A stretch of 45,279 bases of DNA from a virus (Duplodnaviria; Caudoviricetes). The notes under the pieces were generated by a model. The model made no database searches and was not told where the DNA came from. It saw only the letters and a program-made list of their open reading frames with translations. The DNA lies in IMG/VR virus record IMGVR_UViG_3300033067_002210, positions 1 to 45,279 of that record. One strand, written 5' to 3'. A program made the position numbers and the translations under genes. Below, piece by piece: positions 1-45,279 of this stretch (its first letter is position 1; every line of letters begins with the position of its first letter).

Positions 1-351
<351 letters not shown>

Positions 352-422
352 TCTGATAAATCAAGTATATCTTATGCAAAAATAGTTTGTACAGGTGAAC
401 CTAGTTTACAAAGGAGCCAATC

Positions 423-827
423 TTGGCCGCACAACCTCTGAACACCGACATTACTGTCCATTTGACAGTGCGGTCGTTTCGTCAGACACTCCGCAATGAG
501 TCTGTTGCGGCTCTGATTAAGCGACTTCGCCCGAACGTCATGATGGTCCCAGCCAACGAGATTCTCGTTGAGGTCAAGGCCCGTGACACTGCCTCCAAGG
601 ACTTCAGCCCGTACATGGGGCAGGCGAGTGCTACGGCTACTCGCGGCTTCCCCATTGTGGTCGGCCTGAAGGATCAGATGAGCTTCGCTCACGCCCAGGC
701 GTCCGTCGCCAACATCGATTTCGGATTCCGAATCGGTCAGGACTGGTTCCTCAAGAAGACCGCTGCCGGTTTGGCGGACGATCTCCACCAGGACCTGCGG
801 GACGTCAGCCTCGACATCGACGAGTAA
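423..827 (+). CDS. hypothetical protein, probably virion structural
   Basis: TTG start after AAGGAG; C-ending codon bias like the sheath gene; CAAAAATA motif at 377 upstream and a hairpin downstream. Confidence 0.75.
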   Translation: MAAQPLNTDITVHLTVRSFRQTLRNESVAALIKRLRPNVMMVPANEILVEVKARDTASKDFSPYMGQASATATRGFPIVVGLKDQMSFAHAQASVANIDFGFRIGQDWFLKKTAAGLADDLHQDLRDVSLDIDE

Positions 828-855
828 TCGCTGCCCAAGTGATACCCGCCGCGAT

Positions 856-885
856 GATGGCCTGTCATGCAAATGGCAGGCCATC
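856..885 (+). terminator. stem-loop after ORF 423-827
   Basis: GATGGCCTGTCAT-GCAA-ATGGCAGGCCATC, 13-bp stem with GNRA loop; no U-tract. Confidence 0.6.
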
Positions 886-922
886 GCCGTATCATGGGTA
901 AACATACTGTAGGAGATAAACC

Positions 923-1447
923 ATGAAATGGGTACCGTTCGTCGCACACGTAGAAGTAACACCATATCGCGGCACCCGCGTGGAAACGCTTCGAGCACTC
1001 CAAAAACTAGCCACCCTAGCCTATACTGAACTGTCTACGGACGCAACACTCAATATCGCAACGCCTGGTGGCGGTCAATTCCAATCATTTGGTGGAACTG
1101 ATGGTGGTGGGACCAGCGGCATTACACAAGGCTTCTCCATCAAGCCGCAAATAGGTGCCAGCCCACCGGCCATCAAGATCGCCGGATTTAATACCTCATC
1201 GGACGAAAATATTCAGGTGCAGCCGTCTACTCAGATTTATTCTGGTGGGACTGTATACTCTGGATATAAAAGCCACCCGCACGATTCTACCCCCACTTCA
1301 GCGTTCGATGCCGAAGTGAAAGCTCTGCGGACCAAACTCATCGCGGCCATGACATCCGCATTTCCCACTAATACTCCGTTCTCCATACTTCGAATTGAAT
1401 ATGGGAACGTGGTATATGGGGATGGTGGGTACCACTTCCCACAGTAG
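923..1447 (+). CDS. hypothetical protein (probable head/neck-associated)
   Basis: AGGAG SD, TAAACATA motif at 899, directly upstream of the neck gene. Confidence 0.7.
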   Translation: MKWVPFVAHVEVTPYRGTRVETLRALQKLATLAYTELSTDATLNIATPGGGQFQSFGGTDGGGTSGITQGFSIKPQIGASPPAIKIAGFNTSSDENIQVQPSTQIYSGGTVYSGYKSHPHDSTPTSAFDAEVKALRTKLIAAMTSAFPTNTPFSILRIEYGNVVYGDGGYHFPQ

Positions 1448-1455
1448 GCACCAAA

Positions 1456-2217
1456 ATGGCCATAATGGCACCGGCTGACTTACCAGCCGTAATGAAAGTT
1501 CATACCAACGAGATGAAGAAGTATGTCTTATCTCGTATGGGATATGGTGTAACAGAGGTCGAAATAAGTGAAGACCAGTTTGAAACTATCTGGCGCGTGG
1601 TCGGAGATTTCATAGCTGGCTACTTCCCCAGAGAGCAACGTTTAGCCACGTTCTGGACGACTCCCCTCAAATCGACATACCCGCTCCCTGTTGATGCCTA
1701 CTGGGTCCAAGAAGTGGCTTGGGACCCAGTTACCACACGCATCGACGATGTGTTCGGTGCTGAGTCATTTTTATTCAATATTGGTAATATTTCCGGAAGC
1801 CAAAATATGCTTCTGGATTATCACCTATTACAGGCATATAGAAAGTTCTCGCAGAAAGTTCTGGGAACCGAAGGTCACTGGGAAGTGATAAATGAAGTTA
1901 ATGGCGAGGCTAAAGATCAGCTTATTCGCTTGTACCCAACTCCTAAGGGGGCGTTCCCTGTAGTTGTATTGTATATTCCGGTGGTTACACATTTTAGAAG
2001 CCCCAAAGCTCGCCTCATTGCTTATGAGGCCATGTTAGCACAAGCTAAAATGTGCGTTGGAGCTTCTCGCCGGAAACTGACTGGAATGCCTACCCCTGAT
2101 GGTGGGTCTATCTCATATGATGGTGGGGATCTTGTAACTGAAGGACAGGCCGCTTGGGACAAATGTGTTGAAGATGCTATTGGCCAGGCCGAACCCCTTC
2201 AAGTTCACATCTGGTAA
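1456..2217 (+). CDS. neck / head-tail adaptor protein (T4 gp13-like)
   Basis: MKKYVLSRMGYGVTEVEISEDQ N-terminus, IRLYPTP, and C-terminal GASRRKLTGMPTPDGGSISYDGGDLVTEG match the gp13 pattern. Confidence 0.8.
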   Translation: MAIMAPADLPAVMKVHTNEMKKYVLSRMGYGVTEVEISEDQFETIWRVVGDFIAGYFPREQRLATFWTTPLKSTYPLPVDAYWVQEVAWDPVTTRIDDVFGAESFLFNIGNISGSQNMLLDYHLLQAYRKFSQKVLGTEGHWEVINEVNGEAKDQLIRLYPTPKGAFPVVVLYIPVVTHFRSPKARLIAYEAMLAQAKMCVGASRRKLTGMPTPDGGSISYDGGDLVTEGQAAWDKCVEDAIGQAEPLQVHIW

Positions 2218-2236
2218 CGTATTGTTTTAATATGTG

Positions 2237-2330
2237 GCCCTTGTAGTCTAGTGTGAGTGATGCCCGGCCCGATCCGTCAAGTCACGGGTGAGAAAGCCGG
2301 GATGCACGGGTTCGATTCCCGTCGAGGGCT
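2237..2330 (+). ncRNA. tRNA-like RNA with expanded anticodon arm (identity unassignable)
   Basis: acceptor stem GCCCTTG/CGAGGGC, TAG at positions 8-10, T-arm ACGGG-TTCGATT-CCCGT, stem CCCGGC/GCCGGG enclosing 27 nt; no encoded CCA. Confidence 0.7.
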
Positions 2331-2332
2331 TT

Positions 2333-2617
2333 ATGGACGATATAGCGATACTACACACGATCTGGGATGAGTTATCTGCCAGAGGTTTAGTGGTCCATGG
2401 TTGCTCCGCTATCAGACCATCCTATGTCTGGCGTAATACAAGCAGACCAATGATAGTTATCAGAGAATTCCTGTATATTGAAATATGCCAAGGAGACCTG
2501 CAAATTTCCTATAAGGGAGTTGTAGGAGAAAAGTCAGTAGCCATACATGATAACTTTTGCTTATCTGATCCAGAATGCCTTGAAATGGTATTCCAAAAAA
2601 TACAGAAACTAAAATAA
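2333..2617 (+). CDS. LxDP-family small protein (copy 1)
   Basis: start MDDIAILH aligns with the tandem paralogue; C-terminal FCLSDPECLEMVFQKI. Confidence 0.8.
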   Translation: MDDIAILHTIWDELSARGLVVHGCSAIRPSYVWRNTSRPMIVIREFLYIEICQGDLQISYKGVVGEKSVAIHDNFCLSDPECLEMVFQKIQKLK

Positions 2618-2895
2618 TGGACGATGTGTCGATATTACATGCGATCTGGGATGAGTTATCTGTTAGGGGTCTATTGGTTCCTGGTTATTCGACACTCAGA
2701 AGATCTTGCGATTATAAATGTCAGCCAATGATAGTTGTCAGACAATTTCAATATATTGACATGCAGGAAGGAAATATTAGAATTTCTAAAAAAGGATTCA
2801 TGAGGTTGATATACGATAGCTTTTGTTTGTCTGATCCAGAATGCATTGAGACGGTGCTCCAAAAGATACAAAAAGCTAATAATCAAATTTTATGA
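2617..2895 (+). CDS. LxDP-family small protein (copy 2, tandem duplicate)
   Basis: MDDVSILHAIWDELSVRGL...FCLSDPECIETVLQKI; clear nucleotide similarity to copy 1; TAATG coupling. Confidence 0.8.
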   Translation: MDDVSILHAIWDELSVRGLLVPGYSTLRRSCDYKCQPMIVVRQFQYIDMQEGNIRISKKGFMRLIYDSFCLSDPECIETVLQKIQKANNQIL

Positions 2896-2896
2896 T

Positions 2897-3397
2897 ATGG
2901 CGTACGGCATCACACAGAATCTGCAATTAGAGATTATTCCTGGGGCTGGAGGCGGTAAAATCCTCGTCCCAGGCTGTGAACCGACTACGTCTTTATCTTC
3001 CAAAGCACTATCCAGCTATCTGGCTAAAATAGGTTGCGGTTCGGCCTTGGTGGATGTTTCGGTAGCCTTGGAACACATCCCAGGTTCATATATCAAGTTC
3101 GGAATAAACTTCAATCGCGGATATCGCCAGAAGTGGTTCGTCCTGCCACCAATAGGTTTGGATTGTCCGTGTGAGAAATACGAAGACTTCTATAAAATTT
3201 TGAAGAGCTTAGCCAATACTGAGCTTCCGCTGCGTGAAGACTACAGTATGTGCGACATAAATGGTATGGGTTTTTGCCCGTCTCCAGATTTCGACACTGT
3301 AGAACCACCGCCAGCCAGTCCCTATCAGCCAGAGGGTACGTTCCCGGAAGGTGCCGGTGTATTGCCGCCTGTGCCGCCGTGGGCTTTGCCACCATAG
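2897..3397 (+). CDS. hypothetical Cys/Pro-rich protein
   Basis: ATG at 2897 (MAYGITQ) right after the previous stop; Pro-rich C-terminus. Confidence 0.65.
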   Translation: MAYGITQNLQLEIIPGAGGGKILVPGCEPTTSLSSKALSSYLAKIGCGSALVDVSVALEHIPGSYIKFGINFNRGYRQKWFVLPPIGLDCPCEKYEDFYKILKSLANTELPLREDYSMCDINGMGFCPSPDFDTVEPPPASPYQPEGTFPEGAGVLPPVPPWALPP

Positions 3398-3400
3398 GGG

Positions 3401-3733
3401 ATGTCTTGTATGGATGTGAGTTTAGAACTGATACAAGAATTTATATCGCAGGCCGGATTCGTTGGTGTCATACAATCAATGGAATTTGGTGTCAATGACA
3501 GTACATTCAATTGGATAACTGTTAGAAATCCGTCTAAAAATTCGGCTTGTACATCTATTTCAATTAATGGCTCTGATATAATACTATCGTCAAACTCTGT
3601 GAGGTTTATTGATGAGATGACTATATCGTTGTGTGATCCAACTTGCCTCGAGCAGATCATCAAATATATTATCAGAATCGATAAAATTCCGTCTTCTAAA
3701 ATTATTAACAAAACTTTTGATACTCTCTCCTAA
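3401..3733 (+). CDS. LxDP-family small protein (copy 3)
   Basis: LELIQEFISQAGF...ISLCDPTCLEQIIKYI; AT-rich. Confidence 0.7.
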   Translation: MSCMDVSLELIQEFISQAGFVGVIQSMEFGVNDSTFNWITVRNPSKNSACTSISINGSDIILSSNSVRFIDEMTISLCDPTCLEQIIKYIIRIDKIPSSKIINKTFDTLS

Positions 3734-3755
3734 AATATATTTTTAGGAGAATCAT

Positions 3756-4394
3756 ATGCCATTATATCGCTTCGGTGTCGATACAGGACAAGCAGGGGCA
3801 GACATCTTCGACTCTGCTCATGAGTCCTTTCGTTCTGCGTCTGAACAACGACATACTCCCGTAGCCATATACGATCTTGAAAGTTATGACCTCAAGATGG
3901 CCCGACAGCTGGCCGATGAAATCATAAACGTTTCTGGAGCCGAAGTAAACATTTATATCCGTACCGACAACGCCGACTTCGATTCTGTGTGGGACGAAGA
4001 CCCCGACCCCACATACTGGCAGAAAGTGCCCATGAAGGCATTTTTCAAGCCGACTCCGTTAGAGACAGAATTGAAAAAGTGGGGTGGTGACACCATTAAC
4101 AAGGCAGAAGTCGTTTTCAGCCATAGACATCTGTTCTTAGAGTTTGGAGAGCGTATGCTGCGGACTGGGGACGTCCTGCAGCTTCCATATAATGCCGCCA
4201 ACAATTCGTTGACTCCCAAGAACTATCGAATCGTAAATTGCACGCCATCCGGCAACTTCCGGTACACGTGGTTATACTATTCGTGTGCCGTTGAAACATT
4301 GACGGCTGACGTCACTGTCCGCCCAGATGACATGGACCATATGCCAGTGGATGAGGCGATTCGCTCTGGGGGACAATATCGTGAAAGTATCTGA
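3756..4394 (+). CDS. neck / head closure protein (T4 gp14-like)
   Basis: ADEIINVSGAEVNIY, DSVWDEDP, LKKWG, RTGDVLQLP fit the gp14 pattern; AGGAG SD; position between gp13-like and gp15-like genes. Confidence 0.7.
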   Translation: MPLYRFGVDTGQAGADIFDSAHESFRSASEQRHTPVAIYDLESYDLKMARQLADEIINVSGAEVNIYIRTDNADFDSVWDEDPDPTYWQKVPMKAFFKPTPLETELKKWGGDTINKAEVVFSHRHLFLEFGERMLRTGDVLQLPYNAANNSLTPKNYRIVNCTPSGNFRYTWLYYSCAVETLTADVTVRPDDMDHMPVDEAIRSGGQYRESI

Positions 4395-4653
4395 TCAGAT
4401 TTCGATGATCAAAAAGCAATCGGAGGTTCGGAAACATTCGTTTCTGAATCAGATTGCCAATGCTATCATTAGTAAAATCAATGCTGATGTGCACATACCT
4501 CTAAAAATGGTTGGCAAGACCGTTTCTAATGGCACCATTTCTGTTACTATTGTTGGGCAGTTGGCCAATCCAGATCCAGACGTTTCGGATAAAATTAGGG
4601 TTGTGCTTGATGAATTACGAAACCCGGCTTCTATATCAGCATTGGTTAAATAA
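4381..4653 (+). CDS. hypothetical protein
   Basis: GTG start overlapping the previous gene; TAATG coupling to the next gene. Confidence 0.55.
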   Translation: MKVSDQISMIKKQSEVRKHSFLNQIANAIISKINADVHIPLKMVGKTVSNGTISVTIVGQLANPDPDVSDKIRVVLDELRNPASISALVK

Positions 4654-5474
4654 TGCCAGCTTATGATTTCGGGTTACATGCTCATCCGGAACTCCAACAG
4701 GATCTTCCGTTTGGTGCCAAAGAGATTCCTGGTCTTCGACAATTATCTCATGTTGAAGGCGGTCGCAAACCCGTAGATGGTACGGAGTTCCTTGAGTATC
4801 CGTATCATTTAGAAGAATTCTTGATGCCGGGTTTCCGGTCTCTAGATGATGCTATGAAGCAGTACTGGTCTGGGATTAGAGTTCCGACCAAGGATTCATA
4901 TCGCCTGATGCGTGTGAAGATTTCTGGCGGTGATAAGAGCTTGTTGATATGGGCTGATGATTTAAAGGAAGGTCGTGCTCGACTGCCGGTGGCTGCCGTG
5001 AGCCGAACATCGCACGAATTCAACAGCCAGAAGTTTAGTCCGGCGTATCATGCCATGACTGCCCGGTATTTGAGCACTCGTGGAAATCTGGCTGCTAGAG
5101 TATATCGTCCTGTTCCGTTTAACGTAGAGTATGAAGTTACGATTTGGGCGGAACACAAACGGGATGCCGAATATATCATTTACCAGATACTGACCAGATT
5201 CAATCCGCTGGCTGAATTTCGTATGTTCGATGGGAAGCTGGAGGGGAATGTTCAGCTTTTGTATAAGGGGTGTGTGGATGCCAGCGACAAGGAAACAGGG
5301 TTCGATCAGCAGGCTAGCGTGAGGTATGAGGTGACCGTTACTGCTGAAGCATGGTTGCCATTGCCTGAGAAGGTGGTACCGACTGTCTTAGGACAAGTAA
5401 ATACTTTCCGCGAGACCGTTGGTGAGATTCTGACTGACACTGTTTCATCTATTGTTGGGCCTGGACTGCGGTAA
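4653..5474 (+). CDS. tail terminator / sheath stabiliser (T4 gp15-like)
   Basis: RLPVAAVSR, PVPFNVEYEVTIWAE..RDAEYIIYQILTRFNP, YEVTVTAEAWL match the gp15 pattern. Confidence 0.8.
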   Translation: MPAYDFGLHAHPELQQDLPFGAKEIPGLRQLSHVEGGRKPVDGTEFLEYPYHLEEFLMPGFRSLDDAMKQYWSGIRVPTKDSYRLMRVKISGGDKSLLIWADDLKEGRARLPVAAVSRTSHEFNSQKFSPAYHAMTARYLSTRGNLAARVYRPVPFNVEYEVTIWAEHKRDAEYIIYQILTRFNPLAEFRMFDGKLEGNVQLLYKGCVDASDKETGFDQQASVRYEVTVTAEAWLPLPEKVVPTVLGQVNTFRETVGEILTDTVSSIVGPGLR

Positions 5475-5692
5475 TGACCAATCACAAGATTAAATTGTAC
5501 AATTGTTCGACCCAGATGATTGGGATTCAGGTGCGTCCGCCAGAATCCGAATTTTATACTGGCGAAGGTCAGATCCGCTTAGAGCCGGGCAAAGAAGTCT
5601 TGCTGCCGAAGTCGCACGTACGGATGGAACAGATCGACAATCTCCAAAAGCGTCGTATGCTGCGTGTGCTGTATGACAGCGAGTCGGCGTAA
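5474..5692 (+). CDS. small hypothetical protein, probably structural
   Basis: TAATG coupling to the gp15-like gene; 72 aa. Confidence 0.65.
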   Translation: MTNHKIKLYNCSTQMIGIQVRPPESEFYTGEGQIRLEPGKEVLLPKSHVRMEQIDNLQKRRMLRVLYDSESA

Positions 5693-5885
5693 TTTCGATA
5701 AGATAAACAAGCGCCGAATCTTCCTTATTATGAAAAGGTTTAAGGAAGGTCTGTCTCAAGGCGAAGAAGATGAGCTGGCCATACTTGTACATGAGTATCG
5801 TAAGCTTGTAAATATTTTATTTCCACGGCCAATCAGAATACCATTGGAGGCGATAGACCATGAGCAGTTTGACATTCTACCTTAG
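5664..5885 (+). CDS. small hypothetical protein (start uncertain)
   Basis: fills the gap between neighbours; helical GLSQGEEDELAIL segment. Confidence 0.35.
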   Translation: MCCMTASRRNFDKINKRRIFLIMKRFKEGLSQGEEDELAILVHEYRKLVNILFPRPIRIPLEAIDHEQFDILP

Positions 5886-6048
5886 GAACGATAACGGAAA
5901 CGTCGTTATTGAAAGCTCTACTGATGAGTCTTATATAGACACATCCAAAGGATTTGTGAGAAGGTTGCCAGAAGTTACAGCTGATATCTGCAAAAACGGC
6001 ATACCACAAGAACTCATCGACAAGCTGCAATCAGAAATCGCAGCATAA
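5860..6048 (+). CDS. small hypothetical protein
   Basis: GGAGG SD upstream of ATG; 62 aa. Confidence 0.6.
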   Translation: MSSLTFYLRNDNGNVVIESSTDESYIDTSKGFVRRLPEVTADICKNGIPQELIDKLQSEIAA

Positions 6049-6087
6049 TCCATAAATCTCCTTCTAGTTGCCATCTTTGATCCCATG

Positions 6088-6095
6088 CAAAGATA
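6088..6095 (+). promoter_or_regulatory. putative late promoter motif YAAANATA (example site)
   Basis: CAAAGATA ahead of the sheath SD; same motif before genes at 377, 899, 9045, 10020, 17061, 22467, 26100, 42498. Confidence 0.55.
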
Positions 6096-6125
6096 TATCA
6101 ACTAACATTGTAAGGAGAATACTCG

Positions 6126-8972
6126 ATGGCAGCCTTTTTATCACCAGGTGTTTTCCCAAGGGAAATCGATTTAAGCGTGATCCCTTCGTCAGCTGGTCCT
6201 CTGCGACCAGCTTTCATCGGGGCTGCAAAAAAGGGGCCGATGAATGAAGTGGTTTTCATCACTTCTGCCCAACAGTACGTTGATACCTTCGGGGAACCAT
6301 TCCCAGAATCATATTTGGGATATGCGGTCATCGCCTTCTTCGAAGAAGGCAACCAGTGTTACGTCATGCGAGTCGGTGTGGAATGTGAAGACGGGCAAGA
6401 CCCGATCCTCGCCGACATCTGCGTGGACACCAGTGGTTCACGAGGAGCTGGTTGGGGTCGCATCCCGGTTTTCACCGGAATCGACTATGGACGCATCAAT
6501 CTGCGAGCCGTATCAACCACCAAACCGCTGACGTTCCACGACTCAGCAGTAGCCGATACTTCCTACCATGACGCTACCGTCTCTTCGACAGACGGAGCGA
6601 CAACGGCGGCCATCTCCACGACCGGAACGTACACCGGTGCTATTGACGACACGTTCACAATGATCATCACCAGTGCTCCGACGGTGTCGGACGCTGCCAA
6701 GATCGACGGGGCCGGATTCCAGGTCATCCGCAATAGCGACGGCGAAGTGATCGCTAGCGGATTGCTGGTGGACGACAATGCCGACGGTGTTTCCAACTAC
6801 GTCAGTCTTGGAAACGGCCTGTCCGTCAGAGTCACCGTTACAGCTGGTGTTCTGGACGAAAACGACACGTTCACATTCAGCGTGCGACCGGCCAACCGCA
6901 AGTTCACAATTTCCGTCAACGGTGCGACCGGCGTCGAATACACGATGCCTGCCACCTCATACACGACGGCAGCCGCTTTCGTCACCGCATTCAATGCCCT
7001 GCTGAGCAGCGAACACTATCTGCTGGTGGAATACACGCTGGCTGATGGATCTACCATCCCACAGCTTCGAACGACTGTGGCCGGTAGCCGTATTCAGCTG
7101 ATGGGTTCGGAAGCTTTTGCTCTGGAAGTGGGTTCCCAACTGTACGCCTGGGACATCCCCCGGTCGTATCTGCTGGGTCTCGACTCCGGCACCTTCGACA
7201 TCACCGCCCAGAACAATCGCGTCAAGATCAACGTCATCAGCGATTCAGAGACCAACACCGTGGAGTTCACGGTACCGGTTGGTAACGATCAGACGGTGGC
7301 TTCGGTCGCCGGTGTGATTGATGCTGCTGGCATCGTGTCTGGCGTGAACTACTGGGATTCATTCGCCCTGACTGTGCCTGGTGGTGCCACGCATGTTGTG
7401 ATTGTGGTGGCTGACGACTACGAGTTGAGTACCTTGCAGGTACTGGCGAATTACTCGAACCTCAAGACCCTGCATTTCGCCGAAACACTCAACATCCCGT
7501 ACCCGTACAAACGGTCTTACCGGGGCTTCTCTGACAACCGGCTGGTGCTCCCCGACTCGGGGGCCATCACCTCGGCCACGCCTCTCTCGTGCGAAACGGA
7601 CCCCAGCGGCGACGATTGTGCTCTGGATACGGCCTACTTCGCCAGTATCGTGGGATGGTTTGTCGCACCGTCCGCCGGTACATGGGTGGATGGGTATACG
7701 GTCACCATGGAAGTGTTCACCGAGGGTCTCGGGAATATCTCCGGTCGGTATAAGCTGACAATCCGGGATGCTGCTACTTCTGTGCTGGACGTCATCCAAG
7801 ACGTGACGTTCGACAAGACTCTCGACCGGTACGTTGGAAATGTTCTGAATCCTGGTACCAAGTATGGTGGCGTGAACGGTAACGCTTACCTGAACTGGGA
7901 CGAACGCCCGGCATTCCTCGACAACGATCCGAACACTGCCGACTACACCGTTCGGTACCCGTCGCAGTTTTCGGCCAAGACCTTCAATGGTCAGGCCAAC
8001 GGAATTCCGACTGATCCGGCTTTCTCGAGTTCGCTCGATTCGGCTGTCATTGGCAATCCCGCCACGAGCACTGGGCTGTACGCCTTCCAGAATCCAGAAG
8101 CTTACGACATCAACCTGTTGGCGGTTCCTGGCTTCTCGACCGGTGCCGTGATTGGTACCGGTCTGCAGGTGTGCGAAGCTCGTGGTGACGTGCTGTACAT
8201 CGTTGATCCGCCGTTCGGATTGCGTCCGCAGCAGGTTGTCGACTGGCACAACGGCATGTTGGTGTCGGATCTGAATGCGGCGATCAACAGCAGCTACGGT
8301 GCTCTGTACTGGAGCTGGTTGCAGATCAACGATCAGTTCGGTGGAAACAAGATTTGGATTCCGCCAAGCGGACACGTGACGGCTGTCTTCAGCCGAACCG
8401 CTCGCGACACTGAACAGTGGTTCTCACCAGCCGGCCTGCGTCGTGGTCGGCTGTTGACGGCTCTGGATGTCGAATACTCTCCGTCGCGTGGTGAGCAGGA
8501 TCTGCTGTACGGGTCGGGGAATGCTGTCAACCCAGTGATCAAGTTCCCGCAGGACGGTATCACGGTGTGGGGTCAACGGACCCTGCAGCGGACGGATTCG
8601 GCTCTGAACCGAATTTCGGTGCGGATGCTCTTGATTTACATCAAGAAGAATCTGACGCGGACGCTGCGGACGTTCATTCACGAACCGAACGACCGGATTC
8701 TGTGGCGGCAGGTGGAAGCGACGATCAATCCGTTCTTGGCTGATATTCAGTCGCGGCGTGGCCTGCAGGCATACAGTGTGGTTGTGAATGAATCCAACAA
8801 CACTCCGGAGCGTGGTGATCGTGGCGAATTGTGGGTCTCGATCTTCCTGAAGCCGGAGCGGACTGTGGAGTTCATCGCTCTGAACCTGGTTACTCTCCGC
8901 ACTGGTGCTAGCTTCTCGGCTGAGGAGGTTCTGGCGGCTGGCGGTATTGTGACGGCTGCGACTGCGACGTAA
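6126..8972 (+). CDS. contractile tail sheath protein (T4 gp18-like)
   Basis: FLSPGVFPREID, AFIGAAKKGP, YGALYWSW, WIPPSG, WFSPAGLRRG, VNPVIKFP, VWGQRTL, LNRISVRML, FIHEPND, LKPERTVEFI. Confidence 0.97.
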   Translation: MAAFLSPGVFPREIDLSVIPSSAGPLRPAFIGAAKKGPMNEVVFITSAQQYVDTFGEPFPESYLGYAVIAFFEEGNQCYVMRVGVECEDGQDPILADICVDTSGSRGAGWGRIPVFTGIDYGRINLRAVSTTKPLTFHDSAVADTSYHDATVSSTDGATTAAISTTGTYTGAIDDTFTMIITSAPTVSDAAKIDGAGFQVIRNSDGEVIASGLLVDDNADGVSNYVSLGNGLSVRVTVTAGVLDENDTFTFSVRPANRKFTISVNGATGVEYTMPATSYTTAAAFVTAFNALLSSEHYLLVEYTLADGSTIPQLRTTVAGSRIQLMGSEAFALEVGSQLYAWDIPRSYLLGLDSGTFDITAQNNRVKINVISDSETNTVEFTVPVGNDQTVASVAGVIDAAGIVSGVNYWDSFALTVPGGATHVVIVVADDYELSTLQVLANYSNLKTLHFAETLNIPYPYKRSYRGFSDNRLVLPDSGAITSATPLSCETDPSGDDCALDTAYFASIVGWFVAPSAGTWVDGYTVTMEVFTEGLGNISGRYKLTIRDAATSVLDVIQDVTFDKTLDRYVGNVLNPGTKYGGVNGNAYLNWDERPAFLDNDPNTADYTVRYPSQFSAKTFNGQANGIPTDPAFSSSLDSAVIGNPATSTGLYAFQNPEAYDINLLAVPGFSTGAVIGTGLQVCEARGDVLYIVDPPFGLRPQQVVDWHNGMLVSDLNAAINSSYGALYWSWLQINDQFGGNKIWIPPSGHVTAVFSRTARDTEQWFSPAGLRRGRLLTALDVEYSPSRGEQDLLYGSGNAVNPVIKFPQDGITVWGQRTLQRTDSALNRISVRMLLIYIKKNLTRTLRTFIHEPNDRILWRQVEATINPFLADIQSRRGLQAYSVVVNESNNTPERGDRGELWVSIFLKPERTVEFIALNLVTLRTGASFSAEEVLAAGGIVTAATAT

Positions 8973-8979
8973 TGATTCT

Positions 8980-9009
8980 GGGCCGCCAGTAATATTTTAC
9001 TGGCGGCCC
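8980..9009 (+). terminator. stem-loop after the sheath gene
   Basis: GGGCCGCCAGTAA-TATT-TTACTGGCGGCCC, perfect 13-bp stem. Confidence 0.75.
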
Positions 9010-9081
9010 TTGTCGTATATGGTAGGTGAGCTGTTCAAACAGGTCAAATATAAAACGGGTTTCTACTCAAGGAGATATCAC

Positions 9082-9258
9082 ATGAAGAAGCTGCTCGTAG
9101 TTTGCGCTCTGGTGCTCGCTGGTTTCGCTTTCGAAGTTCCACAGGCTGAAGCCAATGGCGGTCGTGCTGCCGTTGTGGTTCAGAGCCGTGGCCGTCGAGT
9201 TCAGCGGGTGCGTGTCCAGAACGTTCGTGGTGGTGTCCAGCGAATCGTCGTTCGCTAA
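9082..9258 (+). CDS. small secreted cationic peptide (signal peptide plus Arg/Val-rich mature part)
   Basis: AAGGAG SD; MKKLLVVCALVLAGFAFEVPQAEA signal-like with AxA site; mature part has 9 Arg and no acidic residue. Confidence 0.8.
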   Translation: MKKLLVVCALVLAGFAFEVPQAEANGGRAAVVVQSRGRRVQRVRVQNVRGGVQRIVVR

Positions 9259-9265
9259 TCGCACT

Positions 9266-9300
9266 AGAGCCATTGGTTAGGTCGCCTGATCAATGGCTCT
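9266..9300 (+). terminator. stem-loop between convergent genes
   Basis: AGAGCCATTGGTTAGG-TCG-CCTGATCAATGGCTCT, 16 bp including G-U pairs. Confidence 0.7.
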
Positions 9301-9313
9301 TGTCGTATTACCA

Positions 9314-9345
9314 GTGAGCTAAAAATTCCCGTGAGCTAAAAATTC
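9314..9345. repeat. 15-bp direct repeat GTGAGCTAAAAATTC
   Basis: copies at 9314-9328 and 9331-9345, overlapping the stop of the minus-strand LxDP gene. Confidence 0.8.
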
Positions 9346-9675
9346 GTAATGATCAGTACTATAAGTGGGGTCAAAGACATCAGACCGTTCAGTTACCCAT
9401 TCTGGGTTTATTAGATGATTTATCTTTACGAATCTAAGATGGTAATCAATAGTGTATCGAATAAAATCTACAACCAGATCTAAAGACTTTGGATCTGCTA
9501 ACTCAATCGCTTTAATTGTGTAGTGACGCATGTTTATAAATATCTTCTCACCTTCTATGTTTATATATAATTGAACAATACTAGTATTTATAAAGATAAC
9601 ATCTTCACTAAGATGTTTTCCGATAGATGATTCAATTCCACTATCGCGGAAGTGAGTGACTAGTTCTTGCAGCAT
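9319..9675 (-). CDS. LxDP-family small protein (copy 4)
   Basis: MLQELVTHFRDSGI...IELADPKSLDLVVDFI. Confidence 0.75.
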   Translation of the reverse strand: MLQELVTHFRDSGIESSIGKHLSEDVIFINTSIVQLYINIEGEKIFINMRHYTIKAIELADPKSLDLVVDFIRYTIDYHLRFVKINHLINPEWVTERSDVFDPTYSTDHYEFLAHGNF

Positions 9676-9693
9676 ATTGTTCCTATACAGTGC

Positions 9694-9981
9694 TTACATT
9701 CCGTCGGTGTGTCCGCAGTGTTTGCACGAAGAATAAAACATGCCGCTATCGTCAACGTGTACGCATCTACTCTGGATTTCTATCAATTTATCAGAGTATT
9801 CAGCATCTAGGGCAGACTTGTCATCTTTGTGCTTTATGATAATTTCGGCCTCTCGGTCGAATCCACCATATTGTTTCAATATGTCGGCGACAGCTAAGCT
9901 CCTAATTGGAAGCTCGACGATTTGGGCCGCATACCAAGCATTCAACAGGTCTACTTCTTCTTTGATGGTCATGAGAATCAT
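9694..9981 (-). CDS. hypothetical protein with C-terminal CxH...CxxC
   Basis: GGAG SD; SRCVHVD...SCKHCG; start at 9981 or 9972; AACGTATTG motif upstream. Confidence 0.6.
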   Translation of the reverse strand: MILMTIKEEVDLLNAWYAAQIVELPIRSLAVADILKQYGGFDREAEIIIKHKDDKSALDAEYSDKLIEIQSRCVHVDDSGMFYSSCKHCGHTDGM

Positions 9982-10055
9982 CGCTCCGTGGAAATGGTTC
10001 TTCAATACGTTAAAGCTATCAAATATATCCTAACATCATTGACATGGCGGCGATA

Positions 10056-10760
10056 ATGAAATTATGCTCAATAGTTGAAAACGGTATCACCAGACGTGAT
10101 GCTCTTAAGAAGGGGATCGGAGGCGCAATCGGCCTCGCCAACGGCGGTATCGGCGGCTTGGCAAAAATGGCGTTCAATATGGGTTCGAATGTCGATCCAC
10201 TCGCTGATGTTGATGATAATGAGCTGTTTCAGACTCCAGAAGAAGAATGGATTACTAAAATCCCATATGCACGTTTGCTACGAATGTTTCAAAAGAATCC
10301 TAATTATTTAAGATGGGAAGCTGGTAGCAAGATCGGCCAACTAATGACATATGGTGCTGGATACAAACAAGCCGGACCAATTTTAAAGATGCTGGTAAAG
10401 GCTGCAAAAGATTCTGGTCTAGATGTGAATAAGATAGCCCTTGATATACCAAAGGACTTGTCATATTTGGCAGATGCCTTTGCGAACACACCAATACCAG
10501 AGGCAGATAAATTGTTAGATGTGGCTCGCGAAGCCGGGATTAATTTGCCGGTCGGACGCACCAGAATGGATTTCGTTAAGGCCGCCAACAGCCATAAAGA
10601 AATAGACGCTAAATACGAACGGCAGAAGCGTGAGCGGCAACAAGAAATAACAAATAAAATCCCTAACGAGAAGATACATATACCACAAGACTACTATGAT
10701 GCTTCGTCAATGCATCAATCATTCGAAAGCAGATTGAATCGCGCGCTGGCAATTATTTAA
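10056..10760 (+). CDS. putative internal head protein
   Basis: MKLCSIVE resembles a T4-type capsid-targeting leader, followed by TRRDALKKG; C-terminal FESRLNRAL; late-type motif at 10020. Confidence 0.6.
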   Translation: MKLCSIVENGITRRDALKKGIGGAIGLANGGIGGLAKMAFNMGSNVDPLADVDDNELFQTPEEEWITKIPYARLLRMFQKNPNYLRWEAGSKIGQLMTYGAGYKQAGPILKMLVKAAKDSGLDVNKIALDIPKDLSYLADAFANTPIPEADKLLDVAREAGINLPVGRTRMDFVKAANSHKEIDAKYERQKRERQQEITNKIPNEKIHIPQDYYDASSMHQSFESRLNRALAII

Positions 10761-11644
10761 TGTCGACGATATCTAACGTCATAAACGAGGAAGTACCATT
10801 TGAACTATACGATTTCAACCAAGTATATGCACTAAGACTAGCAGAATCGCTTGATAAAATAGAGATCGGAATTGATCATAAGATAGACAGCATAGAATGT
10901 CCATATTATACTAGAAATCCTCAAACTACACACTTGTTAAAGCGGCTAGAATCCGCACTAATACCATACTCGAACACGGCATGGCTAAAACGGAGAGGAA
11001 TAGTTTGTGAGGCTTTTTCCCTGGATTATAATATATTATCAGTACAAGATTTGTTAGACCTGTACGTGATTCCATCTGACCACATTATAAAAGAACATGG
11101 GTTTCGACCTATAGACGGACCAGTCTTCCCAGATTGGCGAAACGGAGAACTGGTCGGGATCTGTGTCAGGAATATTACGTGCGATATTGGCTATGCATCG
11201 TCTGCTAAGTTTACCATCTCAAATTATGGATGGTATTTGTATGGATATGATGAATATACACGCGATGATGAAGTATACTTGGTAGAAGGAGTTTTTGACG
11301 CTATAGTAATGCGCCAGAACGGATATAAAGCAATCGCGGGAGCCACAGCATACCCGACTGCGATACAATTAGCATGCTTGCAACACAAATACCGCAACCT
11401 CAGGCTATGTCTTGATAATGACTTTTGGGGAAAAGTCGGAGCTTATATTATTGGATCGGTTACCAACATACCAATCTATATGACTGAATTGAAAGATGCT
11501 GGATGTTACGTTAATTCTAAAGTTGTGTTGAACGAATGTACGACCAATAAGTTGTGGCGAGAATTACAGCACGAGATTCCTGAGTATAATCGGTTATTAA
11601 AAGAAAATAAACTAGTCAGACGATTACCGTATAACACTGAGTAG
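10760..11644 (+). CDS. TOPRIM / DNA primase-like protein without Zn-binding domain
   Basis: PVFP..RNGELVGICVR, YLYGYD, VYLVEGVFDAI, LCLDNDFWG. Confidence 0.8.
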   Translation: MSTISNVINEEVPFELYDFNQVYALRLAESLDKIEIGIDHKIDSIECPYYTRNPQTTHLLKRLESALIPYSNTAWLKRRGIVCEAFSLDYNILSVQDLLDLYVIPSDHIIKEHGFRPIDGPVFPDWRNGELVGICVRNITCDIGYASSAKFTISNYGWYLYGYDEYTRDDEVYLVEGVFDAIVMRQNGYKAIAGATAYPTAIQLACLQHKYRNLRLCLDNDFWGKVGAYIIGSVTNIPIYMTELKDAGCYVNSKVVLNECTTNKLWRELQHEIPEYNRLLKENKLVRRLPYNTE

Positions 11645-11974
11645 TTCTTTTCTCGATTCCGGACCAAAGTCAAAAGTGTTAACCCAGTCAATGACTTTAG
11701 CGAAGCAATCAGGATCAATTATTGAGAATTCTACAGGAGGACATGGACGCCCTACTAATGGGTACGGAAATATGATAATGTTTTCTAAATCTCGATCAGA
11801 TTCAATATAATACGTGAACTCAGAGGCATAATATGTAATAGAGCTTTGTGAATTATCCAACTCCATAGCGTGTGGGTCTATAAGAACAGTATTTTGCTGG
11901 GCAGCTTTCTTGAATTCGGCAAGCAGCGTTTCGAGAATCAGGACCCGAAATTTATCATTACTGAGATTAATCAT
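11624..11974 (-). CDS. LxDP-family small protein (copy 5)
   Basis: EFSIIDPDCFAKVIDWV; AT-rich. Confidence 0.65.
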   Translation of the reverse strand: MINLSNDKFRVLILETLLAEFKKAAQQNTVLIDPHAMELDNSQSSITYYASEFTYYIESDRDLENIIIFPYPLVGRPCPPVEFSIIDPDCFAKVIDWVNTFDFGPESRKELLSVIR

Positions 11975-11990
11975 AAGTCAATATATAAAA

Positions 11991-12023
11991 ATTGTGCTAT
12001 TGTGTAAGACACAATAGCACAAT
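11991..12023 (-). terminator. intrinsic terminator
   Basis: perfect 15-bp inverted repeat ATTGTGCTATTGTGT/ACACAATAGCACAAT, followed by a T-run on the minus strand. Confidence 0.75.
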
Positions 12024-12186
12024 ACGAGTGATGTAACCTTGCCTGTCCGGTGGTCTGGGCACCTTTGCCGACTTCGGCCCGTTGGAGTACGGTCCACCAG
12101 CACTTCTTAGTCTTTTCCCGGCTACGGGTGAGGGCCGTCGGAACTCCACAGCCCCTGCTTACTCAACCCCACTAAAGATCACTCGT
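12024..12186 (-). ncRNA. structured non-coding RNA of unknown class
   Basis: 9-bp terminal stem ACGAGTGAT/ATCACTCGT, several internal hairpins with G-U pairs valid only on the minus strand, complementary loops UGGAGU/ACUCCA, terminator directly downstream. Confidence 0.65.
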
Positions 12187-12195
12187 TACTTCAGA

Positions 12196-12573
12196 CTATA
12201 CATTCGGCTTCACAGTCACACTCGCCTTGGCCGCAGGCGTCACAGAATCTTCGTAAACGAGAATCCCCTGACTGATCAGCTTCTCCTTGATTCCAGGAGC
12301 AGAAGCCAGCCGCTCCTCATTGAACACCAGCGTTTTCGTCCGAACCTCATCACGCGGCTTGGAAATGAGGACGATCCCCTGACCCTCGACCGTAATCTCT
12401 TTCTTGTCGCCGCCAGCGATCGTCCGCAGCTCCTCTTTTGATCGCTCCAACTGTTCAGTCAGAGAATCGATCTGCCGCTTCAGCGCGATAGCTTCGCGAG
12501 CTACGGCAAGCTCCGGGAAGCCAACAGATGCGATGTCCAGCGATTCGGGTTTCACTTCCTCTGCTACTGTCAT
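12196..12573 (-). CDS. hypothetical coiled-coil protein
   Basis: GGAG SD, AACGTATTT motif upstream, heptads in AREAIALKRQIDSLTEQLERSKEEL. Confidence 0.8.
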   Translation of the reverse strand: MTVAEEVKPESLDIASVGFPELAVAREAIALKRQIDSLTEQLERSKEELRTIAGGDKKEITVEGQGIVLISKPRDEVRTKTLVFNEERLASAPGIKEKLISQGILVYEDSVTPAAKASVTVKPNV

Positions 12574-12623
12574 GGTGGTCTCCAGAGATGGAATAGCACA
12601 CTCTCATCTCAAATACGTTGTCT

Positions 12624-12950
12624 CTACAAAATTCCACGTATGAATTCGACAGCCTTATCTAAAGCCGACGGATCTTCCAAATCGAAATACATGTGCCTAC
12701 CGCTATGTGTTACACAAACCACAGAATAAGTAGTAGTGATATATGTTGCTATGGTATTCCTACTACTTGCTCCATGGAATTCTTCAGTTGCCGCTCGTTT
12801 TATCCAAACATATCCAGGCACAATTTCACATATGAATCCAGCATTGGTTAAGAACTCTTTATACGCATTAAGTATCTTAACATCATCACCATAATCACTT
12901 AGTATTGAAGTCACGCCTGCAAAATTCCAAGTAGACTGGATAACATTCAC
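12624..12950 (-). CDS. LxDP-family small protein (copy 6)
   Basis: ILNAYKEFLTNAGF...FDLEDPSALDKAVEFI; ATGA overlap with the HNH gene stop. Confidence 0.75.
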   Translation of the reverse strand: MNVIQSTWNFAGVTSILSDYGDDVKILNAYKEFLTNAGFICEIVPGYVWIKRAATEEFHGASSRNTIATYITTTYSVVCVTHSGRHMYFDLEDPSALDKAVEFIRGIL

Positions 12951-13978
12951 GATTGTGATGCCATAGTATGCGGGCAGTGACCGTACAATCCTTTGGCCTT
13001 ATTACAATTGGAGCAAAGAAGCTGAATGGAGTCGGGATAATTATTCTGAACGATCCATTCTAATATCGATACTTTGATCGATTTCAGATATTTCCTATGC
13101 TCCTTACCATCATTATCCACATGATCAAACTCCAAAAATGCCCAATTATCCTCTCCGCAACAGGTGCACTTACCACCATATTGAGTAATCGCCTTCTGCC
13201 GCTTTTCGATGACTCGTTGTGATCGCATAGATCTTATATTAGTGTCTGTTTGGTTATGTGGACATATTCCAAACCTCGCTTTCGCCTGATTGCAATTAGA
13301 ACATAGTATTTGCAGATCTTTCGGATAGTTATTTCTTATCGCCCATTCTATAATGCGTCTTTTTACTATCTTCCTATGTTCATGGCCATCTCCGTGCACA
13401 TGGTCTATGTCTAAAAATGCGAATGTTGATTCACCGCAGCATGCGCATTTATAACCATAATGTTTTAGTACTAGTATTCTGCTTCTATACCAATATAATC
13501 GTGTTCTAATTAGATGATTATTATGGCAGATATTGCATCTAAACTTGTCGCTTAATTGTGATCCGCAGAATGGACATATTTTATTTAATTTTCTTGATTT
13601 ATATCGGCGCATGGTTGCATTAGTCGCTCTTTCAGAGCATTTTATGCATGTTATCGTGCCTGGCATCGGCGGCTTTCCACAAGTTATACAGCCACCATTG
13701 TCTATGTGTAATTTCCTTTGTCGTTTCTGGTATTCTCTACCCTTTTCTAGACATATTTTGCATAGTTTTTCATCATTAGTCAAAATGCTACCGCATTTAC
13801 ATAGCCCTTTCGATCTCTTTTTGGCAAGCCTACGAGCATCGATGATTTTTGTCTTTTCAAGGCATGCATTACACAGCCACTTACTAGTTTCTTTCGGATT
13901 CCGACATTTAAAGCAAATATTTAATTGGAGGCATCTAGCTTTGTGGCGTTGATACTCTCCGGTACGATCACGAGACAT
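12947..13978 (-). CDS. HNH endonuclease with two HNH domains and N-terminal CxxC repeats
   Basis: YGYKCACCGE..FLDIDHV..LQILCSNCN and YGGKCTCCGE..FLEFDHV..IQLLCSNCN. Confidence 0.85.
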   Translation of the reverse strand: MSRDRTGEYQRHKARCLQLNICFKCRNPKETSKWLCNACLEKTKIIDARRLAKKRSKGLCKCGSILTNDEKLCKICLEKGREYQKRQRKLHIDNGGCITCGKPPMPGTITCIKCSERATNATMRRYKSRKLNKICPFCGSQLSDKFRCNICHNNHLIRTRLYWYRSRILVLKHYGYKCACCGESTFAFLDIDHVHGDGHEHRKIVKRRIIEWAIRNNYPKDLQILCSNCNQAKARFGICPHNQTDTNIRSMRSQRVIEKRQKAITQYGGKCTCCGEDNWAFLEFDHVDNDGKEHRKYLKSIKVSILEWIVQNNYPDSIQLLCSNCNKAKGLYGHCPHTMASQS

Positions 13979-14018
13979 TAGTAACACTCAAAGAACGGTG
14001 GGTATGGTAACATACCTA

Positions 14019-14027
14019 CAATACGTT
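14019..14027 (-). promoter_or_regulatory. putative promoter element AACGTATTG (example site)
   Basis: identical 9-mer at 2216(+), 10003(-), 14019(-); near-identical at 12611(-), 39900(+), 12020(-); each upstream of a gene on the same strand. Confidence 0.55.
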
Positions 14028-14042
14028 CGTAGGAGGCTCGAA

Positions 14043-14642
14043 ATTCCGGGGTTCAACATAGCACCGTTTGGTGGAGGCTTCTCCGGTCAGGGGCCTTCTA
14101 ACACATTGGAAATTCGTCGTAAGCATCGGTGGGTCTTTGAGACTCTCGGGCGTGGTGCTGGTCAGTTTTCTCAGACTGAGCTGTTGGTCTTGCAGTCCGC
14201 TGCCCGACCGTCGTTCAAGTTTGAAGAACCTGAGATGCATCACAACCAGGAAGTGGCCCGGTTTGCTGGTAAGCAGGACTGGGAACCAATTACCCTGGTG
14301 TGGTACGACGTCGAGCAGTCGCCCGATATGTCACGTGGTCTCTACCATTGGTTAGAGACTGTTGTGAATATGAAGAGTATCGGTGTCGCTCACCCGCGAT
14401 TCTACAAGACCAGTGCCAGCCTGTCGATGATTGACGGTCTGGGACAGCCTGATGAAACGTGGGCTATTATGGGATGCTGGCCATCGGCCATCAATTGGCA
14501 GGAGCTGGATTATACAGCTACTGACCTGATGACCATGGAAGCTACCATGCGATTCGATCGTGCCATTCGGGCTACGCTGTCCGGAGCGTGCGTGCAGGTT
14601 CCGGCTCCGGTCCCAATCACGCCGAGCTGCCCGAACCCGTAA
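14043..14642 (+). CDS. tail tube protein (T4 gp19-like), probable major tube subunit
   Basis: RRKHRWVF, AARPSFKFEE, FAGKQDWEPITLVWYD, WAIMGCWPSAINWQELDY, TMRFDRA; AGGAGG 6 nt before ATT-CCG-GGG-TTC. Confidence 0.9.
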   Translation: MPGFNIAPFGGGFSGQGPSNTLEIRRKHRWVFETLGRGAGQFSQTELLVLQSAARPSFKFEEPEMHHNQEVARFAGKQDWEPITLVWYDVEQSPDMSRGLYHWLETVVNMKSIGVAHPRFYKTSASLSMIDGLGQPDETWAIMGCWPSAINWQELDYTATDLMTMEATMRFDRAIRATLSGACVQVPAPVPITPSCPNP

Positions 14643-14700
14643 TCGTTTGGCTGTTGCTAGAGACTCGAAGCCAAGCCTAACTCTAGCCCGTAGATAAATT

Positions 14701-15285
14701 ATGCCTGGCTTCGATGTCTCAGCGATAAATGCTCAGTGTCATGATAGTGACGCTTTTACTACACCCTCGAAGTATAGCGGGTATGCGGCTAACGTTGAAA
14801 CAGCTCGTGCCCACCGCTATAAGTTCGAGATTTTAAAACCTCTAGAGCATTTGCTATTATACGCATATAAGGCTGGTCGTCCCAGCTATGAAGTAGATGA
14901 CATGGTAATTCATAGTGCTCAGGACGAAATTTATAGACCTGGTAAGACGCATTTGAAGACCATAGACATTTCGTTCTATGAATATCTGTCGCCAATGGAC
15001 CCGCCGTTTACTGATACTACGGCATCTCAGATTTATAAGTGGTGGGCGGAGTCGATGGTCGATATTACGACATCGCTGCATAAACCGCTTGATCAGTACA
15101 TGTTCGAGTGCCAGTTAGATATGTTGGACGGTGTCGGGATGCCGGTGTGGACGTACTTCATGTATGATTGCTGGCCATTGAAGGTAACTCCCTCTGAATT
15201 ATCATATGCTGATACGGGAATTGCCGATATTACTGTCACATTGCGGTATAGCAAATTTCAAGAAAAATTGTCTGGGGTTACTTAA
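14701..15285 (+). CDS. tail tube paralogue (gp19-like)
   Basis: MPGF start, RPSYEVD, RPGKTH, YDCWPLKVTPSELSY, ITVTLRY. Confidence 0.85.
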   Translation: MPGFDVSAINAQCHDSDAFTTPSKYSGYAANVETARAHRYKFEILKPLEHLLLYAYKAGRPSYEVDDMVIHSAQDEIYRPGKTHLKTIDISFYEYLSPMDPPFTDTTASQIYKWWAESMVDITTSLHKPLDQYMFECQLDMLDGVGMPVWTYFMYDCWPLKVTPSELSYADTGIADITVTLRYSKFQEKLSGVT

Positions 15286-15812
15286 TGCCGGGTTTTCTAG
15301 TTGGTCCGATAGGCGGCCACTCTCGACCATCTAGCGGTCGAGTTGAATACTATTATACATATTTTTGGGAATTGCTCAACATTTTCGTCGACCAGAATGG
15401 GCAGTCTAATTCCGAATCTCCCCTGATACAGTTGCAAAGAGCTACTACGCCCACGTTCACGGTAAACAAAGAACAATATTTGGGGTCCAGCCTTGAATAT
15501 AAGTTCGCCAAAAGTGTTACATGGGATGATATTCAATTAACCTGGTATGATTCAGTAGGATTATTGGATATTGTTCGGAAGTGGCGAAAGTCAGTTTGGA
15601 CGGAAGATCGTGGTTTAAGTCCGGCTTCGACGTATAAGAAGAATACCACTCTCAGGTCATACCTGCCAACTGGCAAATCTGGTGTGATATGGTTATTATA
15701 TAATAGTTGGCCGTCAGTTATCAAGCACGGTGAGTTAACGTATGTCAATAGTGATATTAAGCTGGTAGAAGTCACGGTCACGTACGACTGGGCCGAAGAC
15801 TCGAACGATTAA
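15285..15812 (+). CDS. tail tube paralogue (gp19-like)
   Basis: MPGF start, TPTFTV, VTWDDIQLTWYD, YNSWPSVIKHGELTY, VEVTVTYD. Confidence 0.85.
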   Translation: MPGFLVGPIGGHSRPSSGRVEYYYTYFWELLNIFVDQNGQSNSESPLIQLQRATTPTFTVNKEQYLGSSLEYKFAKSVTWDDIQLTWYDSVGLLDIVRKWRKSVWTEDRGLSPASTYKKNTTLRSYLPTGKSGVIWLLYNSWPSVIKHGELTYVNSDIKLVEVTVTYDWAEDSND

Positions 15813-15857
15813 TGATGTAAATAGTGTGAATTCACCATCATTAATCTAAGGTTCCTC

Positions 15858-16832
15858 ATGAACGAAGATATCAATTTAGATTCTGGGTCAGCCAGCGTAC
15901 CGGGTTCGGAACAGAATACTATTAAGGAATCTGTCGGTAAGGTTGAGGTAGCCGCTGGTGCTACCAATGATGATGTCTTGCAGCAAGTTCTGAATATGCC
16001 CATGGATCAATTGATCCCGTGGGAAGAATGTTGGCTGCCGAGCCGTGGCTTGTACTATGGCTGGAGCGATGGGATGGTCCAAGTTCGAGCTATGGGCCAG
16101 GTAGCCGATAAGATCATGGCTACTCAGCGTCTTGCTCAGAGTGGTCAATCGCTGGATAGTCTGTTCGACAATCATTGTCGATTTCCGGCTGGATTCACTG
16201 CTGCTGATCTGCTGTTGGGCGACAGAACTTTCCTGTTGTACTTCTTGCGGGGCATCACTCACGGCAACGTATATGAGTTCGCCGTGACATGCCCCAATCA
16301 GGAATGTAAGGCCGTCACTACTCAGATGTACGATCTGAATCAGTTGGCTAAGACGATCATTGCCGCCAATCCGTCATTGGGTGATGAGCCGTTCAAGATC
16401 GTTCTTCCGCATTTGACCAAGGTGACTGGTCGGGAATTCTGGGTCAAGATTCGCTTTCTGCGAGCACGAGATGCGACGGCTATGTTGGTTCGTCAGAAGG
16501 CCAAAGAGAAGTTTTTGGTGAAGCCTGGTAATATTCGTAATCGGGTGACTGACCCGCGTGCTCAACAGCAGCAGCAGATTGTACTGGATGAAACGATCAC
16601 GGACAATATGGAGCGGATTATTGTCAATGTGATGGACAATACCAGCCCATTTGTGATTCGGGAATTCATCGGGAAGATGCACGCTCAGGATACTGCCGCT
16701 ATTCGCGAGTGGATGCGGGCAAATACTCCTGGTATCGATAATACCATCATCGTCGAATGTTCGCAATGTAAGACCGACTATACAATGGAGCTACCGATAA
16801 CGGAGTCCTTTTTTCGCCCAGCGAACGTCTGA
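15858..16832 (+). CDS. baseplate hub / tail assembly chaperone (T4 gp26-like)
   Basis: LPSRGLYY, DLLLGDRTFLL..LRGITHG, CPNQEC, CSQC, C-terminal LPITESFF. Confidence 0.8.
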   Translation: MNEDINLDSGSASVPGSEQNTIKESVGKVEVAAGATNDDVLQQVLNMPMDQLIPWEECWLPSRGLYYGWSDGMVQVRAMGQVADKIMATQRLAQSGQSLDSLFDNHCRFPAGFTAADLLLGDRTFLLYFLRGITHGNVYEFAVTCPNQECKAVTTQMYDLNQLAKTIIAANPSLGDEPFKIVLPHLTKVTGREFWVKIRFLRARDATAMLVRQKAKEKFLVKPGNIRNRVTDPRAQQQQQIVLDETITDNMERIIVNVMDNTSPFVIREFIGKMHAQDTAAIREWMRANTPGIDNTIIVECSQCKTDYTMELPITESFFRPANV

Positions 16833-16860
16833 GGAATACGATAAAGAATACGAACATATC

Positions 16861-17043
16861 ATGGAGCAGCAGCATCAGCTCAAGCAGCATGGGAACTTTT
16901 CCCTTGTTGAGCAAAATATGATGACTGCTGAAGATCGCGCTTGGCACATTCGCAGGCTTGAGAGAGAAATGAAGGAACGTCAGGAGGCCGAAAACAAAGC
17001 GGCGTCCGGCATTCGTAGACCAAGTATGCCACGCCGCCGTTGA
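16861..17043 (+). CDS. gp51-like hub assembly catalyst, possibly expressed by frameshift
   Basis: HQLKQHGNFSLVEQNMMTAEDRAWHIRRL pattern; no SD at the ATG; frame open back to 16801. Confidence 0.65.
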   Translation: MEQQHQLKQHGNFSLVEQNMMTAEDRAWHIRRLEREMKERQEAENKAASGIRRPSMPRRR

Positions 17044-17086
17044 TATGAAGTCCTCATAACCAAACATAATTGGGAGGACACATCAT

Positions 17087-17950
17087 ATGGGTTGTTCAGC
17101 TTCGGATTTGGCATCCGCTTCACCTAGAATTTCGGCTCGTAGCGGTCAAGTTGTAGACTTGAACGTGGACTTTTATCGAAATGGGGTATTGACCAATCCC
17201 TATGCCATCAGATATGTCGAAATCTATAAGACGCAAGTTCTCCCGCACAATCTCGTAGCAACTATTCCGATCTCGGAATTGGACAATATTTTATATCCAG
17301 CTCCACTGTGTCAAGAAGAGGACACATCAGTAGGGAATTGCGGGACAGAATCTTCTTCGGGAGTGATAGAGGGGAAATATCACCTATTATATGCATTCCC
17401 AGTAGATTTCACAGTTCCCGATGTGTACTTCGATGTTTGGTACTATTTTCCAGAGAACCCGTGCGGTGCTTTGGGTACGGATGTGACAACATGTGATCTG
17501 GATGATCCGGCATACGCCAGTTTACTGCAGAAATGCTGCCACCGTTTTTGGGCATACCCTGACGACTGGTTCTGCAACGATAAGTTGCAAACGGTCAGGT
17601 TCGGGTTTGAGCCTCTGGACCAAAAGTTCTATCAGCCGGAAAATCGTCCTCTGGAAGTGGGATTGATGCCGCTTCCGCTATATGACTATAATTTCAATTT
17701 GGTTCATCCGCTGATTCCTTTCATTCGACCGACTATTACTGTCGAGACGTTTCGCAGGGAGCTGTTGGTGGATAAAGCTCCGTGCCGTATCGGAGTGAGG
17801 CAAGGTTCCTTCAAGGCGAATCCGTTTGTGATTCAATATGATTTGGACACAACGGCGTTTTTGTTTGGGACGTACACATACTATATTACTCTGACTCTTC
17901 CCGATGGAAGTACTAGGGTCAGTAGAAAATTCATCTTTACGGTTGCGTAA
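17087..17950 (+). CDS. Cys-rich hypothetical protein, probably structural
   Basis: GGAGG SD, CAAACATA motif at 17061; beta-rich composition. Confidence 0.7.
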   Translation: MGCSASDLASASPRISARSGQVVDLNVDFYRNGVLTNPYAIRYVEIYKTQVLPHNLVATIPISELDNILYPAPLCQEEDTSVGNCGTESSSGVIEGKYHLLYAFPVDFTVPDVYFDVWYYFPENPCGALGTDVTTCDLDDPAYASLLQKCCHRFWAYPDDWFCNDKLQTVRFGFEPLDQKFYQPENRPLEVGLMPLPLYDYNFNLVHPLIPFIRPTITVETFRRELLVDKAPCRIGVRQGSFKANPFVIQYDLDTTAFLFGTYTYYITLTLPDGSTRVSRKFIFTVA

Positions 17951-18258
17951 TGCATACTACAGATCCGCACCGTACAGTCCCAGCCACGATCCAGACTGGC
18001 GAGTGGCGATATGCCAGTAAGGAGAACGTACCTGGGATATGTGAGCCAAAAGAATCACAGTTGAAGTTCGCCTGCCCCGGTTGTGGTCAGTTATTAATAA
18101 TTCCTATCGGGCAGGCTATAAGCGATCCTAGACATTGGGATATTATTGAAGGGTCTGGGTTAGATCCGACTTCATTATCGCTTATGCCCAGTATCGCCAA
18201 TAGCTGTTGTGGTTGGCACGGGTATTTAAAAGAAGGTGTTTTTAAGTCGTGCGATTGA
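17950..18258 (+). CDS. DUF6527-like Cys/His metal-binding protein
   Basis: FACPGCG...W...LSLMPSI...CGWHGYLKEG. Confidence 0.6.
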   Translation: MHTTDPHRTVPATIQTGEWRYASKENVPGICEPKESQLKFACPGCGQLLIIPIGQAISDPRHWDIIEGSGLDPTSLSLMPSIANSCCGWHGYLKEGVFKSCD

Positions 18259-18267
18259 TGGTGCACT

Positions 18268-18492
18268 ATGAGCAGGCAAAAGACTGAAGTCATTACATGT
18301 GATATATGTGGGTCCAATATTCCTAGCACTAGCCGCGATATACTAGCTGTGATTGGTAGTCGCGATTGTTGTCGGGAGTGCACGCAAAAAGTATTCCTAG
18401 AAGCTGAGGAAGCATATCGCCTCATGTATCATGGGGAAGTTCGTAGTAGGCGTGGTGGGTGGCGGCAGCTTGGCGATTTTGGTGATACATGA
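18268..18492 (+). CDS. small zinc-finger protein
   Basis: TCDICG...DCCREC. Confidence 0.6.
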   Translation: MSRQKTEVITCDICGSNIPSTSRDILAVIGSRDCCRECTQKVFLEAEEAYRLMYHGEVRSRRGGWRQLGDFGDT

Positions 18493-18727
18493 GTTGGCGA
18501 CATTTAAGCGATAATGATTTCGTGGCCAGACGATTACATTCGTGCTGGATATGTGGTGGACCAATTCCTGTCCAGACAAAGTATGTCAAACGTGTTGGGA
18601 TGGTGATTTCATAGCCATGCGCATGCATGTCGAATGTGAAAATATGTCTAGAAGCTGGGAACAGGACGATTGGGAAACATTTGAAATAGGCAGTTTAGAG
18701 AGACCGACCGATGCCCTACCACGTTAA
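18489..18727 (+). pseudogene. frameshifted small zinc-finger gene
   Basis: ATG 18489 gives ARRLHSCWICGGPI..YVKRVG then stop at 18612; the apparent continuation DGDFIAMRMHVEC is in the -1 frame. Confidence 0.6.
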
Positions 18728-18902
18728 GAAATCTGGTTCTGGCTATAAAGTCACCAGTGCCAAGCACCCCAACGGCTTTAGCAAAAAGCCGATGAGCAAG
18801 AAGCGGGCCAAGAAGCAGCAGGCCGCCATCTATGCCAATACCCATGGAGAAGCGTTTAATAGGCGGTTGGACAAGGCTTTTGAGATTCTCGAAAGCTTGT
18901 AA
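18711..18902 (+). CDS. small basic protein, putative internal head protein
   Basis: MPYHVKKSGSGYKV...SKKRAKKQQAAIYAN, tail EAFNRRLDKAF. Confidence 0.7.
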   Translation: MPYHVKKSGSGYKVTSAKHPNGFSKKPMSKKRAKKQQAAIYANTHGEAFNRRLDKAFEILESL

Positions 18903-19255
18903 TGCCGGGATCTCTCGGAGCACTGGTACTCGTCTATCTTGTTATTATGATTGTCGGTTGGATTATATGTTCCTCGTCTAGAAATTCTGTATCGCCTATG
19001 GATGTTTGTCTCCGCAGAAGGTGGACATTTTGGAATCTTATTATTGTAGTGTTATGTATACGATATATGATATGGGGATTTTACCAACTTTATCCTGATT
19101 CTGCTGTTGGTTTTAATTCGATCATATTTATGATCACCTCTCCATTGTTATGTGCCCTTATACAAATGAATCTGTTTTTTGTTTCGTCCGGATTCGATCT
19201 GGAATCCGAGAGTAAATGGGCTTATATCAATTGCGTCCGTCAGTGGTCACAATGA
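18902..19255 (+). CDS. membrane protein with about 3 TM helices
   Basis: three hydrophobic segments; TAATG coupling. Confidence 0.6.
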   Translation: MPGSLGALVLVYLVIMIVGWIICSSSRNSVSPMDVCLRRRWTFWNLIIVVLCIRYMIWGFYQLYPDSAVGFNSIIFMITSPLLCALIQMNLFFVSSGFDLESESKWAYINCVRQWSQ

Positions 19256-19680
19256 AGATCTCAAAAGAACAAACTAAATGGACATTGGCCAGACAATATC
19301 CAGATTGGTTTGAAGACGTCGAACTGATGACGAGAAAGCCGGTAGTCAGAATAAACCAGCATGCGATGTTCAAACCATGTGAAATTATTCACATGATCGC
19401 AGTGCATATTAGCAAAAAGATTCCTAGATATTGCTTAGAAGCTCATGATATGGCTATTACGGCATCGCCGAGCGATGACGATTATTATAGGTATACCGAT
19501 ACATATTTCTCAATACAACTTGTCGATGATACTATTGAATTCGTCAGAAATAATGATGCTAACGATTATGATTATGAACAAACTGTGCTCTTTAGTTTTA
19601 GCATTTATGATCCTAACATCGATCTATACGAGAAGCTGGCCGACATTGTTGGCGTATTAGAAAAGTATCATGCCATATGA
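19252..19680 (+). CDS. LxDP-family protein (copy 7, divergent)
   Basis: ATGA overlap at 19252; FSFSIYDPNIDLYEKLADIV. Confidence 0.6.
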   Translation: MKISKEQTKWTLARQYPDWFEDVELMTRKPVVRINQHAMFKPCEIIHMIAVHISKKIPRYCLEAHDMAITASPSDDDYYRYTDTYFSIQLVDDTIEFVRNNDANDYDYEQTVLFSFSIYDPNIDLYEKLADIVGVLEKYHAI

Positions 19681-20809
19681 CTTAGAAGCCTTTCGCCAAA
19701 ATGCCAGTGGTGCTCGCAAGAAGATCCCGCCGAAGGCGATTATAGCATGGATCGAAAAGAACTTCGAGTATAAAACTCGCAAAAACGATTCCGAATATCT
19801 GATAAACAATCCCTTTAGTGGTGATACGAATTTCAAGTTCAATATCAACCCAGAATCTGGTTTAGCTCACTGTTGGACGGACGGCGATACATGGGCTGGT
19901 CCAGTTAATCCTGTTACCGGGAAGCGTAATTGTTCATTTCTGCAGTTCGTTAAGCTGTATAGAAAGTGTTCATACTTAGAGGCTGTTCTTGACGTCTTGG
20001 GGACCGGAGGAGACGCGGCATCGTATCTGCGGCCCGAAAGGCGTACCGATGGCGAGACGGCCCAGAGAACGATCGCGGTGGCCCTTCCTGACGGTGTCGA
20101 ACCGCTCCTGCCGAAATGCGGGGTCGACATCCAAGCTTCGATATTAGCCAACTGGCTAGAATCTAGAGGCTATACAACTGAACAAATTGGCAAATCCGAC
20201 ATCCACTATTCTGGGCTAGACATATACTGGCCATATTATGAATTCGACTCCCTAGTATATTGGCAAAGCCGCAATCGGGTGAACAAAATCTTCCGATTCC
20301 CAGACACCACCGTGCGGGACGATGAAGGAAACATCATCGGCATCACAGAAGGCAGCAAGACCGATTTCTGGTACGGCTTTGATGCTGTGGAACCAGCCAC
20401 ATACGTGACAATAACCGAATCGATATTTGGGCAAAATACACTAGGCGAACAGGCTCTGGCGTCGGGTGGGGCCATCTTTGGAGATCCACAGATTCAGAAG
20501 CTGCGGATTTTGGGGCCTAAGAAAGGTGTCATCTTAGCACCGGACAACGATAAAGCTGGTATCCTTAGCATATTGACCAACGCCCCCAAGCTCCAGGCTA
20601 TTGGTTTTAAGGTCTTATATTCAATCCCGCCGAAACTACCGTATAAGACTGGCGACGGCGAGACGAAATTCGTGAAAGATTGGAACGAGCTGGTTCAGAA
20701 GTGTAAGATGTCGCTATCCGAAGCTAGACGAATTCACGATGACTTAATACGACCAATGAATCCCCGCGAAGTTTTCAAGCTGCGTGGAATGATCAAATCT
20801 GGAAGGTAG
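19670..20809 (+). CDS. DNA primase-like protein (gp61/DnaG-type, degenerate motifs)
   Basis: NPF..D..KFNIN..HCW, WLESRG, YWQSR, VTITESIF, ILAPDNDKAG, KDWNE. Confidence 0.8.
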   Translation: MPYDLEAFRQNASGARKKIPPKAIIAWIEKNFEYKTRKNDSEYLINNPFSGDTNFKFNINPESGLAHCWTDGDTWAGPVNPVTGKRNCSFLQFVKLYRKCSYLEAVLDVLGTGGDAASYLRPERRTDGETAQRTIAVALPDGVEPLLPKCGVDIQASILANWLESRGYTTEQIGKSDIHYSGLDIYWPYYEFDSLVYWQSRNRVNKIFRFPDTTVRDDEGNIIGITEGSKTDFWYGFDAVEPATYVTITESIFGQNTLGEQALASGGAIFGDPQIQKLRILGPKKGVILAPDNDKAGILSILTNAPKLQAIGFKVLYSIPPKLPYKTGDGETKFVKDWNELVQKCKMSLSEARRIHDDLIRPMNPREVFKLRGMIKSGR

Positions 20810-21410
20810 GGTCGGCCATATCTTGAAGAAAGCTGCCATCTGACAGTCGGCCTTTTAGGCAGTTGGCATTATATTTCTTTAATATTAGTGGGTGCTCAAA
20901 ATGCTTTTTGAATTCTGTGTACCATTCTAGTATAGTAGGATCTGTGAGAGTATTGCTCTCTGGAAATGTTGGGAATCTATTATAAAGTGCCTCGGCTCGC
21001 ATTGTTATTATGCTTTTGGCTTTACAAAAGTTGACGAATTTTTCATCAACACCTGGCATGCTTTCTATGAATTTTATAGCTTCGCTGAATATATTGATAT
21101 AATCTGTGATGATCCAAAAGTGATCTGGGCTAGACATGACTATAGCATGGCCTATTCCATAGGTATTCAGAGCAGTTTTAGCGGCCAGCATTTCTGGGAT
21201 ACCATCACAATCAAGTACGGCTATGAATTTGGCTCTGTATTTTGCGAGCCACGATAGGTACCACACCCCACGGTCTACTATCGTCGATACCAATGAATAT
21301 GGTGAGGTTATTAGGGTGTTGAAGAACTTATTCTTGGAGACTCTTTTGAGATGTTGTTTGATGCCGTATCCATCGTGATAGTCAACACTGATACGATAAT
21401 CTAAATCCAT
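20793..21410 (-). CDS. hypothetical protein, possibly AEP (primase-polymerase) fold
   Basis: IAVLDCD, VMSSPDHFWI, PGVD. Confidence 0.5.
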   Translation of the reverse strand: MDLDYRISVDYHDGYGIKQHLKRVSKNKFFNTLITSPYSLVSTIVDRGVWYLSWLAKYRAKFIAVLDCDGIPEMLAAKTALNTYGIGHAIVMSSPDHFWIITDYINIFSEAIKFIESMPGVDEKFVNFCKAKSIITMRAEALYNRFPTFPESNTLTDPTILEWYTEFKKHFEHPLILKKYNANCLKGRLSDGSFLQDMADPTFQI

Positions 21411-21712
21411 CTGCGGAGTTCGCTTTCTAATTTTTGCAGTGCTATCGGATCAGCCAAGTAAATGTCTGTTATTTTCACGGCTGATGCGCCATTGGAGCTG
21501 GCCTGATGAGTGAAGCCCTGATAATTGATATGAGTTATCTGCAATTTATTAGCTTCATTTTTATAGAACACCCACATATGTTGTTCGCTTTGTCCATTTT
21601 GTTTCAGTCTAATATTTATGAACGTAGGCTTTATACCTTCTCCCACTTTTAATTCTGATGGTATGCCACACCTATTTAAATAGTCGGCTATCGGCATTAG
21701 TATATTATCCAT
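21401..21712 (-). CDS. LxDP-family small protein (copy 8)
   Basis: ILMPIADYLNRCGI...IYLADPIALQKLESEL. Confidence 0.75.
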   Translation of the reverse strand: MDNILMPIADYLNRCGIPSELKVGEGIKPTFINIRLKQNGQSEQHMWVFYKNEANKLQITHINYQGFTHQASSNGASAVKITDIYLADPIALQKLESELRRWI

Positions 21713-22316
21713 ACACGCGGCCCAGAACCTCGCCGATCTTTTCTACCAGCTTGTAAACGGCGTCGGTTTTTTCGATGGGCTTGAAGAAAGGCTGGCCGGT
21801 AGAGCGTGAGACGACATTGCCATTGGAAATTGACTTGTACACCTTTTCGCCAGCGAAGATCATTGTGAATTCGGTCTCTCCGGCATATTCTTTCTTGGTG
21901 TCGATCTTCACCAATAGGCCGGGATTACAGTCGGGCTGTGACAGACGATCTTCGGTGATCTTGCGATAGCTGATTTCGGTGAGGTTTCCGTTGATCTGCT
22001 CCGGGTTGATATAAACTTCGATCCAGTTCATATCACCGACTTTGTTTTGTGTCCCTACGATGGCTGCCGCTAGGTTGGCTTTGTCGAAGTCCGGCTTCGA
22101 GCACACCCGGTATCCTTTGCGGGTTTTTTCTTGGAGTTTTTTGTTCACGTATCGCTGGGCGTCCCACTTGTCGCCAAAATGCTCGGTGGCTGATTGCCCT
22201 TTGGCTCCCAGACGGCCCCAGCGGGTGGTGACAGTGTGGGTAGTGTCATCTGTTTCGAAGGCGTAGAACTTGTTGTGCTCTTCTTCTTTGCAGATATAGT
22301 ATTCGTACTTAATCAT
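21705..22316 (-). CDS. WGR-domain protein
   Basis: HNKFY...VTTRWGRLGAKGQ...KKLQEKTRKGY; GGAG SD. Confidence 0.9.
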   Translation of the reverse strand: MIKYEYYICKEEEHNKFYAFETDDTTHTVTTRWGRLGAKGQSATEHFGDKWDAQRYVNKKLQEKTRKGYRVCSKPDFDKANLAAAIVGTQNKVGDMNWIEVYINPEQINGNLTEISYRKITEDRLSQPDCNPGLLVKIDTKKEYAGETEFTMIFAGEKVYKSISNGNVVSRSTGQPFFKPIEKTDAVYKLVEKIGEVLGRVYG

Positions 22317-22355
22317 GGTGTGCTCCGGTGTGTTATGATGTCCCGTTATACAATA

Positions 22356-22640
22356 CTATGGGATCGCACCGCGATTAACTATCTTGCTATTACTCTCATA
22401 TAATTGCCTATATCCGGTAGTATAGGCGTTAGGTGTATGGGTTCTAATCCATTCTACCTTCCGCCCCAAAGATAGTGTAGCTAATTTGTCCTTATGGGAA
22501 GATATGACGGACCTGTCGTGAGAATTGATGGCGGATGTCAAGATTCCGCAGATTTTGCCATCAGCAGTTCCCAGGTGCAGCAGCAGGACCACTTTAGCCT
22601 TTTTTGTGGCCGGTTTATACAGGATGTGAAGAATTTCCAT
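22356..22640 (-). CDS. hypothetical protein (94 aa)
   Basis: fills an otherwise empty ~290-nt gap; ATG at 22640 overlaps the ATG of the divergent hub gene. Confidence 0.5.
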   Translation of the reverse strand: MEILHILYKPATKKAKVVLLLHLGTADGKICGILTSAINSHDRSVISSHKDKLATLSLGRKVEWIRTHTPNAYTTGYRQLYESNSKIVNRGAIP

Positions 22641-23943
22641 GGCGAATACTCTATCGACTCCGGTCACTAAAGGTAAACCGCGTGCCAAGATTCTCTTCGA
22701 TGTCGGAGAGCTGGCTGGAACGGATTTTGGTGAGCATTTTAAGAAAATTGAGTTTCGAGCGATGGTGAATGGCGGGTATATTGTCCGCATTAAATTGTTT
22801 GACCCATCTTTCACGATTTTAAATACTTTGGTTGAAGAGGGGTATTTCAAGGAAGCTCGTATAAAACCAGTTCCAGTATATTTTCAATTATATTCCGAAT
22901 CTCCAGATTATCCAGAAACCGCCACCCGACTACAGGTGGCTATTCTGATTTCTATGAAAGCCAACGGAGCGGCGGCGGACAAGGCCGATCTGGAATTTAT
23001 TGCGATAGATCCGCCATCGTGGTTTTTGAATATCGGCGACGGGTCTGGAAAAGTGTACAAGGGGAGAGTAGATCAAGTCATCAAGCAAGTCGTCTCACAG
23101 TACGCCCCAGAAATCTCTTTGGAAATCGGCAAGACAACCGATTCGGCTGAGAACAAATGGGCTATGATGCGACAAGACCCTAAGTCCTTCATAGCTTCTA
23201 TGATGGATTGGTCATCGTCCGTCACCATGAAGAAGACACAATGGATTATAATGGCCGATGGATATAATTTAGAGATAAAGGAGCAAGGAGCGATACCTTC
23301 TACTCAACGGGCATATTATCGGTATTTGGAAGCCAAGGATCACGATAGTATCAAAAGTTGGGATTTCTTGTCAGATAATGCTTTATCAGCAGTTCAAACC
23401 AAGATTATTACTCAAGGCATATCAGCGGTCAGTGGACAATATTTGGATAGAATTACTGACGAAAAAGAGGAGAAGCTGTTTGCTAAGGATTCGCGAACGG
23501 CTAACAAACAAATTGCCAGAACTAAGTCTGATCAATCTTTTACCAAGCCAACTGATGAAGCAAGACCGACTACCGCTGGGTGGACTTCGGTGATGGCAGT
23601 GCCGGAAATATATTCGTCGGGCGATATCGGTTTACGCTATGATGAATATATTGATGGCCGCCCGCGTGCTCTGTGGTTGAACATGGTGAATGCCCTGCAG
23701 CGGGTGAAGCTGCGGGTCATTGGACACGGCATCTGGTCAGATTGCGAAGGTCTCGGCGTCGATACAATCTTCGTAAAATGGACGAAAGCTGAGAGCAGCG
23801 GCGACTCTCAGAGATATTGGTGGATGAGCGGAAACTGGTTGGTATATGGGTTCGAACATATTATGGACAAGGGGTCGTGGTACACGGACCTCTATTGTGC
23901 GAGAAGTGATTGGAATTCTAACGCTGTTAAAGTTGGTGGCTAA
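22639..23943 (+). CDS. baseplate hub protein (gp27/gpD-like)
   Basis: YKGRVDQVIKQV, C-terminal MSGNWLVYGFEHIM..WYTDLYCAR typical of contractile-tail hub proteins. Confidence 0.7.
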   Translation: MANTLSTPVTKGKPRAKILFDVGELAGTDFGEHFKKIEFRAMVNGGYIVRIKLFDPSFTILNTLVEEGYFKEARIKPVPVYFQLYSESPDYPETATRLQVAILISMKANGAAADKADLEFIAIDPPSWFLNIGDGSGKVYKGRVDQVIKQVVSQYAPEISLEIGKTTDSAENKWAMMRQDPKSFIASMMDWSSSVTMKKTQWIIMADGYNLEIKEQGAIPSTQRAYYRYLEAKDHDSIKSWDFLSDNALSAVQTKIITQGISAVSGQYLDRITDEKEEKLFAKDSRTANKQIARTKSDQSFTKPTDEARPTTAGWTSVMAVPEIYSSGDIGLRYDEYIDGRPRALWLNMVNALQRVKLRVIGHGIWSDCEGLGVDTIFVKWTKAESSGDSQRYWWMSGNWLVYGFEHIMDKGSWYTDLYCARSDWNSNAVKVGG

Positions 23944-24928
23944 GGTCATCATAGCTTTTGGCTTTGTCATTATGATGTACAAACCATTTATAATTATACA
24001 CAGAGTGTCGGCATGGACCAATAAATTTCAAAAATTCGTGGCGATCATTTAATGATGTGATGCTAATCATAGGATATGATTTATTAAGTTTTCTAATTTT
24101 ATACATATACAATCTAGAACGCACAGGCATTTTCGAGATTAGCATTTCTACGTCAGGAACTGTAAATCCGTTAGTGCATAGATATAAACTGTTTCTAGCA
24201 GAGCTTCCATCACCAACATACCACCAATAGCATGTTTCTGCCGTGAGAACTATGTCGTTAGGAATAACTTTTGCGCTGTTTGGATACCATTTGTGTCGTA
24301 AATTTAGGAATTCCTTGAATGCTATTGACTGGCTCCTCCACCGTTGGTACCATTTACTCGTTCTTTCATCATAAAATTTTATATTGTCTGGCTGTCTTTG
24401 GAACAACCGTGGCAATTCATAGCATAGACTACTTGGGACCATTTCATGCTTGCATGCGTAGCCTATACTTCCGGTATATTCATGCTCATTTATCCATCCG
24501 TCACCAAGTAGCATTCCATTTACTATTTCACTCTCCTTGGTAGTGAGATTTATAGATGGCTGACGTAACCCGACGTATTCTGATATACTTCTGGTTTCTA
24601 GATTATTTCTTGAGAAATATTGTTGGATTGTTGGATAAGTGGTCCCAACTTTGGTTGCTACTTCTTCCAGTGGCATTATTGAATATAGGTTTTTGATGTG
24701 AGTTAAGAATTCTGATTTATTATCAAAGCCAGCTTTCCTATGTAATTCGCTATGTGTTATGCTTTCTATTTTAAAATATTTAAATAATCTATGCATTGTC
24801 ATGTAGCTTATGGACAAACGTGAGCATATCGCACGTTTGTCTAAGCATTCGATATTATGTAGGCGTATTATTTCGTCTTGTAGAGATGCTTCAGACGCGA
24901 AGCCGTACTTTTTGTATTGAATAGCCAT
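23927..24928 (-). CDS. free-standing LAGLIDADG homing endonuclease with N-terminal HTH repeats
   Basis: IVNGMLLGDG, WYPN..KVIP, WWYVGDGS, LCTNGFT; GGAGAG SD before ATG 24928. Confidence 0.88.
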   Translation of the reverse strand: MAIQYKKYGFASEASLQDEIIRLHNIECLDKRAICSRLSISYMTMHRLFKYFKIESITHSELHRKAGFDNKSEFLTHIKNLYSIMPLEEVATKVGTTYPTIQQYFSRNNLETRSISEYVGLRQPSINLTTKESEIVNGMLLGDGWINEHEYTGSIGYACKHEMVPSSLCYELPRLFQRQPDNIKFYDERTSKWYQRWRSQSIAFKEFLNLRHKWYPNSAKVIPNDIVLTAETCYWWYVGDGSSARNSLYLCTNGFTVPDVEMLISKMPVRSRLYMYKIRKLNKSYPMISITSLNDRHEFLKFIGPCRHSVYNYKWFVHHNDKAKSYDDLSHQL

Positions 24929-24989
24929 TGTCTCTCCGTTTGCGTGGTACATTGATATGTACTGTTGCAATTTTGAGAGACGATATTGG

Positions 24990-25400
24990 CTAGAGCAGGA
25001 CTACTGCAAATCCTGTGCAGCTTTCTACCAGATTCTTCAGGCGATGCTGCTCTGGTGTCATGTCACGGAAGTCGTTTACGTCCTCGGTGAGGACACTGGC
25101 GATAGCCAACGCACGACTTTCGGATACTCCCAGACCGGACCCCTTGAGAATATAATTGCTCAAGAACATCTGGATGCTTTGAACGCCTCGCCGGGCGGAA
25201 TTTTGCAGATTCCGCATGAAGGTCTGGTAGTTCTGCTGGCTCATCCCTCTGCCGACCAGTGGTTCGACTACACTGATGGCCGCCTGCATGAGTTCGTCTG
25301 GGTCTTGAATTGTCATCAGCTGGCTGTAGGCTTCTTGCAACGCGCTGGTGGGGTTGCCTTGCTGCTGACTCAGATCGGTATGCGGGCGGCGTGGTGGCAT
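24990..25400 (-). CDS. hypothetical protein, possible internal head protein
   Basis: GC-rich codon usage; VSE and LTE possible prohead-protease sites. Confidence 0.65.
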   Translation of the reverse strand: MPPRRPHTDLSQQQGNPTSALQEAYSQLMTIQDPDELMQAAISVVEPLVGRGMSQQNYQTFMRNLQNSARRGVQSIQMFLSNYILKGSGLGVSESRALAIASVLTEDVNDFRDMTPEQHRLKNLVESCTGFAVVLL

Positions 25401-25666
25401 TATCTAAGTCCGATTTTGAATCCGTGGGGCTTTACAATTTCTATCCAAGATTTTTGCTTGGCTGACAATGGAATGTACCACGGGATGGTATCTTGGTCTT
25501 TTTCGACGGTTTTCAGGCCGACTGTGGCCAAGCAGACGTCCGTGAACATCGCTTTGTCTTTGGAGTTTTCTTTGATGAAGGCTATGGCTGCGCTGCGCAC
25601 TTCCCGCTCTTTGTGGTAGTAGTACAGGTTGAGAAAAGCGTAGTACAGTATTTTGAAGATGATCAC
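25400..25666 (-). CDS. hypothetical protein
   Basis: TAATG coupling within a minus-strand run. Confidence 0.5.
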   Translation of the reverse strand: MIIFKILYYAFLNLYYYHKEREVRSAAIAFIKENSKDKAMFTDVCLATVGLKTVEKDQDTIPWYIPLSAKQKSWIEIVKPHGFKIGLR

Positions 25667-25668
25667 TG

Positions 25669-26037
25669 TTATTTTCTAAAGATGGTGTTGGTTATGGCTA
25701 GCCCACCCATAATACCTAGGAATGCTGCACAGGCTTCATCGATCAGGCTGATTTTGGGATGCAGTCTTCCGGCTTTTCGGAGCTGCTGTGTTCTATATAT
25801 GAAGCATCGGCGCTTGATGTAGTAATCGTTGCTGCGAATACCTGGGGGAGATAGCTCTATCTCAGCATTGATCTCGTGCCGGATTTCTTCGAGTTCGTCA
25901 TATTCCATCGCGAGGATGGTATGTACTAGTGTATCCTCTCTGGAGTTGTTTATCCAGTAGTTAATACCATGGTGGTAATACTTGTGTTGGAAGCTCATGG
26001 CGGTGCCATATATGGGGTTTCTGTATGTTTGTGACAA
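25669..26037 (-). CDS. hypothetical protein with C-terminal hydrophobic segment
   Basis: ORF in the minus-strand run; start uncertain. Confidence 0.5.
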   Translation of the reverse strand: MSQTYRNPIYGTAMSFQHKYYHHGINYWINNSREDTLVHTILAMEYDELEEIRHEINAEIELSPPGIRSNDYYIKRRCFIYRTQQLRKAGRLHPKISLIDEACAAFLGIMGGLAITNTIFRK

Positions 26038-26128
26038 TCCATAATTTTCTGTAAATACATCTCTTCAATGCTGATACATATGGTGATTACTTATATAACC
26101 AAAGATATGATATCTTTTGGGAGATGCT

Positions 26129-29100
26129 GTGGCTACCGATCAAACAGCTTTTGCACTTGCTATTCAACTGGCTGTCGATACTCTGGGGTCTGATAAGGCT
26201 CTGGATGCGTTGGATGCTAAGGTGACTAGGATCGAGGAGTCTCTACAAGCCGCCTTCAGTAAACCTTTCACTATCTTCAGAAATGTCATAGGCGATATCC
26301 AGAAAAATCTTGGCAAGGTTTCCACGTCATTTGTAGACATGGACGCTACTAATACTAACATAAACAAAGTGGCATTAAAGTATGTTCAGAACCTGAATGA
26401 TATTCAAGATAATACTGATACGCAGTTAACTAATTTCATAAAGCAGAATGAACAAATAGATGATATGTATAAAAAGCACAAGAATTTGCTGAAAATCCAC
26501 GGAGAGGAACTAGATTCAGTAACCGATTTCAATAAGGTCCTGAAGGGGGTTATAGAAGGCGTGCGGCAGAAGAACCTTCGCCACGCCGAACAGAATCGAT
26601 TGCTCGCTATCGATAATGACTCATTGAACGAGCAGGGCCATAATATTGATAGAAATAATAATAGATTAGATCGAACGCTACTACGGTGGGGGGCGATTAC
26701 GGCAGCTATCGCCGGTGCTTGGCATATGATCAAGAATGCCGACTTAGCCAGTGAGCACTTTATTACCACAAATTACAGGGCATATGGTTCACAATCCGAT
26801 CTAGTTCAGCAGACACGCCAATTGTCTATGGCATGGGGCGTGACTAATGAAAATGCCATAGAAGCTATCAAGACTCTTACTGATTTGCGGACTCCGCAGG
26901 ATGAATTATTTAAACTATCTGAAATAGTTGCCAAGACCAACAGATTCACAGGAGCGTCTATCCCATCATTGGCTAACTTCACGCTTCAGATGCGACAGAT
27001 GGGTAAAGGAGCTGCTGATACTGAACAACATCTAAAGTGGATGAGTCAGGCTATGCGGCGTATGGGTTTGGATACCAATGATGTCGAAAAAATCCTGGCG
27101 GGGGCCAGCATAAGTGCTACTGAATTGAGAATAGCGTTTGGAGGTTCTGACAGAGCTGTTGAAGGGTTCAATGAAATCAAAGCCGCTCTCATGGGCGTCA
27201 ATAAGTCAATGGGGATGTCTACTGACATTGCAAATAATTTTATGAATACTTTGGCTGCTGATGATATAGCCAGAGCTAAATGGGGAAGTCTAGCTGGTAT
27301 GCAGATCAATACAACAGATGACTTGTCAATGTCAATGATTAGAGCTGGAAAGGCTATACGTGATCAAGGTGCGGATATTGAAGGATTGAATAAAAAAGCC
27401 GCTGCTGGAAATGGATTTGCCAGAAAACAACTACAAGTCTTAGCCAATGTCTATACTAATGGTGATACTAGTGCTTTATTGATGGCAACTAGTGTCTCTA
27501 AAATGGCTGAAAAATTGAAACTTCAAGGCAACAATGCGGAAGATCTTCAAAAGATCTTCACCGCTTTGAAAAACGAAGCTATGGACCCGTTTTCAGAGGC
27601 TAATAATACATTAGTTGGTCAATTACGAATTTTGAATGAACGATTCGGTGCGATTATCGGAACAATTATCCAATTGGCATCGGATGCTCTTGTTCCATTC
27701 CTCAAGGCAATTAATTATGTGATAGGAGCAATAGTCGGGGTCGTGCAGGCTATCGGCACATGGATCGCCCAAATGGGGAAGTTGATCCCAGGTTTTGACT
27801 ATTTCATTTCAGCTGTCAAATTCAGTGCTGGGTTAGTAATAGCACTTGGTGTAGGTATATTATTCTTAACCACGACCATAATTGGGTTGTTGATAGGTTT
27901 CGCAAGCCTTGGTCGGTTTGCGATAACGGCTATGAATGTCATGTCGCAGATGTCGACATTCATAGTAAACATGGCTACGGCCATTGGTAGAAGCATAGTC
28001 ATTATTCTGTCTAGTATAGGCCAAGGTTTCGCATCGCTTGGCAGACAAATAGCCCCTGTCATTCTACCGATAATGGGGCTTGGTCTGGCGATGGTGCTGG
28101 TGGCCGGAGCGGCGTGGATCTTTGCTCAAGCGGTCATGGTTATCGCTTCGCAAGGTGCTGCTGCTATCCCTGCAGTGGTTGGTCTGACAATCGCCATCGG
28201 TGTGCTCGGGTTGGTGCTGGTGGGGTTGGGCATGTTGGCTCAGGGGCCAGTCGCCATAGGAATTTTGGCAGTTGGTGCTGGATTTATGATGGTAGGGGCT
28301 GCGGCTCTTATGATGGGAGCTGGATTATACTTGGGTGCTAGCTCGCTGAAGGCGATGGCGGAAGCCGCTGGACCGCTGTGGACGGCACTGCCATCGCTGG
28401 CTATGAGTATAATTGTGCTTGGCACTGCTGCTTACATCGGTGCTCCTGGTCTGTTCCTACTCGGGGGAGCCTTTTTGATAGTCGGTGCGGCGGCCCTGAT
28501 GTTCGCTGGTGCAGTAAGCATCATCATGTCATCGATATCCGTTCTCGATCCGAAGTTCTTTGAAGGTATCGGGACAGCCTTTGTAAACGCAGCTAATCAA
28601 GTGGCTGCGTCTGCGTGGACGCTGGCTATTGCCGGTGTCGCGATGCTGGCGGCTTCTGTGCCGTTATTGGCGGGGGCTGTTTCGCTGGGTATAGCTGTAA
28701 CCGCTCTGCTTGTTTCTTCGGCCATCTTGTGGGTGGCTGGTGCGGCGTTTGGCACTGGTTCCGCAATGATCAGTACCGGCATTAAGACGTTGTCAGACAG
28801 TTCTAAGACGATGTCGGAAACCGCCAGTAATCTGTTAAATGGAGCTATCGGGCTTGCCAACAGCATGCCTTTGTTGGCCGCCTTGGGTGGGACTATGATA
28901 CCGGTTGGGCTGGCCGTGCTTGTGGGCAGTTTCGCTTTGAGTAGCGGTTTGGTGATGCTGGCGTCGGCTGCAGTCGCTATTTTGGCGTCTGGTACCAGTA
29001 TCCAAACTGGAGGAGCCGCAATTTTAGCTGGTTTCCAGAGCATGAAAGAAGCCAGTGTCATGATGTCGCAGGCCAGCCATGATATGACCAGAGCGGCGCT

Positions 29101-30127
29101 GAGTGTGGCTCCGGCTATGGTTGTCCTGGTAGCTGTCGGTGTCGTGATGCTGTCAGCTGGATCGACAATAATGGTAGGAGCTTTGGGTCTGCTTGGTTGC
29201 GGTACTGTTTTTATGGCTGCCAGTTATTTGATTTCGGCTGGCTCTCAGCTTATGACTCCTGCTGTATCTGGATTAGCCGAAAGTTTTCAAAAGCTTTCAA
29301 CCAACGCTGGGAATATGGTGGCTGGAGCTGCTGGGTTACTGGTCGCGTCGATCGATTTGCTTGCCGCTGGATATGCTATGATTCCGGCTTCGATGGCCAT
29401 GTACTCTGGTTTATCGTGGATGGATTATGCCATAACGAAGTTTTCAAAGTCAGTTGATAATGTGAAGTCGGTAAGTGCCTCGATGGGCCTTATTGCTGCT
29501 TCATTCTTGCTTCTGAACACTATTCCAGCCAATGCCCTTGGCGATGTGGCCGATTCGACATTAGTCGGCCTTGGCAAGATGAACCAGATGTCATCTCAGC
29601 TGGCTATAGTTGGTGAAAAATTCGCTGCTAGTGCGAAACTGTTCAAGGACCCGGCCGATGAAATGTCTCTGGTCTTGAATAACCTGAGTGCTGCATTCAA
29701 TGCATTCTCGACCGAATTGAAATTCGCCGATAATATTAAGAATATCGCATCAATGATCGATCAGTATGCTTCTCTGCTGGAGAAAGCTGCCGCCCGCATT
29801 GAAGTAGCAATTATGACGAAAGCTGTTCCAGCCATGCTCGCCGCAGAGCGGGCTGGTATAAAAGAAGCTGCTGTGCGCTCTGAAGCCATTACTACCGTTC
29901 AAGTGATGGATAAACGGGAAGGTGATGACAATCGTACTAATGATGGTCTGGCTATGGCCGCCAGAACTGTCGAGTTGTTAGAATCGCTGTGTGATAAAAT
30001 TGACAATATGCAAGGCGGATCTAAATCCGAACTGAATGAAATTGTAAGTCTGTTGCAGACATACTTGCCAGCTATGTCTGATCGTGGCGATTCAGGGTTG
30101 TCCTCTCAAATGAATGGATGGTCATAA
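26129..30127 (+). CDS. tape measure protein
   Basis: about 1330 aa, helical, Ala/Gly-rich with long hydrophobic repeats; precedes baseplate genes; GTG start after GGGAG. Confidence 0.88.
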   Translation: MATDQTAFALAIQLAVDTLGSDKALDALDAKVTRIEESLQAAFSKPFTIFRNVIGDIQKNLGKVSTSFVDMDATNTNINKVALKYVQNLNDIQDNTDTQLTNFIKQNEQIDDMYKKHKNLLKIHGEELDSVTDFNKVLKGVIEGVRQKNLRHAEQNRLLAIDNDSLNEQGHNIDRNNNRLDRTLLRWGAITAAIAGAWHMIKNADLASEHFITTNYRAYGSQSDLVQQTRQLSMAWGVTNENAIEAIKTLTDLRTPQDELFKLSEIVAKTNRFTGASIPSLANFTLQMRQMGKGAADTEQHLKWMSQAMRRMGLDTNDVEKILAGASISATELRIAFGGSDRAVEGFNEIKAALMGVNKSMGMSTDIANNFMNTLAADDIARAKWGSLAGMQINTTDDLSMSMIRAGKAIRDQGADIEGLNKKAAAGNGFARKQLQVLANVYTNGDTSALLMATSVSKMAEKLKLQGNNAEDLQKIFTALKNEAMDPFSEANNTLVGQLRILNERFGAIIGTIIQLASDALVPFLKAINYVIGAIVGVVQAIGTWIAQMGKLIPGFDYFISAVKFSAGLVIALGVGILFLTTTIIGLLIGFASLGRFAITAMNVMSQMSTFIVNMATAIGRSIVIILSSIGQGFASLGRQIAPVILPIMGLGLAMVLVAGAAWIFAQAVMVIASQGAAAIPAVVGLTIAIGVLGLVLVGLGMLAQGPVAIGILAVGAGFMMVGAAALMMGAGLYLGASSLKAMAEAAGPLWTALPSLAMSIIVLGTAAYIGAPGLFLLGGAFLIVGAAALMFAGAVSIIMSSISVLDPKFFEGIGTAFVNAANQVAASAWTLAIAGVAMLAASVPLLAGAVSLGIAVTALLVSSAILWVAGAAFGTGSAMISTGIKTLSDSSKTMSETASNLLNGAIGLANSMPLLAALGGTMIPVGLAVLVGSFALSSGLVMLASAAVAILASGTSIQTGGAAILAGFQSMKEASVMMSQASHDMTRAALSVAPAMVVLVAVGVVMLSAGSTIMVGALGLLGCGTVFMAASYLISAGSQLMTPAVSGLAESFQKLSTNAGNMVAGAAGLLVASIDLLAAGYAMIPASMAMYSGLSWMDYAITKFSKSVDNVKSVSASMGLIAASFLLLNTIPANALGDVADSTLVGLGKMNQMSSQLAIVGEKFAASAKLFKDPADEMSLVLNNLSAAFNAFSTELKFADNIKNIASMIDQYASLLEKAAARIEVAIMTKAVPAMLAAERAGIKEAAVRSEAITTVQVMDKREGDDNRTNDGLAMAARTVELLESLCDKIDNMQGGSKSELNEIVSLLQTYLPAMSDRGDSGLSSQMNGWS

Positions 30128-30777
30128 TGCCTCCGGCCAATTTACCATATACTTCGATGGATACGAAATTATGCGAAGCTGTTGAGTTGAGCTTCCAAGA
30201 ACCGTTATTCGGCAGTAATAAAGTCGAATTTCAATTTCCACCGAAAATGACGTCCGATAGCAGAAAGGGTTCGTGGAGCGAAGGCGACCTACGCGGGGTA
30301 GAACCAGTAGCCGAATATGAAACGTCTGGTCCGCGTGAGATGTCGTTGTCATGGACATATATCGTAGATGGCGGCAAGTGGACTACAACAAGAATCGCCC
30401 AGAATATCAGAAGAGTTCGTGGATATTTCGCACAGGTTAGAGCGTCTGGTGATTCTAGAAATCTTATATGTCGATTCAAAATGTGGTCAGTAGGGGGGTT
30501 ACCATTGCAGGAAAATGGTTCGCCAGGTTTAAAAATCATGACTTGCTTCTTGAAGTCAGTAGATGTCAAGCATGGCGAGACAATCATAGTACCAGATTCA
30601 ACATTTACCCCCGCTTTTCTGAATACTAGTGTAAAGACACAAGATGTTTCACAGGCTTTCTATCTAAGGACAGATGTTACGATAGATCTTAGACAATGGT
30701 CGATGGGTTCAAAAGATCAAGATCCAATAGTTAAAAAGAAAGACCTGGTACCTGTAGCTCCACCAGAATGGTATTAA
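30127..30777 (+). CDS. tube initiator / baseplate protein (gp48/gp54-like)
   Basis: FQFPPKMT, EPVAEYETSGPREMSLSW, FLKSVDV. Confidence 0.7.
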   Translation: MPPANLPYTSMDTKLCEAVELSFQEPLFGSNKVEFQFPPKMTSDSRKGSWSEGDLRGVEPVAEYETSGPREMSLSWTYIVDGGKWTTTRIAQNIRRVRGYFAQVRASGDSRNLICRFKMWSVGGLPLQENGSPGLKIMTCFLKSVDVKHGETIIVPDSTFTPAFLNTSVKTQDVSQAFYLRTDVTIDLRQWSMGSKDQDPIVKKKDLVPVAPPEWY

Positions 30778-30778
30778 C

Positions 30779-31093
30779 ATGGCCGACCTCGACCACTTCT
30801 CAAGATTCTCCAAAACTCCCCTCATGCTGCTGGATGGGAAGGAAGTGTATGGCCGGTGGGTACCCCCATCATATCTTCTGGAACGCCCTACCGATGATAA
30901 AATCAACTATTACAAGGTTACATCAGTAACCGAAGGTAAACCGCACCTAATAGCATATGAAGTATATGGCACAGAACTCTTGGATTGGGTAATTATAGCG
31001 TTTAATGACGTACGTGACCCATTGAACTGGCCGGAAGCCGGTACAATTATCATGTACCCCTCAGAAACCATTGTTCTACCAGAACTGTTCTGA
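30779..31093 (+). CDS. baseplate wedge protein (gp53/LysM-like)
   Basis: KPHLIAYEVYGTELLDWVIIAFN..DPL...GTIIMYP. Confidence 0.85.
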   Translation: MADLDHFSRFSKTPLMLLDGKEVYGRWVPPSYLLERPTDDKINYYKVTSVTEGKPHLIAYEVYGTELLDWVIIAFNDVRDPLNWPEAGTIIMYPSETIVLPELF

Positions 31094-33264
31094 TGTCTGA
31101 CAATATTCATCTGGCCTTATCCAAGTTTTTCACAGAACGCAGCAAGCCGCTCAATGAACGGTTTCCGGGCAGTTATAGGTCGTTAGTAGTAGAAACCAAT
31201 GATCCATTATGCATGGGTCGTATACGATTCAAATGCCCAGAACTGCACGACCACTCCAATCTCGTAGAAGATTGCCCATGGGCCGTTCCGGCTACAGATT
31301 TGGGAGGACCTAATACCGGACGCTTTACACATCCATGCATTGGCGACTTCGTATGGATCACGTTTGAAAAACAACACCCATATGGACCCATTTGGACTGG
31401 ATTTGCAACTCCCACCAGGCGTCGATTCTATACTCACGAGCAGATATCTCAAAAAACTCCCATTAGCTTAAACGATACTGGCAAGACTGATACCAAAGTA
31501 GTTGATTACGATACCGACTATCTGCCCAAAGATGGGCGGCCAATGGCACACGGTTGGCGGGATCGTTACGGAAACTGTGACATACACTCTTCTGTAGGAT
31601 TCTTCCCTAAGGAACATAACGCCAAGCCGCCACCGGCTGACCACGACGCCGTACAAGGTTCAGCTTTTAATCAGCAGCAAACCAAGCCAGAGGTAAACTC
31701 GCCAGATAAGAAGTATATGGCTAGAGTTACCAAGTATGGCCAAATATCCATCCAATCTGACCAAGGGTACCAGTGGAAAAAAGACGGCGAATTCGGAGAG
31801 TTTGATGGAGATTATGCCAAAGATGAGCAGTTTGAAATAAAACGTTGGCTGTATCTCCAAAAGCTCCTCAACGAAGGCTCCCCTACCGGAGACAAACGGC
31901 GATACGAAGAAAAGACCCGCTACGGCCATCGGTTTGAGATGCGTGACACGGGCTGGGCACAGTCCGGCCCGATAGCCTCCAAGTCGCGAGCTGGCGAGTA
32001 CGGCGAAGCGAGAACCCTTTCCAAGGAAGCTGTAAACGACTTTCGGTGGGTTAAATTGCGAACCAAGGGCGGCATGCTCATGCAGGCATGCGACAAGGGA
32101 TTCGACCCGCAAAACGATGCCTATATCAAACGAAACCTCTTGGAAGAGTGCGGCGAAAAGAGCGAAATGGAGGATAAGTATTGGGGCGGTGACCGTGACG
32201 CTCGTTGGTATAGAGTATTCACCAGATATGGCATAAAACTAGTATTAGACGATCGTGGTAGCGACCAAATTGAAGCCCACAAGCGTGAAAGCCCGCGAGG
32301 CAACGGCTTCTTGATAAAGGGCCGCCGATCACCGGGGTCCGGTTTAAAGGATAGCACTGGCAACCCGCGTGGTTATCAGTTTGAATTCAATGAAAATGAT
32401 GCTGCCAACCACACATCGTGGATGTCCCCATTGGGGCAGGTGATCGAAATAAACGATCGTTATCAGTATCTGATGATGACAGGCTCGCTTGGCAAGGGCT
32501 GGGTCCCTAAGTGGCGAGGTTTGGCCGAAAACGAATTCGTTCGCAAGCCGACCATGATCCGTGACCCAGAGATCTCCACACATCATCTCAAAATCGACCA
32601 TCAGAACGAATATATCCGCTTTAAAACTCGAGGCGGTGGCGGGGCGGCTCCAGACGAAATAGTCAACCCTACTGGGATTGGTGCTGCCGAATTGAATCAG
32701 GGCGTGGAAGCTCGGGACGGGCAAAACGGGGCTGGCCCCTGGGTGGAAATTGTCGATTCACAGCATCGTGGGATGTGGTTCTCTAAAAAGGAACAGCTGG
32801 GGGTATGGCGTGGTAAAAAGGGTTCCAATATATTGCAATTATTGGACGACAAGACTAAGACGATAGTCATTTATAATGGTGGTGCTAATGGCACCATTCA
32901 CATCTATTCCGCCAATGACTTGAAGATAACCAGCGGTGGAAGTTTGCAATTGCAGGCTGCCGAAAATATTACCATGCGAGCTAAATCTATTCGTATGCAC
33001 TCTGAGGGCGGTGCTAAACTAACTGTTGCGAATGACGTTTCTACGAACGCCACGATTAAGGCCGATGTGGTTACAGCATTCTTGACAGGAGCCATGCCGG
33101 GTCCCGGAGCTGGAACGAATTCGCCTGGCGGTCAGGCGGTTAGCAAGCACAATCCCCCAACAATCCCAAGTATAATTGAACCCAATGATCGTGGTGAAAC
33201 GTATAATGGGCCATTTGAAGAATGCCCAATAGAAGAAGTGGAACATTCGATTAGGAAGAACTAA
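31093..33264 (+). CDS. central spike protein (gp5/VgrG-like)
   Basis: YRSLVVETNDPLCMGRIRFKCP, PWAVP, PCIGDFVWITFE..PIWTG OB-fold; repeated TxxG-x-x-h-x-x-D motifs. Confidence 0.88.
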   Translation: MSDNIHLALSKFFTERSKPLNERFPGSYRSLVVETNDPLCMGRIRFKCPELHDHSNLVEDCPWAVPATDLGGPNTGRFTHPCIGDFVWITFEKQHPYGPIWTGFATPTRRRFYTHEQISQKTPISLNDTGKTDTKVVDYDTDYLPKDGRPMAHGWRDRYGNCDIHSSVGFFPKEHNAKPPPADHDAVQGSAFNQQQTKPEVNSPDKKYMARVTKYGQISIQSDQGYQWKKDGEFGEFDGDYAKDEQFEIKRWLYLQKLLNEGSPTGDKRRYEEKTRYGHRFEMRDTGWAQSGPIASKSRAGEYGEARTLSKEAVNDFRWVKLRTKGGMLMQACDKGFDPQNDAYIKRNLLEECGEKSEMEDKYWGGDRDARWYRVFTRYGIKLVLDDRGSDQIEAHKRESPRGNGFLIKGRRSPGSGLKDSTGNPRGYQFEFNENDAANHTSWMSPLGQVIEINDRYQYLMMTGSLGKGWVPKWRGLAENEFVRKPTMIRDPEISTHHLKIDHQNEYIRFKTRGGGGAAPDEIVNPTGIGAAELNQGVEARDGQNGAGPWVEIVDSQHRGMWFSKKEQLGVWRGKKGSNILQLLDDKTKTIVIYNGGANGTIHIYSANDLKITSGGSLQLQAAENITMRAKSIRMHSEGGAKLTVANDVSTNATIKADVVTAFLTGAMPGPGAGTNSPGGQAVSKHNPPTIPSIIEPNDRGETYNGPFEECPIEEVEHSIRKN

Positions 33265-33992
33265 TGATTATTCGATTTCCGACCGGATTCTACAAAAATT
33301 CGATAGCCGCTAAGGCTGGTGAATCTGGCAATGTCACATATGTGATCAGTAATAGCGAACCCAAGCGAACAGACCTGTTATACCCAAAGATTCCATCTGG
33401 CATCGTCTACAGAAAGCGTCCAGCTAGAACGGTCGATAAGTTTGATCGTCGCCAACACCTGGGAGAGCTTGTCTATTCTGTTTCTAGGTCCTCACAGTCA
33501 GTGATTGGCAATGCCTCTAGACAATATGAGATAGGACAGATTCTAGAATTTGAAACGTCTGCCGCCAAGCAAATAACACCGATGCTGGTATCGGAAAAGA
33601 CCGAAATCAGGCACGATACGAATCTGTTGGATTATACTGCTCTTGGTCTGTCTGCGGATGACACTGATAAGATCAATCAGTCGTCTATAACTGCCAATGA
33701 ATCACTGACCAATCAGTTGAACGATCTGCGGCAGCTGCGGGCCAATGCTGAGGAGGAAATTTCAACTAATCAGAAGTTGATCAATGACACAGATAGAGCC
33801 ATCAATGCTCTAACAGTCATCAAGGCTTCGACCGGTGATGCCTCATTGGGATTGCTTATTGCTAAATTGGTCGTCACCAAATCTACGGCTACTGCTGCTC
33901 GGGATGCGGCGATGGCCAGTGCTGATGCCTTGGCTGCTTCTGCCGCTACCATCACTGAAAAAATTCGAACGATTGCGACGGTTCTGCGATGA
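33264..33992 (+). CDS. hypothetical protein with coiled-coil C-terminus
   Basis: translationally coupled within the baseplate operon. Confidence 0.7.
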   Translation: MIIRFPTGFYKNSIAAKAGESGNVTYVISNSEPKRTDLLYPKIPSGIVYRKRPARTVDKFDRRQHLGELVYSVSRSSQSVIGNASRQYEIGQILEFETSAAKQITPMLVSEKTEIRHDTNLLDYTALGLSADDTDKINQSSITANESLTNQLNDLRQLRANAEEEISTNQKLINDTDRAINALTVIKASTGDASLGLLIAKLVVTKSTATAARDAAMASADALAASAATITEKIRTIATVLR

Positions 33993-34375
33993 GTGCTATT
34001 GTCTTTGGGTTTAATCCGCCGTGGATTGGCGTTGGCACTCAAAACGTGATGTCTCGTCAGGAAGATGAGCGTCTCATCAAGAATGATATTCTGCAGTTGC
34101 TGTATACGGTGCCTGGCGAGCGAGTGATGCGGGCCACGTTTGGCGTGCATCTGCTCGATTTCGTTTTTGAACAGGGATCTGATTCGGATATTGTTGCTCT
34201 AGAGTCGGAAATAAGCACGAAGATTGCATTATATGATCCCAGAGTGATTGTAGATAGTGTGACTATCGAGAAGGATCTGGATAATAATGCTTTAGATGTC
34301 CGAATAGTAGTCAGAATGCGGAAAGATCCGCTGCGAGACATCGTGATCGAACAATCTATAAAGCAGAGGGCATAA
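33989..34375 (+). CDS. baseplate wedge / sheath initiator (gp25-like)
   Basis: IKNDILQLLYTVPGERVMRATFG..LLDFVFE..YDPRV. Confidence 0.92.
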   Translation: MSAIVFGFNPPWIGVGTQNVMSRQEDERLIKNDILQLLYTVPGERVMRATFGVHLLDFVFEQGSDSDIVALESEISTKIALYDPRVIVDSVTIEKDLDNNALDVRIVVRMRKDPLRDIVIEQSIKQRA

Positions 34376-35982
34376 TGGCCGAACCACAAACACTGTTCGA
34401 TTTGCCGACTCTCCCAGAAGAGTTTGGGATTGTATTGCCACCAGTCAATTTACGTCGGCTGGACTTTAGCGGTTTAGACTATACGACAGCCCGCAAGGCA
34501 ATTATCGAATACATTATCACATATTTCCCGGATGATCATAACGACTTCATTGCCAGTAACGGTATCATGATGATTACCGAAATTGTGGCGGCGGTGGTCG
34601 GAAAGCTGTCGCTGCGTGGTGATATCTTGGGCGGTGAATCAACGTTACCAACCAGCAAGACCGAAGAGGCCGTAGTTAACCACCTGGCACTCATCAACCA
34701 GAGAATCAGACGGCAGACGCCAGCGGTGGTAGATGTTGAAGCAACGGTTGACCAGCCGCTGTTCACGGACTTGGAGATCGACGCTGGACTATCGTTCTCG
34801 ATCGTCGGGACTGATAAGAAACCGATCGTGTATGAGATTTACAGAGCACCAGGCGACTGGACTGGTAAGATTGTAATACCAGCTAGTAAACGTGGTGTCA
34901 TAGCGTACGGCATTGAAGGGCAATTTGCTGCTCCGGTTACTGTTACAAGTGGCGGTGGTGCCAACCAGCGGTTCACTATCGATGAACCGAACATCTTAGA
35001 ACAGCCCATATTTGTCGATATTACTGTTGGGAATACTACCGAATCATGGCGTGTGATTACTGAACCGCTGGAACGCTTCGGTCCTACTGATAAAGTGGTC
35101 GAGGTGAACTTTATCGACACGCGGGCGGTGTTCAGATTTGGTGATGATATTACTGGTCAGGCACCGTTATCGGGGTCGACGATTACGTTCCGATTCCGGG
35201 TTGGCGGGGGTAGTCGTGGTAGAATTGGTATCGGCCAGATCGATGTCAATCGCCAGATAGTGCCGCTGCCTCCGGCCAATGCGGTGGCTACGGTCAACTT
35301 CCGAAATGTCACGTCTTCTATTGGTGGGACAAATAGGGAGAGCATCGATCAGGCTAAGCAACGTGCCCCTCGTGACTTTGCTACACAGCGTAGTATTGTT
35401 ACCAACAACGATTATGCCCAGTTGGCTAGCACATTTTCTCATCCGGTGTTCGGCACTGTCAGCAAGGCTTTGGCTACTATTCGAACTAGCCGGAATGCGA
35501 ATTTGGTGGAGGTGTATGTTCTGGCAGAGGGTGTTGGTAATATTCCTGTCAAGCCCAATGCTGGGCTGAAGTTGGGGTTGGCCACATATTTCAGCGATCT
35601 GAATGTTGCCACTGACTATGTGGATATCCTGGATGGGGCTATTAAGCCTGTCGATCTGGATATGAACATTATCGTCAATCGCAACTCTGACGTGACTATT
35701 GTGAAGGAGAATGCTGAGGCAGCTTTGACGGCGTTTTTTGACACTGCCAAGTGGAATATGGGGCAACCGTTGTATCTGTCTAATTTGATTGATGTTATTA
35801 ATTCTATTGATGGAGTGTCTTATGTAGATATTTTTTCACCGAATGACAATATACTTCCAACCAATGCGATAAGTGTTGAGGGATCGGCTGGCATTGGGTT
35901 CAATGAAGTGATTGTAGAAGGTAGTAGAAAGACTGGTTACTACTATGAGCGAAATCCTCCACCAGCCGGGGCCAAGGGGTGA
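34375..35982 (+). CDS. baseplate wedge protein (gp6 / baseplate J-like)
   Basis: LDFSGLDY, FRFGDDITG..P, FRVGGG..G, GGTNRESIDQAKQRAP, RSIVTNNDY. Confidence 0.9.
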   Translation: MAEPQTLFDLPTLPEEFGIVLPPVNLRRLDFSGLDYTTARKAIIEYIITYFPDDHNDFIASNGIMMITEIVAAVVGKLSLRGDILGGESTLPTSKTEEAVVNHLALINQRIRRQTPAVVDVEATVDQPLFTDLEIDAGLSFSIVGTDKKPIVYEIYRAPGDWTGKIVIPASKRGVIAYGIEGQFAAPVTVTSGGGANQRFTIDEPNILEQPIFVDITVGNTTESWRVITEPLERFGPTDKVVEVNFIDTRAVFRFGDDITGQAPLSGSTITFRFRVGGGSRGRIGIGQIDVNRQIVPLPPANAVATVNFRNVTSSIGGTNRESIDQAKQRAPRDFATQRSIVTNNDYAQLASTFSHPVFGTVSKALATIRTSRNANLVEVYVLAEGVGNIPVKPNAGLKLGLATYFSDLNVATDYVDILDGAIKPVDLDMNIIVNRNSDVTIVKENAEAALTAFFDTAKWNMGQPLYLSNLIDVINSIDGVSYVDIFSPNDNILPTNAISVEGSAGIGFNEVIVEGSRKTGYYYERNPPPAGAKG

Positions 35983-36424
35983 TTGGACCGATAAGGTCTG
36001 GGGTCGCACTAAGAGTTTGGTGAATACGATCTTCTATTCCAAGCATATGCTTGAGACGGAGACCGGCGGATATTGTTCTCTGCACTATCATACAGCTCGT
36101 GCGAATAGATTTAGATTGATTTCAGGTAGTGTGCAGATTGTTGCTCTGTACGGGCCGGTTGTTAGTCGTGTTATGCTGTCGGACGAGGGTGAATGGGCCG
36201 ATGTGCCGTCATTTGTCCCACATATGTTTATTGTGTATGAAGGTGGGGAGATGCTTGAAGAATATTTTCCAGATCGCGGCGGGCATGTACGGGATAGTGA
36301 TATAGTGCGAATGTTTGAGGGTGGTAAGCTGCCAGTCGAGGACTTGCGATTTTTACCCGCCAAACTGTATAATAAAATCAACTGCAAAATCTGCTTTTCA
36401 CCATGTGCAGACTATAATGCTTGA
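35945..36424 (+). CDS. cupin-fold protein (mannose-6-phosphate isomerase-like)
   Basis: KVWG, CSLHYH, VPSFVPHMF, DIVR. Confidence 0.75.
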   Translation: MSEILHQPGPRGDWTDKVWGRTKSLVNTIFYSKHMLETETGGYCSLHYHTARANRFRLISGSVQIVALYGPVVSRVMLSDEGEWADVPSFVPHMFIVYEGGEMLEEYFPDRGGHVRDSDIVRMFEGGKLPVEDLRFLPAKLYNKINCKICFSPCADYNA

Positions 36425-36773
36425 AACCAGTGCGATCGTTAGGATCTGGTTGCTTATTTTCGATAACAAGCAGGTTTATTCGTTTACCGATCATAAGAAA
36501 TTGAAGGCTGCTGTTATTGGATACATTCATTCATATTATGAGAACTCTATAGATAAAGTTATTTTCCAGTCTAGGAAATTGCTGGATCAATTGGACGAGT
36601 ACAAGGAACTTACGTTCGTTCCTGTTCGATTTGATAAGTTAAATTTCTTTATTTGCAAATGGGATATAGATAATACACACGTTTTGCATCAGATATTGAC
36701 GCAGTGCGAAAGTGCTATCGATAATCCAGAGCTTAAGGCATCTATTCAAAAGCTGTTTACTCTAGATCACTAA
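36417..36773 (+). CDS. hypothetical protein
   Basis: ATG at 36417 overlapping the cupin end. Confidence 0.6.
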   Translation: MLETSAIVRIWLLIFDNKQVYSFTDHKKLKAAVIGYIHSYYENSIDKVIFQSRKLLDQLDEYKELTFVPVRFDKLNFFICKWDIDNTHVLHQILTQCESAIDNPELKASIQKLFTLDH

Positions 36774-37020
36774 TGAGTTCGTTTTTCATGTCTTTTACGA
36801 TTCTGGCAGCGATCGCGGTTGCGTCGTACATATGTCCGCGAATGTAGACAAGGGGGCGTGCTTCGTCGGGGTGGATCGCTATTGCGACAGCGACTGTTAT
36901 TCCTTCCCGTTGGCATGCTTCACTAAATCCATTCATGACTGCTTGAAATCGCTCATCAAATATGTTCTTGGCAATATTTTCTGGGGCAGCGATTTCGTCC
37001 CCTGTGGTACCTGGTTCCAT
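36757..37020 (-). CDS. hypothetical protein
   Basis: start MEPGTTG at 37020 avoids overlap with the divergent gene. Confidence 0.6.
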   Translation of the reverse strand: MEPGTTGDEIAAPENIAKNIFDERFQAVMNGFSEACQREGITVAVAIAIHPDEARPLVYIRGHMYDATAIAARIVKDMKNELISDLE

Positions 37021-37078
37021 ATCAGCTCGTAGGGTTTGCATTTTGTCATCCGCATCTGTGGTTTGTATTGACGAAGGC

Positions 37079-37741
37079 ATGCAAGCCACATATGACGAAT
37101 GCGTGATGACGTTGTGGGATCTCTGCTCTGATGCATATTTACGCCACAATTATAAGTTGACATTTCCTGCTGGTACCGATCCGACCAAGACATACCAGTG
37201 GAGATATTTGGCGGCGTTCCATCGCAAAATTCAAGAGTGGGATTTGACGCACGACGAGACAGTTCAATTGATCAATATCATCGCTGATTACGCTAGTCAG
37301 ACGCATGCGATCAAGAAAGGACTGGCGATTTTCAATCAGACGAATATTGTAGAGATGTGCAATGCCAAGCTCAAGCAGAATAAAACGTCCGGTCGACAGG
37401 TATTAGATACGTTGAAGCAGACGTTCACGTGGCTACAATCGCAAATAGATGGTAATCCTTTAAGAACTTTACTGTACAAGAAAAATTCGGCGGCATTCTC
37501 AAATATTGTCTGCTGGTACGAAGCCCATAAGATCACGCCACTCTACCTGTCCGTCTCCAAAATGTGCGGGCAGGCCATGCGGAAATTAGAAGAAACCGAT
37601 CCGCACGAACGCAGCCTGTTGCCGTCACAGGTTGTGCTCTACAAGTCTCGAACCAACTTTCTCCAAGACCCCGTGAATCATGAACAGGCCAAGTGCATAC
37701 TTGGTGCTGACTGGAAAGAACCATGCCTGTTACGACCGTGA
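37079..37741 (+). CDS. hypothetical helical protein
   Basis: ATG 37079 preceded by GTATTG; upstream of nrdJ. Confidence 0.65.
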   Translation: MQATYDECVMTLWDLCSDAYLRHNYKLTFPAGTDPTKTYQWRYLAAFHRKIQEWDLTHDETVQLINIIADYASQTHAIKKGLAIFNQTNIVEMCNAKLKQNKTSGRQVLDTLKQTFTWLQSQIDGNPLRTLLYKKNSAAFSNIVCWYEAHKITPLYLSVSKMCGQAMRKLEETDPHERSLLPSQVVLYKSRTNFLQDPVNHEQAKCILGADWKEPCLLRP

Positions 37742-39900
37742 CCCGTACCAAAACTGAACTCGTCAACGTCAATGTCGTCGAGCAATACTTCGGATCATTC
37801 GCCGATGATCAGTATTTCCGTTTAGACCAAGAGTTCCTGGCTGGCTTTCGCGGCAAAAAGCCGAACTTCGGATTCAACGGCCTGGGCGAATTCACGTTCT
37901 ACCGCACATACTCGCGGATGAAAGAAGACGGGACCAAAGAGTCGTTCACAGACACTATCACACGTGTCGTCGAAGGCTGCTACGAGATTCAACGTCGTCA
38001 CTGCCGCCGCCTGCACATTCCGTGGAACTACGAAAAGGCTCTGGTATCCGCCCGCGAAATGTTTCAAAGGATGTGGGATTTCAAATTCCTGCCTCCCGGT
38101 CGCGGGCTGTGGATGATGGGTACCAAGTTCATGTGGGAACGGGGGTCTGCCGCCCTCAACAACTGCGCATTCGTCTCGACCGATGATAACATCGAATCAG
38201 ATCCGGCTGAGCCGTTCTGCTTCCTGATGGACATGTCCATGTTGGGAGTCGGTGTCGGCTTCGATACGAAGGGTGCTGGATGCGTCCGCGTATCGAAACC
38301 AAATCAATCCATTATCCGTGAGTACGTCGTCAACGACTCTCGCGAAGGATGGGTTGATAGTCTGCGACAGCTGATTCACTCATATACCATCAAAACCGCT
38401 GACGGAATCGTCTCATTCATCTATGACGATATTCGGAAAGCTGGTAGTCCGATTAACGGATTCGGAGGTAAGGCTAGCGGCCCCTCGATCCTCATCGAAC
38501 TGCACGAACTCGTCCGTGCTCACCTCGAGAAACGCATCGGTACCACGCTCAGCAGCGTGGACATCACCGACCTCATGAATTATATCGGACGATGTGTGGT
38601 GGCTGGGAATGTCCGCAGAACAGCAGAGATTGCCTTCGGTGATCCGCATGATGCTGACTATCGTTCGATGAAGAATCCCACCAAAACTCTGCTCCCGGAA
38701 GACCTGAAGGAGTGGTACGACGTAACCAATCGGCTGTATGGGGAGAAGCGGTATTCAGCAGTCACGACGGACTTCGAAAATATTCCGCTGTTCCGATTGC
38801 AGCCAGCCATCCACACATGGAATGCTCTGAACCATCACAGATGGGCTTCGAATAATTCCGTTTTCGCGTACGTCGGAATGGATTATAAAGAGTCGGCTGC
38901 TCAGATCGCTGTGAACGGTGAACCAGGATTTATCTGGTTGGATAACGTCCGCGATTATGGACGTATGATTGACGGTCGACAACCGGGCATCGATGGGCGT
39001 GTGAAGGGCGGTAATCCGTGCCTCGAACAGTCTCTCGAGTCATACGAACTTTGCAATCTCTGTGAAACGTTCCCAGCGAATCATGAGGATGCCGCTGACT
39101 ACATGCGGACTCTGAAGTTCGCATATCTCTACGCCAAGACTGTTACGCTACTGCCTACGCACAATTCCAGGTCGAATCAGGTGATGCTCCGCAATCGCCG
39201 GATTGGTCTGAGCCAGTCTGGTATTGTACAAGCATTCTCTAAGTTCGGGCGTCGGGTTGTGCTTCGGGATTTCTGTGATGCCGGGTACAATGAGGTTCGT
39301 CGGTGGGATCAGATTTATGCTGAATGGCTGTGCGTGCAGAAGTCGATCAAGATGACCTCCGTGAAGCCCAGCGGAACGGTTTCTCTGGTCGTCGGAGCCA
39401 CGCCGGGCATCCACTACCCAGAAGCGGCCACGTACTGGCGACGTGTCTGTGTGTCAAGCGACAGCATCCTCGTCAGCATCATGCGTGAAGCCGGGTACCA
39501 CATCGAGCCTAAGATCAGTGATCCTGCTACGATGGTCATCAAGTTCGCTGTTCACGATCCGCGTGTGAAGCCGATCGGATCAGTTTCTATCTGGGAGCAG
39601 ACGGCCAACGTCATTGATTATCAGTCGGTGTGGGCTGATAATCAAGTCAGCTGCACTATTCAATTCAGGCAGCGTGAAATCCCAGAACTGGAAGCGCTGT
39701 TGGAATATAGTGAAGATAAATTGAAGGGTCTGAGTCTGCTTCCGCATAGTGAGCATGGATATCAACAGGCTCCATACGAAGAATGCACACTCGCGGAAGT
39801 CGAGGAATATAACTCGAAACTGAAGCCGACAGATTACTCTCAATACATCGCTGAAGCTATCGGCTCCAAATATTGCGATAATGATCAATGTACGATTTAG
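37723..39900 (+). CDS. nrdJ: class II (B12-dependent) ribonucleoside-triphosphate reductase
   Basis: FYRTYSR, FLPPGRGLW, NNCAF, GNVRRTA, NPCLEQ, ELCNL, TSVKPSGT, C-terminal CDNDQC. Confidence 0.95.
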   Translation: MPVTTVTRTKTELVNVNVVEQYFGSFADDQYFRLDQEFLAGFRGKKPNFGFNGLGEFTFYRTYSRMKEDGTKESFTDTITRVVEGCYEIQRRHCRRLHIPWNYEKALVSAREMFQRMWDFKFLPPGRGLWMMGTKFMWERGSAALNNCAFVSTDDNIESDPAEPFCFLMDMSMLGVGVGFDTKGAGCVRVSKPNQSIIREYVVNDSREGWVDSLRQLIHSYTIKTADGIVSFIYDDIRKAGSPINGFGGKASGPSILIELHELVRAHLEKRIGTTLSSVDITDLMNYIGRCVVAGNVRRTAEIAFGDPHDADYRSMKNPTKTLLPEDLKEWYDVTNRLYGEKRYSAVTTDFENIPLFRLQPAIHTWNALNHHRWASNNSVFAYVGMDYKESAAQIAVNGEPGFIWLDNVRDYGRMIDGRQPGIDGRVKGGNPCLEQSLESYELCNLCETFPANHEDAADYMRTLKFAYLYAKTVTLLPTHNSRSNQVMLRNRRIGLSQSGIVQAFSKFGRRVVLRDFCDAGYNEVRRWDQIYAEWLCVQKSIKMTSVKPSGTVSLVVGATPGIHYPEAATYWRRVCVSSDSILVSIMREAGYHIEPKISDPATMVIKFAVHDPRVKPIGSVSIWEQTANVIDYQSVWADNQVSCTIQFRQREIPELEALLEYSEDKLKGLSLLPHSEHGYQQAPYEECTLAEVEEYNSKLKPTDYSQYIAEAIGSKYCDNDQCTI

Positions 39901-39904
39901 ACGT

Positions 39905-39928
39905 ATTGGAATGGATACACATTCCAAT
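39905..39928 (+). terminator. stem-loop between nrdJ and helicase
   Basis: ATTGGAATG-N6-CATTCCAAT, flanked on both sides by GACGTAT. Confidence 0.45.
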
Positions 39929-39940
39929 TAAAGGACGTAT

Positions 39941-41542
39941 ATGCGGGCGATAATCGCAGACAACAACTGGATTTACTTCGAAAACATCACTCCAGTTGAA
40001 GAAGATGCGATTTGGCATTCCTTCAGCGTCTCCAAACCCAACGTATACCTCTCAGAAAATCAGAGAGGTGATTGGGATGGTGTGTTTCGAAAGTATAATC
40101 GGGCCAAGAAACGTATGGCTCGTCCGTTACTGTCTATGCTCAGGGGAGTTTGTGAGAAACGCAATCTTCCACTAGTAGTAGTTGATAATAGGGACCAGTG
40201 GGAATACCCAGTACTGTCTCCCGAAGAGGTGAATGCTGACTTTCTTCCCAACATCACGCTTGGTGAGGATCAAGTCGCCGCTATTCGGAAAGGCATAACT
40301 ACGGAATGCATGATTTTCGATATCCCAACCGGCGGCGGGAAAACGGAAATTTTGTGTGGCTTATGTAAAGCCATCGAATGCCCTACATTGATCATCGCTG
40401 ATCAGACAGTGGTTATTGATCAGATCAAAAGCCGCCTGGAACTGCGAGACGTGGGTGGTGAAATCGGCATGTTCTATGCCGGAAAACGCCCCAACGGCGA
40501 AATGGTCATAGTTGGTTCTATTCAGTCTTTGAGCACTCCTACTAAAGTGCCTGAAGAGCCTATGCGAACTGCTAAAGATACGGATGCTACGTATCGGAGG
40601 AAACTGAAGAATTGGGAATCGCGATTGGTCGGTTTCAAAACCAGAAAGAAGAATGCTAAGGTTCTTCAGGAATATGCTAGGAAAGCCGAGATGGTGATAG
40701 TCGATGAGTGCGATAAGTGCTCATCGAAATTGTATAAAAATATGTTCAGGTTTTTATATTCTGGTAGGAGACGATACGGATTTTCGGGGACGCCTCTAGA
40801 CGAATCCAAGCCCGTTGAGGGTATGGATATGCAAGAGATGCTAGGATCGATTGGGTTTAGCGTCGATCGGGAATATTTGCAAGATGCCAAACGAATCATC
40901 GAATTCGAATACTATATGTTGGCATTTGGGCTACAGGGAAGTCGGTCGGATGCGTCCACATATGACATTGCATATTCTGAATGGATAACGCAGAATCCTA
41001 ACTTCCATGGCTTGGTGGCCCAGCTTTGTCAAAAATCAAAACGTTGTGAGTCGGATGGCGTTTTGATTCTGGTTGATAGAGAGGAACTTGGGCACAATTT
41101 AGAGACAGCTGTTGCTAGTACTGGGTTGCGGTGCGCTTTTATCTTCGGCAAAACGCCCAAACGTCGCCGCACGGAGATCTTGCGTGCTTTTGAGCGGCGA
41201 GAGCTGGATGTACTTATAGGGGGTAAGATTATTAATCGCGGCCTGGATTTGTCTGGTGGATGTGAGACACTTATAATCGCAACTGGGGGGAAGCTCAGAT
41301 CTGACTTTATCCAGAAGATTGGCCGAGCTGTTCGGCACAACAAACGTGGTAAAAGTCGGGTATATGATTTCTTCTTCATGTGCAATAAGTACCTTTACCA
41401 GCACTCTAGGGCACGACTGGATGTCGTTCTAACGACGAAATGCAAATCACTTGTTGTGTTTCCCGGTGGTAAAATTGATGGTGCACAACTTAAACACTCC
41501 AGATACAGAATCAGTGCCAAGTATCTTACAGGCACCCGCTGA
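39941..41542 (+). CDS. superfamily 2 helicase (UvsW-like)
   Basis: PTGGGKT, IVDECD, GFSGTP, RGLD, QKIGRAVR. Confidence 0.9.
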   Translation: MRAIIADNNWIYFENITPVEEDAIWHSFSVSKPNVYLSENQRGDWDGVFRKYNRAKKRMARPLLSMLRGVCEKRNLPLVVVDNRDQWEYPVLSPEEVNADFLPNITLGEDQVAAIRKGITTECMIFDIPTGGGKTEILCGLCKAIECPTLIIADQTVVIDQIKSRLELRDVGGEIGMFYAGKRPNGEMVIVGSIQSLSTPTKVPEEPMRTAKDTDATYRRKLKNWESRLVGFKTRKKNAKVLQEYARKAEMVIVDECDKCSSKLYKNMFRFLYSGRRRYGFSGTPLDESKPVEGMDMQEMLGSIGFSVDREYLQDAKRIIEFEYYMLAFGLQGSRSDASTYDIAYSEWITQNPNFHGLVAQLCQKSKRCESDGVLILVDREELGHNLETAVASTGLRCAFIFGKTPKRRRTEILRAFERRELDVLIGGKIINRGLDLSGGCETLIIATGGKLRSDFIQKIGRAVRHNKRGKSRVYDFFFMCNKYLYQHSRARLDVVLTTKCKSLVVFPGGKIDGAQLKHSRYRISAKYLTGTR

Positions 41543-42491
41543 ACTTATATTAGCAGATGCTGAAACGCCAGCCGAGGTAGCACCGCCAGCAGAACCAATT
41601 CCACTACGAAGACTGTACTTTATAAATGAGATTGTGGAGTGGGCACTAACCAAGTATATCTGGACTGGTTGCACCAAAGTCGAATTGCGTGACACTATCA
41701 TGTCTCACGCTTCTGAATTGATTAGGCAGATAATTCGAAAACAGGGCCTGCATACCATATATCCAGGCCAGGAAGAATCGGCATTCGGCGACCTGTTGCA
41801 AACAGCATGGTGCCAAATCGAGAGAGTGCTCTACAAATATCGGGCACGCCCTCACTGCCGTAAGTGCTTTAATCCTGATCGCCCATCCGATTCATTGCTA
41901 TATTCGCCAGGCGACAAGGAATATGGCATCAAAACGATGGCGGAAGTCATCGAAATGCATAAAGAGTGTCCTAAGTGTCGCACAAAGTTACTCGCCGAGC
42001 CAATCGTAGAGCCATTCCAAGGCGGATATGGCGGGTCTGAAACGATCATATATCGTGGGATGTCCAAAGTTTTCAATATGTGGAGCCAAATTGCTAGAAC
42101 TGTAATTTTAGCGTATATCAAGAAGGAAGGCCGTGATCGCAAAAATTCTTCATCATACGTCACACATCTCGGTAATAAGACACGTCCGCTAAGTGGCATC
42201 ATGACGAGGTTTTTCGCGGAAGTGCGGCAGGTCTGGCAATACCACGATGATTATTTGAAGATTATTGACGCCCTGGAGTGGCTTGCCCAAAACGATGATA
42301 AGGCATATGACGGTACTATTGGGAAGCTGGTAGAACGCACTGGCTTGTCAAGATCTATTATAACCACATTCATGACTCTAACTAAGTTGCGTAGTTTGGA
42401 ATTGTCAGATTCCAACGTGAGCAGTAACATTAGTGATTATAAAGTTGATCGCCGCAAAGGTGGTAGTGCCGAATTTGAAGACGAACCATAA
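41478..42491 (+). CDS. late-transcription sigma factor (T4 gp55-like) with Zn-finger insertion
   Basis: LYFINE, DLLQTAWCQIERVLYKY, SKVFNMWSQIARTVILAYIKKE resemble gp55 region 2; near terminase genes. Confidence 0.6.
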   Translation: MVHNLNTPDTESVPSILQAPAELILADAETPAEVAPPAEPIPLRRLYFINEIVEWALTKYIWTGCTKVELRDTIMSHASELIRQIIRKQGLHTIYPGQEESAFGDLLQTAWCQIERVLYKYRARPHCRKCFNPDRPSDSLLYSPGDKEYGIKTMAEVIEMHKECPKCRTKLLAEPIVEPFQGGYGGSETIIYRGMSKVFNMWSQIARTVILAYIKKEGRDRKNSSSYVTHLGNKTRPLSGIMTRFFAEVRQVWQYHDDYLKIIDALEWLAQNDDKAYDGTIGKLVERTGLSRSIITTFMTLTKLRSLELSDSNVSSNISDYKVDRRKGGSAEFEDEP

Positions 42492-42521
42492 TTTTACCAA
42501 ATATATTACAAGGGGAAAATT

Positions 42522-43007
42522 ATGAGTGATAAACTACTAGAAGAAGTTCTTCAAAAAATCGACGCCAAGACCATTACATGCGAAGACTTCAATAGGCTCA
42601 TAGCCGAGACGACTCCGGAATCTATTCGAGACCGTATCCGGCGGCGAACCATTAAGAATGAAACCGATTCACACCAAGACGAAGACGGTCATCAGCAATT
42701 ACAGCTCCCGTCATTTAACAGACGGGTAATGCCGAAACGCAAACCAGAACATCAGCAAAGCCATGGACGGGCCAAGCTTGCTCACCGACACTCAGCCAAA
42801 ACGCAAGAGAAGACCATGTCAGCCTCTTTAAGTGAGGCTCTGGAATTTGTCATAGCGAATGTTAACAAGCCGATCTCTGAATCATTGATCAAGCCGTATA
42901 ACCAAACCGATCTTCGCAAAGTCATCACTACGATGATGCTCAAGAGCAGTGTGAATCGCGATTGGTTGTATGAACTCCTCAAGTGCGTGGACAATGCCAA
43001 CAGATGA
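42522..43007 (+). CDS. hypothetical protein
   Basis: AGGGG SD, CAAATATA at 42498. Confidence 0.7.
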   Translation: MSDKLLEEVLQKIDAKTITCEDFNRLIAETTPESIRDRIRRRTIKNETDSHQDEDGHQQLQLPSFNRRVMPKRKPEHQQSHGRAKLAHRHSAKTQEKTMSASLSEALEFVIANVNKPISESLIKPYNQTDLRKVITTMMLKSSVNRDWLYELLKCVDNANR

Positions 43008-43683
43008 TGACGACGATATTGCTGATCTGCTCCGCAATTATAACGAAGTGGTGGAAGAACCGCCAGTAGACGGAGAGCCTATAGTTGAAGACGAATACGT
43101 CGGCGATGAAGTAGACGTCGATGAAGCTCTTCGAGACATAATGGATCATCTAAACCAAGAAGAAGAGTCCGAAAAGAATAAATTGGAGACTGTCGGGTTC
43201 ACTGGGTCCGCCTCTGAAGCTCCTCTGGCTGCTGATCTGGTTATCAAAGAAACCAGGCAGATCAAGGCTAGCTTGGATGATGACATCCCAGAAGATGAGA
43301 CATTAGCACCACAGGACCCGCTGGTAGACATTCGCAGACAGTTTGAGCGAATGGAGGCAATTTCGTCCGAGGTGGTTGACTCGTCTAGATCAGACCGCAA
43401 CGAAACTCAGGGCGTAATAGGGGTCCTGCGTGGTGAAATAGATAAGGCTATTGCCGCTGGTCAAACACCGGCCAGAGTAAATGTAGAATTTCTGGTAAAA
43501 GCCCTAGAGGTGAAGACATCTATAAATACCAATCTTATCAAGATTATTGATGCTACTGCTAAGATGTTAGCTTCTACCAAGGCTAGTACCATACTCCAGA
43601 CAAATGTTGAAGTAACTAATAATAATAGTGCTGAGTTACAAAAAGCTCTAGACGAGCCTCTTGGGCCTAATGATAGTTGGTAA
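42994..43683 (+). CDS. terminase small subunit (gp16-like)
   Basis: directly upstream of the large subunit; PARVNVEFLVKALE..LIKI..TNNNSAELQKAL; acidic N-terminal extension. Confidence 0.65.
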   Translation: MPTDDDDDIADLLRNYNEVVEEPPVDGEPIVEDEYVGDEVDVDEALRDIMDHLNQEEESEKNKLETVGFTGSASEAPLAADLVIKETRQIKASLDDDIPEDETLAPQDPLVDIRRQFERMEAISSEVVDSSRSDRNETQGVIGVLRGEIDKAIAAGQTPARVNVEFLVKALEVKTSINTNLIKIIDATAKMLASTKASTILQTNVEVTNNNSAELQKALDEPLGPNDSW

Positions 43684-43684
43684 A

Positions 43685-45279
43685 ATGACTTCCAGCCAAC
43701 GTGCGATCATTCAGAAGTGCCGGAAATCAGTAACATGGTTTCTACGGCAAATGGGAAAGATTAAGCACCCAGGTGCTGGTATCGTAGATTTCGACCCATT
43801 TTCGTATCAAAGAAAAGCCTTAGAAGCATTCCGAAAATATCGTTTCAATATTTTCCGAAAATGCCGTCAGTCAGGTATTTCTAAGATTAGTGGAGCATTC
43901 GCGCTGTGGTTTGCGATGTTCCACAATAATAAAACAATCTTAATTGTATCACGTACCGACGAAGACGCGATGGGGTTCTTACGGGAACAGATTATATTTC
44001 TGTTCCAGCACTTGCCAAAATGGATACAAGAATTATACACTCCTACTAAACTAAATGAACACGAGATCGTTTTCCCAAACGGTTCCAGAATCAAGTCGCT
44101 TACCAGCCACCCTGACGTTTTACGATCAAACGCTTCCTCACTGAATATTATTGACGAAGCCGCATTCATCCAACATATGGACGTACTGTGGGCAGGCGGA
44201 TGGAGTACTTTACAGCATGGTGGTAACATAATTGTCATCAGCACGTGTGTACATCCTAATACAATGATCTTAACTGATGAAGGTTTTACCACGGTAGGCG
44301 ATCTAGCCCCTGATAAGTATGATGGACTGGATGATGGATATTATCATAAAGAAGTAATTGGAAACATAGTAGCTCCGTCTGGTGAGATTGTAAATTACAC
44401 TAAATTCTATAAACGAGATCCAGAGCCGACGAAGAACATCATTACAAAATTGGGGTACGAACTAGAGGCTTCAACTCGCCATCGTATCAACACAATTGAT
44501 GGCTATAAGTTTGTCCATGAGCTTCAAATTGGTGACATTATACCAATCAGGCGAGGAACAAATATTTTCGGTAATAAGGACTTTCTTGGATTTAGTGATA
44601 CAGGATGGGTTAGTGATACAGAACGTAATCATCATACCCGACTAGATATCGAATATATAACTGAAGAATTAGCGTACTTGTTGGGTGGGTTGACTGCTGA
44701 AGGCAGTATATCTGATACGTATACTACATTTGTTAATGGTGACATAAAATTTAGAAATAAATTTATAAATAATACAATAGGGTTAATATGGAACAATGAG
44801 GATCGAGAAACGCATATTAGGTGCTGTAGTACTAGATTTGTTAGATTTTTGAAATGGTTTGGTTTTGAACGCTGTCGAGCTTGGGACAAAACTATTCCAA
44901 GACGATTGTGGTCATGTTCAAAACCAATTATCGCAGCGTATCTGCGAGGTTTGTTTGATGGTGATGGACATAGTCGTACTAGAGACGGTGAAATTGGCTA
45001 TACATCTACTTCGAGGCAGTTAATAAAACAAGTTCGACTATTTTTATTAAATTTTGGAATAATGTGTCGTGAAGAATATCATCCAGCGTATGTTAAAACA
45101 TTTAATTTGAACGATAGAGAATACGAATCTGATTGCCGTGAATCGTGGACTCTGATTATAAGATCTGGAGAAGCTTGTAAATTTTACGATTTGATCGGTT
45201 TCGATTTAGATCGTAAAACGTATAATTCAAACAATTGTCGGAATTCTATCGAATATATTCCAGACGCACATTTAGCCAT
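43685..45279 (+). CDS. terminase large subunit (gp17-like), intein-containing, 3'-truncated by window
   Basis: absent from the ORF track; MTSSQRAII..FDPFSYQ..RKCRQSGIS..FPNGSRI..IIDEAAF..IIVIST. Confidence 0.93.
   Translation, partial: MTSSQRAIIQKCRKSVTWFLRQMGKIKHPGAGIVDFDPFSYQRKALEAFRKYRFNIFRKCRQSGISKISGAFALWFAMFHNNKTILIVSRTDEDAMGFLREQIIFLFQHLPKWIQELYTPTKLNEHEIVFPNGSRIKSLTSHPDVLRSNASSLNIIDEAAFIQHMDVLWAGGWSTLQHGGNIIVISTCVHPNTMILTDEGFTTVGDLAPDKYDGLDDGYYHKEVIGNIVAPSGEIVNYTKFYKRDPEPTKNIITKLGYELEASTRHRINTIDGYKFVHELQIGDIIPIRRGTNIFGNKDFLGFSDTGWVSDTERNHHTRLDIEYITEELAYLLGGLTAEGSISDTYTTFVNGDIKFRNKFINNTIGLIWNNEDRETHIRCCSTRFVRFLKWFGFERCRAWDKTIPRRLWSCSKPIIAAYLRGLFDGDGHSRTRDGEIGYTSTSRQLIKQVRLFLLNFGIMCREEYHPAYVKTFNLNDREYESDCRESWTLIIRSGEACKFYDLIGFDLDRKTYNSNNCRNSIEYIPDAHLA
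44246..45279 (+). mobile_element. intein with LAGLIDADG endonuclease in the large terminase
   Basis: CVHPNTMILT (block A) after VIST; GYELEASTRHRI (block B); LAYLLGGLTAEG and YLRGLFDGDG. Confidence 0.92.

Follow-up and report, generated by a model that had tools for sequence, protein, structure and literature searches.

A candidate structured RNA behind a phage gene whose relatives are followed by a covarying tRNA mimic

Large riboswitch aptamers, e.g. those for c-di-AMP, lysine and cobalamin, contain two branched domains or loop-loop contacts, and the proteins Sipho_Gp157 and Mu Gam form coiled-coil homodimers. Bacterial defences against phages often target tRNA, and the answer known from phages is to supply replacement tRNAs. 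According to three reports, host proteins sensing or cutting tRNA are a known battleground of phages (PMC10264068, PMC11555353, PMC12409363), and phage tRNAs counter such tRNA-targeting defences (PMC10264068, PMC11555353). According to Chen et al. 2014 (PMC4201824), YrlA carries an acceptor-like stem-loop between its T and D arms, and the Y RNA lies beside Ro60. For the VS ribozyme, PMC5573960 describes a kissing loop bringing two internal loops together. Here we compare with these systems a candidate structured phage RNA and a tRNA mimic that is found behind relatives of its neighbouring gene.

We analysed a 45-kb virus record over its whole length of 45,279 nucleotides (the window), which is estimated to be 12% complete. 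It encodes a tail sheath, two T4-like tube genes, baseplate genes, a B12-type ribonucleotide reductase and a helicase, and records of 354 and 408 kb are among the relatives found through the tube gene; the window is therefore part of a jumbo myophage genome. In 29 of the 38 related loci with a sheath match, the genes for sheath and tube lie side by side. Both are separated by about 5 kb in the window, and this insert (8973-13997) harbours, besides the 125-aa gene and the RNA studied here, A+T-rich ORFans, a primase-like Toprim gene (10760-11644) and an HNH endonuclease gene (12947-13987, minus strand; PHROG 2255, E 1.1e-17). None of the six inserted ORFs tested, the HNH gene being left apart, nor the 125-aa gene was found among 45 related loci. 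The base composition of the 125-aa gene (55% G+C) and of the RNA (58%) differs from that of the flanks (37-39%); on the 3' side of the terminator follows an A+T-rich ORF of 116 aa belonging to no family (11624-11974, minus strand). The preliminary description had considered the nearby HNH protein as a partner of the RNA. This is unlikely, as relatives of the HNH protein (54% identity) adjoin the tail-tube gene in four loci having neither the 125-aa gene nor the RNA, and the HNH gene is probably a separate mobile gene unrelated to the RNA.

Several further elements were seen in the window. A 9-mer forming part of the 5' arm of the terminator (12013-12021) is repeated exactly and directly at 12592-12600 (minus strand); it is present three times in the window, i.e. 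at the latter site and in both terminator arms, and the pair flanks the 125-aa gene and the RNA on both sides. Possible readings are an insertion scar, a promoter or operator element and a site of long-range pairing. By eye, an imperfect hairpin (12571-12615, minus strand) lies just 5' of the ribosome-binding site of the 125-aa gene, possibly a site of translational control or processing. Past the sheath terminator we noticed a small G+C-rich ORF (9083-9258, plus strand), which starts like a signal peptide and contains repeats rich in Arg and Val; a 26-nt inverted repeat (9256-9310) comes after it. A LAGLIDADG endonuclease gene (23927-24970, minus strand; Pfam E 3.5e-20) lies on the opposite strand inside the structural region. 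ARAGORN calls a tRNA-Ile(GAT) of 96 nt at 2236-2331 (plus strand), the anticodon region of which is enlarged in the Rfam alignment, and it is possibly an intron-bearing or pseudo-tRNA.

The candidate non-coding RNA (12024-12186, minus strand; 163 nt) fills the space between the 125-aa gene and a terminator-like hairpin, starting 9 nt past the stop codon and ending flush with the hairpin, so the position right behind the gene and in front of a terminator given in the preliminary description is borne out. The terminator-like element (11987-12023, minus strand) consists of a perfect 15-bp hairpin (11991-12023; pair probability 0.74-1.0) followed by an A/T run. For the RNA itself, two domains within a closing stem had been drawn, linked by a kissing-loop contact, and all seven helices as well as the 6-nt loop-loop complement (12143-12148 with 12083-12088) are present in the sequence. 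Fold prediction bore out the closing stem, first hairpin and domain 2 of the drawing; it did not bear out the stem closing domain 1 and hairpin P4. The closing stem P1 (12178-12186 with 12024-12032) has nine Watson-Crick pairs with probabilities of 0.72-1.0 and spans 163 of the 172 intergenic bases. Hairpin P3 (12131-12155; 7-8 bp, 9-nt loop), the 7-bp core of which is predicted at 0.74-0.99, holds 12143-12148 as one side of the predicted loop-loop pairing. Domain 2 (12047-12100) is predicted at 0.92-1.0 with the kissing loops held open; its 7-bp stem P5 (12094-12100 with 12047-12053) encloses P6 (12079-12092), the loop of which (12083-12088) is the other kissing side, P7 (12067-12078) and a 13-nt linker. 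The sixth kissing pair would form only if the closing pair of the first hairpin opens. For the stem closing domain 1 (12106-12176; 12171-12176 with 12106-12111) the complement is present, and its pair probability is 0.01-0.03. Hairpin P4 (CCCG; 12117-12128) reaches 0.55 unconstrained; with the kissing loops held open it falls to 0.33 and is outcompeted by a rival 6-bp helix (12120-12125 with 12033-12038) at 0.65. The predicted fold is thus firm at P1, P3 and domain 2, and weak in what remains of domain 1. G-U pairs make up 4 of the 42 pairs and would become A-C on the plus strand, where a descriptor of the fold gives no match, in agreement with the strand originally assigned.

The 125-aa gene (12196-12573, minus strand) belongs to a jumbo-phage family. 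A profile search with its product returned 117 proteins at E<=0.001, the query included, and a sister protein (P0002) shares 51% identity. None of the 51 aligned family members reaches a Pfam cut-off, Sipho_Gp157 and Mu Gam included, and one of these 51 matches Mu Gam at E 0.0099. The predicted model (pLDDT 88.8) shows an N-terminal helix of 35 residues, short strands and an extended C-terminal part, and Foldseek gave no match to it at E<=0.001; the weak look-alikes are Gp157 clusters, which are among the nearest structural models with TM values of 0.44-0.47, below the bar of the tool, and the C-terminal part of RecE/YqaJ exonucleases. Structure prediction with two copies gives an intertwined antiparallel coiled-coil homodimer with a large interface (score 0.62 versus 0.06 for the best control); of 30 solved pairs 20 attain the mark for this score, and of 23 single chains 1; the prediction runs agree in at least 94% of the contacts at a pLDDT of at least 79. 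Basic residues are conserved at K46, R50 and R74, position 46 being basic in 96% and position 50 in 100% of the members, and the protein as a whole is not strongly basic, with a net charge of -3 at a family median of +1. The C-terminus of the family (P0001-P0119) is unusually fixed, ending in N followed by V, K, A, I or T in 94 of 118 proteins, which suggests a functional free C-terminus. In some members (loci L008 and L022; proteins P0006 and P0029) about 25 residues of the C-terminal half are duplicated internally. No match to the Ro60/TROVE Pfam families was found among the 21 proteins scanned in this 12% complete record.

Loci carrying relatives of the 125-aa gene were collected by pattern scans, in which 12 of 12 loci from viral contigs and 15 of 33 from metagenomes were true homologues, distant subfamilies lying outside this sample; an alignment or protein-id search for such loci was blank in viral contigs and genome contigs. 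The window RNA itself was found behind none of the scanned homologues. Most of these loci carry another RNA, a tRNA mimic of 150-170 nt which has no anticodon and a sealed acceptor end, as exemplified by L097:19371-19533 (minus), L004:1240-1404 (minus) and L023:1243-1388 (plus), with 11 more distinct loci. An alignment of ten sequences shows a closing stem, a 5' hairpin, a 6-bp acceptor-like stem, a D-stem with two extra hairpins in its loop, an arm with a 4-5-nt loop at the place of the anticodon arm and a T-arm with a one-base bulge; the arms follow the normal tRNA order and the acceptor end is sealed by a three-way junction. The structure is supported by covariation, 19 of the 32 pairs changing on both sides, 94.7% of the cells being paired and the covariation score being reached by 0 of 500 shuffles, and slid controls drop to 35-45%. 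A covariance model adds four distinct members at 71-147 bits, resulting in 14 distinct sequences with scores of 71-165 bits. ARAGORN (0 of 8 loci) and Rfam make no call for the mimic, and it is absent from annotated phages. With 14 distinct sequences, strong covariation and absence from Rfam, the mimic family is firmly a new RNA, whatever the window RNA is.

The mimic is linked to the gene family. Its model matches 11 of 12 viral and 10 of 15 metagenome gene loci, one of the misses having 11 nt only past the stop. Among 22 records, 13 encode the protein, representing 8 distinct cases as these records are not independent, and 12 of the 13 have the mimic; the nine records without the gene, one of them a 98% complete genome, give no strong mimic match, so that gene and mimic are present together or both absent in 21 of the 22. 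This succession of gene relatives and a covarying RNA in 12 of 13 records lends indirect support to the transcription unit of RNA and gene proposed earlier, and favours the ribonucleoprotein and decoy options. The distance from the stop codon to the mimic in 12 loci is at most 10 nt in seven, like that of the RNA in the window, 96 nt in one and 507-646 nt in four, and the gene-RNA distance overall ranges from -5 to 646 nt. The mimic accompanies proteins scattered across much of the family tree; one subclade (L012, L018/L020, L031 and L032) has the gene and no such RNA nearby. Because an equally conserved upstream gene family is common to 11 of 14 loci, the linkage may be plain synteny. The gene copy in the window has none of its usual neighbours. 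In the 408-kb relative the gene-mimic pair lies about 2.5 kb beyond the genes matching the left end of the window; the usual site therefore lies just outside the record, and the copy in the window is relocated. Since the record covers an estimated 12% of the genome, a normal mimic may exist elsewhere in this phage.

The window RNA shares with the mimic the position directly 3' of the gene family, the strand, the size of 150-170 nt and a closing stem. With filters off, the covariance model of the mimic did not return the window RNA among 27 matches down to 4.4 bits. A pairwise local alignment of both RNAs was equalled by 46 of 500 shuffles and an alignment to the full profile by 113 of 1812; a profile trimmed after the fact was equalled by 11 of 2000 and ranks the window RNA first in the window at 26.1, the next scores being 25.9 and 25.0. 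It aligns RNA positions 81-144 to the core and 3' end of the mimic, placing P5 on the acceptor-like stem, and an intact T-arm is absent from the window RNA. A pseudoknot common to both RNAs was considered and rejected, since the closing stem of L003 changes on both sides and the D-loop stays. By sequence the likeness is borderline, and we do not file the window RNA in the mimic family.

Searches for the window RNA elsewhere agree with the earlier statement that it matches no known family: Rfam 15 assigns none at the gathering score, the sole match in the window being the tRNA (2237-2330), and lists six chance-level matches below threshold (E 0.43-7.9), and ARAGORN does not call a tRNA or tmRNA. 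No homologue was found in its own record or by blastn in phages and plasmids, a DNA search of 10 related records and nhmmer on the gene and tail-tube loci were blank or at chance level, and a single-sequence covariance model returned nothing in two sets of loci totalling 1.17 Mb and 1.14 Mb and in 41 records. All 22 matches to an exact 16-mer of the RNA in viral contigs were judged by eye to be chance. Among sequencing runs, one contained the sequence, possibly as the source of this DNA, and no RNA run was listed. A scan of its translated frames found no relative, and a 50-codon ORF inside the RNA was rejected, having no relative either. Likenesses to a group I intron core, RNase P, T-box, tmRNA, twister-sister and lariat-capping RNAs, compared by eye from general knowledge of these motifs, were dismissed for wrong order or missing partners, and Rfam gave them no support. 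A literature search found no description of such an RNA; the window RNA or the tRNA mimic may be among the 10,006 viral candidates of PMC10690425.

The preliminary description had looked to folding better than shuffled controls as a check on the structure. This was not found, the folding energy being ordinary (MFE z -0.84, matched by 40 of 200 shuffles; z -0.97 in a second estimate), and 13 covarying RNAs of like size used as a benchmark are all stronger (z -1.3 to -3.3). Combinations of features were rarer, in tests designed after the fold was seen and therefore overstating significance: at least four hairpins together with a 6-bp loop-loop match occur in 1 of 400 shuffles, a fold like domain 2 in 35 of 5000 and the latter with a kiss of at least 5 bp in 0 of 5000, and a structure descriptor, likewise post hoc, run over 2.32 Mb of DNA from related phages, gave three matches with a 5-bp kiss and no 6-bp one. 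The closing stem alone is not rare, as 14 stems of 9 bp spanning 120-220 nt exist in the window. Taken together, we consider it probable that the window RNA is a selected RNA structure. The opposite reading, stems arisen by chance in a G+C-rich spacer or left over from a decayed RNA or the 50-codon ORF, draws on the ordinary folding energy, the number of comparable long-range stems, the blank homologue searches and the post hoc nature of the tests; it has to account for a domain 2 with kiss that no shuffle reproduced, a closing stem spanning nearly the whole intergenic space, G-U pairs favouring the transcribed strand and an ORF that has no relatives, and we regard it as unlikely.

We propose, with a probability of roughly 0.3, that the locus is a gene-plus-RNA cassette which has been relocated, whose RNA has been replaced or remodelled and which likely acts as a protein-RNA decoy. 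According to this model the G+C-rich unit of 125-aa gene, 163-base RNA and terminator, sitting in the A+T-rich tail-region insert, would carry an RNA that likely takes the place occupied in related phages by the tRNA mimic without anticodon. Gene and RNA would be co-transcribed up to the terminator, resulting in the release of a stable RNA sealed by the closing stem; the predicted protein dimer may bind this RNA, likely forming a particle, which might serve as a decoy for tRNA-binding, tRNA-sensing or tRNA-cutting host proteins. For the cassette count the linkage of gene and covarying mimic over much of the family tree, the common size and closing stem of both RNAs, the G+C content and the 9-nt repeat that set off gene and RNA from their flanks, the predicted homodimer with its conserved basic positions, the phage tRNAs that counter tRNA-targeting defences, and that the relocated gene copy still has a closed, unusual predicted fold right behind it; against it count an RNA of ordinary folding energy that found no homologue to show covariation and does not fit the covariance model of the mimic, the possible synteny, the variable distance from gene to mimic, the subclade without the RNA, the mere 8 distinct cases among the 13 records, the net charge of the protein and the low completeness of the record. 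Of the two RNAs, the mimic offers the best ground for the decoy step and the window RNA the weakest; to the latter the role of a tRNA decoy is not simply transferable because it has no intact T-arm. The wider proposal of an undescribed ribonucleoprotein, in which a small intertwined dimer holds an exchangeable RNA (the mimic in most members, here a two-domain RNA locked by kissing loops) and jams host defences sensing or cutting tRNA, is in our view improbable. Just as likely as the cassette with its decoy is a free-standing small RNA using the transcript and terminator of the gene, the protein being a non-binding DNA-end or recombination accessory of the Gp157/Gam type. The wide range of gene-RNA distances, the subclade having the gene without the RNA, the weak protein look-alikes and the fact that one gene family precedes two different RNAs all argue for such independence; it sits less well with a gene that kept an RNA-like neighbour after its move to a new site, and with the joint presence or absence of gene and mimic in nearly all records. 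Either reading could accommodate a tentative variant, in which domain 2 would be a shrunken descendant of the mimic joined to a new 5' domain, having kept the acceptor-like stem, lost the 5' hairpin and the D-loop inserts and eroded the T-arm. The trimmed profile, which aligns positions 81-144 end to end as its best match in the window, and the same place, strand and size point to such a descent, although the cut points were picked after the likeness was seen, the untrimmed profile is far less selective, the next scores in the window are close, the registers of sequence and structure disagree and the covariance model is blank.

Two further readings bear on the transcript itself. A cis element that shields the message of the 125-aa gene at its 3' end or, as a sensor of the riboswitch type, controls read-through into the 116-aa gene would fit a closing stem that abuts the terminator and a fold resembling the multi-helix, loop-loop architecture of large riboswitch aptamers. 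We consider it quite unlikely, given that the terminator pairs at 0.74-1.0, that no riboswitch of Rfam matches and that an antiterminator was sought and rejected: deleting the 3' arm of the terminator frees none that opens P1 and costs about 19 kcal/mol. Least likely is a self-cleaving ribozyme of a new class, an option raised in the preliminary description, in which the kissing loops would dock two domains and the transcript would be trimmed. Size and loop-loop contact recall the VS ribozyme as described in PMC5573960, and long purine-rich stretches are unpaired; P3 is a continuous helix offering no substrate-type internal loop in the drawn fold, Rfam ribozymes do not match, and the option found no support beyond the kissing loop. 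Returning to the relocated cassette, a conserved gene together with a non-decoding mimic would be a different answer to tRNA-targeting defence, namely a decoy that brings its own protein; should the window RNA bind this protein as well, one protein family would accept two RNA folds.

Compared with known systems, the window RNA is like large riboswitch aptamers in its closing stem, two branched domains, predicted pseudoknot and a terminator directly behind, and unlike them in matching no Rfam family and having no antiterminator. The protein resembles Siphovirus Gp157 and Mu Gam in its long N-terminal helix and predicted antiparallel coiled-coil dimer, whereas 0 of 51 members reach the Pfam cut-off and Foldseek gives no match at E<=0.001. 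The Neurospora VS ribozyme (PMC5573960) is similar in length, multi-helix junctions and a kissing-loop contact between domains, here predicted from a 6-nt complement; it differs from the window RNA, in which P3 is continuous over 7-8 bp without a G638-type internal loop and no A756 loop was identified. Phage-encoded tRNAs (PMC10264068, PMC11555353) share with the mimic the proposed role of shielding translation from host tRNA nucleases; in contrast to these tRNAs, which can be charged and replace cut ones, the mimic with its 4-5-nt arm loops is non-decoding and could only be a decoy. The nearest known design is that of the bacterial and phage Y RNAs (YrlA) with Ro60/Rsr (PMC4201824). Like YrlA, a non-coding RNA here lies beside a protein gene, and the mimic of the relatives has no working anticodon and a blocked acceptor end. 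Unlike in the YrlA/Ro60 pair, the neighbour is a 125-aa helical protein and the mimic keeps the normal tRNA order, sealed by a three-way junction and bearing two D-loop hairpins, while the window RNA has no permuted tRNA-like domain.
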